From: Nitrososphaerota archaeon
GTDB lineage: Archaea; Thermoproteota; Nitrososphaeria; PSMU01
Reading direction: 5' to 3'
DNA: 64,000 nucleotides
NCBI GenBank assembly: GCA_040290255.1
Contig: PSMU01000001.1
Span: 320,001 to 384,000, forward strand
Of the stretch, positions 1-64,000 are shown in pieces (position 1 is the stretch's first letter; each line of letters opens with the position of its first letter). Made by a program: the position numbers and the translations under genes. The notes beneath the pieces are model-generated. The model saw only the letters and a program-made list of their open reading frames with translations, was not told the origin of the DNA and made no database searches.

Positions 1-314
1 AGCCTTATGAGAGGCGAATACTGGTAGGTGGGGTCAAGCATGTAATCGGTGAAGGCCACCTGCTCCTGGCCCTCCCGCAGCTTGTAGGCCAGGAACTGGG
101 CCCTTCTCGCCTCCTCGCTCGTGGCCATGAAGTGGCAGAAGGGCACATGCCTATCCAGCTGGGAGAGGAGGACCCCCAGAACATCCCTGCCCTCCAGCTC
201 GAGATGCAGCACCGGATAGGGCACCCTCTCCAGGGCGCAGGCGAGCCTTCCCAGGTCGAGCAGGGAGCTGAGGGCGATCGGAATGACGAAGAGCCCCCTG
301 CGCTCCTTGGCCAT
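1..314 (-). CDS. Conserved hypothetical protein (3'-truncated by the window edge)
   Basis: Manual translation from ATG at 314: MAKERRGLFVIPIALSSLLDLGRLACALERVPYPVLH...; open to position 1 with host-like codons; divergent TATA-like 'tatatat' at about 340. Confidence 0.7.
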   Translation of the reverse strand, partial: MAKERRGLFVIPIALSSLLDLGRLACALERVPYPVLHLELEGRDVLGVLLSQLDRHVPFCHFMATSEEARRAQFLAYKLREGQEQVAFTDYMLDPTYQYSPLIR

Positions 315-366
315 CCTTAAGCCAAGGGCGCGGCACACCTATATATCTTCTTGAGGCGGGCCTCAT

Positions 367-1134
367 GTGAGGATCCTAGTGGGCTGCTGCGGGCTGGCGG
401 GGCTGAAGTGGGAGAGCTATGAGGCGGCCTTCGACGTCATCGAACTGCAGCAGGCCTTCTATAAGCTGCCCAGGCCCTCGACGGCGGCGCGCTGGAGGGC
501 GAGGGCCCCCTCGCTCACCATCTCCCTTAAGGCCTTTCAGGGCATCACGCATCCGCTGAGCAGCCCCACCTGGAGGAGGGCGGGGGCGCAGAGGCCCAGG
601 GAGGCCCCGGAGGCCTACGGCCACCTGAGGCCCACCGAGCAGGTCTTCGCGCTCTGGGAGAAGGTGGGGGAGCTGGCCAAGGCACTGCAGGCCAAGGCGA
701 TCCTGCTGCAGCTGCCTCCCTCCTTTGAGCTCAACGAGGAGAACTTGGCCAATATGAAGGCCTTCCTGGGCTCCATCAGCAGGCCCGCCGCCTTGGCCCT
801 CGAGCTGCGCCATGCCAGCTGGCTGGCAGACCGCTCGAGGCTCGGCTCCCTTCTCTCCGAGCTGAGGGTCACGCACGTAGTCGACCCGCTCTCGATGAAG
901 CCGGCGCACATAGAGCGCCTTGCCTATTATAGGCTACACGGCGCTGGCTGGCCGGGCCCGCGCCTCGATTACAGGCATGTCTATGCGGAGGAGGAGCTGC
1001 GCCGCGCGCTGGAGCTGGTGGCGGCCTACGGGGGCGAGGAGGCCCTGGTGCTCTTCAACAACCTCAGGATGAGGAGCGACGCGGCCAGGTTCAAGCAGCT
1101 GCTCATGGCGCTCCCTTCCTCTCCGCCAGCCTGA
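367..1134 (+). CDS. DUF72 family protein (YecE-like)
   Basis: IELQQAFY, LKAFQGITH, LLQLPPSF, LELRH, YYRLHG and LFNN motifs typical of DUF72. Confidence 0.9.
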   Translation: MRILVGCCGLAGLKWESYEAAFDVIELQQAFYKLPRPSTAARWRARAPSLTISLKAFQGITHPLSSPTWRRAGAQRPREAPEAYGHLRPTEQVFALWEKVGELAKALQAKAILLQLPPSFELNEENLANMKAFLGSISRPAALALELRHASWLADRSRLGSLLSELRVTHVVDPLSMKPAHIERLAYYRLHGAGWPGPRLDYRHVYAEEELRRALELVAAYGGEEALVLFNNLRMRSDAARFKQLLMALPSSPPA

Positions 1135-1375
1135 GCGAGGGCCCTCGGGCAGTGACGCGGTACTGCTCCCGCAGGCCCTTGTCATGCAGGAAGCCCTTCA
1201 GGCATGTCCTGAGGAGCGCCTTCAGGCCCGGCGCGGAGGCCTTAACCAGGAGCGCGCCCCCCTCCTCGGCCACCTCAAGGCCCGTCCTGGTCCTCAGATA
1301 CGAGGCCAGCTCCCTGGCCATGCTCGCCAACCCCCCGAGCTCTATCCTCAGCCCCTCTTCGCTCAAGCCCGCCAC
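1103..1375 (-). CDS. Small basic protein resembling ribosomal protein eL22
   Basis: LASYLRTRTG...LLRTCLKGFLHDKGLREQYRV resembles the eL22 pattern (YLKYLTKKYLKKxxLRDxxRV); overlaps the purA stop. Confidence 0.55.
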   Translation of the reverse strand: MAGLSEEGLRIELGGLASMARELASYLRTRTGLEVAEEGGALLVKASAPGLKALLRTCLKGFLHDKGLREQYRVTARGPSLRLAERKGAP

Positions 1376-2367
1376 CGGTCGATGATGTCCTCGGGCTCCG
1401 GCCCCGTGCCTATGAGGGAAACCGGCACCCCTATCTCCGCCTCCACCTCCTCCACGAACCTCCTTACCTGCGCCGGAAGCTTCTCGTAGCTCCTTACCCC
1501 CTTGGCCTCCGGCGCTAGCGCGTCGGCCTTCGTCAGCGCCGCGTCCGTCGCGCCGTTCAGCTTGACGGCCCGCCTGGCCAGCCTGAAGTTGAAGGGCGCG
1601 GCCCTCCTAGGCCTCCCCGTCACGGTCCCGAACTCCGCCCAGCCCCTCCTCTGCATCTCCTCGGGGCTGAGCTCCCCCTCGAGCGGTCCCCCTCCCACGC
1701 GCGTCACATAGGACTTGAAGACGACCAGCACCCTATCGACCTCCGTGGGGCCCACGCCTATATCGGAGCAGACGGCCGCCGCGGTGACGTCCTTGGACGT
1801 GACGTAGGGCCAGGTGCCATGGTAGGAGGAGAGAAAGGTCCCCTGCGTGCCCTCCGCCATTACCAATTGGCCGCGCTCCAGGGCCTCGTGCACCCTCTCA
1901 GAAACATCGGTCACGTACGGCAGGAGCGCCCGCTCCTCCCTCGCTATCCTTACCCTCCTCAGCGCCCTGTCCGCGTTCGCGGGCCCCGTGCCCGTGCCCG
2001 TGGTCTGTATGACCTCCTTCAGGTGCCCCTCCCGGTCGGCCTGCTTATGCCTCTCCTCGATGAGCGCGCATTGGGCATCTATGTAGGCCCTGCGCTCGCA
2101 GCCGAAGGCCCTAACCTCGCCCAGGAAGACCTCGGGGTCCACGAGCACGCCCGCGCCCACCAGCAGCAGCGTGGAGGGGTTGACCACGCAGCTGGGCAGC
2201 TGGCGAAGGCCCACGGGCTTACCCTGCCAGTAGACGGTGTGGCCCGCGTTGGTGCCCACGCCTCCCCTCACGCCTATGGCGGGGCTCATGCTCCGGGCCA
2301 TATAGGCCACCACCTTGCCCTTCCCTTCATCGCCGAAGAAGCCCCCCACCACCACGTACAGCGGCAA
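1363..2367 (-). CDS. purA: Adenylosuccinate synthetase (short archaeal type)
   Basis: GGFFGDEGKGK, NAGHT, EGTQG, YVTS and GTVTGRPRR motifs. Confidence 0.97.
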   Translation of the reverse strand: MPLYVVVGGFFGDEGKGKVVAYMARSMSPAIGVRGGVGTNAGHTVYWQGKPVGLRQLPSCVVNPSTLLLVGAGVLVDPEVFLGEVRAFGCERRAYIDAQCALIEERHKQADREGHLKEVIQTTGTGTGPANADRALRRVRIAREERALLPYVTDVSERVHEALERGQLVMAEGTQGTFLSSYHGTWPYVTSKDVTAAAVCSDIGVGPTEVDRVLVVFKSYVTRVGGGPLEGELSPEEMQRRGWAEFGTVTGRPRRAAPFNFRLARRAVKLNGATDAALTKADALAPEAKGVRSYEKLPAQVRRFVEEVEAEIGVPVSLIGTGPEPEDIIDRWRA

Positions 2368-2399
2368 GCCACCCCCCTTTCGTTTCGGCTCTTTTAACG

Positions 2400-2681
2400 C
2401 TACCCGCCGGGCGTGAGCGGCTTGGCCCTTTCTATGACCACCTTTGAGCCCAGCACCTTCTCCAGCCGGGAGACGAACCGCGCAAGGCTATCCTCGGAGC
2501 CGCTCTTCACGAGCATCACGGCCTCATAGAGCCCCACCAGCGTGTAGGCGGCGACGAGCTCCACGCCCTCCAGCGGCACCGTGCCGAAGACCAGGCTCCT
2601 CAGCAGCCTCAGGGCCTCCTCCTCCTTGCCGGGCCCTGACCTGAGCAGGACGAGGTAGAGCTGGGGCGCCTCGATGCTCAA
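2400..2681 (-). CDS. Lrp/AsnC ligand-binding (GYD-like) domain protein
   Basis: YLVLLRSGPGKEEEA...AYTLVGLYEAVMLV ferredoxin-like pattern; TTG start overlaps the uppS stop. Confidence 0.6.
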   Translation of the reverse strand: MSIEAPQLYLVLLRSGPGKEEEALRLLRSLVFGTVPLEGVELVAAYTLVGLYEAVMLVKSGSEDSLARFVSRLEKVLGSKVVIERAKPLTPGG

Positions 2682-3499
2682 CGGCCGAACCTCCTCTGCC
2701 TCTCCTGATAGATCCTTATGGCCCTCAGGAAGTCGATCCTCCGCAGGCTGGGCCAGGGCACATCCATGAAGACGAGCTCGCTGTACGCGCCCTGCCAAAG
2801 CAGGAAGTTGCTGAGGCGGTACTCGCCCGCCGTCCTCAGGATCAGGTCGGGCTCGGGAAAGGGCAGCGAGGAGGTGTAAAGGAACTTGCCTATGGCCTCC
2901 TCGGTGATGTCCTCGGGCCTCATCCTCCCGCGCAGCACCTCCTCGACGAGCCTGCGAAAGGCCTCCACGAGCTCCCTCCTTGCCCCATACGCTATCGCGA
3001 GGTTCAGGTAATACGAGTTATGGGAGGCGGTGCGCCGCTCGAGCTCGCCCGCCAGCGCCCTGATGTGGGCAGGCAGCAGCTCCAGGTCGCCTATCACCTT
3101 CACCCTTATCCTATGCTCGTAGACCCTTCGGTCCTCGAGCAGGAGTTTCAGCCTCCTCTGCAGCAGCGAGAGCAGCTGGCTCAGCTCCTCGGGCGGGCGG
3201 TTCAGGTTCTCGGTGGAGAGCGCGTAGAGCGTGGCCACCCTTATGCCCAGCTCCCTGCACCAGTCCAGCACCCGCTCGGCCGTCCTCGCGCCCTCATCAT
3301 GCCCCAGCCAGGGGGGAAGCCCCTTCTGCCTTGCCCAGCGCCGGTTCCCGTCCATGATGATGGCCACATGCCTGGGCACCGCCCCCCTCCTCACCTGGCT
3401 CTCCAGGTACTTCTCGTAGATGCGGTAGGCCTGGGAGAGCGAAAGCAGCCTGGGCAGGGCCCAGAGGACGAGCCGCGCGGCCGACCTCCTAAGGGCCAT
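2678..3499 (-). CDS. uppS: cis-prenyltransferase (polyprenyl diphosphate synthase)
   Basis: PRHVAIIMDGNRRWA, YALSTENLNRP and PDLILRTAGEYRLSNFLLWQ. Confidence 0.97.
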   Translation of the reverse strand: MALRRSAARLVLWALPRLLSLSQAYRIYEKYLESQVRRGAVPRHVAIIMDGNRRWARQKGLPPWLGHDEGARTAERVLDWCRELGIRVATLYALSTENLNRPPEELSQLLSLLQRRLKLLLEDRRVYEHRIRVKVIGDLELLPAHIRALAGELERRTASHNSYYLNLAIAYGARRELVEAFRRLVEEVLRGRMRPEDITEEAIGKFLYTSSLPFPEPDLILRTAGEYRLSNFLLWQGAYSELVFMDVPWPSLRRIDFLRAIRIYQERQRRFGR

Positions 3500-4631
3500 G
3501 GCCCTGCACCTCGCTCATCCTAAGCCGGGGCTGAAGCAGGCCTATCGCCATGAAGAGCAGCGCGAGCAGCAGGAGCGTCCAGATGAGGAGGCTAAGAGGC
3601 GGCCTGGTGGGGTCCTGCAGCAGCAGCGAGAACTCCCTCAGCGGGACGTAGACGGTGAACAGGGCCGCGAGCCCTATGAGGCTCCTGATGCTGATCCTGC
3701 CCTTGAGGAGCCTCTGCAGGATGCGGGCCAGGAACAGCATCGCCACGCCCAGCGTGAGCCAGCCCAGGGCGCCCTCGAGGAAGACGCCTAACGCCTTGGG
3801 CAGCTCGGCCAGGAGGGCTTCGGGCCCCAGCGGAGGGCCCGACAGGAGGGCGACGACGCCCTGCGCGCCCTTCATCAGGCCCGTGAGGATGAGCAGCGCG
3901 GCCGCGATCGATGCCGCGATCCAGAAGTACTTCAGCGGCGGCAGATGCGTCGCGCCCCTTATCAGGCCCAGCAGGGCCGCCGGGTTAAGCCCCCTATACA
4001 GCAGGAAGCCGCCCAGGATAAGGGCGGTTAGGACCACGGCCTCCTTCGCCAGGCCCAGCAACGTGAAGAGGCCGTAGGCCACGAGCAGCACGCCCGGGAG
4101 CCCCAGCGAGTACTTGGCGTACCTGGGGTCGTTCAGCAGCAGCTTCAGGTATCTGCCCAGGAGCGAGTAGGAGACCTCGAGCGCCTCGCTCTGCCTCACC
4201 ACGACCCTCTTGACATAATATACGGGCTTAACGGACTGAAGCAGCGGCAGGACCCTCTCGTCGCTCACGCCATCCGAGATGAAGATCAGGCCCTTCGCCC
4301 CCGCGCCCTCGGCCAGCTCCCTTATGCCCGCTATCAGCGCCGCGCTGCGCTCCAGGGAGCTGGGGAAGCCGGAGAGCACGGCGATCTGGCCCCTTATGCC
4401 CATGCCCTTTATCTCGTCGAGCTCCTTGACCGCCGCGAAGAGCGCGTTCGCGTCGGCCTCCTCTGGATCCGCCAGCGCCAGGTCCACCGCGGCCTTGAGG
4501 CACTGCTCCCTCCCCACCAGCGGCGTCTTTATGCCCGTCTTCTGCTCGATGTCCCCATCGGCGTCCACGTATACGATGAGTAGGCTATCGGGCAGCGCCG
4601 TCCTCCCCTTGCCCAGCACCTCGTTGGCCAA
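3489..4631 (-). CDS. DUF373 family archaeal membrane protein
   Basis: VDADGDI..KTGIKTP, LALADPEEADAN, SDGVSDE and RVVVRQS followed by multiple TM helices; usual neighbour of uppS. Confidence 0.85.
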   Translation of the reverse strand: MANEVLGKGRTALPDSLLIVYVDADGDIEQKTGIKTPLVGREQCLKAAVDLALADPEEADANALFAAVKELDEIKGMGIRGQIAVLSGFPSSLERSAALIAGIRELAEGAGAKGLIFISDGVSDERVLPLLQSVKPVYYVKRVVVRQSEALEVSYSLLGRYLKLLLNDPRYAKYSLGLPGVLLVAYGLFTLLGLAKEAVVLTALILGGFLLYRGLNPAALLGLIRGATHLPPLKYFWIAASIAAALLILTGLMKGAQGVVALLSGPPLGPEALLAELPKALGVFLEGALGWLTLGVAMLFLARILQRLLKGRISIRSLIGLAALFTVYVPLREFSLLLQDPTRPPLSLLIWTLLLLALLFMAIGLLQPRLRMSEVQGHGP

Positions 4632-4665
4632 CCCTTATGCGCCCTGGCCATCGAAGTTTATGGCC

Positions 4666-5511
4666 TTATTGGTTCCCCTGGCGCTGGTCTGTGCCGTAGA
4701 GCAGCTCGAGCTCCTCGAGCGTGAGGGCCTGCCCCTTTTCCAGCTTGGCCAGCGCCCTTCGTCGGGCCTCCTCGGCCAGCGCGCCCCGCACCTCGCCCCA
4801 CACGCTCGGCGCGCTCAGCTCCTTTCTGATGAGCTCCTCCCTCTCCCGCCTCTTCTGCTCAATCTCCCTGCTCGCCTCGGCCAGCTCCTTGGCCAAGGCC
4901 ACCAGCTGCCCATCGAGCTCCTGCCTCCTCCTCACCAGCTCGCCCCTCCTCTCCCTGAGCGCCCTGGCCCTCTCGAGCAGCTCCGCCAGGAGCGGCCCTC
5001 TCTCCGCGGCCAGCCTCCTGCTCTCCTGAAGGGCCTGCGTGAGCTCCGCTAGCTCCCGCTGCAGCCTCTCCCGCTCCTCCAGGGCCCGAAGCTGTCGGGC
5101 GATGCCCTTGGCCCTCTCCAGGAGCGCGCGCTGCTCGTCCCGCGTTAGCCGGCTGGCCGCGAGCCTCTCCTCTATGCGCTGGAGCTCCAGCCTGAGCTCC
5201 GAGGCGCTCCTGCGCCCGGGGGCCAGGGCCCGCAGCTCCGCCGCCTTCTGCCTGGCCCTTTCGGCGACGGCCCTGATCGAGGCGCCCAGCTGGCCGGCCC
5301 TGGCCCTAGCCTCCCTGGCCTCTCCCCTCAGCTGCTCTATCCTCCTGTGCAGCGATGCCAGCTCCTCCCGGAGCCTGCCCAGCTCGGCGGAGATCTGCCT
5401 CCTGCTGGCCAGGAGCTCCTCCGCCCTTGAACGAAGGGAGGCGCGGCGCTCAAGGGCGCCCCTCAGCTCCTCCTCCACCCGCTGTAAGGCCCCCTGCGCG
5501 CTGCCGCTCAT
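4666..5511 (-). CDS. Archaeal coiled-coil protein (COG1340-like)
   Basis: Continuous heptads with the C-terminal signature KLEKGQALTLEEL. Confidence 0.75.
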   Translation of the reverse strand: MSGSAQGALQRVEEELRGALERRASLRSRAEELLASRRQISAELGRLREELASLHRRIEQLRGEAREARARAGQLGASIRAVAERARQKAAELRALAPGRRSASELRLELQRIEERLAASRLTRDEQRALLERAKGIARQLRALEERERLQRELAELTQALQESRRLAAERGPLLAELLERARALRERRGELVRRRQELDGQLVALAKELAEASREIEQKRREREELIRKELSAPSVWGEVRGALAEEARRRALAKLEKGQALTLEELELLYGTDQRQGNQ

Positions 5512-5575
5512 GGGGCGCCGCCAGGCGCGCGCGGACCCGAAGCTTATTTATGTGTTTGCGAGGAGCTGGCCCGGG

Positions 5576-6193
5576 TTGCTCGGCCTTCCCGGCGAGCTGG
5601 TGGCACAGAGGGCTCCCGGCCTGGCCCCCAGCTTCGGCCAACACCACGTGCTTTTGGCGCTCCTAGTGCTGGGCCGCGTCGGCAGCATGGGAAGGATGAG
5701 GCTCGGCAGGGAGCTGGGCCTGGGCGAGGGCGCGGTGCGCAACCTCCTCTCCCGCCTAAGGGGCCAGGGCCTGGTGGCCGCGGACAGAAGCGGCTGCAGG
5801 TTGGCCGAGAAGGGCCTTAAGCTCTACCGCAGGCTCCGCAGGCGCTTGGTGGGGCCCCATCCGGTGCGGGCGGGCAAACTGGCGCTGGACAAACATGCCT
5901 GCGCGCTGCTGATAAGGGGAGGGGCGTCGCGTGTAAAGCTGGGCCTCGAGCAGAGGGATGAGGGCATAAAGGTGGGAGGCTCGGGCGTGGTCACGCTCAT
6001 CTACGCGGGCGGGAAGTTCCGCATCCCCGGCGGCAGCGAGGACTGCGAAAGGGATTACGGAGGGCCGGAATGGGAGGAGCTGAGGCGCCGGCTCGGGCCC
6101 AGGGAGGGCGATGCGATCGTGGTGGCCAGCGCGCCCAGCGAGGAGAGGGCCAGGCTAGCGGCGGTGGCGGCCGGGGCCTCGTTGCTGCGGTGA
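5576..6193 (+). CDS. Winged-helix regulator, DUF4443/DUF2111-like
   Basis: MGRMRLGRELGLGEGAVRNLL HTH plus GLEQRDEGIKVG; TTG start chosen downstream of TATA-like 'ttattta'. Confidence 0.75.
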   Translation: MLGLPGELVAQRAPGLAPSFGQHHVLLALLVLGRVGSMGRMRLGRELGLGEGAVRNLLSRLRGQGLVAADRSGCRLAEKGLKLYRRLRRRLVGPHPVRAGKLALDKHACALLIRGGASRVKLGLEQRDEGIKVGGSGVVTLIYAGGKFRIPGGSEDCERDYGGPEWEELRRRLGPREGDAIVVASAPSEERARLAAVAAGASLLR

Positions 6194-6622
6194 GGGCTCG
6201 AAGCCCACGAGGTCCTCCCAGCTCCCCTGCCTTCGTTCGCTGAGCCTGGCCACCACGGGCAGGCCCTCGCTCAGCTGCTCGGGGCGCTCGACCAGCAGCC
6301 TGTGCACGAGCCCCCCTCTATAGCCCTCGAACCTGATCAGGCCATAGGCCACCAGCTGCCCGTTCTTCTCCCTCCACGTGAAGGCGGCGAGCCGGCCCCG
6401 CGGCTCCACCTCTTCGAACTGCTCTATTCTCGCAAAGCAGCTCGCGCAGAAGAGCCTGGCGGGGATCCAGGCCTCGCCGCATCTACGGCACCGGGAGGCC
6501 AGGAGCTTTCCGCTCTCCCTGAGCGCCTCGAAGAACCTCTGGCCGGCGATGCCGGGCGTGTAAAGGTATTCCAGGGGAATCCTGTTCAGGAACCTCGCCC
6601 GGTCCAGGCGCCTTGCCTCCAT
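6155..6622 (-). CDS. DUF35 Zn-ribbon/OB-fold protein
   Basis: SRCRRCG...PARLFCASC and GGLVHRL. Confidence 0.9.
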   Translation of the reverse strand: MEARRLDRARFLNRIPLEYLYTPGIAGQRFFEALRESGKLLASRCRRCGEAWIPARLFCASCFARIEQFEEVEPRGRLAAFTWREKNGQLVAYGLIRFEGYRGGLVHRLLVERPEQLSEGLPVVARLSERRQGSWEDLVGFEPSPQQRGPGRHRR

Positions 6623-6624
6623 GC

Positions 6625-7119
6625 CTACGCCACCGGCTTAAAGTATAGGATGTCCGTGATCTCCCCCCTTCTCTCCTGCTCTTTCCTCCAGACGGCCCTT
6701 ACCTTAAGGCCCACCCTTACGGCTTCGGGGGCAACTTCGCCCAGGCGATGGAGGAGCGCGAGGCCGGAGCCGGGCTGCTCCAGCTCTATTACGGCCACGA
6801 GCTCCGGCTCCTGCCTCCTGCTGGCGTCCGTATTAACGTAAGAGATCGAGTAGGTGGCCACGAACCCTTCATCCCTGACGGGCGCCCATTCATCTATGGG
6901 CCGAAAGCACTGCTCGCAGAAGGCCCTCGGGGGGAGCAGCCTCCTGCCGCAGCGCCGGCAAAGCCCTGCGAGCAGCACCCCCCTCCTGAGCCCCTCCAAG
7001 AAGGCACCGTGGGCTTCGCCCAGCGTGTAGGCATATTCAAAGGGATGCACGTGCTTCACGCTGCCCGTGGGCGCGCCCTTCACGGGCGTGCCCGGAGGCC
7101 TTGAAGCCATCCCGGCCAT
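6625..7119 (-). CDS. DUF35 Zn-ribbon/OB-fold protein (paralog)
   Basis: CRRCGRRLLPPRAFCEQC, LLHRLGEV and GEITDILYF; start ATG 7119 or 7110. Confidence 0.9.
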   Translation of the reverse strand: MAGMASRPPGTPVKGAPTGSVKHVHPFEYAYTLGEAHGAFLEGLRRGVLLAGLCRRCGRRLLPPRAFCEQCFRPIDEWAPVRDEGFVATYSISYVNTDASRRQEPELVAVIELEQPGSGLALLHRLGEVAPEAVRVGLKVRAVWRKEQERRGEITDILYFKPVA

Positions 7120-7142
7120 CCCCCTTCCTGAGCCCTTTAAGC

Positions 7143-7754
7143 TTATGCGGGGCTGAAGCTGAGCTTGGCCACCTCCGTGAGCGTGCCGCGGTAGAGAAAG
7201 GTGATCTGCCTGAGCGCGGCGTAGTAGTCGAACTCGGTCAGTGCGGAGATGGCATCGATGGGCACCACCACGCGGTACCACCTCAGCGCCGCGCTGCCCG
7301 CCGTATGCAGCACGCAGATGTTGGCCACCGTGCCCGCGACGACCACATCCTCCACGCGATACAGCTTCAGCAGGTGCTCGAGCGAGGTGCCATAGAACCC
7401 ATCATACCTGAGCTTCCTTATCACGTCCTCCTGGGGCCTGGGCCTCAGCTCCTCGACGATCTCGGCGCCCCATGTATGGGCCTTGGCATGCTCGCCCCAG
7501 AGCGCGAACTCGGGATCGCCCTCCTGATGCCAGTCCTGCGTGAAGATGACCCTGGCGCCGGCCCTGCGGGCCTTATCCAGCAGCGCCGCGAGCTTGGGCA
7601 GCGTCGCGGGGGCGCTGGGCACGAAGAGCGAGCCCCTGGGATGGCAGAAGTCGTTCTGGCAGTCCACGATGATGACGGCCGTCTTCTTGGGGTCCAGGGC
7701 CACGGGCTGGGGCTCGAGCCTTAGGTCCTCGGGCAGCTTCACGCTCAGGGCCAT
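7143..7754 (-). CDS. Isochorismatase/nicotinamidase family cysteine hydrolase
   Basis: VDCQNDF, DWH, KLRYDGF and GTVANICVLHTA (Asp-Lys-Cys triad). Confidence 0.93.
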   Translation of the reverse strand: MALSVKLPEDLRLEPQPVALDPKKTAVIIVDCQNDFCHPRGSLFVPSAPATLPKLAALLDKARRAGARVIFTQDWHQEGDPEFALWGEHAKAHTWGAEIVEELRPRPQEDVIRKLRYDGFYGTSLEHLLKLYRVEDVVVAGTVANICVLHTAGSAALRWYRVVVPIDAISALTEFDYYAALRQITFLYRGTLTEVAKLSFSPA

Positions 7755-7831
7755 GCCGAAGGCCGGGGGCCGGTGCTTTTTACCTTTGCCGCCCGCTCAA
7801 GCTTTAAGCCCATGCTGGAACCCAGGGGTCC

Positions 7832-8857
7832 ATGAGGGCGCCCCGTGAGGTGCTGGTCCAGGGGGCCGGGGGCGCTGAGCTCGATGAGTACATCGCGGAG
7901 GCGCTCAGGAGGAGGGGCCTAGGTCCCTCGCTGCGGGCGAGCGCGCCCTTCCTGCTGCTGGACCACGAGGATCCCGTCGAGGTGGCCTATGCCCTCGCCC
8001 GCCTCCCGGGCCTGGAGAGGCTCTTCGTGGGCTGGAGCTGTGGCGGCGGGCTCGACGAGCTGCTGCGCCTCGCCAGGCGGGTGGCCAGGGCCTATTTCAG
8101 GAGGGGCGATAGCGTCTCCGTGCGCGCCCTCTCGGAGGACCCCTCGCTCTCGCCGGAGGAGCTGGAGCTTCACGCGGTTTCGGCGCTGATGGGCGACCCG
8201 CGCGTGCCCCGCTTCGAGCTGAGCTCTTCGGAGGAGGCGCTCACGCTCTGGGTGGTGGCCTGGAGGGAAGGGGGGTTCGTGGCGCTGAGGGCCTATGAGG
8301 GGCTGGGGGGCAGGCCCTATGGCAGCGAAGGCCGGGCCCTGGCCTTCCTCACCTACTCGCTCAGGAGCGCCGTGGCCGCCTTCCTGGCGCTGAGGCGAGG
8401 CTATGGCCTGCAGCTCGCGATGGTCGACGCGCGCCCGCACATGGCGGAGGAGCAGATTGAGGCGCTCGTGAAGGCCGCATGCCTGCTCAGCGAGCACATG
8501 CCCGCCGGCGCCTCGCTCGCCATCTACCGCTATCCGCTGCGCGGCTCGCCGCGCGCCCAGCTTGCCTGCCTGGCCCCACCCCTGCTGAAGAGATGGGGCT
8601 GTTCGACCCTGATAGCGAGCCCCTCGGACCCGGCTCGCGACCCCACCTACTGGCTGACGGAGCAGGAGGTGCTGGCGCTCTGGGCCAAGCTCTCGCCCGG
8701 CGACTATGCGCTCTCCCTGCCCCCGAAGGAGCCGGAGGAGGAGGGGGCGCCGTTGGGCCAAGGCGAGCTCGAGGAGCTGCTGGCCCATGAGAGCCTGCTG
8801 GAGCTGGAGGGGGGAGCGCTGGGCTACCACAGGGCGCTGGACCTCTATCCCTGGTGA
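7832..8857 (+). CDS. ThiI-like THUMP-domain protein with degenerate PP-loop
   Basis: THUMP-like region, then YEGLGGRPYGSEGRALAFLTYSLRSAVAAFLALRRG, which aligns to ThiI GxGGLPxGxxGK.L.LLSGGIDSPVAA. Confidence 0.65.
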   Translation: MRAPREVLVQGAGGAELDEYIAEALRRRGLGPSLRASAPFLLLDHEDPVEVAYALARLPGLERLFVGWSCGGGLDELLRLARRVARAYFRRGDSVSVRALSEDPSLSPEELELHAVSALMGDPRVPRFELSSSEEALTLWVVAWREGGFVALRAYEGLGGRPYGSEGRALAFLTYSLRSAVAAFLALRRGYGLQLAMVDARPHMAEEQIEALVKAACLLSEHMPAGASLAIYRYPLRGSPRAQLACLAPPLLKRWGCSTLIASPSDPARDPTYWLTEQEVLALWAKLSPGDYALSLPPKEPEEEGAPLGQGELEELLAHESLLELEGGALGYHRALDLYPW

Positions 8858-10029
8858 GCGTAGGCCCATATCCTCGCCAGGGCCGGCTCGAGGCCGCTGT
8901 AATTGCCGACGCGGCGGGCCACCTCCTTGGCCCTCTCATGCAGGGGGCCCTTTAGCGCCCCGAGGATGGCTTCGCCCAGGGCCCCGGGCGTTAGCGTGGC
9001 CTCGTGAAGCAGCTTGCCCACGCCCATGAGCTGCATCCTGCGCGCATTTCCTATCTGCTCGCTGTGCTTGCTGATGGGCACCACCACGCAGGGCTTGCCG
9101 AGGCGAAGGCACCAGCTGAGCGTGTGATGGCCGCCCCTGCAGACGACGAGCTCGCTGAGGCGCATGAGGGCCTCTACATAGGGGCACCATTCCAGGTACC
9201 AGCCCCAGGGCATCCTCCTGGGCTCTTGGCTCCCGGCGGGCTCGGCGCCCACCACCACTACCCCCACCCTTCCGCGCAGCGCCTCGGCGGCCCTAAGGTA
9301 GAGCGAAGTGAGCCGACGCCTGGAGGGGCCCGGGCCACCGGAGAGCAGCAGCACGAAGCCGCCCTCATTCAGGCCAAGCTCCCGGCGCGCCCTTTCCAGG
9401 AGGCTTCCCTCGATCAGCAGCCCGTCGAGGATGGGTCCCACGAACTTAGCCCTCCTGAGGCTGATCGCGTTCACCACGTTCAGGTGCGATATCGTGTAGG
9501 GCGGCGGATAATCGAGGATCAGCACTTCATCGGCGCGCGCTATGGCGAAGAGGCTGAGCGCCCCGAAGGCCTTTTCGGCCCACGAGAGCCTCTGCCTCTC
9601 CGCCGAAGGAGGGGAGGAGAGCCACAGCTGGTTCCAGAGGGAGATGAGCGGCCTGCGAAGGGCCAGGGCGGAAGGATAGGGCGATAGCTTGCTGTCCGCC
9701 ACGACCACGTCGGCGCGGGCTACGAGCCGGGCCTCGACGGCGACCTGGCGGGCGAAGAGCGGCGCGATGTCGGGCAGCTGCCTCACCGTCTTCTTCATGG
9801 ATACGTCTCCCGCCTCGCCCCAGCCCACATCGAGCACGGGGGAGGGGATGAGCAGGTCGACCAGCGGGCGCAGCAGCAGCGCGGCCTCGCCCGAGGCGGT
9901 GGCCGTAACAAGGGCCCCCTTCCTCTTCAGGCCTAAGATGAGGGCCGCGTCCCTCTTCGCGTGGCCGAGCCCCGTGCTGAAGACGGAAAAGTGGACCCTG
10001 ACGCGCTTCAAATTTCGCCCGCGGGGCAA
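8845..10029 (-). CDS. GT-B glycosyltransferase (GT28/MJ1255-like)
   Basis: GLGHAKR, VCRGGHHTL, GKPCVVVP and HSEQIGNA. Confidence 0.85.
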   Translation of the reverse strand: MPRGRNLKRVRVHFSVFSTGLGHAKRDAALILGLKRKGALVTATASGEAALLLRPLVDLLIPSPVLDVGWGEAGDVSMKKTVRQLPDIAPLFARQVAVEARLVARADVVVADSKLSPYPSALALRRPLISLWNQLWLSSPPSAERQRLSWAEKAFGALSLFAIARADEVLILDYPPPYTISHLNVVNAISLRRAKFVGPILDGLLIEGSLLERARRELGLNEGGFVLLLSGGPGPSRRRLTSLYLRAAEALRGRVGVVVVGAEPAGSQEPRRMPWGWYLEWCPYVEALMRLSELVVCRGGHHTLSWCLRLGKPCVVVPISKHSEQIGNARRMQLMGVGKLLHEATLTPGALGEAILGALKGPLHERAKEVARRVGNYSGLEPALARIWAYAHQG

Positions 10030-10097
10030 GGGGGGCCGACGTTTAAGGCTGTCCCCGCGGCAAAAGCTTAATAGGCCACGAGCGCGCCGCGCAAGCG

Positions 10098-11060
10098 ATG
10101 ATTTCGCTGGCCGGGCAGGTGCAGGAGGCGCGGGGCGTGAAGTTGGTGGAGCACGAGGGGCTGAAGAGGTGGACGGGCACCACGCTGGTGAAGCGCGGCT
10201 TCCCGGCCATGTGCAAGCATGGAGTCATCATGGATGTCACGAGCGTGGAGCAGGCCCAGATAGCGGAGGAGGCGGGGGCCGTGGCGGTGATGGTGCTCGA
10301 TAAGCTGCCGTACGACGTGCGCAAGGCGGGGGGCGTGGCCAGGACGGCCAGCCTCAAGGTCATAGAGCAGATAATGGACCACATAACGATCCCCGTCTCG
10401 GCTAAGTGCAGGATCGGCCATGCCTACGAGGCCAGGCTGCTGGAGGAGCTGGGCGTGGACCTCATCGATGAGAGTGAGGTGCTAACGCCCGCCGACGAAG
10501 TTAACCACATCTGGAAGTGGGACTTCACGGTGCCCTTTGTCTGCGGCGCGAGGGACCTGGGCGAGGCGCTCAGGAGGATCCAGGAGGGGGCCAGCATGAT
10601 CAGGACGAAGGGCGAGCCCGGCACGGGCAATGTGGCGGAGGCCGTCAAGCACATGAGGCTCATCGGGAGGGAGCTCGCCCAGCTGCGTGGACTCTATGAG
10701 CTGGGCAAGATGGAGGAGCTGCTGGCGGTGGCCAGGGAGTACAGGATCTCGCCCGAGCTGACCATAGAGACGGCCAAGCTGGGCCGCCTGCCCGTCGTGA
10801 ACTTCGCGGCAGGGGGGATCGCGACGCCGGCCGATGCGGCGCTGATGATGGCCCTGGGCGCGGATGGCATCTTCGTGGGCTCGGGCATCTTCAAGTCCGA
10901 GGACCCCATCGAGAGGGCCCGCGCCATCGTGATCGCCACGACCTACTGGGATGATCCCAAGACGGTGGCCGAGGCCCAGAAGATGGTCGATGAGAAAAAG
11001 TCCATGGCGGGAATAGCCGGCCCCGAGCTGGACCTGCGCATGCAGGAGAGGGGCACCTAG
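10098..11060 (+). CDS. pdxS: Pyridoxal 5'-phosphate synthase lyase subunit
   Basis: [35 protein letters not shown] and [13 protein letters not shown]. Confidence 0.97.
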
Positions 11061-11061
11061 C

Positions 11062-11304
11062 CTACAGCTCTTCTTCCAGCCTAACGTACAGGATGTTATT
11101 TCCCCTTATGACCACATGGCCCAGGTTGGCCAGGGGCCCCCTCGTGCCCTCCTCCTCCGCCTCCACCAGGTATAGGTTCATGTAGTCATCCGCCTTGAGC
11201 AGGCGGCCCCTGTACACCGTGTTGCTCTTCAGCTTGACCTCCACCCTCCTGTTGAGGCTCTTGTAGAGCAGCTGCAGCGGCTTCCTCATGTTGAGCGCGG
11301 GCAC
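11062..11304 (-). CDS. Sm/Lsm family RNA-binding protein (SmAP)
   Basis: VEVKLK..YRGRL...DDYMNLYL and VIRGNNILYV (Sm1/Sm2 motifs). Confidence 0.93.
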   Translation of the reverse strand: MPALNMRKPLQLLYKSLNRRVEVKLKSNTVYRGRLLKADDYMNLYLVEAEEEGTRGPLANLGHVVIRGNNILYVRLEEEL

Positions 11305-11356
11305 GAGCGGGGCTGCGGATGGCTGAGGTTAAAAAGCTACCGCCGAAGGTGGCCAG

Positions 11357-12211
11357 GTGGCCGGCGAGGAGAGGCTGAGGGAGCTCGCCAAGAGGGCCGG
11401 GATCCCCTCGCTCCTGGACCTGGCGCTCATGCCCGACGCGCTGCTGCGCGAGCAGGGGCTGACGGAAGAGGAGGTCCGCGAGCTCCGCGCCCTGCTCCGC
11501 GAGCGCCATGGGAAGGCGCTCGAGCCCCTGGAGCCGGCCCGCGCGCCGCCCAGGTTGGCGACGGGCTGCGCGCCCATCGACGGGCTGCTCGGCGGGGGCT
11601 TCCCGCGGGGCGAGCTGCTGGGGATCGTGGGCGAGAGGGGGGTGGGCAAGACGACGCTGGCCCTCCAGGCCGCGGCGCTGGAACTGGCGCGGGGGCCGCG
11701 GCGGCTCGTCGCTTACATCTACTCCTCGGGCGGCTTCAGGGCCGAGAGGCTCGCCCAGCTCATCTCCGCGCGCCGGCTCGGCGAGCCGAGGGAGCTGCTC
11801 GAGAGGCTTCTGGTGCTGAGGGCCCAGCAGGCCTGGCAGCTCTTCGCCGCGCTGGAGAGGCTCAGGCGCCTCTCCAACGGAGAGCTGCCGCTCGTAATAG
11901 CCGACGAAGTGCACGGCTGCCTTGAGGCCGGCCCGGGGCTCGCGCCCTCGCCCATGGCTCAGCACGCCCTGCTGCTGGACTTCGTGGGCGAGCTCAGGAG
12001 GCTCTGCTCCTCGCTGGGCAGCTGCGGGCTGCTCATCGTGCCGCTCGTGCTGGACGAGAGGCTAGGCCAGAGAAAGCCTGCCGGTTATCGCTTCTCGTTC
12101 CCGCTTTATGGCTATCTTCTGCTGGAAAGGAGGGGCAGGGCCTTTCGGGCGCGCTGCTCGCTCACGCGGCAAGTGGCGCCCTACGAAATAGGGGAGGAGG
12201 GCCTAAAGTAG
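11357..12211 (+). CDS. RecA/Rad51-family paralog (RadB/aRadC-like ATPase)
   Basis: LATGCAPIDGLLGGG, Walker A GERGVGKT, FRAERLAQL and VIADE. Confidence 0.8.
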   Translation: MAGEERLRELAKRAGIPSLLDLALMPDALLREQGLTEEEVRELRALLRERHGKALEPLEPARAPPRLATGCAPIDGLLGGGFPRGELLGIVGERGVGKTTLALQAAALELARGPRRLVAYIYSSGGFRAERLAQLISARRLGEPRELLERLLVLRAQQAWQLFAALERLRRLSNGELPLVIADEVHGCLEAGPGLAPSPMAQHALLLDFVGELRRLCSSLGSCGLLIVPLVLDERLGQRKPAGYRFSFPLYGYLLLERRGRAFRARCSLTRQVAPYEIGEEGLK

Positions 12212-12478
12212 GGTGGAAAGCACTATGAGCGTGAAGAGCCAGGCCACCACGTAGGTGCCCGCGCCCTCGCTAAACCACCTGTTCCTCTCCTCCTGCGGGA
12301 GGTCCCGCGCCAGGATGAACCGGGCCAGGTAGTAGGTGAGCAGATAGCCCGCGAGGATCAAGGGGAGCGAGAGGTAGGCCAGCCCCTCTCCGCCCATGGC
12401 CACGATAAGGAAGGAGAGGAGGCCCATGGCCGCCCCGGCCGCGGCCCTGAGCCAGAAGATCCTATCCCTGGGCTTCAC
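12203..12478 (-). CDS. Small three-TM membrane protein, EMC6/Rab5ip-like
   Basis: IFWLR..GAAMG...GYLLTY...EGAGTYVVAWLFTLIVLSTL matches the EMC6-type three-helix pattern. Confidence 0.55.
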   Translation of the reverse strand: MKPRDRIFWLRAAAGAAMGLLSFLIVAMGGEGLAYLSLPLILAGYLLTYYLARFILARDLPQEERNRWFSEGAGTYVVAWLFTLIVLSTLL

Positions 12479-12529
12479 GAGGCGGCCCCCGCCCTAACTT
12501 TTATTAAGCTATGTCCCCGACGGCGCCCC

Positions 12530-13099
12530 ATGGCGGCGCTGGAGCGCACCAAGATCCTCGTTAGGGAGGTGATGAACAGCCCACCCATCACGCTCAAGGT
12601 GGGCTCCAGCGCGCTCGAGGCGGCCCGGCTGATGAAGAACATGCAGGTGGGCAGCGTCATCATCGTGAGAAGCGAAAGGCCCGTGGGCGTCGTGACGGAC
12701 AAGGACCTGGTAACGAAGGTGCTGGCCGAGGGCCGGGACCCGGGCAGCGTGCGCGTGGAGGAGATCATGTCCACCCCCCTGCCCACGATAGAGGCGGACC
12801 GCGACATCCTGGAGGCGGCCAAGCTGCTCAGGGAGAAGGGCGTGAAGAGGCTGGGCGTGACGAGCAGGGGGCGGCTGCAGGGGGTCATCACCATGACCGA
12901 TATACTGCTCGTCATGCCCGAGCTGGTCGAGATCGTGTCTGAGAAGTCGATGCTCAAGAGAACAGGGAGGGAGAGGGCGCCGGGCTACGTCACCGGCTAC
13001 TGCGACCGCTGCGAAACCTGGTCGGACTACCTCCTGGAGGTCGACGGCGAGTACCTCTGCGAGGAGTGCAGGCGTGAGGCCCCCACGCCCGAGGGCTGA
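12530..13099 (+). CDS. CBS-pair protein with C-terminal Zn ribbon
   Basis: Two CBS repeats followed by GYCDRC...YLCEEC. Confidence 0.9.
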   Translation: MAALERTKILVREVMNSPPITLKVGSSALEAARLMKNMQVGSVIIVRSERPVGVVTDKDLVTKVLAEGRDPGSVRVEEIMSTPLPTIEADRDILEAAKLLREKGVKRLGVTSRGRLQGVITMTDILLVMPELVEIVSEKSMLKRTGRERAPGYVTGYCDRCETWSDYLLEVDGEYLCEECRREAPTPEG

Positions 13100-13108
13100 G
13101 CCGCCAGC

Positions 13109-14455
13109 TTGCCGGGCCCGCGCCTGCTCATAAGGAACGCCCGCAGGCTTCTTCCCGATGGCGGCCTGGAGACCTGCCATCTTCTCTCGAACGAGCAGGG
13201 CCTGATCGAGTACATAGGGAGGCAGGAGCCTCCAGCCCAGGGGGAGGTGCTCGAGGCCGGCGGCCGCCTGCTGGTGCCGGGGCTCGTGGACGCGCACGTG
13301 CACCTAAGGGACTGGGGCGAGGCGCACAAGGAGGACCTTTCGACCGGCACGAAGGCGGCACTGGCCGGCGGCTTCACGACGGTGGCGGAGATGCCCAACA
13401 CGAAGCCCCCCATCACGGCCGCAGCGCTGCTGGAGCGGCGGTTCAGGGATATCAGGCAGAGGGCCTACTGCCACGTGGGCGTCTGGAGCTCCCCCTCCTC
13501 GCCCGCCGCCGCCGCCGAGCTGGCCGCGCTGGGCACGCTGGGCTTTAAGCTCTACCTGCACAGGCCGCTGGATGGCGCCGACTACAGCAGGCAAGAGGCC
13601 CTTGCCCCCCTCTTCGAGCAGGCCGCGCGCCTGGGCCTGCCGGTGGTGGTGCACGCGGAGCTGAGCTCGCTTCTGCGCCCGCTGGGAGAGGCCTACGATG
13701 CCCACGAGCACGCCAGGGCCCATCCTCCCGAGGCCGAGCTTGAGGCGGTGCGCTCCGTGCTGGAGCTGAGCGCCCGCACGGGGACCAGGCTTCACATAGC
13801 GCACGTGAGCTTGGCGGGCTCCCTTCGTCTCATTCAAAGGGCCAGGGCGGAGGGGCGCGCGGTGAGCTGCGAGGCGACGCCCCACCACCTGCTGCTCAGC
13901 GCGCGGGAGCTGGGCCGCCTGGGCCGCCTGGGCATCGTGGAGCCGCCGCTGAGGCAGGCCAGGGATGCGGCCTCGCTGAGGAGGGGGTTGAAGAGCGGCC
14001 TCGTGCAGGTGATAGCCTCCGATCACGCGCCCCATGCCCTGGATGAAAAGGCCTCCCCCCGCCCCCCGCCGGGTTTTCCCGGGCTCGAGGTGGTGGTGCC
14101 CGTGCTCTTCACGTGGGCCAAGAGGGGGCTGCTGGGGCTGGGCGAAGTGATCCAGGCGCTCACCAGGTCGCCCTGCGCCCTCTTGGGCTTAAACGATAGG
14201 GGGGAGCTGAGGCAGGGGCTGAGGTGCGACCTCGCGCTCATCGACCTTAAGGCCGAGGGGATCCTGGACCCCTCGCGCTTCCTCTCGAAGGCAAAGTACT
14301 CGCCCTTTTCGGGCTTTAAGTATGAGGCGGCGGTCCATGCGACGATCATAGGCGGAAAGGTCGCATATATAGAGGGGGAGGTGCTGGAGAGGCTGGGCGA
14401 TGTCGTCAGGGGCCCCCTCGCTGCTCGTGGATTCCATGCTGGGGAGCCTGGCTAG
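13109..14455 (+). CDS. pyrC: Dihydroorotase
   Basis: PGLVDAHVHLRD, AGGFTTVAEMPNT, EATPHHL and ASDHAPH. Confidence 0.93.
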   Translation: MPGPRLLIRNARRLLPDGGLETCHLLSNEQGLIEYIGRQEPPAQGEVLEAGGRLLVPGLVDAHVHLRDWGEAHKEDLSTGTKAALAGGFTTVAEMPNTKPPITAAALLERRFRDIRQRAYCHVGVWSSPSSPAAAAELAALGTLGFKLYLHRPLDGADYSRQEALAPLFEQAARLGLPVVVHAELSSLLRPLGEAYDAHEHARAHPPEAELEAVRSVLELSARTGTRLHIAHVSLAGSLRLIQRARAEGRAVSCEATPHHLLLSARELGRLGRLGIVEPPLRQARDAASLRRGLKSGLVQVIASDHAPHALDEKASPRPPPGFPGLEVVVPVLFTWAKRGLLGLGEVIQALTRSPCALLGLNDRGELRQGLRCDLALIDLKAEGILDPSRFLSKAKYSPFSGFKYEAAVHATIIGGKVAYIEGEVLERLGDVVRGPLAARGFHAGEPG

Positions 14456-14912
14456 GAAGCTGAGGCTCTACGGGCTAGATGCCGAATACGAGCCCAGGGC
14501 CTCGGACCAGGAGCTGCTCTCGAGGGCGAGGGACGAGGGGAGGGTGCTCATCAGCTCGGACAGGGCGCTCGTCGCGCGAGCGAAGCGGCTGGGGGTTGCG
14601 GCCCTGCTCGTCGAGGCGGGAGGGGATGCGGAGGCCCTCGCCCAGGTCTTCCTGGGCCTGGGCCTTAGGCCCGAGGGCCTCTCGCCCGATAGGGCGCGCT
14701 GCTCGCGCTGCAACGGGGAGGTGGCCAGGGCCTCCAAGCGGAGCGTCAGGAACAAGGTGGCTCCGCGCACCTTCTCGGCCTACTCGGCCTTTTACATCTG
14801 CCGGAGGTGCGGCAAGGTCTACTGGGAGGGCGCGCACTGGAGGCGGATCCTGGCGCTGCACGGCCGCGTGCTAAAGCTCCTGGCCGCCGCTCGTTCACGG
14901 CCCACCCTCTGA
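14400..14912 (+). CDS. Mut7-C RNase domain protein (DUF82)
   Basis: DSMLGSLARKLRLYGLD, RCSRCNG and CRRCGKVYWEGAHW. Confidence 0.92.
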   Translation: MSSGAPSLLVDSMLGSLARKLRLYGLDAEYEPRASDQELLSRARDEGRVLISSDRALVARAKRLGVAALLVEAGGDAEALAQVFLGLGLRPEGLSPDRARCSRCNGEVARASKRSVRNKVAPRTFSAYSAFYICRRCGKVYWEGAHWRRILALHGRVLKLLAAARSRPTL

Positions 14913-14956
14913 GCGGGGTTTAAAACTTAATAATAAACCCAAGCCGGCCTCATCAA

Positions 14957-16201
14957 ATGGAGTCGTACGCCAAGGACTTCATAGCCTTGGAGCGACTTCA
15001 TTCGCCTCCCGTGTGGGAGAGGCACATCGAGATCGTCGAGAGGAAGGGCAAGGGCCACCCCGACACGCTCATCGACTGCCTCGCGGAGGATGCCTCGCTC
15101 GCGCTGGCCAACTACTACTATAAAACCTACGGCAGGCTCCTCCACTACAACCTGGACAAGGGCATCATCGTCGGAGGGCGCTCGGCCCCCAGGTTTGGGG
15201 GCGGGGAGGTGCTGGAGCCCATCTATATCCTCCTGGCCGGGCGGGCGACGAGCAGCGTGGCGGTGGAGGGGAGGCAGGAGTTCATCCCCGTGGTGCCCCT
15301 GGTGCTGGGGGAGGCCAGGCGGTCCCTCAGCAGGCTGCTTCGCTTCCTAGACCCCGACAGGCACGTGGTCGTGGACTGCAAGGTAAAGCAGGGCTCCGGG
15401 GAGCTGATCAAGCTGGTGGGCGAGGGCAAGCTGGGCGCGGGGCCCGGCGTCCTGGCGAACGACAGCTCTCTGGGCGTGGGCTTCGCCCCGCTCAGCCCCC
15501 TGGAGGGGCTCGTGCTCAACGTGGAGAGGCACCTTAATTCAGAGGCGTATAAGCGCGTGCATCCTGAGGTGGGCGAGGACGTTAAGGTGATCGCGGTCCG
15601 GAGGGGGGATCAGGTGGAGCTCACGGTGGCCGCGGCCATGATCAGCCACCTCGTGAAGGACCGCGCACATTACAGGAGGATAAAGCAGGAGGTGGCCGAG
15701 GAGGTGCAGCAGCTGGCCCAGGGGCTGCTCCCCCAGGGCTACTCGCTGAAGGTGAACATAAACGCCGCGGACAGGGAGGAGGAGGGCTACTGCTACATCA
15801 CCGTGACGGGCACCTCGGCGGAAATGGGCGATGATGGAAACACGGGCAGGGGCAACAAGGCGAACGGGCTCATCACGCCCATGCGGGAGCAGTCGATGGA
15901 GGCCGTGGCGGGGAAGAACGCGCTGAACCATAGCGGGAAGCTCTTCAACCTCCTCGCGCAGCGCATGGCCGAAGAGGTCTGCCAGATCTCCGGCATAAGG
16001 GAGGCCTACGTGAGGCTCGTGAGCAAGATAGGCCATCCGCTGAAGAGGCCCCTGCTGGCCAGCGTGGGCCTCGTGCTGGAGCCGAGCGTCACCCTCGCTT
16101 CGGTGAGCGAGAGGGTGGAGAACGCCGTGCTGGCCAAGCTGGAGGAGCTGCCCCTGCTCACGCAGGAGCTCCTAAGCGGGCGCCTGCGCGCCGTCTGCTA
16201 G
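14957..16201 (+). CDS. mat: S-adenosylmethionine synthetase (archaeal type)
   Basis: EIVERKGKGHPD, HYNLDK, ANDSSLGVG, GEDVKV and GDDGNTGRGN. Confidence 0.95.
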   Translation: MESYAKDFIALERLHSPPVWERHIEIVERKGKGHPDTLIDCLAEDASLALANYYYKTYGRLLHYNLDKGIIVGGRSAPRFGGGEVLEPIYILLAGRATSSVAVEGRQEFIPVVPLVLGEARRSLSRLLRFLDPDRHVVVDCKVKQGSGELIKLVGEGKLGAGPGVLANDSSLGVGFAPLSPLEGLVLNVERHLNSEAYKRVHPEVGEDVKVIAVRRGDQVELTVAAAMISHLVKDRAHYRRIKQEVAEEVQQLAQGLLPQGYSLKVNINAADREEEGYCYITVTGTSAEMGDDGNTGRGNKANGLITPMREQSMEAVAGKNALNHSGKLFNLLAQRMAEEVCQISGIREAYVRLVSKIGHPLKRPLLASVGLVLEPSVTLASVSERVENAVLAKLEELPLLTQELLSGRLRAVC

Positions 16202-17062
16202 CACATACGAGAGCGCCTCGGCCTCGCCGAGCTCCACTCCGAACCTCCTCCTGAAGAAGAGCAATATGTTCCTCACGTCCCTGCGGAGCAGCGCCAGGGC
16301 GTTGGGATGGCTGGAGGGCAGCGCCTGGGGCCAGTCGATGATCCAGCAGCCGCCGCTCCTGTCGCAGAGCACGTTGAAGGGGCTCAGGTCCGCGTTCACC
16401 AGGCCCCCGCGATATGCCCTGCCTATCTGCTCCAGCAGCTGCCTGAGCATGAGCGCCGGGTCCGGCAGCTCCCTGACGCGCCAGAGCAGGTCGCCCTCCA
16501 CCCTCTCGGCCACCACGGCGTGGAGCCTTCTGGCCACGGGCCTGGGCACCCTCACGCCCAGCGAGTAGGCCCTCTTGGCGTTCCTGAACTCCCTGGCGGC
16601 CGCCTCGATGCTGATGCGCAGCCACCCGCCCGCCTCGCCCGGGCCCACGTAGGCCCTCTTCCTCCTCACATCCCTGAAGCTCACCCTCCCTATCCTGTAG
16701 AGCTTTAGCGAGAGCGCCTCCCCCTTTTCGCCCAGGGCCTCGTACACGTCCGCCTCCTTGCCCATGCCCAGGGCCCGGCCCAGCGAGGTGATGATGCCCG
16801 CCTCCCTCAGCTCCTTAAGCGCGAGCGCATCGAGCCCCCTGCTCAGCAGCACGTAACCTCCCCTCAGCCTCGCGATATAGCGCCTTCTGTGCAACCGGCC
16901 CAGCTCCTCCTTCACCTTGGAGGGGCTGAGCCCCGTCAGGGCCACCAGCTCCCTTGTGCTTAGCGCCTCTCGCGCCCTCAGGGACCTTGCCCAGGCCTTC
17001 AGCAGCAGAAGCTGCTCTCGCCCCAGGCCTCCTAGCCCGGCGAAGAGCTCATGAAGCGACAA
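16172..17062 (-). CDS. rio2: RIO2-type Ser/Thr kinase
   Basis: N-terminal wHTH, GMGKEADVY, NADLSPFNV and IIDWPQ. Confidence 0.9.
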   Translation of the reverse strand: MSLHELFAGLGGLGREQLLLLKAWARSLRAREALSTRELVALTGLSPSKVKEELGRLHRRRYIARLRGGYVLLSRGLDALALKELREAGIITSLGRALGMGKEADVYEALGEKGEALSLKLYRIGRVSFRDVRRKRAYVGPGEAGGWLRISIEAAAREFRNAKRAYSLGVRVPRPVARRLHAVVAERVEGDLLWRVRELPDPALMLRQLLEQIGRAYRGGLVNADLSPFNVLCDRSGGCWIIDWPQALPSSHPNALALLRRDVRNILLFFRRRFGVELGEAEALSYVLADGAQAPA

Positions 17063-17068
17063 CCTGCC

Positions 17069-18700
17069 CTAGCGGGCCAGGCTGGGGGCCGTCAGCGGCA
17101 GGACCTGCCCCGTCCTCCTCCTCCAGGCCTCCCTGACGAGCCAGAGGTAGGCCGGCTCGGGGCTGAGGGCCTTGCTCGAGAACTCCGGATGGAACTGCGT
17201 CGCGAGGAAGGGCCTTCCCCTGAGCTCCGCGATCTCCACCCTCCTGCCATCCTCGCTGAGGCCCGAGAAGACCACGCCGGCCCGCTCGAAGGCCTCGCGG
17301 TAGCTCAGGTTCACCTCGTAGCGATGGCGGTGGCGGCGCCTTATGGTCGTGCTGCCGTAGATGGCATGGGCCAGCGTGCCCTCGAGGATCCTGACCACGT
17401 GCGCGCCCAGCCTCATGCTGCCGCCCATCCTCTCCACCCCCCTCTGCTCGGGAAGGAGGTCGATCACGGGATGTGGCGTCTTAGGGTCGAGCTCCGTGGA
17501 GTTGGCCTCGGTCAGCCCCAGGTAGCTTCTCGCTATGGCGACCAGGCCCAGCTGAAAGCCGAAGCAGAGGCCCAAATAGGGAAGCCCCTCGCTGAGCGCG
17601 CGCTGGGCGGCCCTTATTATTCCCTCGCTTCCCCTCCTATCAAAGCCTCCGGGCACCACGACGGCATCATGGCCCTCCAGCAGGCCCGCCGCGGCCCCCT
17701 CCTCAAACCTCTCGGAGGGCAGCAGGTCGACCTGCACCTTCAGGCCGTAGTGCAGGCCCGCATGCTCCAGCGCATGTAGTACGCTCACATACGTATCCCT
17801 GGTGGCGGCATATTTGCCCACGAGCGCGATCCTGACCTCCCCCTGCGGCCTCAGGCAGGCCTCCATGAGCCTCTGCCACTCGCCCCAGGCAAGGGGCCTC
17901 TCTTCGAGCTCCAGCTTCCTGCTGATGACGCGGTGCAGGCCCTCCTCGGCCAGCACCTTGGGCAAGAGATAGACCGAGGGAAGGTCCGGGCTCGAGATGA
18001 CGGCCTCCTGCTCCACGTTCGTGAAGAGGCTGATCTTGGCCTTCGCCTCCCTGCTCAGGTAGCTCTTGGAGCGCACGATGATCACGTCGGGCTGTATGCC
18101 TATCCTCCTGAGCTCCTGCACGCTGTGCTGGGTGGGCTTGGTCTTCTGCTCGCCTCCCGCCTCCGGGGCGAGCGTGACGTGAACGAAGAGCGTGTTCTTG
18201 GCGCCCTCCTCCAGCCTCAGCTGCCTAAAGCTCTCCAGGTAGGGCAGGCCCTCGATGTCGCCTACGGTGCCGCCGCACTCCACGAGCAGGACCTCGGCGC
18301 CCGTCCTAGAGGCCAGCTCCCTGATCCTGCGCTTCACCTCGTCGGTGATGTGGGGGATTATCTGCACGCACTTGCCCAAGTACTCTCCCCTCCTCTCCCC
18401 CTCGATGACGCTCAGGTAGACCTGGCCGGTCGTGATGTTGGCCTCCTTGCTGAGGTCGAGGCCAAGGAACCTCTCATAGGTGCCTATGTCCATATCGCAT
18501 TCGCCCCCGTCCTCGGTCACAAAGACCTCGCCGTGCACATAGGGGTTCATGGTGCCGGCGTCCACGTTCAGGTACGGATCTATCTTCGCACATGAGACGT
18601 TATAGCCCATGAGCTGAATGAGCTTAGCCGTCGAGGCGGTCACAACCCCCTTGCCCAGCCCCGACATCACTCCGCCAGTTACGAAGATGAACTTCCGCAT
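17069..18700 (-). CDS. pyrG: CTP synthase
   Basis: [33 protein letters not shown] and QFHPEF. Confidence 0.98.
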
Positions 18701-18740
18701 GGCCAGCTCCTCGCTCCTGCCTAAATTAACTTTACGCGCC

Positions 18741-19697
18741 CTACTCCCTCAGCGGGCCGGCGAGGTCCGCCAGGTCCACCCAGAGGCCCGCTATATCGAG
18801 GAGCAGGGAGCAGACGACGGCCAGCTCGGCCCCGCGGTTGGAGGAGAGCAGGGTGCCCGCCAGCTCCCTGGCGCGCTCATACGTCTCGTGCGCTGCGAGC
18901 GTGCGGCCCATATCCCTGGAGAGGAAGGCCCCAAAGGCCTGCTCCTGTCCTTCCTTAAGGAGGGCCAGCAGCCTGAGAAGCCCTTCCCCTTCATGCCCAA
19001 GGCGGGGCGCCTGAGCGAGCGCCACCGCCTTATCTCCTATTCCCTCGAGCAGCTGTGAGGCCACCCTGAAGTCCAGCAGCCGGAGCGGCGACAGGCCCAG
19101 CCGGAGCGCCAGCGAGGGGTCCGAGGCCGCGCCCCTCAGCAGCCTCACGAGGTAAAAATAGAGCCTATCCACGACCTCATCCTCGTCCAGCACCTTCTTG
19201 GGCTCCTCCCTTCCCAGGGCCGCCTCCAGGGCCCACCGCTGCATCTTGAGCGTGCTGACGTGCATCCTCCTCAGCGCCTGCTCCGGCGCTAGGCCCGAGG
19301 CATCGGCCATAACTCGCAGCAGCAGCTCGCCGTCCTCCTCGACCAGCTCCAGGCCCAGCAGTTTGGAGGTCAGGGCCCTTATCAGCTGCCTTGCCCCCTC
19401 GGCCATCCCCTTCTCGGCGCTAATGCGTATATCATCATATCCATCTAGGTATGCGGCGACGAGCTCGTTGTAGAAGGCCCCCTCCTGGCCCTGTGCATAC
19501 CTCAGCGAGATCGACCTGCGGGCGGCCTGAGCCCCTTTCCAGGGCAGCAGCAGCAGCACCCTGCCCTCTATCCTGGCCTCAAGCGGGTCGCCCTTCTTAA
19601 GGCCCAGGGCCTTGGCCCACGCATGAGGAACCGCGACCACCAGCGAGCCGCCGCTCCTCTGAAGGCGCCTCAGCTCGGTCCTAGGCGCTTGATACAT
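18741..19697 (-). CDS. AbrB-PhoU phosphate-uptake-regulator family protein
   Basis: RRLQRSGGSLVVAVPHAWAKALGLKKGD AbrB domain; AAYLDGYD and DEDEVVDRLYF PhoU repeats. Confidence 0.88.
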   Translation of the reverse strand: MYQAPRTELRRLQRSGGSLVVAVPHAWAKALGLKKGDPLEARIEGRVLLLLPWKGAQAARRSISLRYAQGQEGAFYNELVAAYLDGYDDIRISAEKGMAEGARQLIRALTSKLLGLELVEEDGELLLRVMADASGLAPEQALRRMHVSTLKMQRWALEAALGREEPKKVLDEDEVVDRLYFYLVRLLRGAASDPSLALRLGLSPLRLLDFRVASQLLEGIGDKAVALAQAPRLGHEGEGLLRLLALLKEGQEQAFGAFLSRDMGRTLAAHETYERARELAGTLLSSNRGAELAVVCSLLLDIAGLWVDLADLAGPLRE

Positions 19698-19730
19698 ATC
19701 AATATGTATTGAATGTATGCAATATTGATA
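19692..19730. promoter_or_regulatory. AT-rich divergent promoter with nested inverted repeats (candidate operator)
   Basis: ATACATAT-ca-ATATGTAT at 19692-19709, and TATCAATAT (19697-19705) / ATATTGATA (19722-19730). Confidence 0.6.
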
Positions 19731-19753
19731 AGGTTTGCTCACGTGGTGGGCCC

Positions 19754-20695
19754 GTGCCCCCCTCCGTGCTCGTGCCCGCCCATATAACGGGCTTCTTCTA
19801 TCCGCTGCTGGACTCACCGGATCCGCTACGCCAGGGCTCGCTGGGCGCGGGCGTCTCGCTGCAGATGGGCATGCGCACCGAGGCCGAGTTCCTTGAGGGA
19901 GAGCAGGGGAGCGTGGAGGTCTGGATAAATGGGGAGCAGGTCGAGGAGGCCCCCGTCAGCCGGCGCGTGGGCGAGCTGCTCCTGCTCTGGAGCCGGAAGA
20001 GCGGTAAGCTCGTCCTGAGGCATGAGGCCTACGCCCCCATAGGCGCGGGCTTCGGCATGAGCGGCGCGGCGGCGCTCGGCGCGGCCCTCGCGGGGGCCAG
20101 GGCGCTGGGCCTGGCCCTAAGGCCCCTTCAGCTCGCCCAACTGGCCCACCTGGTGGAGGTGGAGCAGCGCACGGGGCTGGGCACGGTGATAGCCGAGTAC
20201 TATGGAGGCCTCGAGCTGAGGCTCAGGCCCGGCGCGCCCGGCATAGGCCAGCTGATCAAGCTGAAGCTCGCCGAACCATATTACGTGCTGGCCTCGTACA
20301 ATGGGCCGATGAGCACCCGGGCCCTGCTCTCCAGCCAGGAGGTCCTGAGCGAGGTGAGGGCCCTTGCCCCTTCCCTCCTGGCGCGCCTGCTCAGGGAGCC
20401 CAGCGCCGAGCTGTTCATGAGGCTGAGCCACGAGTTCTCGCTCGCGCTCACCGGCGTGCCGGGCGCCGTGAAGGAGGAGCTGAGGAGGCTTAGGCAGGAG
20501 GGCCTGCTCATGGCCATGGCGATGTTCGGCCACACGTACTTCACGCTCGTGCCCGAGTCCCGGCTCGACGAGGAAAGGAGGAGGGCCTCGCAGCTGATCG
20601 CGGGGCGCAGGCTCTACCTCGCCAGGGTGGATGAGGAGGGCTTGGAGGGAAGGCTGCTCTATGAGGATCCCGCCCAACCATCCCAGGGCCGCTAG
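19754..20695 (+). CDS. pok: Pantoate kinase (GHMP family)
   Basis: VPAHITGFF, GSLGAG, PIGAGFGMSGA and AHLVEV..RTGLGTV. Confidence 0.92.
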   Translation: MPPSVLVPAHITGFFYPLLDSPDPLRQGSLGAGVSLQMGMRTEAEFLEGEQGSVEVWINGEQVEEAPVSRRVGELLLLWSRKSGKLVLRHEAYAPIGAGFGMSGAAALGAALAGARALGLALRPLQLAQLAHLVEVEQRTGLGTVIAEYYGGLELRLRPGAPGIGQLIKLKLAEPYYVLASYNGPMSTRALLSSQEVLSEVRALAPSLLARLLREPSAELFMRLSHEFSLALTGVPGAVKEELRRLRQEGLLMAMAMFGHTYFTLVPESRLDEERRRASQLIAGRRLYLARVDEEGLEGRLLYEDPAQPSQGR

Positions 20696-21437
20696 CCTTA
20701 TCATCAGGGAGAGGCTGGTGGAGGCATACCGGCAGGGCATCGTCGCGCCCGAGGGGCTCCTCGCCCACGGCAGGGGGGAGGCCTTCGATTACCTTCTTGG
20801 CGAGAGGACCATACCGGAGGCGGAGAGCGCGATCGAGGCCGCCGCCGCGCTGCTCCTCCTGGCGGCCAGGCCGGTGATCTCTGTCAACGGCAACGCCTGC
20901 GCGCTTGCGGCCGAGGAGCTGGTCAAGCTCTCGAAGGTCACGGGCGCGCGCCTGGAGGTGAACCTCTTCTACAGGACGAGGCAGAGGGAGGAGGCGATCG
21001 CGCGGCGGCTGAAGGAGGCGGGGGCCGAGGAGGTCTACGGCGTGGGCGAGCAGGCCTCGGCGACGATCCCCGAGCTCTCCAGCGAAAGGAGGCGCGTGGA
21101 CCCCCGGGGCATCCTGGCGGCCGATGTGGTGCTCGTGCCGCTCGAGGATGGCGACAGGACCGAGGCCCTCAGGAGGCTGGGCAAGCAGGTGATCGCCATA
21201 GACCTGAACCCCCTCTCCAGAACGGCCCGCATGGCCACGGTGACGATCGTCGATAACATCGTGAGGGCGCTGCCCCGGCTAGTTCAGGCCTGCGCAACGC
21301 TGAGGACCCTAGGAAGGGAGGAGCTGGCCTCGAGGGTATCCTCCTTCAACAACGAGCGAAACCTAAGGGCCGCGCTGGCCAGGATCCTGGAGGGCCTGAG
21401 AAGGCTGGCGGGTGAGGAGGATGGCGGAGAGGGTTAG
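20661..21437 (+). CDS. pps: 4-phosphopantoate--beta-alanine ligase (phosphopantothenate synthetase)
   Basis: IPPNHPR, AHGRGEAFDYLLGE, ISVNGN, LEDGDR and IDLNPLSRT. Confidence 0.95.
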   Translation: MRIPPNHPRAASLIIRERLVEAYRQGIVAPEGLLAHGRGEAFDYLLGERTIPEAESAIEAAAALLLLAARPVISVNGNACALAAEELVKLSKVTGARLEVNLFYRTRQREEAIARRLKEAGAEEVYGVGEQASATIPELSSERRRVDPRGILAADVVLVPLEDGDRTEALRRLGKQVIAIDLNPLSRTARMATVTIVDNIVRALPRLVQACATLRTLGREELASRVSSFNNERNLRAALARILEGLRRLAGEEDGGEG

Positions 21438-22290
21438 GAAGGTCTCGGTGCAGGACCTCTGGGAGAAGAAGGCCAGGGGCGAAAAGATCGTGATGGTGAC
21501 GGCCTACGATTATCCCTCGGCCAGGGCCGCGGAGGAGGCGGGCGTGGACGTGATCCTCGTGGGGGACTCGGGGGCCATGGTCGTGCTGGGCTATGAGGAT
21601 ACCAGGCCCGTGACGATGGAGGAGATGCTCGTGCTCTCGAGGGCCGTGGCCCGGGGCGCGAGGAGGCCCCTGCTCGTCGGGGACATGCCCTTCATGTCCT
21701 TTCAGGCGGGCGTCGAGGAGGCCCTAAGAAATGCCGGGCGCTTTATAAAGGAGGGGGGCATGGATGCGGTGAAGATCGAGGGCGGCGCCGAGCAGGCGCG
21801 GGTGGTAAGGGCCCTGACCGAGGCGGGCATCCCCGTCATGGGCCACATAGGCTTCACGCCCCAGAGCGTGCCCATCTGGAAGGGCTACCGCTCCCAGGGC
21901 AAGAAGGCCGAGGACGCGCTCAGGCTGCTGGAGGATGCGGTGGCGCTCGAGGAGGCGGGCGCCTTCTGCATAGTGCTCGAGATGGTCACGGCCGAGGCGG
22001 CGGAGGCGATCACGGCCCGGCTCAGGATACCTACGATAGGCATAGGCTCGGGCCCCGGCTGTGACGGACAGGTGCTCGTGCTGCACGACCTGATCGGATA
22101 TTACGATAGGTTCACGCCCAAGTTCGCGAAGCGGTATGCCGATGTGAGGGGCATCGTGCTTCAGGCGCTGAGGGCCTATAGGGAGGAGGTGCTGGGGGGC
22201 CACTTCCCGGGCGAGGAGCATCTATTCAGGATGGAGCCCGGCGAGCGGGAGAAGTTCCTGGCCCGGCTGGCGGCGTGGAGGCGGGCATAG
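21421..22290 (+). CDS. panB: 3-methyl-2-oxobutanoate hydroxymethyltransferase
   Basis: MVTAYDY, ILVGDS, DMPFMS, VKIEGG and GHIGFTPQ. Confidence 0.97.
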   Translation: MAERVRKVSVQDLWEKKARGEKIVMVTAYDYPSARAAEEAGVDVILVGDSGAMVVLGYEDTRPVTMEEMLVLSRAVARGARRPLLVGDMPFMSFQAGVEEALRNAGRFIKEGGMDAVKIEGGAEQARVVRALTEAGIPVMGHIGFTPQSVPIWKGYRSQGKKAEDALRLLEDAVALEEAGAFCIVLEMVTAEAAEAITARLRIPTIGIGSGPGCDGQVLVLHDLIGYYDRFTPKFAKRYADVRGIVLQALRAYREEVLGGHFPGEEHLFRMEPGEREKFLARLAAWRRA

Positions 22291-23198
22291 TGGGCGCCGG
22301 CGCGGTGGGCAGGCTCCTGGCCTGCCTGCTGAGCCTCGGCGGGGCCCGGGTGACGCTCTATGCCAGGGACGAGGCGAAGAGGAGGGCCCTGGAGCAGCAG
22401 GGGCTAAGGCTCGAGGGGCCGGAGGGAGTGAAAACGGCCAGCGTGAAGCTGGCCCGCGGTCCCGAGGAGCTGGCCGAAGCGGGCTTCGTCATCCTGGCCA
22501 CCAAGGCGCACCAGCTGGAGGGCGCGCTGCAGGAGCTGCGCCCGGTGCTGGCCAGGGGCCCCTGCCTCGTGCTCGTGCAGAACGGCATGGGCTTTCAGGA
22601 GAGGGTGGCCCAATCCGTGGGGCCCGAGAGGCTGGTGGTGGCCTCGCTATATATAGGGGCCCAGCTGCGCGATGAGGGCAGCGTGCTGTATGCGGGAGGC
22701 AGCGATGTGGAGCTCGCCGCGCTGGCGCCCTCCGCCCGCGGCCGCCTGGAGGAGGCCTCTCGCCTCTTCGCGGCCGGCGGGCTTCGCGTGCGCATCAGGC
22801 AGGACTGGAGGGCCATGCTCTGGGAGAAGCTCATCGTGAATTCGGCCATAAATCCCATCACGGCGCTGAGCGGGCTCTCGAACGGCGAGGTGCTGCAGGT
22901 CCCCTCGCTTGCCCGGCTGCTGGTGCGCGTGGCGCACGAGAGCTATAGGGTCGCGCTGGCGGAGGGCATAGGGCCCTCCTTCACGGACCCCGCGGCCAAG
23001 GTGCTGGAGGCCTGCAGGAGCACGGCCTCCAACAGGTCCTCCATGCTACAGGACCTGCAGGCCGGCAGGAGGACCGAGGTCGACTTCATCAACGGATACA
23101 TCGTGGAGAAGGCCCAGGAGAGGGGCGTGGAGGCGCCTTTGAACCTGGCGCTTTATGCCCTGGTCAAGGGGAGGGAGAGGGCGCTTGGCGTCGGCTGA
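22275..23198 (+). CDS. panE: Ketopantoate reductase
   Basis: GAGAVG, QNGMG, WEKLIVNSAINP and SSMLQD...RTEVDFING. Confidence 0.95.
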   Translation: MEAGIVGAGAVGRLLACLLSLGGARVTLYARDEAKRRALEQQGLRLEGPEGVKTASVKLARGPEELAEAGFVILATKAHQLEGALQELRPVLARGPCLVLVQNGMGFQERVAQSVGPERLVVASLYIGAQLRDEGSVLYAGGSDVELAALAPSARGRLEEASRLFAAGGLRVRIRQDWRAMLWEKLIVNSAINPITALSGLSNGEVLQVPSLARLLVRVAHESYRVALAEGIGPSFTDPAAKVLEACRSTASNRSSMLQDLQAGRRTEVDFINGYIVEKAQERGVEAPLNLALYALVKGRERALGVG

Positions 23199-24417
23199 GG
23201 GCTATAGGCCCGCCTCGGAGATAAGGGGCACGAAGGGCAACCGGCTGCAGGGCGTGAATGTGATCCTGGGCATCTGTGGGAGCATAGCGGCGCTGGAGAG
23301 CTACAGGGTGGCCAGGGAGCTGATAAGGGAGGGGGCCGAGGTGTGGCCCGTGCTCACGCCCAGCGCCAGGAGGCTCGTGAGCGAGGAGGCGCTCTGGTGG
23401 GCCACGGGCAACAGGCCCATCACCCGGCTCACGGGCGCGCTGGAGCATGTGCTGCTGCTCAAGAAGCAGAACCCCGTCATGCTCATAGCCCCCGCCACGG
23501 CCAACACGCTCGCTAAGATCGCGGCGGGCATCGATGATACGCCCGTCACGAGCCTTGCCTCCGTCGCCCTGGGCCTGGGCGTGCCGCTGCTCGCCGCGCC
23601 GGCCATGCACGAGCCCATGTACAGGAACCCCTTCGTGGCCCAGGCGATGAAGAGGCTGAGGGAGGCGGGCATCCTCTTCATCGAGCCCAAGGTGGAGGAG
23701 GAGAAGGCGAAGATGGCCGAGCCCGAGAGGATCCTGGAGGCCGTCGTGGCGGCGGTCAGCCCCCCGCTCAGGGGGCGCCGGCTGCTGATCACGGCGGGGC
23801 CCACCGTGGAGCACTTGGATCCCGTGCGCGTAATAACGAACAGGAGCAGCGGGCTGATGGGCCTTGAGCTGGCCAGGGAGGCGCGCAGAAGGGGCGCGGA
23901 GGTGACGCTCATCCTGGGCCCCACGCCCCTGGAGCCCCCGCCGGGCGTGCGCGTGCTCAGGGCGCTGAGCGCCTCCCAGATGGCGGAGCTCGTGGCCTCG
24001 GAGCTGGCCTCCGGCGAGTATCATGCCGTGCTCGCGGCCGCGGCGCCGGCGGACTTCAGGCCCACATCCCCTTCGAGGCGCAAGCTGGACAGCCGCGTGC
24101 GCAGGCTCAGGCTGGAGCTGGTGCCCACGCCGAAGGTCATCGGCCAGGTCAAGAGGCTGAGGCCCGGCGCGCTGCTGGTCGCCTTTAAGGCGGAGCCCAG
24201 CGCAAGCGCGCTGAGGAGGAGGGCGCCGCTGCTCTTCAAGGAGGCGGGCGCGGACCTCGTCGTGGCCAACGAGGCCGCGGAGGGCTATGGCCCGGGCGAA
24301 GTGCGCCAGAGGGGCTTCATCCTCGACCGGCAGGGCCGCAGGCTCTCCTTCGAGGCCGACAAGGCCTCGCTGGCCTCGCTCATCCTGGACCTGGTGCAGG
24401 AGAGGCTGAAGGCATGA
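23185..24417 (+). CDS. coaBC: Bifunctional phosphopantothenoylcysteine decarboxylase/synthetase
   Basis: GSIAA, APATANTLAK, PAMHEPM and ITAGPT.E.LDPVRVITNRSSG; start approximate. Confidence 0.95.
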   Translation: MASAEGYRPASEIRGTKGNRLQGVNVILGICGSIAALESYRVARELIREGAEVWPVLTPSARRLVSEEALWWATGNRPITRLTGALEHVLLLKKQNPVMLIAPATANTLAKIAAGIDDTPVTSLASVALGLGVPLLAAPAMHEPMYRNPFVAQAMKRLREAGILFIEPKVEEEKAKMAEPERILEAVVAAVSPPLRGRRLLITAGPTVEHLDPVRVITNRSSGLMGLELAREARRRGAEVTLILGPTPLEPPPGVRVLRALSASQMAELVASELASGEYHAVLAAAAPADFRPTSPSRRKLDSRVRRLRLELVPTPKVIGQVKRLRPGALLVAFKAEPSASALRRRAPLLFKEAGADLVVANEAAEGYGPGEVRQRGFILDRQGRRLSFEADKASLASLILDLVQERLKA

Positions 24418-24971
24418 AGGGCCCGCTCTTCGCGCTCACGGGCCCCCCGGGCTCGGGCAAGACGACGCTGGCGCTGAGGCTCGTGCAGGACATAAGGGCC
24501 CAGGGCCATGCGGCGGGAGGCGTCATCAGCCTGGAGGTAAGGGAGGGCGGTAGGAGGACGGGGTTCGTGATGAGGGACCTGCTCACGGGCGAGCAGGAGC
24601 TCCTGGCGACGACGAAGGGGGGCCGGGGCCCGAGGCTGGGGCGCTACTTCGTGAACGTAGAGGGCATAGGCGGCTTCTGCAGGAGGGCCCTGGAGAGGGC
24701 CAGGCAGCAGGGCGGGCTGGTGGTCGTGGATGAGGTGGGGCCCATGGAGCTGCTGAGCGAGGAGTTCGTGGGGGCGGTGGAGGAGGCGCTGGGCTGGGGA
24801 AGGCCGCTGCTCGTGGTGCTGCACCAGAGGAGCGCCCATGCCCTGGCGAGCAGGATAAGGGCCAGCGCGAGGGCGCTCTACTCCCTGGCCGAGAGGCCCC
24901 CCGAGCTCGTGCGCCGGGAGCTGCTGGAGGCGCTGCTGGCCGAGCTTCGGGCGGCTAAGCCTTATTATTAG
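24414..24971 (+). CDS. THEP1/NTPase (COG1618)
   Basis: LTGPPGSGKTT, EVREGGRRTGF, GRYFVN and VDEVGPMEL. Confidence 0.92.
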   Translation: MKGPLFALTGPPGSGKTTLALRLVQDIRAQGHAAGGVISLEVREGGRRTGFVMRDLLTGEQELLATTKGGRGPRLGRYFVNVEGIGGFCRRALERARQQGGLVVVDEVGPMELLSEEFVGAVEEALGWGRPLLVVLHQRSAHALASRIRASARALYSLAERPPELVRRELLEALLAELRAAKPYY

Positions 24972-24972
24972 G

Positions 24973-27900
24973 GTGCGCGCGCCTCGCGCCGTGTTCATAA
25001 AGCGCGTCGAGCTCCAGGGCTTCAAGTCGGTGGGCCAGCGCCCGCTCTCCCTGCAGTTGGAGAGGGGGCTCACCGTGATCACCGGCCCCAACGGCTCGGG
25101 CAAGAGCAACGTGCTCGACGCCATCGCCTTCTGCCTGGGCGAGTCAAGCCTCAAGAGGCTGAGGGCGAACCGGCTGAGCGCGCTCATTCACTCCTCCGGG
25201 GGCCGGGCGCTGGACCGGTGCCGGGTCTCGGTGACGCTGGATAACAACGACGGCGTCCTGCCCATCGAGGCGAGCACGGTGATCGTGGCCAGGGAGATGG
25301 ATGCGTCCGGCGAGAGCCGCTTCTACGTGAACGGCAGGAGGGTGAGCAAGGGCGAGCTGGAGGACCTGCTCTCCGCGGCGGGGCTCCTGCCCGGGGGGCT
25401 CTGGATGCTGCCCCAGGGCACCGTCACCAGGGTCGCGGACCTGAACCCCGTGGAGAGGAGGAGGCTCGTGGAGGAGCTGGCGGGCCTCGAGAGGTTCGAG
25501 GCGAAGAAGGCCGAGGCGCTGAAGGAGCTCGAGGAGGCGGACCGAAGGCTCGAGTTCCACAGGGGCCAGGTGGGCATCAGGAGGGAGGAGCTGCTGGAGC
25601 TCGAGGCGCAGAGGAACGAGCGGCTGAGGCTCCGGCTGCTGGAGAGGTACCTAAGGCGCCTAAGGGCTTCAAGGCTGGCCCAGGAGCTGCTGGAGCTCAG
25701 CGCCCAGGCCGAGGAGGCCGAGCGCGCGTTGGGCCAGAAGGAGCAGGAGAGGGCGAGGCTCGAGCAGGAGAGGGAGGCGCTGCTCGCCTCGCTGGAGCAG
25801 CTGGAGCGCCAGAGGCAGGGCCTGATGGCCTCGCTTGTCGGGGAGGGCAGGGGCCCGGCCGAGCTGGCCTACCTCATATCGGAGAAGGAGGGTAGGCTGG
25901 GGCAGCTGGAGAGGAGGAGGCAGGAGCTGGCCGAGGAGAGGGCAAGGCTGCAGGCCGGGCTCGAGGACCTGGCCCGGGCGCGGGCCAAGAACCTGGAGGA
26001 GAGGGCAAGGCTCAGGGGCGAGCTGGAGGCGCTGCGCCTAAAGCTGCGGGAGCTCGAAGGGGAGAAGCGCGCCAGGCTCTCACAGCTTAGGGCCGAGGAG
26101 AGGGAGGCGAGGAGGCTGAGCGCCCTTCTGGCGAGGAGGACCACGGAGCAGCAGAGGCTGGAGCAGAGGGCCAGGGCGCTGGCCAAGAGGAGGGATGCGC
26201 TGCTGGTCAGGTTCCTGGCCGAGCAGGAGAGGGCCAGGGCGCTGAGGGAGAGGATACAGGGGCTCGCGAGGAGGGTCCAGGAGGCCAGGGCCACGCAGGA
26301 GGCGCTGGAGAAGGCGCTGGCGGGGCTGGAGGAGCTCAGGGGCGGCGTCCTCAGCGAGGCGAAGCAGGAGAGGGAGGCCCTTGAGCGCCTGCACGCGAGG
26401 TGGGGCGAGGCCCTTCAGAACCTCTCCTTCGCGCAGAGGGCCCTGCAGGAGGGCTATGCGCTGCTGCTCTCCTCCGGCGAGAGGCTCGCGGGGCCGGCGG
26501 AGGCAAAGCTGGAGGAGCTCTATAGGAAGGGGGTCTGCGGGGAATACCTGGGGCGGCTGGAGGAGCTGCTGGGCAGCGCCGAGCCGGCGCTGCTCGCCGC
26601 GCTGGGCCCCTGGCGCTATGCGCATGTCTTCAGGGAGGCCTCGGCCCTCCCAAAGGCGCTCAGGCTGGCCGAGAGGCTCGACCTTCACCCCCTCCTTGCC
26701 TGCGCGGAGCTCGCCCCGGAGCGCCCTGCGCCCTTGCCCGAGGGCGCAAGGGCCTGGGTGGCGGAGCTCGTGGCGAACCCGGAGCTAAGGGGGCTCGTGC
26801 ACAGGCTCTCCGGCGGGGCCCTCCTGGCGGAGGACAGGCGCTCGGCGCTCGCGCTGGCGCGGGAGGGCTACAGGGCCGTGCTTCAGGATGGGGAGCTCTA
26901 TGAAGGCGGCGCCAGCGGGGCCCTTAGGCCCTACCTGCTGCCCCCCTCCCAGGCAAGGGCGATCACGTCGGACCTCAGGGCCCTGCAGGAGGCGGTGGGC
27001 CGGCTGCTGAACAGGGCGCTGGAGATGGTGAGGGAGGGCACGAGGAGGCTGGCCCAGCTGGAGAGGAAGGTGGCCCGCCATGCCTCGCTGGAGGGGGAGG
27101 CGCTGGCCTTCAGGAGGGTGGGCAGGAGGGCCCTCAGGGCCCTGGCCCAGCTCGAGGCGCTGCGCGCCAGGCTGGAGGAGAGGCTCGCCGCCCGCGAAAG
27201 GGCCCTGGGCCAGCTGAAGCAGGCGCTTGAAGCCCTCACGGCCAAGGGGCAGGAGCTGGAGGAGCAGCTCAGGGGCCTGACGCTGCCCGAGCTCCGCGAG
27301 GCGCTGCAGCGCTCTCAGGCTCGGCAGGCGCAGCTGAGGGATGAGCTCTTCGAGGTGGAGAAGCGGATGGGCGAGTGGAGGGGCCGGCTCCCGCCGCTGA
27401 GGGCCGAGCTGCGCACGCTGCTGGAGCAGGCGCGGCGCATAGCGGAGCAGGCCAGCCAGGCGAGGCTGAGGCTAAAGCAGCTGGCCCAGGAGCTGCCCAG
27501 GCTGGGGGGCGAGCTCGAGCAGGAGAGGCAGGCGCTCGAGGCGCTGGCCAAGGAGAGGGAGGCCCTGATGGAGAAGCTGAGGTCCATACAGCCGACCCTG
27601 GATGCCCTGGGCCAGGAGAGGGAGAGGCTGGAGCTGCGCAGGAGGGAGCTGGAGGCCTCGCTCAGCAGGCTGGACAGGGAGGCCTCGGCGCTCAGGGGGC
27701 AGCTGGCCCGGCTGGAGGCCAGAAGGGAGGCGGCCTCTCGCTCGCTGCAGGAGCTGGGCGAGGAGGCGCGCCCCCTGGCCGGCGAGGAGCTGGAGCGGGC
27801 GCTCTCGGAGCTGGAGCAGGAGAGGGCCTCGCTGGCCGAGCGCGTCAACATGGCGGCCGAGGAGGCCTATGAGGCCCTCTATAGGGGGTACCGCTCGCTC

Positions 27901-28449
27901 TCCCAGAGGCTTAGGCAGCTCGAGCTGGAGAGGGAGGCGATCGTGAAGGCGATAGAGGAGGTCGAGGCCCAGAAGAGGGGCGAGTTCCTGAAGCTCTACA
28001 CGCGCCTGAACGAGGGCCTGCAGCAGGTCTTCGCCGAGCTGACGGGGGGCACGGCCCGGCTCGAGCTGGAGGACCCCGAGACGATCTTCAACGGGGGGCT
28101 CTTCCTGCTCGCCTCCTTCCCCGGCAAGGATGAAAGGGAATCGAACGCGCTCAGCGGGGGCGAGAGGACGGCCGCCGCGCTCAGCTTCTCGCTGGCGGTG
28201 CAGGCGCTGAGCCCCTCGCCCATCCTCGTGCTGGACGAGGTGGACGCGCACCTGGACTACCAGAACGCGCAGCGGTTCGCGGAGGTGCTCGCGCAGAGGG
28301 CCCGGCAGAGGCAGATCATCGTCACGAGCCTCAGGGAGTCGATGGTGGCCGCCGCGGACTTGGTCTACGGGCTGTACAGCGTGGATGGCCTGACCAGGGC
28401 CGTGAGGTACAGGCCGCTGGTGGGGGTGAAGAGCGCTGGAGGGGGCTGA
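24973..28449 (+). CDS. smc: Chromosome segregation protein SMC
   Basis: GFKS, GPNGSGKSN, Q-loop, two long coiled coils around a hinge, LSGGE and LDEVDAHLD. Confidence 0.96.
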   Translation: MRAPRAVFIKRVELQGFKSVGQRPLSLQLERGLTVITGPNGSGKSNVLDAIAFCLGESSLKRLRANRLSALIHSSGGRALDRCRVSVTLDNNDGVLPIEASTVIVAREMDASGESRFYVNGRRVSKGELEDLLSAAGLLPGGLWMLPQGTVTRVADLNPVERRRLVEELAGLERFEAKKAEALKELEEADRRLEFHRGQVGIRREELLELEAQRNERLRLRLLERYLRRLRASRLAQELLELSAQAEEAERALGQKEQERARLEQEREALLASLEQLERQRQGLMASLVGEGRGPAELAYLISEKEGRLGQLERRRQELAEERARLQAGLEDLARARAKNLEERARLRGELEALRLKLRELEGEKRARLSQLRAEEREARRLSALLARRTTEQQRLEQRARALAKRRDALLVRFLAEQERARALRERIQGLARRVQEARATQEALEKALAGLEELRGGVLSEAKQEREALERLHARWGEALQNLSFAQRALQEGYALLLSSGERLAGPAEAKLEELYRKGVCGEYLGRLEELLGSAEPALLAALGPWRYAHVFREASALPKALRLAERLDLHPLLACAELAPERPAPLPEGARAWVAELVANPELRGLVHRLSGGALLAEDRRSALALAREGYRAVLQDGELYEGGASGALRPYLLPPSQARAITSDLRALQEAVGRLLNRALEMVREGTRRLAQLERKVARHASLEGEALAFRRVGRRALRALAQLEALRARLEERLAARERALGQLKQALEALTAKGQELEEQLRGLTLPELREALQRSQARQAQLRDELFEVEKRMGEWRGRLPPLRAELRTLLEQARRIAEQASQARLRLKQLAQELPRLGGELEQERQALEALAKEREALMEKLRSIQPTLDALGQERERLELRRRELEASLSRLDREASALRGQLARLEARREAASRSLQELGEEARPLAGEELERALSELEQERASLAERVNMAAEEAYEALYRGYRSLSQRLRQLELEREAIVKAIEEVEAQKRGEFLKLYTRLNEGLQQVFAELTGGTARLELEDPETIFNGGLFLLASFPGKDERESNALSGGERTAAALSFSLAVQALSPSPILVLDEVDAHLDYQNAQRFAEVLAQRARQRQIIVTSLRESMVAAADLVYGLYSVDGLTRAVRYRPLVGVKSAGGG

Positions 28450-29089
28450 GCGCGAGCCGCAGCTGCCCCCCCTCCTGAGGCTGCTGCTCAACCCCCTGCT
28501 GCTGAGGAGGGTGAGGCCCTGGGAGGTGAACCTGCTGGAGGCCCTGCAGCAGCTGAGGAGCTATGCGGAAAGGCTGGGCCGCCCGCTGCCGCTCTACGGC
28601 CTGGCCGTGCGCTCCTCCTCGCTCATCTACAGGCTGAAGGTCGAGACGCTCTTCGAGGAGCCGGCCAAGAGGAGGGCCCCGCCGCGGGCCTCTTCGCTGG
28701 CCCCCCCGCCCATCCTGGACAGGCTGTCCATGCCCTTTAGGAGGGAGCCCGCGCTCGTGAGCGTGGAGGAGCTGCTGGCCGCCCTGGAGGAGCTGCTCAG
28801 GGAGGAGCCCTCGGCCCCCCAGGCCCCGCGCGCCCTTGAGCCCCTCGAGCAGCCCCAGCCCCAGGAGCTGCTCTCGGCCTCGCTCGCCCGCCACCTGCAG
28901 GAGCTGAGGCTTCGCATCCTGGAGCTCTCGGGCGTGAGGGGCGAGCTGCTCTTCAGCCAGCTCGTGGCCGGCCTAGGGGCGCAGGAGGCCGCCAGGGCCT
29001 TTCTCTGCCTCCTCTTCCTGGCCCAAGAGGGCGCCGTGCTGCTGGAGCAGCAGGAGGAGGAGATAAGGGTCGTGCCCGTGGGCGCATAG
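28436..29089 (+). CDS. scpA: Kleisin ScpA
   Basis: PWEVNL..L, SSLIYRLKVE and C-terminal wHTH FLCLLFLAQEG..LEQ; lies between smc and scpB; start uncertain (CTG 28436 or GTG 28511). Confidence 0.85.
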   Translation: MEGAEREPQLPPLLRLLLNPLLLRRVRPWEVNLLEALQQLRSYAERLGRPLPLYGLAVRSSSLIYRLKVETLFEEPAKRRAPPRASSLAPPPILDRLSMPFRREPALVSVEELLAALEELLREEPSAPQAPRALEPLEQPQPQELLSASLARHLQELRLRILELSGVRGELLFSQLVAGLGAQEAARAFLCLLFLAQEGAVLLEQQEEEIRVVPVGA

Positions 29090-29127
29090 GCGGCCGCGGT
29101 TATATAGCTCCGTGCACGCTAAGGGGC

Positions 29128-29631
29128 ATGGGCGGCGACCTGGAGGCGGAGCTGGAGGCCCTGCTCTATGCCACCAGCGTGCCGCTGGGCCTGGATGAGC
29201 TCGCCGCCCACCTGGGCACCTCGAGGAAGAGGGCCGAGCGCGCGCTAAAGGCCGTGGCGCAGAGGCTGAACGCCACGCTGAGGGCCCTGAGGGTGGCCGA
29301 GTACCCGGGCCGTAAGTACATCCTGGAGCTCAGGCCCGAGTTCGGCCGGCTCGCCGCGAAGGTCTCGGGCAGAAGGCTCCTCCCGAGGGCGGTGCTGAAC
29401 ACGCTGGCCTACGTGGCCTACTATCAGCCCATCAGCGCCTCCGAGCTGGCGCTGAAGAGGGGGAGCAGGGTCTATTCCCACCTGAAGGTGCTGGAGGCGC
29501 TGGGCTTCATAGCCTTCAGGAGGGAGGGGAGGAGGAGGCTCTGCTTCACCACCCCGCTCTTCGCGCGCTATTGGGGCCTGAGCGAGGACCCGGAGAGGAT
29601 GAAGAAGGAGCTCGCGAAGGTAAGCCTATAA
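29128..29631 (+). CDS. scpB: SMC-Scp complex subunit ScpB
   Basis: LEALLYA, TLAYVAYYQPI..SEL...RG and TTPLFARYWGL. Confidence 0.92.
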   Translation: MGGDLEAELEALLYATSVPLGLDELAAHLGTSRKRAERALKAVAQRLNATLRALRVAEYPGRKYILELRPEFGRLAAKVSGRRLLPRAVLNTLAYVAYYQPISASELALKRGSRVYSHLKVLEALGFIAFRREGRRRLCFTTPLFARYWGLSEDPERMKKELAKVSL

Positions 29632-29654
29632 AAGGGCTTCGCGGGCGGCCGGGC

Positions 29655-30041
29655 ATGGCCAGGAACATCCTCAAGCGCCGCCACACGGGGGCCAAGCCCA
29701 AGCCCTTCAGGGGCAGGAGAAAGCATGAGAGGGACAGGCCCCCCATCCTGACCCGGCTGGGCCCCCTGGAGGTGGTGAGGAGGAGGGCGAGGGGGGGCTC
29801 CTTTAAGCTGGGGCTGAAGAGCGCGGACTTCGCCAACGTGTACGATCCCGAGGCCAAGGCCGTAAAGAGGGCCAAGGTGATCAGGGTGCTGGAGAACCCC
29901 GCGGGCGGCGACCTGCAGAGGATGGGCATCATCACCAGGGGCGCCATAATAGAGACCGAGCTGGGCAGGGCAAGGGTCACCTCCAGGCCCTCACAGCATG
30001 GCGTGCTGAACGCGGTCCTGCTGCCCAAGGAGGGGGCGTGA
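29655..30041 (+). CDS. rps8e: 30S ribosomal protein S8e
   Basis: KRRHTG, RARGG, NPA and IITRGAIIETELGRARVTSRPSQHG. Confidence 0.96.
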   Translation: MARNILKRRHTGAKPKPFRGRRKHERDRPPILTRLGPLEVVRRRARGGSFKLGLKSADFANVYDPEAKAVKRAKVIRVLENPAGGDLQRMGIITRGAIIETELGRARVTSRPSQHGVLNAVLLPKEGA

Positions 30042-30343
30042 AGGACTACGGCCGCTATATCATATGGCTGGACTACCTTGACTCAAGGCTCAGCAGGGCC
30101 CAGGGCCGGCGCCTTCAGGTGAGCCGCTGCGTGCCCGCGCCCACGCTGGAGGAGCTGGCCCAGGCGGCGAGGGCGCTGGGCCTGGAGGCCGAGGCGCAGG
30201 AGGCCCGGCACCCCCGCCGACACCGCGTGAGGTCGGGCTATATCTCGGTGAAGAAGCCCGGCATGGGCAAGGGCCGGCTGCTGCAGGCCCTGGCCCAGGA
30301 GCTGGCCAGGATGAGGGGTGAGCGGGCAAGGCGAGGAGGCTAG
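30038..30343 (+). CDS. srp19: Signal recognition particle 19 kDa protein
   Basis: IIWLDYLDSRLSRAQGRR...PTLEEL..AA..LG...HPR. Confidence 0.93.
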   Translation: MKDYGRYIIWLDYLDSRLSRAQGRRLQVSRCVPAPTLEELAQAARALGLEAEAQEARHPRRHRVRSGYISVKKPGMGKGRLLQALAQELARMRGERARRGG

Positions 30344-30578
30344 GCCGGTGGGCAGGGCCCTTCACGTGGCCCACAGCGGCGCGCTCATCGTCAAGCTTCA
30401 GCGGCCCGTGCCCGTGGGGGCGGTGCTGGTGGATGAGCGCGGAAGGCCCGTGGGGAGGGTGACGTCGCTGCTGGGCCCCGTCGCGTCGCCCTACGCCTCC
30501 GTGAGGGTGATGACCGATAGAGTTAAAAGGGTGCTGGGCAAATACTTGTATCTCAAGCCAGGCTTGGCCCAGGGGTGA
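30318..30578 (+). CDS. gar1: H/ACA RNP component Gar1
   Basis: VGRVTSLLGPVASPYASV; conserved position between srp19 and tfb. Confidence 0.88.
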   Translation: MSGQGEEARPVGRALHVAHSGALIVKLQRPVPVGAVLVDERGRPVGRVTSLLGPVASPYASVRVMTDRVKRVLGKYLYLKPGLAQG

Positions 30579-31516
30579 AGGGCTTGTTCAGCTCTGAGGA
30601 GAGGCCGAACTCATGCCCCTTATGCAAGCGGCCGCTCGTGGGCGACCCCGAGAAGGGGGAGGAGGTCTGCCCCCAGTGTGGCATCGTGCTGCAGGAGAGG
30701 CTCGTGGACGCCAGGCCCGAGTGGAAGGCCATCGACCTGGAGGAGAAGGAGAAGAGGGTGCGCGCGGGCTATCCGCTCACGCTCACGCAGCACGATTATG
30801 GCCTCTCGACCTTCATACCCACCAACGATGCCGAGATGAGCGGCGTGAGCGCGGAGCTCAGGGGCGATGCCTACCGCCTCTCCAAGTGGCAGCGCAGGAT
30901 CAGGACCACGAGCCCGGAGGATAGGAGCCTCATGGCCCTGCTGAACCGCCTGAACGAAGCGGTCGAGGTGCTGCACCTGCCCGGGCACGTGGCGGAGACG
31001 GCCGCGCACATCATAAGGTCGGCCGTGAAGACGAGGATCGCGAAGAGCAGGTCGGTCTCGGGGATCGTGGGGGCGGCCATCTATCTGGCCTGCAGGAAGT
31101 GCAATGTGAGCAGGATGATGGAGGAGATCAGCGGGCCCCTGCAGATCGACAGGAACCTGCTGGGCTACTATTACCGCTATTTGGTCCGCATGCTCGAGGG
31201 CAGCGCGGTGCCCCTGATCCCCATCGAGAACTACATAAAGAAGGTGACCGATAAGCTGGGCGCGGGCGCGGACGTGGAGCGCCTCGCGATAGAGCTCGCG
31301 AAGCGCACGAAGGACTCGGAGCTGGCGGACGGCAAGTCGCCCATGGGCCTCGCCGCGGCCTACGTTTACCTCTCGCTCATCCTGCTCAGCAAGCCCGTGC
31401 CCCAGAGGGAGGTGGCCGACGTGGCCGGCGTCACGGAGGTGACGCTCAGGAACAGGTACAAGGAGCTGCTGCAGCGCTATACGCTCGTGCAGGTGCTGCA
31501 GAGCGAGGAGCCCTAG
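30575..31516 (+). CDS. tfb: Transcription initiation factor IIB
   Basis: Zn ribbon CPLC/CPQCG, PEWK, HDYGLST, cyclin repeats and AGVTEVTLRNRYKEL. Confidence 0.95.
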   Translation: MKGLFSSEERPNSCPLCKRPLVGDPEKGEEVCPQCGIVLQERLVDARPEWKAIDLEEKEKRVRAGYPLTLTQHDYGLSTFIPTNDAEMSGVSAELRGDAYRLSKWQRRIRTTSPEDRSLMALLNRLNEAVEVLHLPGHVAETAAHIIRSAVKTRIAKSRSVSGIVGAAIYLACRKCNVSRMMEEISGPLQIDRNLLGYYYRYLVRMLEGSAVPLIPIENYIKKVTDKLGAGADVERLAIELAKRTKDSELADGKSPMGLAAAYVYLSLILLSKPVPQREVADVAGVTEVTLRNRYKELLQRYTLVQVLQSEEP

Positions 31517-31519
31517 CCC

Positions 31520-32113
31520 ATGCGCCTGGCGGAGGCGAGGGCCGATGCCTTTAGGCGCCTAGCCAGGAGGGAGGGGTACCGCAGCAGGGCGGCCTACAAG
31601 CTGCTGGAGCTGGACAGGAGGTTCGGGCTCCTCGCGCCGGGCATGAGGGTGCTCGACCTGGGCGCGGCGCCGGGCTCATGGCTCCAGGTGGCCTCCAGCA
31701 GGGTGGGGCGCGGCGGCCTCGTGGTGGGCGTGGACCTCCTCGAGATAAAGCCCGTGGCCCCGAACGTGATCACGCTCAGGGCGGACCTGCGCGATAGGGC
31801 CCTCCTGGACCAGCTAAGGCCCCATGCCCCCTTCGACCTCATCCTCTTCGATGCATCGCCCAACCTCACGGGCATCGCGGAGGCCGATGCGCGCAGGCAT
31901 GGGGAGCTGCTGCTCTCGGCGGCGGGCCTGACGGCCGGGCTGCTGAGGGAGGGCGGCGCGGGGGTCTACAAGCTCTTCGAGCACCAGGAGCTGCGGGAGG
32001 CGGAGGCGGCGCTCCGGGCCCTCTTCTCCTCGGCGAGGCGCTACAAGCCCGGGGCCTCCAGGAGGAGGGGGAGGGAGCTGTACCTGGTCTGCAGGGGCTT
32101 CAGGGGAGCTTGA
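31520..32113 (+). CDS. rlmE: 23S rRNA 2'-O-methyltransferase RlmE/FtsJ
   Basis: GYRSRAAYKL, LDLGAAPGSW, K and KPGASR..GRELY. Confidence 0.93.
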   Translation: MRLAEARADAFRRLARREGYRSRAAYKLLELDRRFGLLAPGMRVLDLGAAPGSWLQVASSRVGRGGLVVGVDLLEIKPVAPNVITLRADLRDRALLDQLRPHAPFDLILFDASPNLTGIAEADARRHGELLLSAAGLTAGLLREGGAGVYKLFEHQELREAEAALRALFSSARRYKPGASRRRGRELYLVCRGFRGA

Positions 32114-33251
32114 GCGCCGCCTCCAGCAGCGCCTCGGGCGGGGCCTCGGTCCTGAGGCCCGTGGGATCAAGGCTGGTGCGCGCGCTCCTCCAGCCCCCCT
32201 CGGCCAGCAGCTGAAGGAGCCCCTGGAGAGGGGGCGAGCTCCTCCTGAGCCTTCTGCCCAATTCGGCCAGCGTATAATAGCCCACCGGCAGGCCCGCCTC
32301 CTGTAGCGCCGTGGCCAGCAGCCTCTCGGCTTGGGGATACGCGCCCCTGGGCATGCGGGCCAGGGCCTCCGAGAGCAGGCGGGCATCGAAGAGGGGCCCT
32401 ATCCAGAGCGGGCCCGCCCTGCTCACCTCCCTCCCGCAGGAGGCGCAGGCCGCCGGCGGCTCCTCGGAGGCATAGCGGTGCAGGCCCGCTGCACAGCGCA
32501 CGTAATACCCCATGCCCTTGGCCGCTTCATCCGCCCTCGCGGCCCCCCTCTCGAAGGCCACGAAGGCCCTGATGTAGTGCCTGGTCACGTGGGCGAAGAG
32601 GGGCCTTATGCCCCCCTCCAGCCTCATCGCGGCCTGCGCGCTGGCGCCGTAGAGGAGCCGGACCGCGATCTCCCTGGCCTCCTCGCACCTCAGCGAGGTG
32701 CCCCCATACCTCCTCTTGGCCACGAGCGGGTGAAGGCCCATCAGCGCGGCCGTGTCCGTGGCGGAGAAGGCCAGCACGCCCCCCAGCCGCACGGCCCTCA
32801 GCCCCGCCTCCAGGAAGGGCGCGGGGGAGCCGAAGGGGTCTATATCGACCACGAGGAACCGCTCCCCCCTTCTCGCCCTCTCCGCCATGAGGTAGACCGC
32901 CTCCTCCACGGTGAAGGAGCAACGGGCCTCCACGCCGTTGAGCCGCGCCGCCTCCTTGGCCAGCTCGATGGCATAGGGGTTCAGGTCGTTGAGGTGGGCG
33001 AAGTCCATGCCCGCCTCCACCAGCACCCTGAGCCCCCTGGCCCCCACGCCCGCGAGCGCGTCCAGGTAGTTATGAGGGGGCGGCGCCAGCTGCCTGAGCG
33101 CGCCGCAGAGCAGCACCGTGACATCCCTTCCCAACCTGGCATGGGGGTTGAAGAAGGCCGGCGCGGCCGGCGGGGCCGGGGAGCTCAGCGAGCCGCTCGG
33201 CACGAGCAGCCTGGTGCGCCCCTCCACATATTCGCTGAGCTCGGCCCCCAT
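32100..33251 (-). CDS. trm1: tRNA (guanine26-N2)-dimethyltransferase
   Basis: FFNP...RD, GARGLR, DIDPFGSP, ATDTA and GPLWIGPL. Confidence 0.94.
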   Translation of the reverse strand: MGAELSEYVEGRTRLLVPSGSLSSPAPPAAPAFFNPHARLGRDVTVLLCGALRQLAPPPHNYLDALAGVGARGLRVLVEAGMDFAHLNDLNPYAIELAKEAARLNGVEARCSFTVEEAVYLMAERARRGERFLVVDIDPFGSPAPFLEAGLRAVRLGGVLAFSATDTAALMGLHPLVAKRRYGGTSLRCEEAREIAVRLLYGASAQAAMRLEGGIRPLFAHVTRHYIRAFVAFERGAARADEAAKGMGYYVRCAAGLHRYASEEPPAACASCGREVSRAGPLWIGPLFDARLLSEALARMPRGAYPQAERLLATALQEAGLPVGYYTLAELGRRLRRSSPPLQGLLQLLAEGGWRSARTSLDPTGLRTEAPPEALLEAALKLP

Positions 33252-33285
33252 GCCAAGCTTTAAGCCCCGGCCGCATATATTATGC

Positions 33286-33927
33286 GTGCTGCTGGGCGGC
33301 GTGGACGAGGCGGGCAGGGGGGCCGTCCTGGGCCCCCTCGTGGTGGCCGGCGTCTGCCTCAGGCCCGATGCGCTTACCCTGCTGCGCGGGCTGGGCGTCA
33401 GGGACTCCAAGAGGCTCACGGCATCGGCCAGGCAGCGGCTCTTCCCCCTGCTCCTAAGGGCCTGTGTGAGGGTGGAGGTGGAGGAGCTGCCCCCCTCGCT
33501 GGTGGACAGCTATGTGGCGGGCCCGCAGGGCCCTAGGGGGCTGAACAGGCTCGAGGCGCTGGCGATGGCCCGGGTAATAGCCCGGCTGGGCGCTACGAGG
33601 GTCTACGTCGACAGCCCCGACCTAAGGCCCCTAAGGTTTAGGAGGCAGCTCAGGGAGGCGCTGAAGAGCCCTCCCAGGCTCACGGTGGCACACCATGCGG
33701 ACGGCCGCTACCTGCCCGTCGCCGCGGCCTCCATCGTGGCCAAGGTGCTCAGGGATAGGCGCCTGGCCGAGCTTAGGGCCCATGGGGAGGTGGGCTCGGG
33801 CTATCCGGCCGATCCCGCCACGAGGCGCTTCCTCGCCTCCTGGCTCGCGCGCCACGGGAACCCGCCCCCCTTTGCCAGGAGCAGCTGGGGGACGCTCAAG
33901 AAGCTAAGGGCGCCGCGCCAGGATTAG
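33286..33927 (+). CDS. rnhB: Ribonuclease HII
   Basis: GVDEAGRGAVLGPL, VRDSKRL, AAASIVAKV.RD and GSGYPADP. Confidence 0.96.
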   Translation: MLLGGVDEAGRGAVLGPLVVAGVCLRPDALTLLRGLGVRDSKRLTASARQRLFPLLLRACVRVEVEELPPSLVDSYVAGPQGPRGLNRLEALAMARVIARLGATRVYVDSPDLRPLRFRRQLREALKSPPRLTVAHHADGRYLPVAAASIVAKVLRDRRLAELRAHGEVGSGYPADPATRRFLASWLARHGNPPPFARSSWGTLKKLRAPRQD

Positions 33928-34590
33928 CAGGTGCTCCTTATCGAAGGGCTCGAGCCTGACCCTCTCCTCGACCCTAAAGCCGGCCGCCTGAAGCTTTGCC
34001 TCCTCCTCGCCGAAGATCCTCTCCGCGCTCTTCACGGCATCGATGCTCCTGGCCTTCACGATGAGCAGCAGCGCCCCTCCCTCCGCCAGGTAATGCTCGG
34101 CGTTCAGCAAGGCGATCTCGGTCTCATCGGGCTGCGCTATATCGCAGTAGAGCGCATCGGCCAGCCTGTCGATGGAGGCGTAATGCGTGGGCCTCCTCGC
34201 ATCCTCCACGATGGGCACGACGTTTCTCCTGTGGCGCACCACCCTTTCATAAAGCTCCCGCACCACCCGCGGCGAGACCTCGACGGCGAAGACGAGGCCG
34301 CGCTCCCCTACGATGTCCGAGACGTGGCTCACGGTGGTGCCGGAGGCGGCGCCGAGATACAGCACGCAGGCCCCCGGCCTTATGGGCAGCGCGCGAAGGC
34401 CGTTGATGAGCGCGGCGGCCAGCTTGCTCCTGAAGGGATCCCAGAGCCTGAACTCCTCGCCCTCATGCCTTATCAGCGCTTCGCCATAGACGCTGGTGCC
34501 CGGGGCCAGGTTCTTGGTCAGGGGCCGGCTTCCCCCACCTTCCTCGCCCCAGAAGACGCCGGGGAACCTAGCGTCGGGCTTCACGTCCAT
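33904..34590 (-). CDS. flpA: Fibrillarin-like rRNA/tRNA 2'-O-methyltransferase
   Basis: VYGE, WDPFRSKLAA, LYLGAASGTTVSHVSD and DIAQP. Confidence 0.97.
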   Translation of the reverse strand: MDVKPDARFPGVFWGEEGGGSRPLTKNLAPGTSVYGEALIRHEGEEFRLWDPFRSKLAAALINGLRALPIRPGACVLYLGAASGTTVSHVSDIVGERGLVFAVEVSPRVVRELYERVVRHRRNVVPIVEDARRPTHYASIDRLADALYCDIAQPDETEIALLNAEHYLAEGGALLLIVKARSIDAVKSAERIFGEEEAKLQAAGFRVEERVRLEPFDKEHLLILARRP

Positions 34591-34593
34591 GGC

Positions 34594-35781
34594 CTACGCG
34601 CGCCTGCGCCGCTTATAGCCCTTCTCCCCCCTCTTGGCGGGCAGGGGGGGCTTGGCGTACTTCTGCCTCAGCTCGGCCAGCTTCTCCTCCAGCTTCGCCT
34701 TCAGGCCCTCCTCTGCCTCGCCCTTGAAGTAATCGATGCGGGCGGCGATGGCGAGCAGGTTCGCGAAGAGCCTGGCTATCTTGCCCCTCTGCCACTTCGG
34801 CGCGCCGTGCACGAGCGGGTGCTGAAAGAGGATGCCGTGCTTGGGGGGCCTCGTGCCGGTCCTCAGGGCCCTGAAGAGCGCCTTCTCCGCGCCTAAGACC
34901 TGTATCGTGCTGGCGGGGAGGCTGGCCAACCGCTCTAGGCTGCCCACCTTGGCCAGCAGCTTCGCGCCCACCAGCGCGCCCACGAGCTGGGTGATGTTCG
35001 GCGCCAGGCGCTCCATGTTCCTCTGCACATAGGAGGAGAGCTCCCTCCTAAGGGCGAGCATGCTCAGCAGCAGCCCGGCCAGCGCGGCCACCTCCCTCAG
35101 GTCCTCCTCCCTGACCTCCGCCCCCTTGCTCTCCCTCGCCGCCCTCGCGAGGGCCTCGGCCTCCTGCGACCCCAGCCCCAGCCTCGCCAGGGCCGCGGGG
35201 GCGATGAGCTCCCTCCTGCCTATCGCCTGAACGACCCTGGCATAGAGCTCCATGTCCGTGACGCGCAGCTCCAGCTCGGGAAAGTGAAGGCCGTACCACT
35301 CCCTGAGCCTGGCCCAGAGGATGTTAGAGGCCTTATCCAGCTCCTCCACGGCCCTCACGGCCTCTATGACGTGCCTCTCGGGCTTGGCCGCGAACTCCCT
35401 GAGCCTCCTCTCCAGCCTCTCCAGCGCGAACGCCCTTATCAGCTCAAGCGCCTCCCCCTCCCCTTGGGCCAGGCCGGCCTGCTGCAGGAGCTTGGGCCTG
35501 AGGGCCGTGAGCTGCCTCCAGGCGGCGGGCTCGATGGTCCTGGCCCTGAAGCCCCTGCGCTGCGCGAGCTGCACGAGCCCCGAGGTGGGCACGCCCAGCT
35601 CCTCGACCCTTAGCCCCCTCGCGCGCTCCAGCAGCTCGGCCACCTCCCTGACCTCCTCCCCCTCCAGGAGCCTCTCCAGCGCGTAGACCCTATCGGAGGC
35701 GAAGGGCTCATAGTCCAGCAGGTCCCCCTGGGGCCCCACGAGTGCTATTCCTCCCTCGAGCGGCAGCAGATAGGCCTGCAC
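34594..35781 (-). CDS. nop5: C/D box RNP protein Nop5 (Nop56/58)
   Basis: LREWYGLHFPEL, APN, PASTIQVLGAEKALF and PPKHG. Confidence 0.96.
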   Translation of the reverse strand: MQAYLLPLEGGIALVGPQGDLLDYEPFASDRVYALERLLEGEEVREVAELLERARGLRVEELGVPTSGLVQLAQRRGFRARTIEPAAWRQLTALRPKLLQQAGLAQGEGEALELIRAFALERLERRLREFAAKPERHVIEAVRAVEELDKASNILWARLREWYGLHFPELELRVTDMELYARVVQAIGRRELIAPAALARLGLGSQEAEALARAARESKGAEVREEDLREVAALAGLLLSMLALRRELSSYVQRNMERLAPNITQLVGALVGAKLLAKVGSLERLASLPASTIQVLGAEKALFRALRTGTRPPKHGILFQHPLVHGAPKWQRGKIARLFANLLAIAARIDYFKGEAEEGLKAKLEEKLAELRQKYAKPPLPAKRGEKGYKRRRRA

Positions 35782-35995
35782 GGCCTTAACTGCGGGCGGG
35801 CGTTATAAAAGATGGGCGCCGGGCCAACTTAACTTAATAAGCGCAAGGGCCCCCAACCTTTTGCCCTTGACGGGGAAGGCGGCTGGCGCTGCCGCTGCTT
35901 CTGCTCTTCGCGCGCTGCGGCTTGCCAGAAGGCTGCGCTGGGCCCCTGCTCGCGTCACGGCTCAGGTTTAAAGCCAGGCGCCGGCCGGTCTGGGC

Positions 35996-36907
35996 ATGCC
36001 TTCGCTTGAAACGGAGCTGGTGGGCCTTAGGCTGAAGCACCCCTTCATGAATGCCTCCGGCTTCTACGGCATCACGGCGCCGCTGCTAAGGCGCGTCTAC
36101 GAAGCTGGCGCCAGCGCCGTCCTGACCAAGTCCACCAGCCTCCGCCCCGTGGCGGGCTATGATAACCCCACGATGGTCGAGCTGGCCGTCGGATACCTGA
36201 ACGCGATAGGCCTCTCGAGCCCCGGGGCGGAGGAGCTGGCGAAGGAGCTCTCCTCCCCCCTGCTCTCGGGCGTGCCGGTTATAGCGAGCATCTTCGGCTC
36301 CAGCCCCGAGGAGATGGCGGCCGCGGGGGCCCTCTTGGCCCAGGTGCCCTGCGTAAAGGCGCTCGAGATCAACCTCTCCTGTCCTCATGTCAGGGGCGTG
36401 GGGCTGGAGGTGGGCTCGGACCCCGACCTCGTGGCCGAGATCACGCACCGGGTCAAGGCGGCCGTGAGGGTGCCGGTGATCGTGAAGCTGAGCCCCAACG
36501 TGGCGGATATAGTAGAGATCGCCGCGGCGGCGGAGAAGGCGGGCGCCGACGCCCTCACGGCCGTCAACACGCTGAAGGCCCTGGCCGTGCATCCGGAGCT
36601 CAAGAGGCCCCTGCTCTCCCATGCCTACGGCGGGCTCTCGGGCCCCGCGCTTAAGCCCGTGGCCCTGCGCTGCGTCTACGAGCTCTACGAGCACGTGAAG
36701 GTCCCCATCATAGGCTGCGGGGGCATAGAGGGCCCGCTGGACGCCGTGGAGTTCCTGCTCTGCGGGGCCAGGGCGCTTCAGGTGGGCTCGGCCCTCGCCA
36801 AGAGGGGCCCGGGCCTATTCTCGGAGCTGGCCCAGGGGCTCGCTTCTTATATGGAGAGGGAGGGCTTCCGTGATATAGGGGAGCTGGTGGGGCTGGCGCA
36901 TGGCTGA
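35996..36907 (+). CDS. pyrD: Dihydroorotate dehydrogenase, catalytic subunit (family 1B)
   Basis: NASG, NAIGL, EINLSCPH, VKLSPN and GGLSG. Confidence 0.96.
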   Translation: MPSLETELVGLRLKHPFMNASGFYGITAPLLRRVYEAGASAVLTKSTSLRPVAGYDNPTMVELAVGYLNAIGLSSPGAEELAKELSSPLLSGVPVIASIFGSSPEEMAAAGALLAQVPCVKALEINLSCPHVRGVGLEVGSDPDLVAEITHRVKAAVRVPVIVKLSPNVADIVEIAAAAEKAGADALTAVNTLKALAVHPELKRPLLSHAYGGLSGPALKPVALRCVYELYEHVKVPIIGCGGIEGPLDAVEFLLCGARALQVGSALAKRGPGLFSELAQGLASYMEREGFRDIGELVGLAHG

Positions 36908-37721
36908 GCACTATCACAGGCGCGTGCTCATAGAAGCGGCTCAGAGGAGGGATGAGAATACCGTGACGCTGCTCTTCAGGGACGGGGCCTGCTCCAGGGC
37001 CAGGCCAGGGCAGTACGTGATGCTCTGGGCCCCGGGCAGGGGAGAGTTTCCGCTGAGCCTCTCCCACGCATATCCCGGCGAGGGGCTGGCCGGCGTGACG
37101 ATAAGGGCCAGGAGCGAGAGGGCCCGCGCCTTTCTGGGGCTGAGCCCGGGCGAGGCCGTAGGCATCAGGGGCCCCCTGGGGACCTCCTTCAGCATCAAGG
37201 ACGGGCGAGCGCTGCTGGTGGGCGGGGGCACGGGGCTGGCGCCGCTGCACCTCCTGGCCCGGGAGCTGGCGCTGCAGGGCCCGGGTCCCACGCTGATCGC
37301 GGCCGCCCGGACCTCCTCTGAGCTGCTCTTCAGGGAGGAGCTCGAGGCCCTGGCCGCGGCGGGCCGCCTCAGGCTGATCTATGCGACGGAGGATGGCAGC
37401 GCCGGCCAGCGCGGCCTGGCCACGGACGTGTTCGAGCAGGAGCTGAAGAGGGCAGCCCCCTCGGCGGTCTACGCCTGCGGCCCCGAGCCGATGGTGGCGC
37501 GCATCGTTAAGAGGGCGCTGGAGCAGGGCCTATATGTGGAGGCCAGCCTGGAGCGCCCCTTCAAGTGCGCCCTAGGGGCCTGCGGCGCCTGTGGCCTGGG
37601 CCGTTACCTGCTCTGCAGGGAGGGGCCCGTGCTGGGGCCAAGGCAGCTGGCGGAGGTGGCCGACGAGCTCGGCATATATACCAGGGACCACAGCGGCAGG
37701 AGGGTAAAGCTGCACGCCTAA
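36900..37721 (+). CDS. pyrK: Dihydroorotate dehydrogenase electron transfer subunit
   Basis: PGQYVMLW, RGPLG, GGGTGLAP, CGPEPM and CALGACGAC...C 2Fe-2S motif. Confidence 0.95.
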   Translation: MAEHYHRRVLIEAAQRRDENTVTLLFRDGACSRARPGQYVMLWAPGRGEFPLSLSHAYPGEGLAGVTIRARSERARAFLGLSPGEAVGIRGPLGTSFSIKDGRALLVGGGTGLAPLHLLARELALQGPGPTLIAAARTSSELLFREELEALAAAGRLRLIYATEDGSAGQRGLATDVFEQELKRAAPSAVYACGPEPMVARIVKRALEQGLYVEASLERPFKCALGACGACGLGRYLLCREGPVLGPRQLAEVADELGIYTRDHSGRRVKLHA

Positions 37722-37779
37722 CCGCTCGCGGGGAGGTCCGTTACAAAAGCTTAAATCCCCAGTTCGCAGCTGGCGCATA

Positions 37780-37926
37780 ATGAGCACCGTCCAGGTCGAG
37801 GAGCCGCTCGAGGAGCTCCTGCCCCTGTGCGAGGCGAACCGCCAGCTGGTCGTCAACCCGCTGGCCTACGCCGCCAACGCCCACTTTAGGGTGGGGCCCC
37901 TCAGGCTCATAGACAAGGCTCCATAA
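37780..37926 (+). CDS. Small hypothetical protein (48 aa)
   Basis: MSTVQVEEPLEELLPLCEANRQLVVNPLAYAANAHFRVGPLRLIDKAP; host-like codons; TATA-like 'cttaaat' about 25 nt upstream; abuts the next gene. Confidence 0.55.
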   Translation: MSTVQVEEPLEELLPLCEANRQLVVNPLAYAANAHFRVGPLRLIDKAP

Positions 37927-37927
37927 T

Positions 37928-38428
37928 ATGGCAGAGCCGGAGTATAGGGATAGAGAGCTGGAGAACCTCCTGGGCCAGTTCCTAGTGGCCTCCTTTCAGA
38001 GCGAAAAGCTGGCCGAGCTGATCTACGACAGGCTGCGCTTCAGGAACACGGCCAAGGAGATGAAGGTGCTGCTGACCAGCAGCTTCAGCTCAAGGCCCCC
38101 GCTGCTCATCACGATAAGGGTGGAGCCCTATAACCCGCTTCCACAGGAGAAGGGGCAGGCCGAGGCCGAGGCGCTCAGGGCCTTCTGCGTGCTGGAGAGC
38201 CCGCCGCTCCACGTGGCGCCCGGCGATGTTAAGAATGAGGTCGAGGAGATCGTGGCCGGCAGCCTGAGGTGGTGGAGCAGCCAAGGGCACCACCATTACC
38301 TTAAGCTCGACGAATGGCGCACATCGATCTACTTGGTGACGGCCAGGGACTATAGGGAGGCCAGGGAGGTGCACAGGATCCTGCAGGCGCTCGAAGCTAA
38401 GAGGAAGGGCGAGGCCTCGGGCCCCTAG
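37928..38428 (+). CDS. Hypothetical protein
   Basis: 166-aa ORF with strong host codon bias filling the gap; no motif recognised. Confidence 0.7.
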   Translation: MAEPEYRDRELENLLGQFLVASFQSEKLAELIYDRLRFRNTAKEMKVLLTSSFSSRPPLLITIRVEPYNPLPQEKGQAEAEALRAFCVLESPPLHVAPGDVKNEVEEIVAGSLRWWSSQGHHHYLKLDEWRTSIYLVTARDYREAREVHRILQALEAKRKGEASGP

Positions 38429-38491
38429 GCCCCGCTCTGCTGCCAATTTTTCGAAAGCCTTAAAAGAGGTGAGCCTGGGCTATGGGCCAGC

Positions 38492-38659
38492 ATGGTAATA
38501 CATGGCTCAATCACCAAGGCGGGCAAGGTCAGGGCGCAGACGCCCAAGATACCGCCCAGGCCCAAGAAGAGCCCCATACCGAAGCACAGGGTGGCCAGAA
38601 ACTACCACGTTAGGTTCCTGCTGAAGAGGAGGCCCGGGCAGCGGGCGCCGGGCGGCTAG
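38492..38659 (+). CDS. rps30e: 30S ribosomal protein S30e
   Basis: Manual translation MVIHGSITKAGKVRAQTPKIPPRPKK (not in the ORF track). Confidence 0.95.
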   Translation: MVIHGSITKAGKVRAQTPKIPPRPKKSPIPKHRVARNYHVRFLLKRRPGQRAPGG

Positions 38660-38695
38660 GCTCACCTTTAACTTAACCCCCTTGCTTATCCTGTC

Positions 38696-40030
38696 GTGGA
38701 GCAGGACCCGCTACAGGGCTATACGGGCGAGGCCAGGAGCTACCTGGAGCGCAGGGGGGTAAAGGTGGGCGACCTGCTCAGGCTGAGGTTCAGGGGCGCC
38801 GAGATCAAGGGCACGTTGATGCCCCGCTATGGGCTGTACGCGGAGGCCAAGCTCGTGATCAAGCTGCCCAATGGGTACAATGTGGGCATCGACCTGGCCA
38901 GCATAGAGGGGCTGGAGAAGGCCGGCGAGGCAAGGGCACCTTCCTTCATCCCTCCTCCTTCGCCCTCGCCCCCTCCCTCGCTGCCCAGGGTCCGCCTCAT
39001 AGGCACGGGCGGCACCATCGCGAGCAGGATCGATTATGAGACGGGGGCCGTGCACGCCTTCCTGGACGCCTCTTCGCTCTACTCATCCTACCCCGAGCTG
39101 GCGAGCGTAGCGCTGCTGGAGCCCGTGCAGCTGTTCAACCTCTACAGCGAGGACATAGGCCCTGGGCACTGGAGCAGGATGGCGGAGGAGATCTGGAGGG
39201 GCGGAGAGGAGGCCCAGGGCTTCGTGGTGGCCCACGGCACGGACACGATGGGCTACACCGCGGCGGCGCTCAGCTTCTCGCTCAGGCACTTGGACAGGCC
39301 CGTTGTGCTGGTGGGCGCGCAGCGCTCCAGCGATAGGCCCTCCTCCGATTCCTTCACGAACCTGCTGGCCGCGATAAGGTTCGCCGCCCAGGCCCCCTGC
39401 GCGGGCGTCTTCGTGGCGATGCACGAGAGCCCCAGCGACCAGAGGATCGCCGTGCACCTGGGCACGCGGGTAAGGAAGTGCCATACCAGCAGGAGGGATG
39501 CCTTCCGCTCCATCTCCATTCCCCCCGTGGGATATGTGGAGGGCGACAGGATCGCGCTCAGGCCCGGGCTCAGGGCCAGGGGGGAGGGCAAGGGGGGCGG
39601 GCTGCTTAACAAGTTCGAGGAGAGGGTGGCGCTGTTGAAGTTCTATCCGGGCATGAGGCCCGAGCAGCTGCTCTGGCTAAAGGAGGCGGGCTATAGGGGG
39701 GTCGTGCTGGAGGGCACGGGCCTGGGGCATGTGGCGCACCACCTTATCCCCGCGCTCAGGGAGCTGAGGGAGAGGGGCCTGCTGGTGGGCATGACCTCAC
39801 AGACGATCTGGGGCAGCCTGAGGATGACCGTGTATGAAACGGGCCGCAGGCTGCTGGAGGCGGGCGTGGTGCCCCTGAACATGATCCCCGAGACGGCGCT
39901 GGTGAAGATGATGTGGGCGCTGGGCAACGCGGGGAGCAGGGAAGGGGCCCTGGAGCTCCTGATGGAGCCCATCGCGGGCGAATTCCTCGAGAGGGAGGTG
40001 GCGGGCGGCCATGGCAGCGGCTCCGAGTAG
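38696..40030 (+). CDS. gatD: Glu-tRNA(Gln) amidotransferase subunit D
   Basis: KLPNGYNVG, TGGTIASRIDYETG, HGTDTM and GAQRSSDRPSSD. Confidence 0.97.
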   Translation: MEQDPLQGYTGEARSYLERRGVKVGDLLRLRFRGAEIKGTLMPRYGLYAEAKLVIKLPNGYNVGIDLASIEGLEKAGEARAPSFIPPPSPSPPPSLPRVRLIGTGGTIASRIDYETGAVHAFLDASSLYSSYPELASVALLEPVQLFNLYSEDIGPGHWSRMAEEIWRGGEEAQGFVVAHGTDTMGYTAAALSFSLRHLDRPVVLVGAQRSSDRPSSDSFTNLLAAIRFAAQAPCAGVFVAMHESPSDQRIAVHLGTRVRKCHTSRRDAFRSISIPPVGYVEGDRIALRPGLRARGEGKGGGLLNKFEERVALLKFYPGMRPEQLLWLKEAGYRGVVLEGTGLGHVAHHLIPALRELRERGLLVGMTSQTIWGSLRMTVYETGRRLLEAGVVPLNMIPETALVKMMWALGNAGSREGALELLMEPIAGEFLEREVAGGHGSGSE

Positions 40031-41939
40031 CGAAGGCGGCCTGAAGGTGGGCCTGGAGGTCCACCAGCAGCTGGCCACGAGGCACAAGCTCTTCTGCGCC
40101 TGTCCCACGCAGGGAAAGGCCGCCCAGGGGCCGGTGGTGGTGAGGAGGCTCAGGCCCACTCAGAGCGAGCTGGGCGAGATAGACCCCGCGGCCAGGTATG
40201 AATTCGAGAGGGGGCTCGAGTACAGGTACATCGCCCCTCCCGAGCTCAGCTGCCTCGTCGAGCTCGACGAGGAGCCGCCCAGGGAGCTCAACAGGGAGGC
40301 GCTGGAGGCCGCGCTCCTGGTGGCGCTGAGGCTCAGGGCCACGGTCGTAGATGAGGTGCACGTGATGAGGAAGATCGTGATCGATGGCTCGAACACCACG
40401 GGCTTTCAGAGGACGGCCGTCATCGCGCTAGGGGGGTGGTTTGAGCATGCGGGCAGGAGGATAGGCGTGCAGACGATAACGCTCGAGGAAGACTCGGCCC
40501 GCCTCGTGGAGGCGGGCGAGGGCTACAGGACCTTCAACCTTGACCGGCTGGGCCTGCCCCTGGTGGAGGTTTCGCTGGAGCCCATCTCAGGGCCGCCCGC
40601 GCTCGTGCAGGAGGTGGCCCTGGCGCTGGGCAGGATCCTCAGGTCCACGAGGAGGGTCGCGAGGGGGCTGGGCACCATCCGGCAGGACCTCAACATCTCC
40701 TTGGGCGGGGGGCCCGTGGTGGAGGTGAAGGGCGTGCAGCAGCTCGAGCTCGTGGGCAAGGTCGTGGACTACGAGCACAGGAGGCAGCTCTGGCTTCGCA
40801 GGCTGGCGCAGGAGCTGAGGGGCATGGGGTTCGAGGAGAGGGCGAAGGAGCTGAGGCCCCTTGAGGTGACGCCGCTGGTGCTGGGGGGCTCGGGCCCGCT
40901 GGCAAAGGCGGCGGGCAGGGGCGAGCCCGTCTTTGCCCTCCCGCTTCCCCTCTTGGCCGGCAGGCTGGGGAGAGGGCCCTCGCCCGACCTGAGGTTGGGC
41001 CTGGAGCTGGCCGACGTGGCCAGGGCCTTCGGCCTTGGCGGCATAATCCACTCGGACGAGCTTCCGGGCTACGGGCTGGAGGGGGGCGCGGTGGAGCGGA
41101 TCAGGGCCCAGCTGGGGCTCGATGCGCGCGACGGCTTCCTGCTGCTGGCCGGGCCCCAGCCCAGGCTCTTCCTGGCCCTGGAGGCCCTGGCCAAAAGGGT
41201 TAGGGCGCTGGGCGAGGGGGTGCCCGCGGAGACCAGGGGGCCCACGCCCGAAGGGCGAACGCGCTACCAGCGCCCGCGCCCTGGCGCGGCGAGGCTTTAT
41301 CCTGAGACGGACATACCCCCCATACCCGTGCCTCGAGCCTGGCTCAGGGAGCTGGAGGCGGCGCTGCCGCCGGGCTGGGAGGAGGAGGTGGCCCGGCTCA
41401 GGGCCCTCTACGGGCTCAGCGCCCAGCTGGCCGAGAAGCTCTACGATAGCGACTACCTGGCGCTCTTTGAGGCCCTCTGCGCCCCTCGGCGCCTCGCCCC
41501 CTCCTTCGTGGCCTCTCTTCTCACCGATGGCCTCGTGACGTTGAGGCGAGAGGGCCTGCCCGTGCAGGAGGTGGAGGAAACCACGCTCAGGGAGCTCGTC
41601 TCGCTCGTGGAGCAGGGCAGGGTGGCGAAGGAGGCGGCGCTCGACCTGCTGCGCGCGAAGCTGAAGGGGGGCTACGCGACGGTACAGGAGGCCCTCGAGG
41701 CCCTGAAGATCAGGCCGATGGGCGAGGAGGAGCTGAAGGCCCACCTGAGGCGCCTGGTGGACAGAAACGAGGAGGTGATAGCCCAAAGGGGCGAGAGGGC
41801 CCTCTCCGCCCTGATGGGGGAGGCCATGGCGGAGCTAAGGGGCAGGGCCGACGGGGCGCTTGTAAACAGCCTGTTAACCCGGCTGCTCAAGGAGAAGCTC
41901 GAGCAGCTGGGCCGGTCCCAAAAGGTTAAAAGCAAATAA
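40011..41939 (+). CDS. gatE: Glu-tRNA(Gln) amidotransferase subunit E
   Basis: GLEVHQQL, LRPTQSELGE, MRKIVIDGSNTTGFQRT and RPRPGAARLYPETD. Confidence 0.97.
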   Translation: MAAAPSSEGGLKVGLEVHQQLATRHKLFCACPTQGKAAQGPVVVRRLRPTQSELGEIDPAARYEFERGLEYRYIAPPELSCLVELDEEPPRELNREALEAALLVALRLRATVVDEVHVMRKIVIDGSNTTGFQRTAVIALGGWFEHAGRRIGVQTITLEEDSARLVEAGEGYRTFNLDRLGLPLVEVSLEPISGPPALVQEVALALGRILRSTRRVARGLGTIRQDLNISLGGGPVVEVKGVQQLELVGKVVDYEHRRQLWLRRLAQELRGMGFEERAKELRPLEVTPLVLGGSGPLAKAAGRGEPVFALPLPLLAGRLGRGPSPDLRLGLELADVARAFGLGGIIHSDELPGYGLEGGAVERIRAQLGLDARDGFLLLAGPQPRLFLALEALAKRVRALGEGVPAETRGPTPEGRTRYQRPRPGAARLYPETDIPPIPVPRAWLRELEAALPPGWEEEVARLRALYGLSAQLAEKLYDSDYLALFEALCAPRRLAPSFVASLLTDGLVTLRREGLPVQEVEETTLRELVSLVEQGRVAKEAALDLLRAKLKGGYATVQEALEALKIRPMGEEELKAHLRRLVDRNEEVIAQRGERALSALMGEAMAELRGRADGALVNSLLTRLLKEKLEQLGRSQKVKSK

Positions 41940-41955
41940 CTTCACGGAATTTGCA

Positions 41956-42402
41956 ATGGCTTCGCCGCCTATAAGGCTCAGGATGAAGATAGGAGCAAAT
42001 GAAGTGGAAATAGAGGCCCCCCTGGAGCTCTGGGAGGAGGCCATGGAGAAGGTCGACCTGCTGCTGGACAGGATCACGCAGGCCTCCGCCGCGGGGCCCA
42101 CGACCCCCGCTCCCCCCAGCTCGCCCCCCGAGCTCCCCTCCGTCAAGATCGACCCGAAGATGTCGCTGACGGAAATACTCGAAAGGTTCTTCTCGGACCC
42201 CTGGGGCAGCAAGCCCCGGCGCCTGGGCGATGTTAGGTCGGTGCTGCACTCCTATGGCCTCACGTACCCTAAATCCTCGGTGGCCGTGGCGCTGCTGCGC
42301 CTTGCCCAGGCGGGCAAGATCAGGCGGTTCAAGGAGGGCAACGAGTACGTGTACGTGGCCGCGCATCCTCCTCTTTCATCGCCCCCTGAGGCCGTGGCAT
42401 GA
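41956..42402 (+). CDS. Hypothetical protein: N-terminal beta-hairpin module plus C-terminal winged helix
   Basis: IRLRMKIGANEVEIEAP, Pro-rich linker, and PRRLGDV...VAVALLRLAQAGKIRR wHTH. Confidence 0.75.
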   Translation: MASPPIRLRMKIGANEVEIEAPLELWEEAMEKVDLLLDRITQASAAGPTTPAPPSSPPELPSVKIDPKMSLTEILERFFSDPWGSKPRRLGDVRSVLHSYGLTYPKSSVAVALLRLAQAGKIRRFKEGNEYVYVAAHPPLSSPPEAVA

Positions 42403-42926
42403 GCGAGGAGATAGAGGCGGAGCTCGTCATCGGCGAGGTGAGGACAAGGTTCAGGGGCCCCGCCGAGAGGCTCATGTCCTTCCTGCTGGAGTTCGCCGCT
42501 AAGTACGTGCCCCAGCTGCAGCTGGCCTCAAAGCTCTGCCTCAGCTATTCGCTGGCGGAGCTGGCGGAGAAGTTCGGCGACTACGTAAAGATAACGCCCG
42601 AGGGCCCCCGCGTCATGGCGGACGAAAGGCTCTCGGACAAGGCGCAGGTGGCGCTGCAGCTGCTGGCCCAGCGGATCGCCAAGGAGCTGGGCAGGGCCCC
42701 CACGGACGCCCTTCAGGTCAAGGAGATCTGCCAGCTCACGGGCCTAAAGGAGAAGTCCGTGAGCTCCCGGCTGAGCGAGATGAGCTTAGAGCAGCACGTG
42801 GAGAGGGTGAAGGAGGGGAAGGCCGTAAAGTACAGGCTGGCAACGCTGGGCATAAAGTGGCTCGAGGAGTATATCAGGAAGCAGCTGAAGGCCCCTGCCC
42901 CGGCGGCCTCTTCTGTATATACGTAA
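42399..42926 (+). CDS. Hypothetical protein with C-terminal winged helix
   Basis: IEAELVIGEVRTRFRGP N-module and EICQLTGLKEKSVSSRLSEM HTH. Confidence 0.75.
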   Translation: MSEEIEAELVIGEVRTRFRGPAERLMSFLLEFAAKYVPQLQLASKLCLSYSLAELAEKFGDYVKITPEGPRVMADERLSDKAQVALQLLAQRIAKELGRAPTDALQVKEICQLTGLKEKSVSSRLSEMSLEQHVERVKEGKAVKYRLATLGIKWLEEYIRKQLKAPAPAASSVYT

Positions 42927-43356
42927 AGCGCCTGGGCTCGCCCCTTCGCGCCAGCAGCCCCTCCCTCACGAGCTCCGCCAATACGTGAGCTATGGCGGAG
43001 CGGTCATAGTTGTAGCCCCTCTTCCTGAGCTCTAGGTCCACCTCGCTCAGCACCCTCTCTTGGGAGAACCAGCCCTCGCTCCAGAGCCGCTCCACGAGCC
43101 CCCTGCACGTCGCCGCCGGCTTGAGGGGCTCGGCCCTGGCCTCCTGCTCCAGCTTTGGAGGGGGCTGGGCCCTGGCCATCCCGGCCAGCACGTCTTCGAC
43201 CACCTCCCTAACCCTGGCCGCCGGCGCCTCCACCTCGATCGTCCAGTCGCCGTGCCTCAGCACTATCCTTACCTTCTCGGGCTCCTCCTGCTTGCGCTCA
43301 GGGGTCCCCGCGCCCTCATCTTGTTGTTGCGCATCTTGCGCAACATTTATAAGCAC
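42874..43356 (-). CDS. Hypothetical winged-helix protein, paralog of 41956
   Basis: VRIVLRHGDWTIEVEAP and LWSEGWF...RVLSEV...RGYNYDRSAIAHVLAELVREGLL; start uncertain. Confidence 0.75.
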   Translation of the reverse strand: MLINVAQDAQQQDEGAGTPERKQEEPEKVRIVLRHGDWTIEVEAPAARVREVVEDVLAGMARAQPPPKLEQEARAEPLKPAATCRGLVERLWSEGWFSQERVLSEVDLELRKRGYNYDRSAIAHVLAELVREGLLARRGEPRRFTYIQKRPPGQGPSAAS

Positions 43357-43382
43357 GGCACTTGCACCTGTTGTTGGGCAAC
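43322..43382. promoter_or_regulatory. Divergent promoter with palindrome and direct repeat
   Basis: TGTTGCGCA-tct-TGCGCAACA at 43325-43345; TGTTGTTG(C/G)GCA at 43322 and 43369; TATA-like 'atttataag'. Confidence 0.5.
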
Positions 43383-43403
43383 TTGAACAACCAAATAAAG
43401 CTT

Positions 43404-44351
43404 ATGGCCGTCCTTGACCCTCCTCTCCCCTTCAACGCGGGCCTGGAGGAGCTGGTGAAGGCGGAGGTGATCTTCCTGAGGGGGGAGCAGGAGCCCGAGC
43501 CGCTCTTCGCGGCGCAGGGGGGGCCTCTCTTTCGCCGCGTTTCGGGCGAGGGCAGGGGCGCCCGGGTGGCGGCCGTCGACTCCTCCTGCAGGAGGATAGG
43601 CGAGACGCTCAGGGGCACCATCTACGCCACAAGGGTCGCCTGCGTGCTCTGCCGCGAGAAGAAGGTGCTGGGCCACATGAGGCTGGGCCCCTTCCTGAGT
43701 TACCTGACCGACGATATGCTGGCCAGGCTCGCGCGCCCGCTGCCGCTGCAGGATCTGCTGGCGGTGGACCCAGGCTTTGCTGAGAGGTTCCTGAGGCGCA
43801 TGGCGGAGAGGTGGCTGCAGCGCCAGCTGGTGTTGGAAGGGGAGCTGGACTACTTGCTAATCGATGGTCCGCTGACCTTTCCCCTGCCCGAGCCCCCGCC
43901 CTATGGCCTGAGGGCGCTGCTCGATGAGGCCAGGAAGAGGGGCACGGCGCTTTTGGGCCTATCGAAGACGACGCGCCTCAGGGCGCTGATGAAGGCCCTC
44001 TCTTATCTGGGCCGCGCTGAAGATGCGCCCTGCTACATGAAGGTGAGGGAGCCGGATGCGGGGGCCATAGCCACCTACGTGGTGCGCCTCACCAAGGGGG
44101 GCGAGTGCTTCAGGCTGGACCTGGATGAGCGGGCCTGCACGATCGAAGGGGCGCTGCTGGACCTGAGGCGCAACGATGCCCTGACCGCGGGCTATCCGGA
44201 GGGGCTCCGGCTAGCCCATCACCTCTGCGTCATAGGCGACGTGGATATGGCCTCGGTGGCAAGCTACATCATGGCCAAGCTGGGCGCCCAGCAGGTCTCC
44301 TTCCTGCCGAGGAGAAGGCTGCTCCTCCCCGTGCCGGGGCCCAGGGCATGA
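43404..44351 (+). CDS. NurA-family nuclease
   Basis: AAVDSS, LLIDGPL, GLSKTT and GYPEGLRLAHH motifs. Confidence 0.85.
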   Translation: MAVLDPPLPFNAGLEELVKAEVIFLRGEQEPEPLFAAQGGPLFRRVSGEGRGARVAAVDSSCRRIGETLRGTIYATRVACVLCREKKVLGHMRLGPFLSYLTDDMLARLARPLPLQDLLAVDPGFAERFLRRMAERWLQRQLVLEGELDYLLIDGPLTFPLPEPPPYGLRALLDEARKRGTALLGLSKTTRLRALMKALSYLGRAEDAPCYMKVREPDAGAIATYVVRLTKGGECFRLDLDERACTIEGALLDLRRNDALTAGYPEGLRLAHHLCVIGDVDMASVASYIMAKLGAQQVSFLPRRRLLLPVPGPRA

Positions 44352-45799
44352 AGCTGCTGCAGAAGAGGGGCGATGAAGTGCTCCTGCTCTGCTCGCCGCG
44401 GGAGGAGGTGAGCCTGGGCGAGTACCTCTCGGTGAGCGATGGCGGGGGAAGGGCGCTGATCGTCCAGGCCTATGAGCAGTCATACCTCGAGTACCCGGGC
44501 ATGCTGGAGGAGCTGGTGAGGGAGGAGATCGTGGAGTCGCTGGGCCAGGGCGAGGAGCGGGATCCCCTGGAGATAAGGAACTTCAACCAGCTGCTCAGGG
44601 ACCTAAAGCTGGTGAGGTGCAAGGTGAGGGGCGTGCTGAGCGGCGGCAGGCTGAGCCTGGAGGCGGGCTGGCTTCCATCCAGGTCGAGGGCGCTGGTGAG
44701 GAGAGTGAGCATGCCCGAGCTGCTCCGCGCCCAGGGCGTGCAGAGCCGGAGGCCGCTGAAGCTGGGCGAGGCCCAGGGGGAGGAGCACTCCATCTGCTGG
44801 GAGGACCTGGATGGCAAGCTCACGCTCATCCTGGGCAGGAAGGAGACGGGCAAGTCGCACCTGGCCAAGCTGCTGGCGACGGGCCTTGTCCAGGCCGGCG
44901 CGGGCGTGCTCGTCTTCGACATCAACAACGAGTACCTGGCCCTGACCAAGGCGGAGGAGCTGGAGGGCCGGGCCCAGGCGCTCACGCCCTCCTCGAGCCT
45001 GCTCTTTTCGCTTCAGGGCCTGGGCCTCGGCGTCATGGTCAGGATCGTGGAATGGGCCCTCGAGACGCCCGCCATTTCGGTAAGGGAGTTCGCGCGCCTC
45101 TGGAGGGCCTGTGAGGCCGAGGGCCGGCTCACGCTCGATGCCCTGCTCGAGAGGGCCGAGCAGGCGCGCATGAACGAACACGTGAGGGAGGCGCTGGTAT
45201 CGAGGCTGCTGGCGCTCAGGGGCTCCAGGCTCTTCTCTGAATGGCCTAAGCCTCCGGAGCTCTCCTCGCTCTTCTACCGGGAGGGCGGGCAGCTGACCGT
45301 GCTCGCGCTGAGGCACCTGAGCAGGCTCCAGAGGCGCATCCTCGTGGAGGCGCTGCTGGGCAAGGCCCTGGAACTGCTGAGCCTGGAGCGCATCCCGCCC
45401 ATCTTTGTCCTCGCGGAGGAGGCCCACCTGTATTTGGGCGAGACGCACTGGGACGACCTGATCACCAGGATGAGGCACTACGGCATCTTCCCCATCTTCG
45501 TCACCAACCAGCCCGACGCGGTGCCCGAGACGGTATACCGGCAGCTGGACAACCTTTTCCTCTTCAACGTGAATAGCGAGAGGGATGTCGAGCGCATCAG
45601 CGCCTGCCTGGGGCTCGATGCGCAGTCCACGGCGGCCATAGCCAAGGGCCTCCCGATGGGCCACTGCCTCATCGTGGGCCTCGCCTCCCATGGCCTGCCG
45701 GTGGTGAGCAGGATAAGATCGCTGGGGGCGGAGGCGGGCGGCGCCACCCGCAGCTTCCTGGCATGGCAGCAAAAGGCTATTAAGCAAAGCACCTCGTAG
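44348..45799 (+). CDS. HerA/FtsK-family ATPase
   Basis: N-terminal HAS-like barrel, GRKETGKS, FDINNEY, EEAH, RMRHYG and TNQP. Confidence 0.88.
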   Translation: MKLLQKRGDEVLLLCSPREEVSLGEYLSVSDGGGRALIVQAYEQSYLEYPGMLEELVREEIVESLGQGEERDPLEIRNFNQLLRDLKLVRCKVRGVLSGGRLSLEAGWLPSRSRALVRRVSMPELLRAQGVQSRRPLKLGEAQGEEHSICWEDLDGKLTLILGRKETGKSHLAKLLATGLVQAGAGVLVFDINNEYLALTKAEELEGRAQALTPSSSLLFSLQGLGLGVMVRIVEWALETPAISVREFARLWRACEAEGRLTLDALLERAEQARMNEHVREALVSRLLALRGSRLFSEWPKPPELSSLFYREGGQLTVLALRHLSRLQRRILVEALLGKALELLSLERIPPIFVLAEEAHLYLGETHWDDLITRMRHYGIFPIFVTNQPDAVPETVYRQLDNLFLFNVNSERDVERISACLGLDAQSTAAIAKGLPMGHCLIVGLASHGLPVVSRIRSLGAEAGGATRSFLAWQQKAIKQSTS

Positions 45800-45808
45800 C
45801 GGGCCAAG

Positions 45809-46516
45809 TTGTCGCGCCAGCTGAGGGCGACGCTGGAGAGGCTGGCGGGCCACATAGCGCTGCACTCGAACCCCTCATCCGTGCTCCGCCAGCTCAGGCT
45901 GAGGCTTCATCTCAGCCTGACGGAGATGGCGCGGCTCATGCGCATATCGCCCTCAATGGTCTGCGACTACGAGAAGGGCAGGAGGCAGCCGGGCCTCGGG
46001 TACGTGAAGAGGTACGTGGAGGCCATTTCGGTTAAGCTCTCGGAGCTGCAGAGGGGGGCCACGCTGGAGGGCCTGGAGTTCACGGAGCGGCTCAACGAGG
46101 CGATCATGGCCATCGGCGACTACCAGAACTCGATCACGGTGCAGCGCGCGCTGGAGGCGCTGGGGGCGCAGCCCCTGACGCGCTATGAGCCCCAGGCCCC
46201 CCTGTACGGCTACACCGTGCTCGACAGCCTGAAGGCGATCAGGGCCCTGAGCGGCTTCGAGTTCCTGTATATCTTTGGCTCTAACGCGGAGAGGGTCCTG
46301 GTCTTCACGAGGGTGGGCCTGGGCAGGTCGCCCATGGTGGCCGTGAGGATCTCGCCGCTGAAGCCCAGGCTGGTGGTGGTCCACGGGCCGCTGAAGGTGG
46401 ACCCCCTGGCCGTGGAGCTGGCCGAGAGGGATGGCGTGGCGCTGGCCCTCGCCGAGAAGCCCGAGGTTAAGGAGCTGGTGGCGGGCCTGCAGAGGGCCTT
46501 CGCCGAGGGCCTCTAG
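45809..46516 (+). CDS. XRE-family HTH regulator (COG1709-like)
   Basis: SPSMVCDYEKGRR.PG HTH, GYTVLDSLKAI and FTRVGLGRSPMVAVR. Confidence 0.88.
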   Translation: MSRQLRATLERLAGHIALHSNPSSVLRQLRLRLHLSLTEMARLMRISPSMVCDYEKGRRQPGLGYVKRYVEAISVKLSELQRGATLEGLEFTERLNEAIMAIGDYQNSITVQRALEALGAQPLTRYEPQAPLYGYTVLDSLKAIRALSGFEFLYIFGSNAERVLVFTRVGLGRSPMVAVRISPLKPRLVVVHGPLKVDPLAVELAERDGVALALAEKPEVKELVAGLQRAFAEGL

Positions 46517-46517
46517 C

Positions 46518-47312
46518 TTGGCCCCCTGGCTGGACGTGGGCGGCCTGGCCGTGGTGGGGCTCCTGGCCCTGGCCTCTTATGCGTTAAGGGCGCTCACGCC
46601 GGGAGGGGCGCTGCTGGGCTTCCTCCTCGGGTATACCACCTGGCTGGCGGGAGGGCTGCGCTGGTTCCTCCTCTTGCTCGTGACCTTCGCCGCCACGGTG
46701 CAGGCCACGAGGGCGGGCTACCGCCTGAAGAGCCTGAAGGGCATGGCCGAGAAGAGGAGGGGGGCCAGGGGCTGGCTGAACGTGCTGGCGAATGTGGGCC
46801 CCTCCAGCCTGATGGCCCTGCTCTTCGTCCTGGCCCCCTTCCCGGCCACGCCGCTGCTCTTCACCTCCTTCCTCTGCGTCGCCCTGGCCGATACCGTCGC
46901 CACGGAGCTGGGGGGGCTCTCGAGGGGCCCTCCAAGGCTCATCACGCGGCCGTGGGTGAGGGTCCCCCCCGGCACATCGGGGGGCGTGAGCGGCCTGGGC
47001 CTGGGCGCCTCGCTTCTGGCGGCGGCCCTCTTCTCGCTCATGGCCTGGCTGCTGGGCGTGGTGGAGCCCACGCCGCTCGCCTGGTTCGCCGTCTGCCTAG
47101 GCGGCTTCTTGGGCGCGCTGCTCGATAGCCTCCTGGGCGCCACCCTTCAGGAGAGGTTCCTCTGTCCCAACTGCGGCCGCGTGGTGGAGGAGCGCGTGCA
47201 CTGCCTGAGGCTCTGCGAAAGGAGGAGCGGCATCCCGGGCCTCGATAACAACGTGGTGAATATCCTGGCGATAGCCCTGGGGGGCCTGCTGAGCCTGCTG
47301 CTCTTCAGCTGA
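46518..47312 (+). CDS. DUF92/TMEM19 family membrane protein
   Basis: RGWLNVLAN, ADTVATELG, VPPGTSGGVS, DSLLGATLQ and NNVVN. Confidence 0.92.
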   Translation: MAPWLDVGGLAVVGLLALASYALRALTPGGALLGFLLGYTTWLAGGLRWFLLLLVTFAATVQATRAGYRLKSLKGMAEKRRGARGWLNVLANVGPSSLMALLFVLAPFPATPLLFTSFLCVALADTVATELGGLSRGPPRLITRPWVRVPPGTSGGVSGLGLGASLLAAALFSLMAWLLGVVEPTPLAWFAVCLGGFLGALLDSLLGATLQERFLCPNCGRVVEERVHCLRLCERRSGIPGLDNNVVNILAIALGGLLSLLLFS

Positions 47313-48750
47313 TGGCCAGCGCGCCGCGCAGGAAGCCCTGCAGCTCCGCTATGGCCATGCGCTGCTGCTGCATGCTATCCCTCTCCCTCACGGTTACGGT
47401 ATCGTCCTTCAGCGTCTGGCCATCTATCGTGATGCAAAAGGGCACGCCCAGTAGGTCGGCCTTCCTATACCTCCTGCCGATGCTGCCCTCCTCTTCGTAG
47501 AGCACGTCGAAGTCCAGCTCCAGGGAACCCTTTATCGCCCTGGCCTTCTCCGGCATGCCCTCCCTCTGCACGAGCGGGAAGATGGCGACCTGGAGGGGCG
47601 CCAGGTACGGCTTCAGGGCCAGGACCCTTCTCCCCTGCTGCTCGCGCAGGCTCAGCTCCAGCAGGGCATATAGGCTCCTATCGATGCCCATCGAGAGCTC
47701 GAAGATGTGCGCCATGAGCTTGGTCCCCGCATCCTCCACGAGCAGCTCCTGGCCGCTGATCCTTGCATGGTTCGTCAGGTCATAATCCCCCCTATAGTTG
47801 CAGGCGACGAGCTCCAGCCAGCCCACGCTGGTCAGGGCCTCCAGGTCAAAGGCCTGGCGCGAGTAGAAGGCCCTTTCATCCTCGCGCAGCAGCCTGAACC
47901 TCAGCGCCTCCGCCGGGAAGCCCGCCTTTATGTAGAAGCGCTGCAGGAGCGCCAGGTAGTAGGCGATCAGGGGGTGCTCCACAATTCCCCCCTCCACCAG
48001 CTCCCTCACGCTCACCTCCTTCATGCTGTTCCCATCGTACAGGCGCAGCCTATCCTCGAGGTAGGGCGCGAGCTTCGGCACGGCCCTCTGGGCCGGGTTG
48101 AAGAAGACCTCCATCTCCGCCTGGTAGAACTCCCGGAGCCTCAGGAACCCCTGCCGAGGCGAGATTTCGTTCCTGAAGCTCTTCCCTATCTGCGCGATGG
48201 CCTGGGGGAGCTTAAAGCCCAGCGTCTTGTAGAGCGTGAGGAAGTCGACGAAGATGCTCTGGCAGGTCTCGGGCCTCAGGTAGCACTCCTCGCCCCTGGG
48301 CCCTATCAGGACCTTGAACATCAGGCTCACCAGGAAGGGCTTCGAGAGCCCGCCGCCGCAGCTGGGACAGGTCACCGCGCTCCTCTCCAGCAGCGCGCCC
48401 AGCTCCTCCAGCGAGCCCCCCTCGGGGAACTCGATGCCCGCCTTCTCCCACAGCAGCTTATCGGCCCTGAAGTAGCCGCCGCAGCGCTCGCATCTGACGG
48501 TAGGGTCCACGAAGCTCTTCAGATGCCCCGAGGCCTCGAAGACGCTCCTGGGCAGTATGGCGCAGCCATCGAGCTCCAGCATCCCATCCCTCCTGAAGAT
48601 CTCCCTCCTGAGCAGCTGCACATACCTGTGCTTAAGCAGCGTGCCCAGGGGGCCATAGTCCCAGAAGCCGGCGGGCGTGCCCGAGTAGATCTCTGCTGCC
48701 GGAAAGAAGAAGCCGTGTTGCTTCGCATAGCGCTGCAGCTCCTCGAGCAC
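47305..48750 (-). CDS. glyS: Glycine--tRNA ligase (alpha2 type)
   Basis: DYGPLG, YLRPETCQ, GKSFRNEISPRQG and anticodon domain GSIGRRY. Confidence 0.96.
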   Translation of the reverse strand: MLEELQRYAKQHGFFFPAAEIYSGTPAGFWDYGPLGTLLKHRYVQLLRREIFRRDGMLELDGCAILPRSVFEASGHLKSFVDPTVRCERCGGYFRADKLLWEKAGIEFPEGGSLEELGALLERSAVTCPSCGGGLSKPFLVSLMFKVLIGPRGEECYLRPETCQSIFVDFLTLYKTLGFKLPQAIAQIGKSFRNEISPRQGFLRLREFYQAEMEVFFNPAQRAVPKLAPYLEDRLRLYDGNSMKEVSVRELVEGGIVEHPLIAYYLALLQRFYIKAGFPAEALRFRLLREDERAFYSRQAFDLEALTSVGWLELVACNYRGDYDLTNHARISGQELLVEDAGTKLMAHIFELSMGIDRSLYALLELSLREQQGRRVLALKPYLAPLQVAIFPLVQREGMPEKARAIKGSLELDFDVLYEEEGSIGRRYRKADLLGVPFCITIDGQTLKDDTVTVRERDSMQQQRMAIAELQGFLRGALAIS

Positions 48751-48787
48751 GCCGGCCGCTGGCGGCGCGTTAATTAAAGCGTTCGGC

Positions 48788-48952
48788 CTACTTCGCCACC
48801 ACGACCTTGGCGATGGGCGGCCTCACCTTCCTCAGCACGCGGTACCCGCAGATGCACCTTATATCGGGCAGCTCGGCCAGGTCCTCGGCCCTGTTCAGGG
48901 CCCCGCACCTGACGCACTGGTACACCAGGCCCTTTATCTTCTCCGAGCTCAC
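48788..48952 (-). CDS. rpoP: DNA-directed RNA polymerase subunit P (Rpo12)
   Basis: Manual translation MSSEKIKGLVYQCVRCG...IRCICGYRVLRKVRPP (not in the ORF track). Confidence 0.92.
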   Translation of the reverse strand: MSSEKIKGLVYQCVRCGALNRAEDLAELPDIRCICGYRVLRKVRPPIAKVVVAK

Positions 48953-48974
48953 GGGCTCGCCGGGGCTTTCCCGC

Positions 48975-50099
48975 TTAAAACGTTTTCCTCTTGAGGGCCC
49001 AGCCCCTCACCTCCCGGGCCACGCGCCTCACGTCCGCGGCGCCCATCCGCGGGTGCAGCGGCAAGGAAAGCACGCAGCGGGCCGCCCTCTCCGCGTTGGG
49101 CAAGCTAACGGCGCCGTAGCGCTCGCGGTAGAAGGGGAGCCTGTGCAGCGGCGTGGGATAGTAGACCCTGGCCTCTATGCCCCTGCCCTCCAGGTGCAGC
49201 AGCAGCTCATCCCTCCCTTCCTCCACGAAGATCGTGAAGGCCGTCCAGGAGTGCTCGCAGTACTCCTTGACGCGAGGCAGCCTTATGTACGGCACCCCCT
49301 CCAGCTCCTCCATGTAGAGCTGGGCCAACCCCCTCCTCCTCCTGAGCAGGGCCGCTGCCCTCCTCAGCTGCGCAAGCCCCAGGGCCGCCAGCGGCTCGGG
49401 CAGGCGCAGGTTCAGGCCCAGCGCCTCAGTCTCATAATGCCTCCAGGCGCCGTGGTTCCTGATGAGCCTGAGCCTCCTGGCCAGCTCCGAGGCCTGCGCT
49501 ATAACTGCCCCTCCCTCGGCGGTGGTGATGAGCTTAGTGGGGTAAAAGCTGAGGCAGCCCAGGTCGCCCAGCGTGCCCGCGCATCTTCCCCTGTACTTCG
49601 CCAAGAGCGCCTGGGCGGCATCCTCGACGATCCAGAGCCCCCTGGCCTGCTTCAGCTTCAGCAGCGCATCCATATCGCAGACATGCCCATAGAGGTGCAC
49701 GGGCAACAGGCCCTTCACGCCCTCCAGCTGCCGCTCATCCAGGGAAGCCGCGTCCAGGCAGTAGGTCTCCAGCTCTATATCCGCGAAGACGGGCACGCCT
49801 CCCAGGGCCACCACGACGTTGGCCGTGGCGGGGAACGTCAGCGCGGGCACGAGCACGCGATCTCCTGGCCTGAGCCCCAGGGCCAGCAGCGCGGCATAAA
49901 GGGCTGAGGTGCCCGAATTGAAGGCCACGACCTCCTGCGCGCCCAGCAGCTGCGCCAGCGCGCGCTCGAAGCGGCCCACATAGGGCCCCCCTTGGGGCGA
50001 GGCGCTGGTCAGCAGCCCGCTCCGCAACGGTGCCGCGATGGCCCTCCTCTCGGCCCTGCCCAAGTAAGGCGCGGCGATCCTTATCCTCCTAGCCGCCAA
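48975..50099 (-). CDS. DegT/DnrJ/EryC1/StrS sugar aminotransferase
   Basis: NSGTSAL, PVHLYG, VEDAAQA and SFYPTKLITTAEGG. Confidence 0.93.
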   Translation of the reverse strand: MAARRIRIAAPYLGRAERRAIAAPLRSGLLTSASPQGGPYVGRFERALAQLLGAQEVVAFNSGTSALYAALLALGLRPGDRVLVPALTFPATANVVVALGGVPVFADIELETYCLDAASLDERQLEGVKGLLPVHLYGHVCDMDALLKLKQARGLWIVEDAAQALLAKYRGRCAGTLGDLGCLSFYPTKLITTAEGGAVIAQASELARRLRLIRNHGAWRHYETEALGLNLRLPEPLAALGLAQLRRAAALLRRRRGLAQLYMEELEGVPYIRLPRVKEYCEHSWTAFTIFVEEGRDELLLHLEGRGIEARVYYPTPLHRLPFYRERYGAVSLPNAERAARCVLSLPLHPRMGAADVRRVAREVRGWALKRKTF

Positions 50100-50742
50100 G
50101 CCTCCTCACCAGCTCCACCACGCGCCTCAAGGCCCCCTCCAGCAGCTCGGGCCCTATGCCGGGCACGCCGCAGGCCAGGGCCAGCACATGGTTCGTGGAG
50201 CCCGTCACCTTTGTCCTGTTCGCATCCCTAAAGGGATAGACATGCATTACGCCCAGCTCATCGGCCAGGACCACGCTCTTAGCCGTGAGCACGACCTCCC
50301 TGCCCGTTATGTCCACAAAGAGCTCGCCCTCGCGCGCCCATCTCAGCCGCGGCACGCCCCTCACCCTTGCCAGGTCATATAGGCCTATCGCGATCAGCGT
50401 CTCGGCCGAGGCAAGGTTGCCCGCATCGACCACGTTGTTTATGCTGGGCAGGCCGCCCCTGAGCAGGAGCCTCCTGACCAGGCTCTCCGAGGAGGGCCTC
50501 TGCTTCGTGGGGTCGATGCCCAGCCTCCAGTAGAAGTCCCTATAGGCCCTGACCACGGGATGCTCCTTCAGGGAGGTGAGGTCCAGGTTGAGCCCCCGCC
50601 TTAGGGCCTGAAGTTCCTGCTCAAACCCATAGCCCGCCTCGAGCACCCTGGCCCTGAAGCTCAGCGCCCTCACGGCGAGCCCCGGAAAGCGCGCGGCGAG
50701 TTCCTCCTCTATGGGCACCGGAAAGGGCTGGGGCTCAGCCAA
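50089..50742 (-). CDS. Stand-alone B3/B4 (PheRS-beta-like editing) domain protein
   Basis: AYRDFYWRLGIDPTKQRPSSESLVRR and INNVVDAGN. Confidence 0.9.
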   Translation of the reverse strand: MAEPQPFPVPIEEELAARFPGLAVRALSFRARVLEAGYGFEQELQALRRGLNLDLTSLKEHPVVRAYRDFYWRLGIDPTKQRPSSESLVRRLLLRGGLPSINNVVDAGNLASAETLIAIGLYDLARVRGVPRLRWAREGELFVDITGREVVLTAKSVVLADELGVMHVYPFRDANRTKVTGSTNHVLALACGVPGIGPELLEGALRRVVELVRRLGG

Positions 50743-51790
50743 AGCGCGCCAGCTCCTGGGCCCAGCGCGCCAGCCTCTCCCTATACGGGGCCACGAGCGC
50801 GTCGAGGGCCTTGGCCAAGGCGAGCTTCAGGTCCATGGGATGCAGGCGGCCGCCCATATAGTCCTCCCTGAGCTGCTCGTAGCGCTCGTAGGTCACATCG
50901 CCGCCCTTTGATGCGGGCCTGCTCACCTCCAGCACGGGCCTAAGGCGGAAGACGATGAGCTTGGCGAGCGCGAGCACGGGGTTGAGCTCCTCCTGCTGAG
51001 GGGGGCACCAGGCCTCCTTTAGCTTCCTGGCCATCTCCTCGGCCGAATCGTGCACGAAGAGCGCGCTCTTGGGCTTGGACTTGCTCATCTTGCTCGAGAT
51101 GATCATATCCATCCTCTCATCCTCGTCCAGCCCCTCCCTATGCGGCGGCAACAGGCCCGGCAGGAGCTCGTGGTGAAGCGCTATGGGGGCCCTCCAGCCC
51201 AGCTTGGGATAGACATCCCTGGCCAGCATGTGCACCTTCCTCTGGTCCATGCCGGCATGGGCCACATGGACGCCCAGGGCCCTTATATCTAGGGCCTGCA
51301 TGAGGGGGTAGAGGTAGTGGGCCACCGCCAGCCCCTCGCCGGCCCTCCTGCCCATGATCGTGAGCGCCCTCATGGCCCTCCTGAGCGGGGTCCTTAGGGC
51401 CAGCCTCACCAGCTCCTGCCAGTACTCGCGGTAGCTCTCATACAGGTCGGAGCCGAGGATGCATTCGACCCCGGGAGCGAAGAGCTCGAAGGCCTCCTTA
51501 TAGTAGCTGGCGGCCTCCCTGATGAGCTCCCAATCCCCGCCCATCTTCTCGTTTATTACGCTATGCCAGTCGGCGAGGAAGACCTTGCAGCGAAAGCCCG
51601 CCTCCTGGAAGTCCCTTATCTTTATGCCCGAGATGAAGAGCGTGCCCAGGTGGAGCGGGCCTGAGATCTCGAAGCCTATATAATGCCCTGGCCTCTCCTC
51701 GGTTTCGAGCAGCAGCCGCAGCTCCTGCTCCGTTACCACCTCCTGCGTGGGGGGCCTGAGCAGGGCCTGCATGCGCGAGGCAGGGTCCAC
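50735..51790 (-). CDS. tyrS: Tyrosine--tRNA ligase
   Basis: YIGFEISGPLHLG, YPLMQALD, GMDQRKVH, KMSKS and LHPMDLK. Confidence 0.96.
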   Translation of the reverse strand: MDPASRMQALLRPPTQEVVTEQELRLLLETEERPGHYIGFEISGPLHLGTLFISGIKIRDFQEAGFRCKVFLADWHSVINEKMGGDWELIREAASYYKEAFELFAPGVECILGSDLYESYREYWQELVRLALRTPLRRAMRALTIMGRRAGEGLAVAHYLYPLMQALDIRALGVHVAHAGMDQRKVHMLARDVYPKLGWRAPIALHHELLPGLLPPHREGLDEDERMDMIISSKMSKSKPKSALFVHDSAEEMARKLKEAWCPPQQEELNPVLALAKLIVFRLRPVLEVSRPASKGGDVTYERYEQLREDYMGGRLHPMDLKLALAKALDALVAPYRERLARWAQELARFG

Positions 51791-51814
51791 GGCCCGAGCC
51801 TTCGCGCACTTCTA

Positions 51815-52180
51815 TTATCCTTTTCCCGAGGCCAGCGCGAGGAGCAGCGAGAGCGCGAGCAGCGCTGCCAGCGCCACCGAGATGCCGCCGTATGCGATGG
51901 CGATAAGATAGGCCCCCAGGGCCCCGAAGGAGAGGAAGGCCACGGCCTGGTAGAGGTGCGCCAGCAGGCTAGTTGCCAGCGTGGAGATGATGAGCGCTCG
52001 CCAGCGCTCGTTCATCTTTCCCTTCCTCACCAGGGCGTAGAGCGAGAGCAATGAGGCGGCGCTGAGCGCCAGCAGCCTGGCGCCGCCCTGGCCCAGGAGC
52101 ACCGCGATGGCCCAAAAGGCTGCGTTGGCCAGGAGCGAGGCCAGCAGCAGATGAAGCCCCCTCACGCCCCTCCTGGGCAA
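51815..52180 (-). CDS. Hypothetical four-TM membrane protein
   Basis: Hydrophobic 121-aa ORF divergent from the secreted-protein operon. Confidence 0.6.
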   Translation of the reverse strand: MPRRGVRGLHLLLASLLANAAFWAIAVLLGQGGARLLALSAASLLSLYALVRKGKMNERWRALIISTLATSLLAHLYQAVAFLSFGALGAYLIAIAYGGISVALAALLALSLLLALASGKG

Positions 52181-52356
52181 TCCCTGTTAAAAGCTGCTGC
52201 GGTGGCCGGCATGTGCCGGAGCGATCGTCCAAAAAAAAGGGAATATAGGGCACAAAATTGACCAAGAGGGGTTCTAAGAGCCGGGAAGTGCTGTCCCCTT
52301 AACTTGGAATCCTTTGCGTTAAGCCTAATATCATATGCTCCCGGGGGCCGTTAGGC

Positions 52357-52803
52357 TTGGAGCGTAGGCTAAGGACCAAACTGGTGGCCGCAGTTCTTCC
52401 TCTGCTAATCCTCCTAGGGGCAAGCGCCGCGTATGCCGTGACCATATCTCTCAGCAGCTCTAACGTAATGCCGATAGGGGGCACGGGACTCGTTACCGTG
52501 AATTGCCCAGCACAACCCTGCGCGGTGAGCAAAGTAACTTGGACGCTGGACACCTCACCTCCCTTCTACGTAGCCAGCGCAACCGTGTCCTGGACGCCCA
52601 GCCAAGATGGAGACTACCAGGTCTGCGTAAACCTCTATGGTAGCGATGGCAACCCGCTCAATAATGGAAGCGGCTGCATCACCAAACGCTTACCTGGAGG
52701 CACGGCTACAAGTACCACCGTGCCCTTCTCTGGGACGGGCTCGTCGAGGCCAAACCCAAGGGATATCTATAAGGTGGAAGTGATAATAGTCCAGACTCCT
52801 TGA
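52357..52803 (+). CDS. Secreted small beta-rich protein, putative major fibre subunit
   Basis: Signal peptide ending AAYA; mature N-terminus VTISLSSSNVMPIGGTGLV; 4 Cys; Thr/Ser/Val-rich; no C-terminal anchor. Confidence 0.7.
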   Translation: MERRLRTKLVAAVLPLLILLGASAAYAVTISLSSSNVMPIGGTGLVTVNCPAQPCAVSKVTWTLDTSPPFYVASATVSWTPSQDGDYQVCVNLYGSDGNPLNNGSGCITKRLPGGTATSTTVPFSGTGSSRPNPRDIYKVEVIIVQTP

Positions 52804-53180
52804 GAAGACTTTTTTTGCTGCTGCTTCTCTCAATTATCTTAGCCCCGGCCTACGCGCTCTTAATAAGCCCCGTAAATGTCCAGCCCGCCGAAGGCATAAG
52901 GGTGGACCTCACGCGCCCCCTCAACAGCTGCTTTGAAGTAAAGGGGCTCGCCTTTTCCTTCAGCGCCACGTCCATAACCTCCGTCACGATAACGGTTTTT
53001 AACACATGCAACTCTCGAGAAACGGCGGATGTCTTGATTACCTGGTACCTAAGGGATGGGAGCTCTTTACAGACTCATATGACCATTCAGGTGCCCGGGC
53101 TGGGAACCAAGGCTGGCTCCGCCGCTTTATCCAACCCCATTCCCTTCGCCTCCCTGATTAAGGTGGTCGTGAATGTCTAG
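52800..53180 (+). CDS. Secreted small beta-rich protein, putative minor fibre subunit
   Basis: Signal peptide ending PAYA; 2 Cys; C-terminal strand SLIKVVVNV; TTGA overlap with the previous stop. Confidence 0.65.
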   Translation: MRRLFLLLLLSIILAPAYALLISPVNVQPAEGIRVDLTRPLNSCFEVKGLAFSFSATSITSVTITVFNTCNSRETADVLITWYLRDGSSLQTHMTIQVPGLGTKAGSAALSNPIPFASLIKVVVNV

Positions 53181-53616
53181 AACTAGGACTTCGGCCGCGC
53201 TGTTCTTCGCGGGCCTGCTGCTCTTATTGATGGCCACCCCCTATGAGGCCTTCTCATCCCTGCTTGCCATCTCCACCATTAGGCCGGTGGGGGGCTCCGG
53301 CCTTGTACCCGTGCCCAAGGACGGCGTGCTGATGATCCGCATAAGCCTAAGCATGGGGGGAAACCTGGCCGATGATCGCATAAATCGGTTAGATATAGCG
53401 CTGCGGGCCTCGGACCCCAGCTACTCCTGCCCCGGCGGCTCGCGGTGTTATACGCTCGCCTATACGCTATATCTGGATAACTCCCTTTCGAGCTCCCGCA
53501 GCCGCGCCGTTTCGGTAACCACTACGGCAACTACAATCACCTTCAGCTTTTCTCCGCTTAATCAGGCCGGCGCGCAAAACCTCTCCATAATAATTAACGT
53601 GGTGAGAAGTTCATGA
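53173..53616 (+). CDS. Secreted small beta-rich protein, putative minor/tip fibre subunit
   Basis: Signal peptide; PVGGSGLV matches PIGGTGLV of 52357; Cys pair; C-terminal strand NLSIIINVV. Confidence 0.65.
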   Translation: MSRTRTSAALFFAGLLLLLMATPYEAFSSLLAISTIRPVGGSGLVPVPKDGVLMIRISLSMGGNLADDRINRLDIALRASDPSYSCPGGSRCYTLAYTLYLDNSLSSSRSRAVSVTTTATTITFSFSPLNQAGAQNLSIIINVVRSS

Positions 53617-54053
53617 TGAAGCGCGAGGCCTTCCTCCTCGGCATGGGCCTTCTCCTAACGGCCTATGGCGGCTATGGGCTGGCGCAGCGCCTCACGCTCT
53701 ACTATGTAGCCTCTGGCTCCATGGAGCCCTACTTGCCCACAGGGAGCTTAATATTGGTTGAGCGCGGCGCCGTGCCCGCGGCCGGCGACATAGCGCTAGT
53801 GAACTATTACGGTGAGCCGCTCGTGCATAGGGTCGTGCGGGTAGACCCGAGCTCGGGCATAATATGGCTTACCGCCGACGCGCAGCCGGGCTTCGTTCAG
53901 CAAGCAAAGCTGAGGGATTTAATCGGCGTCGTCGTCCTGGCATTGCCCTACTTTGGCTATATGGCCATGCTTGCAAGGGCTTACCCCTGGCTTACTACAG
54001 CTATGCTGGGAGCGCTTATATCGCTAATCCTATTGAGGTGGATTAAGGGGTGA
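53613..54053 (+). CDS. Signal peptidase I, ER/SipW type (S26)
   Basis: N-terminal TM, VASGSMEP (Ser), GD, VHRV (His), IGVV...PYFGY and C-terminal TM. Confidence 0.88.
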   Translation: MMKREAFLLGMGLLLTAYGGYGLAQRLTLYYVASGSMEPYLPTGSLILVERGAVPAAGDIALVNYYGEPLVHRVVRVDPSSGIIWLTADAQPGFVQQAKLRDLIGVVVLALPYFGYMAMLARAYPWLTTAMLGALISLILLRWIKG

Positions 54054-55330
54054 GGAGGCCCCTCAAGGCGCTCCTTACGCTCGCGCTGCTCTTTCCCCTA
54101 CTTGCTCATCCCTCCCATGCCATCGCTTCGGTGACCGTCGACGTCCCCTTTCAAATATCAGCCACGCTTGATGGAAGGCCGCTGCTGATAAGCGGCGCGG
54201 CGCAGGTCTCCGGCACGCTGTGCCTGCCCCTGCTCGTGTACGCTTCTCCTCTAGAGCGCTATGCCTTCGAGGGCTGGTATGTTAATGCCACGCGCATCTC
54301 AACGGGCTCCTGCCTAAGCGTAAGCGAGGGCAGCTACCTGGCGCACTACAAGCCGCAGTTCCTGGTGGGCCTGGCCTCGGATCCGCCGGGCCTCCTCTCG
54401 ACGAGCCTTTGGGCAAATGCGAGCGAGCCCACGCCCATTTCCCTTCCGACGCAGATAGAGCGAGAAGGGGTGAGGGCCAGGCTTATCGCCGCTTACTTCA
54501 ACGGATATCCCCTTCCAATAATAAACGGGAGCATCGTCATAGGCGTAAGGGCCCCAGCCCTAATAACCCTGGCCTATGAGAAGTTCGTGAGGATAACCAT
54601 CATGGGCCCTAACTTCACGCGAGAGCTCTGGGCCAGGGCCGGAGCGCCGATAGCCCTACCGCTTCCTGATTATGTGCCCGTAGCCGAGGGCGCAAGATTA
54701 CGGCTGGTCGCAGCGTATGCTGGGCAGACAGAGATAGGCCGAACCTACATACCCGGCGAGCCCGTGCTCATAGCCGCGGCCTATGTAAGGCAATATTATG
54801 TGAGGGTAAGCTCGCCCCAGGGGGCTTTAGTTGAGGGCTGGTATGATGAAGGCACTCAGCTCAGTATATCCGCGCCTGAGATGATAAGCATGGGCCCCGG
54901 CAGGAGGCTGGCCTTCCTGGGCTGGAGCGGCATAAACTACACGGGCAGCAGCCTCGGCTTAACTGTACGGGCTCCGATCAACGCCACGGCCCTGTACGAG
55001 CTCCAGGTGGAGGTTCAGCTAATGACTCCCCTGGGAACTTCGAGCTACTGGATAGGAGCGGGGAAGACGATGGCCCTCAGCCTGCCCACCTCCCTTCCCG
55101 CCTCCCTCGGCTTCGTCAGAAGCCTGGTGGGCGTAACGATGAATGGAAAGAGCCTGCCAGTAGATAAGGGCATAATCATGGTTACCCCCCTCGAGCCCTC
55201 GATGGTGGTGGCGCAGTATTCGCTCTCACTGGACCCTCAGGGCCTCCTAATACTTGCAGGGATTGGGCTGCTCATTTCGGCGCTTTACCTCGGCCTGAGC
55301 AGGGCCAAGAAGAGGGAGAAGCCCGATTAG
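54050..55330 (+). CDS. Membrane-anchored cell-surface repeat glycoprotein
   Basis: Signal peptide; repeated beta modules (RYAFEGW, YYVRVSSP..EGWYDEG, RLAFLGWSG); six N-x-S/T sequons; C-terminal TM with basic tail. Confidence 0.75.
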   Translation: MRRPLKALLTLALLFPLLAHPSHAIASVTVDVPFQISATLDGRPLLISGAAQVSGTLCLPLLVYASPLERYAFEGWYVNATRISTGSCLSVSEGSYLAHYKPQFLVGLASDPPGLLSTSLWANASEPTPISLPTQIEREGVRARLIAAYFNGYPLPIINGSIVIGVRAPALITLAYEKFVRITIMGPNFTRELWARAGAPIALPLPDYVPVAEGARLRLVAAYAGQTEIGRTYIPGEPVLIAAAYVRQYYVRVSSPQGALVEGWYDEGTQLSISAPEMISMGPGRRLAFLGWSGINYTGSSLGLTVRAPINATALYELQVEVQLMTPLGTSSYWIGAGKTMALSLPTSLPASLGFVRSLVGVTMNGKSLPVDKGIIMVTPLEPSMVVAQYSLSLDPQGLLILAGIGLLISALYLGLSRAKKREKPD

Positions 55331-55430
55331 GCGCGTACCTCCGCGGTCTGACGGCTCCTTAGCGAGCTAAGCAGGGGAAGGGCCCCAGCAGGTATGTCTC
55401 GATTATAATGTCTGGTGGCCGGGCGCGCGC

Positions 55431-55979
55431 CTACCTGGAGGCCAGCTGGCCGGAGAGCAGCAGCCCCCAGGCGAGCACCGGATAGACGATCATCCTCTCG
55501 ATCCCTCCCCTGCCCAGGCCCAGGTCCACGTTGGCCAGGAAGAGCAGCAGCGAGAGCAGGCTGAGGAGGCCCAGCAGCAGATGTAGCGGCCTTAGGGCCG
55601 GGGGCGAGATGCGATACGAGGAGAGCGCGGCCAGCCCCGAGAAGAGGAAGGCGATGAGCGAGAAGAGGCCATGTAAGAGGCCGAAGCGCTCGTTGAAGAG
55701 GCCCACGCCCAGGGCGCCTATGCCCGCGAGCGCGAGCAGCAGCCTAAAGATCCTGCCGTAGCCTTCGCCCAGCCAGTAGCTGCCCGCCAGCACGAGCAGG
55801 CCCAGCAGCGAGACCGAGCCGTTGAAGGCCCAGGCGGAGGGGCCCACGCCCAGGTCGCTGATGAAGTTCTGGGAGACGCTGTAGTCCGGATAGAGGGCCT
55901 CCGCGGCCAGCAGGCCCAGCAGCAGGAACTGGATCACGCCCACCGAGAAGGCAAGGGAGGCAAGGTGCACCCTGTTCAT
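55431..55979 (-). CDS. DUF998 family membrane protein
   Basis: AEALYPDYSVSQNFISDLG, GVGLF.E, LH and GGIERMIVYP. Confidence 0.85.
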   Translation of the reverse strand: MNRVHLASLAFSVGVIQFLLLGLLAAEALYPDYSVSQNFISDLGVGPSAWAFNGSVSLLGLLVLAGSYWLGEGYGRIFRLLLALAGIGALGVGLFNERFGLLHGLFSLIAFLFSGLAALSSYRISPPALRPLHLLLGLLSLLSLLLFLANVDLGLGRGGIERMIVYPVLAWGLLLSGQLASR

Positions 55980-56037
55980 GCCAAGGCCCTGGGGGGTTAG
56001 GTTTATATGCGCTCGCAGGGCCCGAGCGGCACACGAT

Positions 56038-58572
56038 ATGTTCGAGGGCGGGGGAACGGTCGCGGCGAAGCTCCGGCAGCTCACCGCCCATACGAGCAAC
56101 CTCCCGCCCTCCATGCTCGTCTCCGCCACCTATAACGGCGAGCAGGCCGTGGCCGTGCTGAAGTTCTACGAGCCCTCGGGCCAGCGCATCTATCTCTGGT
56201 ACGACAGGACGGGGCACAGGCCCTATTGCTATACGCTGCTGGGCCTTGAGGAAACCAGGGCCCGGCTCAGGGGCTTCATGGACCTGAGGTTCCAGGAGGA
56301 GGAGAAGTATGACCTGCTGGAGGATAGGCCCAGGAGGGTCACGAAGATCGTCGCGCCCGACCCGCTCACCATAGGCGGGGGCAAGAAGTCCGTCAGGAAC
56401 GATATAGAGGCCTGGGAGGCCGACATAAAGTACTATGAAAACTACCTGTATGATAATAACCTGCACGTGGGCGCCTTCTACCGCATCGTCGACGACGTGA
56501 TCCAGCCCGTGCCCTATGAGCTGCCGCAGGAGGTCGGCAGGGTGCTCGAGGAGCTGCTGCAGGAGAACGAGAGGGAGCTGAGGGACTACATCAAGGAGTG
56601 GGCGGTGCTGCTCAACCAGCCCCTGCTGAACTTCAAGAGGCTGGCCCTCGATATAGAGGTGGATGCCGGCGGCCTGAACCGCGTGCCCGACACGGCCGAG
56701 GCCAAGGAGAGGGTGCTGGCGATAGGGCTGGTGGGCAGCGATGGCAGAAAGGAGGTGCTGCTGCTCAGGAGGGAGAGGCCGCTGGGCGAGAAGGGCGGGC
56801 TGGAGGCCAGCGTCATCCCCTTCGAGGACGAGCGCGAGATGCTGCTCTCGGCCTTCGAGAGGATGATGGAGTACCCCTTCGTGGTCACGTTCAACGGCGA
56901 TGACTTCGACCTCAACTACCTGTACCACAGGGCGCTCAGGCTGGGCATTCACAGGGAGGCGATCCCCATCACGATGGGCCGCGACTATGCCGCGCTGGCG
57001 CACGGCGTGCACATAGACCTCTACCGCACCTTCGTCAACAGGTCCATCCAGAACTACGCCTTCGGCAGGAGGTACACGGAGCACACGCTGGAGGGCGTGG
57101 CGGAGGGGCTGCTGGGCGAGGGGAAGCTGGAGTATGAGGGGCGCCTGGAGGATCTCCCGCTGCTCTCGCTCGCCCAGTACTGCTACAGGGATGCCCAGCT
57201 CACGTACCAGCTGACCTCCTTCGACGATGAGGTGCTGCTGAAGCTGCTGACGGTCATCGCGAGGATAGCGAAGCTGCCCATCGATGACGTGGCCCGGCTG
57301 GGCGTCTCGCAGTGGATAAGGAGCATGATGTACATGGCGCACAGGCGCCAGGGCTACCTGATACCCAGGAAGGACGATTTGGCCAGGAAGGGGGGCGCCT
57401 CGTCGGAGGCCGTCATCAGGGGCAAGAAGTACAAGGGCGCGCTGGTGGTGGAGCCCAAGTCCGGCGTGCACTTCAACGTAAAGGTGCTGGACTTCGCCTC
57501 GCTGTACCCCAGCATCATCAAGGTCTTCAACCTCTCATATGAAACGGTGCGCTGTCCCCATCCCGAGTGCAGGGCCAACGTCATCCACGAGACCGACCAC
57601 TGGGTCTGCACCAAAAGGAGGGGCATCACCTCGCTGCTGATCGGCAGCCTGAGGGACCTCAGGGTCAAGTACTACAAGCACCTCGCCAAGAGCCCGGGGC
57701 TCAGCAGGGTGGAGAGGAGCTTTTACTCGGTCATCTCCCAGGGCCTCAAGGTGATCCTGAACGCCGCCTACGGCGTCTTCGGCTTCGAGGAGTTCCCCCT
57801 GTACTGCCTGCCCGTGGCCGATGCCACGGCCGCGATAGGGCGCTACATCATCAGCAGGACGATCGAGCAGTGCGGGACGCTGGGCGTCGAGGTGGTCTAC
57901 GGCGACACCGACAGCCTCTTCATCAAGAGCCCCGCCGAGGAGCCCGTGGAGAGGATCAGGAGCTGGGCCGAGGCGGAGCTGAGGGTCGAGCTGGAGCTGG
58001 ACAAGGTCTACAAGTACGCCGCCTTCAGCGGCAGGAAGAAGAACTACTTCGGCGTGCTGCCCGATGGCTCCGTGGACATAAAGGGCTTGACGGGCAAGAA
58101 GTCCCATACGCCCCTCTTCATAAAGAAGCTCTTCCAGCAGGCCCTGCAGTACTTGGGCGAGGTGAACACGCCCGAGGACTTCATGAAGGCCCGGGAGAGG
58201 ACCAAGGAGCTGCTGCGCGAGGGCTACCTGCAGCTGAAGGAGAGGAAGGTGCCGCTGGAGGAGCTGGCCTTCAGGGTGATGCTGGGCAAGAACCCCGAGG
58301 AGTATGCGGAGACGACGCCCCAGCACATAAAGGCGGCCCGGCTGCTGCAGGAGAGGGGCAAGGAGGTGAAGGCCGGCGACATCATCTACTTCGTGAAGGT
58401 GATGGGCCCGCTGGGCGTAAAGCCCCTGGAGCTCACCAGGAAGGAGGAGGTGGACGTGGACAAGTACGTGGAGTTCCTCAAGGGCACCTTCGAGCAGGTG
58501 CTCGATGCCCTGGGCTATGACTTCGAGGAGCTGATGGGCGCCAGGAGGCTGGAGGAGTTCTTCGTCAGCTAG
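56038..58572 (+). CDS. polB1: Family B DNA polymerase, PolB1 type
   Basis: Exonuclease DIE and FNGDDFD; polymerase DFASLYPS, KVILNAAYG, YGDTDS and KKNY; N-terminal GHRPYC and WEADIKY typical of Dpo1. Confidence 0.95.
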   Translation: MFEGGGTVAAKLRQLTAHTSNLPPSMLVSATYNGEQAVAVLKFYEPSGQRIYLWYDRTGHRPYCYTLLGLEETRARLRGFMDLRFQEEEKYDLLEDRPRRVTKIVAPDPLTIGGGKKSVRNDIEAWEADIKYYENYLYDNNLHVGAFYRIVDDVIQPVPYELPQEVGRVLEELLQENERELRDYIKEWAVLLNQPLLNFKRLALDIEVDAGGLNRVPDTAEAKERVLAIGLVGSDGRKEVLLLRRERPLGEKGGLEASVIPFEDEREMLLSAFERMMEYPFVVTFNGDDFDLNYLYHRALRLGIHREAIPITMGRDYAALAHGVHIDLYRTFVNRSIQNYAFGRRYTEHTLEGVAEGLLGEGKLEYEGRLEDLPLLSLAQYCYRDAQLTYQLTSFDDEVLLKLLTVIARIAKLPIDDVARLGVSQWIRSMMYMAHRRQGYLIPRKDDLARKGGASSEAVIRGKKYKGALVVEPKSGVHFNVKVLDFASLYPSIIKVFNLSYETVRCPHPECRANVIHETDHWVCTKRRGITSLLIGSLRDLRVKYYKHLAKSPGLSRVERSFYSVISQGLKVILNAAYGVFGFEEFPLYCLPVADATAAIGRYIISRTIEQCGTLGVEVVYGDTDSLFIKSPAEEPVERIRSWAEAELRVELELDKVYKYAAFSGRKKNYFGVLPDGSVDIKGLTGKKSHTPLFIKKLFQQALQYLGEVNTPEDFMKARERTKELLREGYLQLKERKVPLEELAFRVMLGKNPEEYAETTPQHIKAARLLQERGKEVKAGDIIYFVKVMGPLGVKPLELTRKEEVDVDKYVEFLKGTFEQVLDALGYDFEELMGARRLEEFFVS

Positions 58573-59791
58573 CGCCCAGGAAGGAGGCCAGGCGGGCCAG
58601 CGCCTCCCTTATCCTTTCAACCCCCTCGCTCACGAAGGTGAGCCTTACATGCCCCGCGCCTGCGGCGCCGAAGTAGTTGCCGGGCACGACGGCCACCTTA
58701 ATGCCCTCCAGCGCCCTGCGGGCGAGCTCCTCCTCGCTGAGCCCCAGCGCCTGGAGATAGCCGCGCAGCTCGACGAAGAAGTAGAAGGCCCCCTCGGGCC
58801 AGGCGAAGCCCGCCTCGGGCAGCAGGCGCTCCAGGGCCCTGCCCATCGCCTCCCTCCTCTCCCTGTAGGCCGGCAGCACCAGCTCCTCTATGTAGCGGTC
58901 CCTGCCCTCCCACGTGTAAAAGGCCAGGGCCAGCGTCTGGCCCAGCAGGCTGGGCATGAGCGTCACCAGCTGCTTCAGCTTCTCGCACCGCTCGATGATG
59001 GGCCTCGGGCCCACCAAGAAGCCTATCCTGGCGCCGGGCGCGTTCAGCTCCTTGGAGGCCGTGAAGCAGGAGAGCGTGCTCTCCTGGGGGCCGTGGGCGA
59101 GGGCATAGGCGTGCTCGCCCTCATACAGGATCCTGCGGTAGGCCTCGTCGCTGAGCAGGAAGAAGCCCCCCTCCTGCGCCAGCTCCGCCAGGGCCCTGAG
59201 CTCCTCCCGCCTCAGGACCCTGCCCGTGGGGTTATCGGGCGAGGCGTAGATGAGCAGCTTCGTCCTCCTGCTCATCCTCTCCTTCACCTCCTCGAGCGGG
59301 AGCCGGTAGCGCCCCTCCCTCCTCATCCTCACGAAGACCGGCCTCGCGCCCGCAAACCTGACCAGGTCCTCGTAGGCCACGTAGGTGGGGTCGAAGAGCA
59401 GCGCCTCATCGCCGGGCTCCAGCAGCACCTGCGTGGCCAGGAAGAGGGCCTCCTGGCTCCCGTCCGTGACGAGCACCTGCTCGGGGCCCACGTCCACATG
59501 GGCCCTCTGCCTTAGGTCCGCCGCGAAGGCCTCCCTGAGCTCATACAGCCCCGCCGTCTCGCCATAGGTGTAGGCGCCCACCCCTCCCTTCCGCAGGTGC
59601 CCAAGCCAGCGCTCGAGCACCTCCTGGGGAGGCGGAAAGCTGGGGGCGCCGCCGCCCAGCGAAATTATCTCGTGCCTGGCCTGGCTCTTCGCGATGAGCC
59701 TGGCGATCTCCCTTATGGGCGAGCCCCTGATCTCATCGACCCTGCTGCGCAGGGCCGGGGGAGGAAACATCGAGCTCGCCCCGTTGGCCAT
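58565..59791 (-). CDS. PLP-dependent aminotransferase class I/II
   Basis: SPIRE, SLGGGAP, PDNPTG, SDEAY, SK...PGARIG and VRLTF. Confidence 0.92.
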   Translation of the reverse strand: MANGASSMFPPPALRSRVDEIRGSPIREIARLIAKSQARHEIISLGGGAPSFPPPQEVLERWLGHLRKGGVGAYTYGETAGLYELREAFAADLRQRAHVDVGPEQVLVTDGSQEALFLATQVLLEPGDEALLFDPTYVAYEDLVRFAGARPVFVRMRREGRYRLPLEEVKERMSRRTKLLIYASPDNPTGRVLRREELRALAELAQEGGFFLLSDEAYRRILYEGEHAYALAHGPQESTLSCFTASKELNAPGARIGFLVGPRPIIERCEKLKQLVTLMPSLLGQTLALAFYTWEGRDRYIEELVLPAYRERREAMGRALERLLPEAGFAWPEGAFYFFVELRGYLQALGLSEEELARRALEGIKVAVVPGNYFGAAGAGHVRLTFVSEGVERIREALARLASFLGAS

Positions 59792-59817
59792 TTATATAAC
59801 TCTATGGCCACCCCCGC

Positions 59818-60663
59818 ATGGGCTACGCGCAGCTCTACCTCTCGGGGGGAGGAGGGGGCTGGGGCAGCGGGCCCGGGCTCAGGTTCTTCGGGGCGCCCTA
59901 CGAGGCCACCACCAGCTTCCGGCCGGGCTGCAGGTTCGGGCCCGCGGCCTTCAGGCAGGCCCTGATGAACGTGGAGGTCTACTCGCCCAGCAGGGACTTC
60001 GACCTGGAGGAGAGGAGCGTCAGGGACCTGGGCGACTTTAGGGCACAGGGCGAGTTCCCTCAGGTGAGGAGGGCGCTCGGGGCGCTCTGCGAGGAACTGC
60101 TGCGAGAGCCGGGGCCCGTCCTCATGGTGGGCGGCGAGCACCTGCTCACGCTCGGCTCCTTCCCGGCCTCGGGCGCCCAGTGCCTGCTGGTCTTCGATGC
60201 GCACCTGGACCTCAGGGAGGAGCTCCATGGGCTCCGGTACAGCCACGCCACCTTCCTCAGGCGGCTGATGGAGGAGGGCGCTGCGCAGCTGGTGCACGTA
60301 GGGGCCAGGGCAGCATCGAGGGCCGAGTGGGAGGAGGCGAGGAGGCTCAGGGCCAGGCTGCACCCCCTTCACGCGCTGGATGCGCGCGCCGCGAAGGAGC
60401 TCAGGGATGAGCTCTCTCCCTTCAGCCGGCTCTACCTCTCCGTGGACCTGGACGTCTTTGACCCCTCGGAGGCGCCGGGGGTGGGCAACCCCGAGGCCGG
60501 GGGCCTGAGGTTCAGGGAGTTCGTGGCCCTGCTCGAGGCCCTGGAGGGAAAGGAGGTGAGGCTCTTCGATATCGTCGAGCTCTGCCCTCCGTATGATGCG
60601 GGCGGCATCACCTCCTGCCTGGCCGCCAAGGTGGCCGTGGAGGTCGCGGCGAGGCTCCTCTAG
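59818..60663 (+). CDS. speB: Agmatinase
   Basis: TSFRPGCRFGP, GGEH, DAHLD, SHAT and DLDVFDPSEAPGVGNPE. Confidence 0.92.
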   Translation: MGYAQLYLSGGGGGWGSGPGLRFFGAPYEATTSFRPGCRFGPAAFRQALMNVEVYSPSRDFDLEERSVRDLGDFRAQGEFPQVRRALGALCEELLREPGPVLMVGGEHLLTLGSFPASGAQCLLVFDAHLDLREELHGLRYSHATFLRRLMEEGAAQLVHVGARAASRAEWEEARRLRARLHPLHALDARAAKELRDELSPFSRLYLSVDLDVFDPSEAPGVGNPEAGGLRFREFVALLEALEGKEVRLFDIVELCPPYDAGGITSCLAAKVAVEVAARLL

Positions 60664-62477
60664 CGAAAGCCGGGGCGCTGTGAGAGCAGCCTGGGCAGCG
60701 CCAGCGGCCTATAGGGCTTGCCCTCGCACTCCCTCCTGATGCGGGCTATCAGCTCCTCCAGCGACATCCTCTCCACCTTCCTCTGGGCCCTGACCCTCAC
60801 GGGCAGGGGCCCCCCGCCCAGCTCCTTCTCGCCCAGCACCACGATGTAGGGGATCCAGGCCACCTCCGCCTCCCTTATCTTCCTGCTCACGCTCCAGTCC
60901 CTGTCGTCCACGTCGGCCCTGATGGAGGCCCCCTCGAGGCTCCTCTGCAGGGCCAGGGCCGCATCGACATAGGGCTGGGAGAGGGGCACGAGCCTGACCT
61001 GCACCGGGCAGATCCATGTGGGCAGCGAGGGCGGCTCCCTCCTGAGGGCGGTGTCGAAGAGCAGGAACAGGAAGCGCTCCAGCGTGCCCAGGGGGGCGCT
61101 GTGCAGTATGACGGGCCTCTTCTCGCTGCCATCCCTGTCCGTGTAGGAGATGCCGAACCGCTCCGCGTTGCCCACGTCTATCTGCACCGTCGCCACCTCC
61201 CTCGGCTCCCCCCTCTCGTCGATGATGTGATACTCTATGTTGAGCACCCAATAGTACCCCGCCTCCTCGGGGTACTCCGCCACGAGCGCGGGCTTCCCCT
61301 CCACCTCCAGCAGCTGCCTGAAGAAGGGCCCCTGCTCCTCCAGCAGGCGCCTGCCCCTGATATTATACAGCGAAACGTACTCCCTGCCCAGCTCCCTGAT
61401 CTGCCCGTAGATGAGCCTGTGCAGGGCCAGGAAGACGCCCTTCGCCTCCTCGAGGTCCCGGCAGAAGACGTGCAGGTCGGGCATGCTCATCTTCCTGACC
61501 CTAAAGCCCAGCAGCAGCTCGCCTGACTGCTCGAGCCTATAGCTGTCGGCGATCTCGAAGGCGCCGAAGGGCAGGTGCCTATAGCTCAGCGTCCAGTCCC
61601 TTATCATGCTGAACTGCTGGAAGCAGGCCGCATACCTGAGCACGTAGCTGCGCGGGCCCACCCTGAGCTGGTACATGCGCTGGCCGAAGAGCTGCGCGTG
61701 CTCCCTTATCGCCTTCTCCTCCAGGCTGAACATGTTCGTGCCCTGCACGAAGTAGACCGGGAAGTCCAGGCGCTGCACCAGCTGGGCCACGTAATCGGCC
61801 GCGAGGGCCAGCATGAGCGCGCCCTCCGGCCCATAGCGCAGGTGGCCCAGGTCCGAGGCCCTCTCCCACGTTATGCCCATCCTGACCATCTGCCTGATGA
61901 ACCTGGGCTCCCTCCCCTCGCCCCTGATGCCCAGCGCCTCGCGCTCCACGAGCCGGCGAAACTCCTCGAGCCCGGCATAGTCGAAGCTCGCTGGGTCGTG
62001 CAGCCGGCCATCGAGGCCTAGGATATAGTAGAGCTTCCTGGGGGCGGCCTGGGCTTGGGTCCCTTCCTCCCCCTCCTCGTAGACCTTGAGCTGCTCGGCC
62101 AGCGGATGCCCCTTCACGCGCAGCGTAAAGCGCTTCGTCCAGCCAAAGGGCGCGAGGGAGGCCTCGACGCCCCTTTCCTCCAGCAGGGCTCGAAGCCGCG
62201 CCAGCTCCCTCTTCGCCTCCTCCGGGGGCGCAAGCCGGTTCGAGAGGTGCGCATAGGGGTACAGCAGCACCCGTGCAGCCTTAAGCTGCTGGGCAAGGCC
62301 CGCCAGGTCGGCCGCGGCCCTGCTTGCGCACCTTTCACCATCGCCCTCCTCCACGCTGATGAAGGCGACGAGCCCCTCCCCCATGCTCCCCCCGCGGGCC
62401 CGCTCCTCGGCCCCGCTCACCTCGGGCGCGAGGGGCTCGTATTCGAAGGCCTCGACGTGAAAGATGAGCAGCCTCAT
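60660..62477 (-). CDS. thrS: Threonine--tRNA ligase (archaeal, with N-terminal editing domain)
   Basis: YPYAHLS, APFGW.K...KGHPLAE, LRYAAC, SYRLEQSGE and MPDLH. Confidence 0.96.
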   Translation of the reverse strand: MRLLIFHVEAFEYEPLAPEVSGAEERARGGSMGEGLVAFISVEEGDGERCASRAAADLAGLAQQLKAARVLLYPYAHLSNRLAPPEEAKRELARLRALLEERGVEASLAPFGWTKRFTLRVKGHPLAEQLKVYEEGEEGTQAQAAPRKLYYILGLDGRLHDPASFDYAGLEEFRRLVEREALGIRGEGREPRFIRQMVRMGITWERASDLGHLRYGPEGALMLALAADYVAQLVQRLDFPVYFVQGTNMFSLEEKAIREHAQLFGQRMYQLRVGPRSYVLRYAACFQQFSMIRDWTLSYRHLPFGAFEIADSYRLEQSGELLLGFRVRKMSMPDLHVFCRDLEEAKGVFLALHRLIYGQIRELGREYVSLYNIRGRRLLEEQGPFFRQLLEVEGKPALVAEYPEEAGYYWVLNIEYHIIDERGEPREVATVQIDVGNAERFGISYTDRDGSEKRPVILHSAPLGTLERFLFLLFDTALRREPPSLPTWICPVQVRLVPLSQPYVDAALALQRSLEGASIRADVDDRDWSVSRKIREAEVAWIPYIVVLGEKELGGGPLPVRVRAQRKVERMSLEELIARIRRECEGKPYRPLALPRLLSQRPGFR

Positions 62478-62689
62478 GCCGGGGCTCCGAACCTCAGCCT
62501 CTCCAGCAGCCTCTCGCCCTTGGTCCTCTTCTTATAGTCCCTATAGTGGGCCCTGCAGAGGCAGCAGCGCGCGCCGGCCTCGGCGAGCACGAGGCCCGCC
62601 GCCCTCACCCGCGCCGAGGGGAGCGAGCGCACGGCCGGCGCGGAGCAGCCCTGCACGGAGCAGGAAGCGCCCTTCGCGACCCTCCCCAC
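62474..62689 (-). CDS. Small conserved Zn-finger protein
   Basis: CSVQGC...LCRAHY.DYKK; overlaps the thrS start. Confidence 0.7.
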   Translation of the reverse strand: MGRVAKGASCSVQGCSAPAVRSLPSARVRAAGLVLAEAGARCCLCRAHYRDYKKRTKGERLLERLRFGAPA

Positions 62690-62746
62690 GGTCGCACCCT
62701 CATCCTTACCCTAAAAAGCCTTAACCCGGGCCGCACAGGGCGGGGC

Positions 62747-63313
62747 TTGCTCAACCGGTTCAGGGAGCTCTTCGCGAGGGCGCTGACGCCCATGGCCCTG
62801 GCGCTGGCGAGGGCGGGCCTGAGGCCGCTTCATGTTACGCTGCTCTCGCTGCTCCTGGCGCTGCTCGCGCTGCCCGCGCTGCTGGGCCTGCTGCGCCCCG
62901 CCCTGCCGCTCGCGGCCCTGCTCCTCCTGGGCTCCGGGCTCCTGGATGCGTTGGACGGCCAGCTCGCCAGGGCGCTGGGCGCGGAGTCAAGGAGGGGGGC
63001 CTTCCTGGATTCCACCTTCGACCGCCTCTCGGAGGGCGCGATCTACATAGGCCTGGCGGCCGGCGGCTGGGTGCCCGCCTACCTGGCCACGCTGGCGCTG
63101 CTGCTCTCGCTCATGGTGAGCTATGTGAGGGCCCGGGCCGAGGGGCTGGGCGTGCAGCTGAAGGGCGTGGGCTTCGCGGAGAGGGCCGAAAGGCTCCTGA
63201 TCCTCTCGCTCTCCCTCCTGCTCGGCTATCCGGCGCCGGGCGCCGTGCTCGTCGCGCTGCTCTCCGCCCTGGCCCTGGCCCAGAGGATATGGGCCGCGCT
63301 AAAACAGCTTTGA
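62747..63313 (+). CDS. CDP-alcohol phosphatidyltransferase (archaetidylinositol-phosphate synthase-like)
   Basis: DALDGQLAR...GAFLDSTFDR, SYVRARAE and GFAERAER. Confidence 0.92.
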   Translation: MLNRFRELFARALTPMALALARAGLRPLHVTLLSLLLALLALPALLGLLRPALPLAALLLLGSGLLDALDGQLARALGAESRRGAFLDSTFDRLSEGAIYIGLAAGGWVPAYLATLALLLSLMVSYVRARAEGLGVQLKGVGFAERAERLLILSLSLLLGYPAPGAVLVALLSALALAQRIWAALKQL

Positions 63314-63586
63314 GGGGAGCCTCCTCTCCTCCTCGGCCCTGACCTTCACCACGCCGAAGTGCACCGCGCAGGAGACGCAGTAATACTTCATGATCGGCAT
63401 GCGGGGCACATAGGCGCCCTTCTCCTTGAGCTCCCTGGCCAGCATCGGGTCCACCGGCGAGACGAAGCTCGTCACCTTCTTGGCCTTATCCCTGGGGATG
63501 AGCGCCCCGCAGTTCGTGCAGTGCACCAGGTCGGACCTGCCCTTGCCTCCCTTAGCCCTTCCCCTGTTCTTCCTCTTCTTTGGCAC
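63299..63586 (-). CDS. rps26e: 30S ribosomal protein S26e
   Basis: PKKRKNRGR, CTNCG..IPRDKAKK and YCVSCAVH..VVKVR. Confidence 0.96.
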   Translation of the reverse strand: MPKKRKNRGRAKGGKGRSDLVHCTNCGALIPRDKAKKVTSFVSPVDPMLARELKEKGAYVPRMPIMKYYCVSCAVHFGVVKVRAEEERRLPSKLF

Positions 63587-63645
63587 GGCCTCAGCTTCTC
63601 GCCGCCGTAAATAAACGTTATTAGACCTGGCCATAACCGCTGCGG

Positions 63646-64000
63646 ATGCCCTACTTCACGCTCGTGGGCCACATCACGCTGGATTACATCTTCCAGGAGG
63701 GGAGGCTGAGGTACAGGGGGCTGGGGGGCCCGCCCTCGTATGCCTCCGCGCTTCTCCAGGCGGAGGGCGAGAGGGCCTACGTGATCACGAAGCATGGGCC
63801 CAGGCCGCCGAAGGAGTGGGCGCTGCTGCTGGCCATGGGCAGGATGGCGCTCGCGCCCGGCTATGAGGAGCCCAGCAGGCCCACCACGAGCTTCAGCCTC
63901 AGCTACAGGAGGGGGCGGCGCAGGGTGAGGCTGCTCGCCTACTGCGCGCCCATCGCGCCCCAGCAGCTCGTGCAGGGGCCCATGGACGTGGCCCTGATAT
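63646..64000 (+). CDS. PfkB-family carbohydrate kinase (3'-truncated)
   Basis: MPYFTLVGHITLD...GLGGPPSY...TTSFSLSY..GRR; open to the window end. Confidence 0.75.
   Translation, partial: MPYFTLVGHITLDYIFQEGRLRYRGLGGPPSYASALLQAEGERAYVITKHGPRPPKEWALLLAMGRMALAPGYEEPSRPTTSFSLSYRRGRRRVRLLAYCAPIAPQQLVQGPMDVALI

Follow-up and report, generated by a model that had tools for sequence, protein, structure and literature searches.

Donor-strand fibres of archaea are a young field, and those described so far have been grouped in the TasA superfamily. Loci for archaeal fibres that encode a peptidase, minor subunits and an anchor of their own have been published before, in the form of the AbpX and Tafi systems. 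In the parts of the preprint cited here, the abpX loci of Thermoproteota (TasA superfamily) carry SPase, minor, tip and accessory genes, with a ten-TM SPase and DUF5305, and AbpX itself is described with a mature chain of 163 aa, a pI of about 4 and an aromatic-2/acidic-4 donor strand (bioRxiv 10.64898/2026.01.04.697558). Tafi clusters, as far as the cited portions of two reports describe them, bring together in one cluster major, adaptor and tip subunits, a membrane protein and a dedicated S26 peptidase whose necessity has been demonstrated; they rely on Tat for export (Thermococcales and Archaeoglobales use Sec), on a TafD with two domains and four TM segments, on a DUF5305 protein (TafG) and on a subunit-like TafF anchor (PMC11821415; PMC12337348). 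Deletion of TafD, in the cited portion of the first of these, left TafA unprocessed and the cells without fimbriae (PMC11821415). In the excerpts cited, Bacillus tapA-sipW-tasA combines an operon-encoded Ser-His type peptidase with a donor-strand polymer (PMC9245690), and Pyrobaculum AbpA, Saci_0406 of the Sulfolobus threads and Pyrodictium CanA/CanX are SPI-processed, beta-rich subunits with a donor strand, described there as jelly-rolls, with no dedicated SPase in the AbpA and CanX loci (PMC9245690; PMC12518558; PMC12337348). Chaperone-usher (type 1/P) and CPR Pam pili, in the corresponding excerpts, complete an incomplete Ig-like fold with an N-terminal extension (PMC9715654; PMC13278184).

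Here we report on a set of genes, A, B, C, S and M (Table 1), found in a window (the whole analysed stretch of DNA) of 64,000 nucleotides from a Nitrososphaerota archaeon whose genome (G000) is 1.2 Mb in size and 91% complete. It is a real, conserved operon, and its five linked genes would probably form a thin surface fibre in which each subunit lends a strand to the next. All five ORFs were confirmed on the plus strand. A preliminary description of this DNA had reported overlapping stop and start codons throughout; this was accurate for three of the four junctions, which overlap by 4 bp (A/B, TTGA; C/S, ATGA; S/M, GTGA), but B and C overlap by 8 bp. The TTG start of A was backed by a homologue (P0001) with 76% identity from residue 1. 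The GC content of the operon is 0.58 (10% of 795 3-kb genome windows were equally low or lower), and its GC3 of 0.62-0.71 compares with 0.86-0.92 in seven neighbouring genes, which suggests acquisition by transfer. A sigma-70/terminator scan of the locus, of a kind ill-suited to archaea, gave nothing, no informative flanking repeats were found, and no RNA holder was listed.

Table 1 Features of the operon, in positions of the window.
Feature	Positions	Strand	Description
A	52357..52803	+	148 aa, TTG start; putative major fibre subunit; mature chain predicted as 21-residue arm plus Ig-like sandwich
A signal peptide	residues 1-27		Predicted cut after AYA, before V; assigned from motif
Mature N-terminal arm of A	52438..52500	+	V-x-I-x-L...V..I-G-G-T-G-x-V-x-V; predicted donor strand at residues 15-21
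Last strand of A (mature 110-118)	52765..52791	+	Predicted partner of the incoming donor strand; lowest-error model pairs
B	52800..53180	+	126 aa, TTG start; divergent paralogue without the GGTG hinge; putative minor subunit
C	53173..53616	+	147 aa, ATG start; paralogue keeping the GG(T/S)G-x-V-x-V arm motif; putative minor subunit
S	53613..54053	+	146 aa, ATG start; second S26 signal peptidase
M	54050..55330	+	426 aa, GTG start; secreted stalk with some five units of beta-grasp type (InlB B-repeat-like) and a C-terminal membrane helix

A, B and C each show one N-terminal hydrophobic stretch that ends in an AxA/AxS motif and no second such stretch, in agreement with the earlier reading of them as probable secreted subunits with cleavable signal peptides and no anchor. 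Cleavage is predicted after AYA (before V), AYA (before L) and AFS (before S) for A, B and C, respectively, and a motif of the kind A/V/S-Y/F-A/S closes the signal stretch in most orthologues. The Ser/Thr/Val-rich composition that had been claimed was also found (Ser+Thr+Val = 29-32%), as were the cysteines (four in A, two each in B and C). The three proteins are paralogues, as proposed, with profile-profile values of 98.9, 98.9 and 98.5% for comparisons that included the signal peptides. A tree built from 42 subunits places A to one side of a branch (93/91), and B and C of this locus form long branches, the label B being assigned by position. A is the most conserved of the three (mean identity over 10 genomes 0.56, as against 0.34 for B and 0.38 for C) and is the only subunit in G014, where the locus reads A-S-M; both observations favour its designation as the major subunit. 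Mature A has 121 aa, starts with V-T-I-S-L, contains 5% D+E and has a pI of 6.2. Its N-terminal consensus is V-x-I-x-L...V..[LI]-G-G-T-G-x-V-x-V-x-C-P, and arm positions 1, 3, 5, 10, 13, 19 and 21 are hydrophobic in 88-100% of the ungapped rows of an 84-row alignment.

Pfam and NCBIfam hold no family for A, B or C. A search of 1.84 billion representative proteins gave 61 matches to A at E<=0.001, and 35 of similar length were kept after long repeat proteins and fragments were excluded. The source names of the homologues include Nitrososphaerota, Ca. Caldarchaeum, Desulfurococcales, Ignisphaera and Chloroflexota. In the ESM Atlas there was no usable named match for A, and the nearest clusters (score 0.93-0.94) were unnamed proteins of 137-146 aa, mostly from Actinomycetota, a possible connection that we take as a lead only. 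No match for P0110 was found among plasmids. No description of the A family was found in open-access full texts, although supplementary homologue lists could contain members. The preliminary description had proposed that the operon was undescribed; this can be maintained for the subunit family, but not for the operon logic, which AbpX and Tafi had already established in archaea. The A family is an unnamed family of small, probably Ig-like subunits, accompanied by an InlB-repeat stalk.

The locus resembles the abpX loci, as the cited parts of that preprint present them, in its Sec/SPI subunit, predicted N-terminal donor strand (amphipathic in AbpX), co-encoded SPase I and putative minor/tip paralogues. 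It differs from them in that A is shorter, less acidic in pI and lacks the aromatic-2/acidic-4 pattern, and in that S has only 146 aa and is not a ten-TM SPase; no DUF5305 protein was detected either within the locus or elsewhere in the genome, which is 91% complete. With Tafi and taf-like DUF1102 clusters, in the cited portions of the reports, it has in common putative major and minor-type subunits, an S26 peptidase and a membrane protein within one cluster, as well as (by prediction) strand donation (PMC11821415; PMC12337348), but S is single-domain and M is a beta-grasp repeat stalk, and the DUF1102, DUF5305 and TafA/E families had no match among the locus proteins or the members of the A family. 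The likeness to tapA-sipW-tasA extends to an operon-encoded peptidase of the Ser-His type and a (here modelled) donor-strand polymer, as portrayed in the excerpt cited (PMC9245690). A is, however, far smaller than the 196-position PF12389 model, and the locus has no TapA. PF12389 and the SipW-cognate signal family matched none of 36 A family members at E<=0.1 and nothing in the genome, and 36- and 84-row profiles of A found no TasA, AbpA, AbpX, CanA or thread sequence in the PDB. A relationship to TasA or AbpA was therefore not borne out by the PF12389 and PDB searches; TasA-superfamily papers, in the parts cited, link families by HHsearch against profile databases. A single-sequence search had placed AbpX as the top PDB match (E 0.1), but this match was lost with both profiles and was treated as chance; matches to MS2 coat protein and antibodies were set aside as artefacts of the GGTG motif or the signal peptide. 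A shares with AbpA, Saci_0406 and CanA/CanX, as the cited excerpts describe them, the character of a predicted SPI-processed, beta-rich archaeal subunit with a donor strand (PMC9245690; PMC12518558; PMC12337348). It shares with chaperone-usher and Pam pili, again as excerpted, an Ig-like fold that is apparently incomplete until an N-terminal extension is added (PMC9715654; PMC13278184), but the locus has a dedicated SPase in place of a chaperone or usher gene.

A is predicted to consist of an Ig-like sandwich and a loose arm of 21 residues, and the monomer model has a pLDDT of 86 (arm blocks 51-68 vs core 92-95). The arm was delimited from its conservation, its low pLDDT in the monomer and its pairing with a neighbour in a three-copy model. 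Complex modelling covered A-A contacts. The three-copy model scored 0.60 (best of 3 controls 0.00) and so passed a score mark reached by 20/30 proteins solved as pairs of the same chain and 1/23 solved as single chains, a benchmark that applies only roughly to A with its own alignment and three copies. Contacts agreed by at least 72% between runs, and partner pLDDT was at least 82. In this model the arm completes the neighbour's sheet, head to tail, and the lowest-error pairs join residues 110-116 of copy 2 with residues 15-21 of copy 3 in antiparallel register. The head-to-tail interface that had been anticipated was thus recovered, rather than a complete monomeric fold. The score is the model's own confidence, and A may have passed on account of its resemblance to donor-strand fibres of solved structure. 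Among the matches listed, fold searches of A gave no TasA, AbpA, AbpX, CanA, thread or Tafi chain, which does not exclude them.

It is also conceivable, if rather improbable, that A, B and C assemble into a hetero-oligomer that is short and fixed, a closed oligomer or a lattice (adhesin head or S-layer accessory) on or beside an M stalk, instead of a long fibre. The presence of three paralogues of similar size in an operon with translational coupling would suit such a complex, M is a typical surface stalk, and the monomer model partly folds the arm of A back on itself. The single subunit beside S and M in G014 speaks against this arrangement, as does the open-ended trimer model: copy 3 lists no residues 22-60 in its contacts, where copy 2 uses 30-44 as acceptor, a pattern that fits an open chain and not a ring. 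A search with a Chloroflexota-type alignment yielded one marginal genome locus, which was left out of the analysis, and two metagenome loci. In 7,031 of the 8,905 bases of one of the latter (bacterial-type L056) no peptidase was seen, and this locus carries a run of at least six paralogue-like genes, three of them nearly alike and a seventh cut at the end, which is also at odds with a fixed complex.

The preferred reading, which we consider likely, is a chaperone-free donor-strand fimbria with A as its shaft. Sec would export A, B and C, which would stay tethered by their signal peptides until S, and not the housekeeping SPase, cuts after AxA/AxS and frees the hydrophobic arm, so that cleavage would couple subunit release to assembly. 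According to the model, residues 15-21 of one A would lie antiparallel to the last strand of the following A and fill up the Ig-like sandwich of the latter, residues 1-7 seem to extend to the subunit beyond, and the groove left open at one end would allow the chain to grow. B and C may serve as adaptor, tip or terminator. M might be a stalk fixed in the membrane and serve to anchor or nucleate the fibre through some contact that does not involve strand donation, or else be a co-displayed adhesin. The likely use of such a fibre would be surface attachment or biofilm formation.

S belongs to the S24/S26 family (PF00717, 28.5 bits; cut-off 23.3), with Ser36, His72, Arg73 and Asp89 invariant. It does not reach the archaeal SPase I cut-off (TIGR02228, 33.9 vs 51.85) and stays far below that for Bacillus SipW (NF046067, 25.4 vs 190 bits), so the earlier label "SipW-type" is valid only as a class: the S26 assignment and the catalytic Ser, His and Asp stand, and the closer affinity does not. 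A housekeeping SPase above the TIGR02228 cut-off lies at G000:C3:15993-16409; S is therefore an additional copy, in keeping with the operon-linked peptidase first proposed. xAD replaces KGD in 13/16 operon-type copies of S, and KGD is found in the housekeeping SPase and in all four Nitrosopumilus-type copies. By analogy with TafD, we infer that S cleaves A, B and C.

M has the features of InlB B-repeat (Flg_new_2) surface proteins, that is, tandem beta-grasp repeats and a membrane anchor. Its five repeats, six sequons and hydrophobic stretch (residues 391-419) agree with what had been described. Its proposed role as the base subunit of the polymer is not supported, since M models as a complete repeat stalk without a free N-terminal arm, and M as a donor-strand base was rejected. 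Full-length orthologues (E<1e-100) were detected in 14 further genomes, of which 9 had contributed to the profile, and weaker repeat matches in 153/401 genomes are mostly found without A. M is found inverted in two genomes (G145, G321), and 25 kb separate it from A in G166. A role of M in the fibre is inferred from co-occurrence only.

The head of A (mature about 27-121, without the arm) recurs at the C-terminus of 380-aa proteins of related archaea (97.8% profile-profile; 31-36 bits, reversed-sequence null at most 8.1), which we take to be class-III-pilin-like from their N-terminal motif and for which Pfam holds no name. Since this head occurs there without an arm, the fold alone does not imply polymerisation, and a link between two filament classes becomes testable. 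A resembles archaeal type IV pilins in its Ig-like head, but a putatively cleaved SPI signal and a beta arm replace their retained N-terminal helix. As first described, the locus has no class III signal, prepilin peptidase or ATPase (by sequence and motif scan). The genome has three T2SSE-type ATPases away from the locus, and "ATPase-free" is hence a property read from the locus and not one established for the system. There is a slim chance that A, B and C are soluble add-ons (tip or decoration) of a type IV pilus that depend on such an ATPase. They have no class III site, the linked peptidase is S26 and not a prepilin peptidase, no type IV pilus gene was recognised beside the subunit genes in loci inspected by eye, and many genomes with class III proteins lack A.

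Profile A2 matched 25/401 genomes of the phylum, including G000 and 13 other strong matches, and 0/60 sampled classmates. The order A-B-C-S-M is intact in six other genomes of the 401 (G066, G058, G090, G279, G187, G159) and cut or rearranged in nine further ones. Contig ends cut the operon in G261, G201, G194, G255, G166 and G180 (B-C-S-M), G201 and G194 having A without a strong M; G309 has four subunit genes followed by S-M, and in G321 and G391 a contig starts with S-M or M. Of the 13 other genomes in which A matched strongly, 11 have S behind the subunit genes and on one contig with them; in the remaining two, cut by contig ends, it adjoins C or M on another contig. This recurrence of the gene set, which upholds the conserved synteny looked for, is more than chance. 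Slightly less probable even than the pilus add-ons is a mobile cassette of unrelated secreted proteins without shared structure and with S as a redundant general peptidase, for which the patchy distribution of A2, flanks that differ in every genome and the low GC3 could speak, against a gene order conserved across several families, the same parts rearranged in Nitrosopumilus-type genomes, the xAD signature of S itself and the self-association model of A.

A mixed A+B+C profile matched 38/401 genomes, partly by construction. Four classmates (G189, G251, G299, G341) have clusters of an M-like protein, an S26 peptidase, subunits of 128, 137 and about 150 aa and a fourth similar-sized ORF, with weaker links of the subunits to A and B (69, 83 and 93%). 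The M-like protein has about 1400 aa and a long coiled-coil tail in three intact loci and is split across contigs in G341. These seem, from their sequences, to be distant relatives in cultured marine ammonia oxidisers. As probable relatives in cultured Nitrosopumilus adriaticus and N. zosterae, they offer a direct route to imaging and bear on surface attachment by ammonia-oxidising archaea.

To the archaeal donor-strand fibres this locus adds a candidate subunit family that lacks a Pfam or NCBIfam model, whose subunit is smaller than any other in the set and whose anchor is of another type. A 121-residue, possibly heat-stable, self-assembling subunit could also be of interest as a material. 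More tentatively, and less likely than not, the family could be a separate donor-strand lineage outside the TasA superfamily, in which a pilin-type (type IV) Ig-like head lost its class III helix and gained in exchange a cleaved signal together with a long arm gripping two neighbours. Transfer would then have carried it between Thermoproteota of hot springs, bacteria of Chloroflexota type and cultured marine Nitrosopumilus; in the last of these it would form an attachment fibre that has escaped recognition, linked to a membrane stalk whose cytoplasmic coiled coil is very long. Proteins identical to ones from the classmate clusters are listed as hypothetical proteins under the names Nitrosopumilus zosterae, N. 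adriaticus and Nitrosopumilus sp. b3, and one of them carries the automated name "Type IV pilin".

The Ig-like head domain of A, the inferred major fibre subunit, was also found on class-III-pilin-like proteins, whose genes lie in adjacent pairs at six loci; the fibre operon is absent from many of the genomes that carry these pairs. In the genome of the window, a separate type IV pilus-like locus was detected on contig C4, and two further T2SSE ATPases are encoded on contigs C2 and C5. Single or partial A-like genes were identified in three other genomes of the phylum, and the one in G384 adjoins an S26 peptidase gene.

Relatives of M, the InlB B-repeat-like stalk, were likewise observed elsewhere. 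In G029, an M-like protein is clustered with three secreted proteins that all start with HWSD, and for both of those searched (2/3) the sole PDB match was AbpX, a known archaeal TasA-superfamily fibre subunit (E 0.13-0.19). AbpX-type fibres, too, may have InlB-repeat stalks alongside.

With regard to the surroundings of the operon in the window, nothing similar to the three flanking features was recognised by eye at the other loci read. The arms of the inverted repeat at the 5' end of A are separated by 22 nt, and the right one reaches into the TTG start codon of this gene; it is possible that this repeat is a regulator site.

The contigs with tandem paralogue-like genes (L056, L055) are probably of Chloroflexota, and one member of the run is extended at its N-terminus by a long, basic segment that contains a CxxC motif; an FG-GAP/PKD surface protein is encoded nearby. 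The M-like protein of the Nitrosopumilus-type cluster has a predicted cytoplasmic coiled coil of about 900 residues. Response-regulator and kinase-like genes surround this cluster (by eye), and in G341 a gene that we take, from its motif, to be archaellin-like lies close to it.

Features in the window, its genome (G000) and other loci read (L numbers; G, genome)
Feature	Location	Strand
8-bp inverted repeat (by eye)	window 52321-52328, 52351-52358	
NurA-HerA pair	window 43362-45799	
Unnamed 121-aa membrane protein gene, divergent from A	window 51815-52180	
DUF998 gene, convergent, after M	window 55431-55979	
T2SSE ATPase and class-III pilin-like gene	G000:C4:53848-57739	
1010-aa secreted protein, C-terminal anchor, weak M-type repeats	G000:C3:204725-207757	-
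M-like protein (202 bits) and three secreted proteins	L063:1038-8822 (G029)	
Paired class-III-pilin-like genes, A-type head	L048:6696-7844, L050:5820-6956, L051:4736-5887, L052:5676-6869, L068:1712-2800, L069:2362-3525	
A-like gene, single or partial	L049:6151-6878 (G384)	
A-like gene, single or partial	L066:4033-4538 (G142)	
A-like gene, single or partial	L067:1121-1675 (G065)	
Tandem paralogue-like genes	L056:3967-7029; L055	
Nitrosopumilus-type cluster	L070-L074 (G189, G251, G299, G341)
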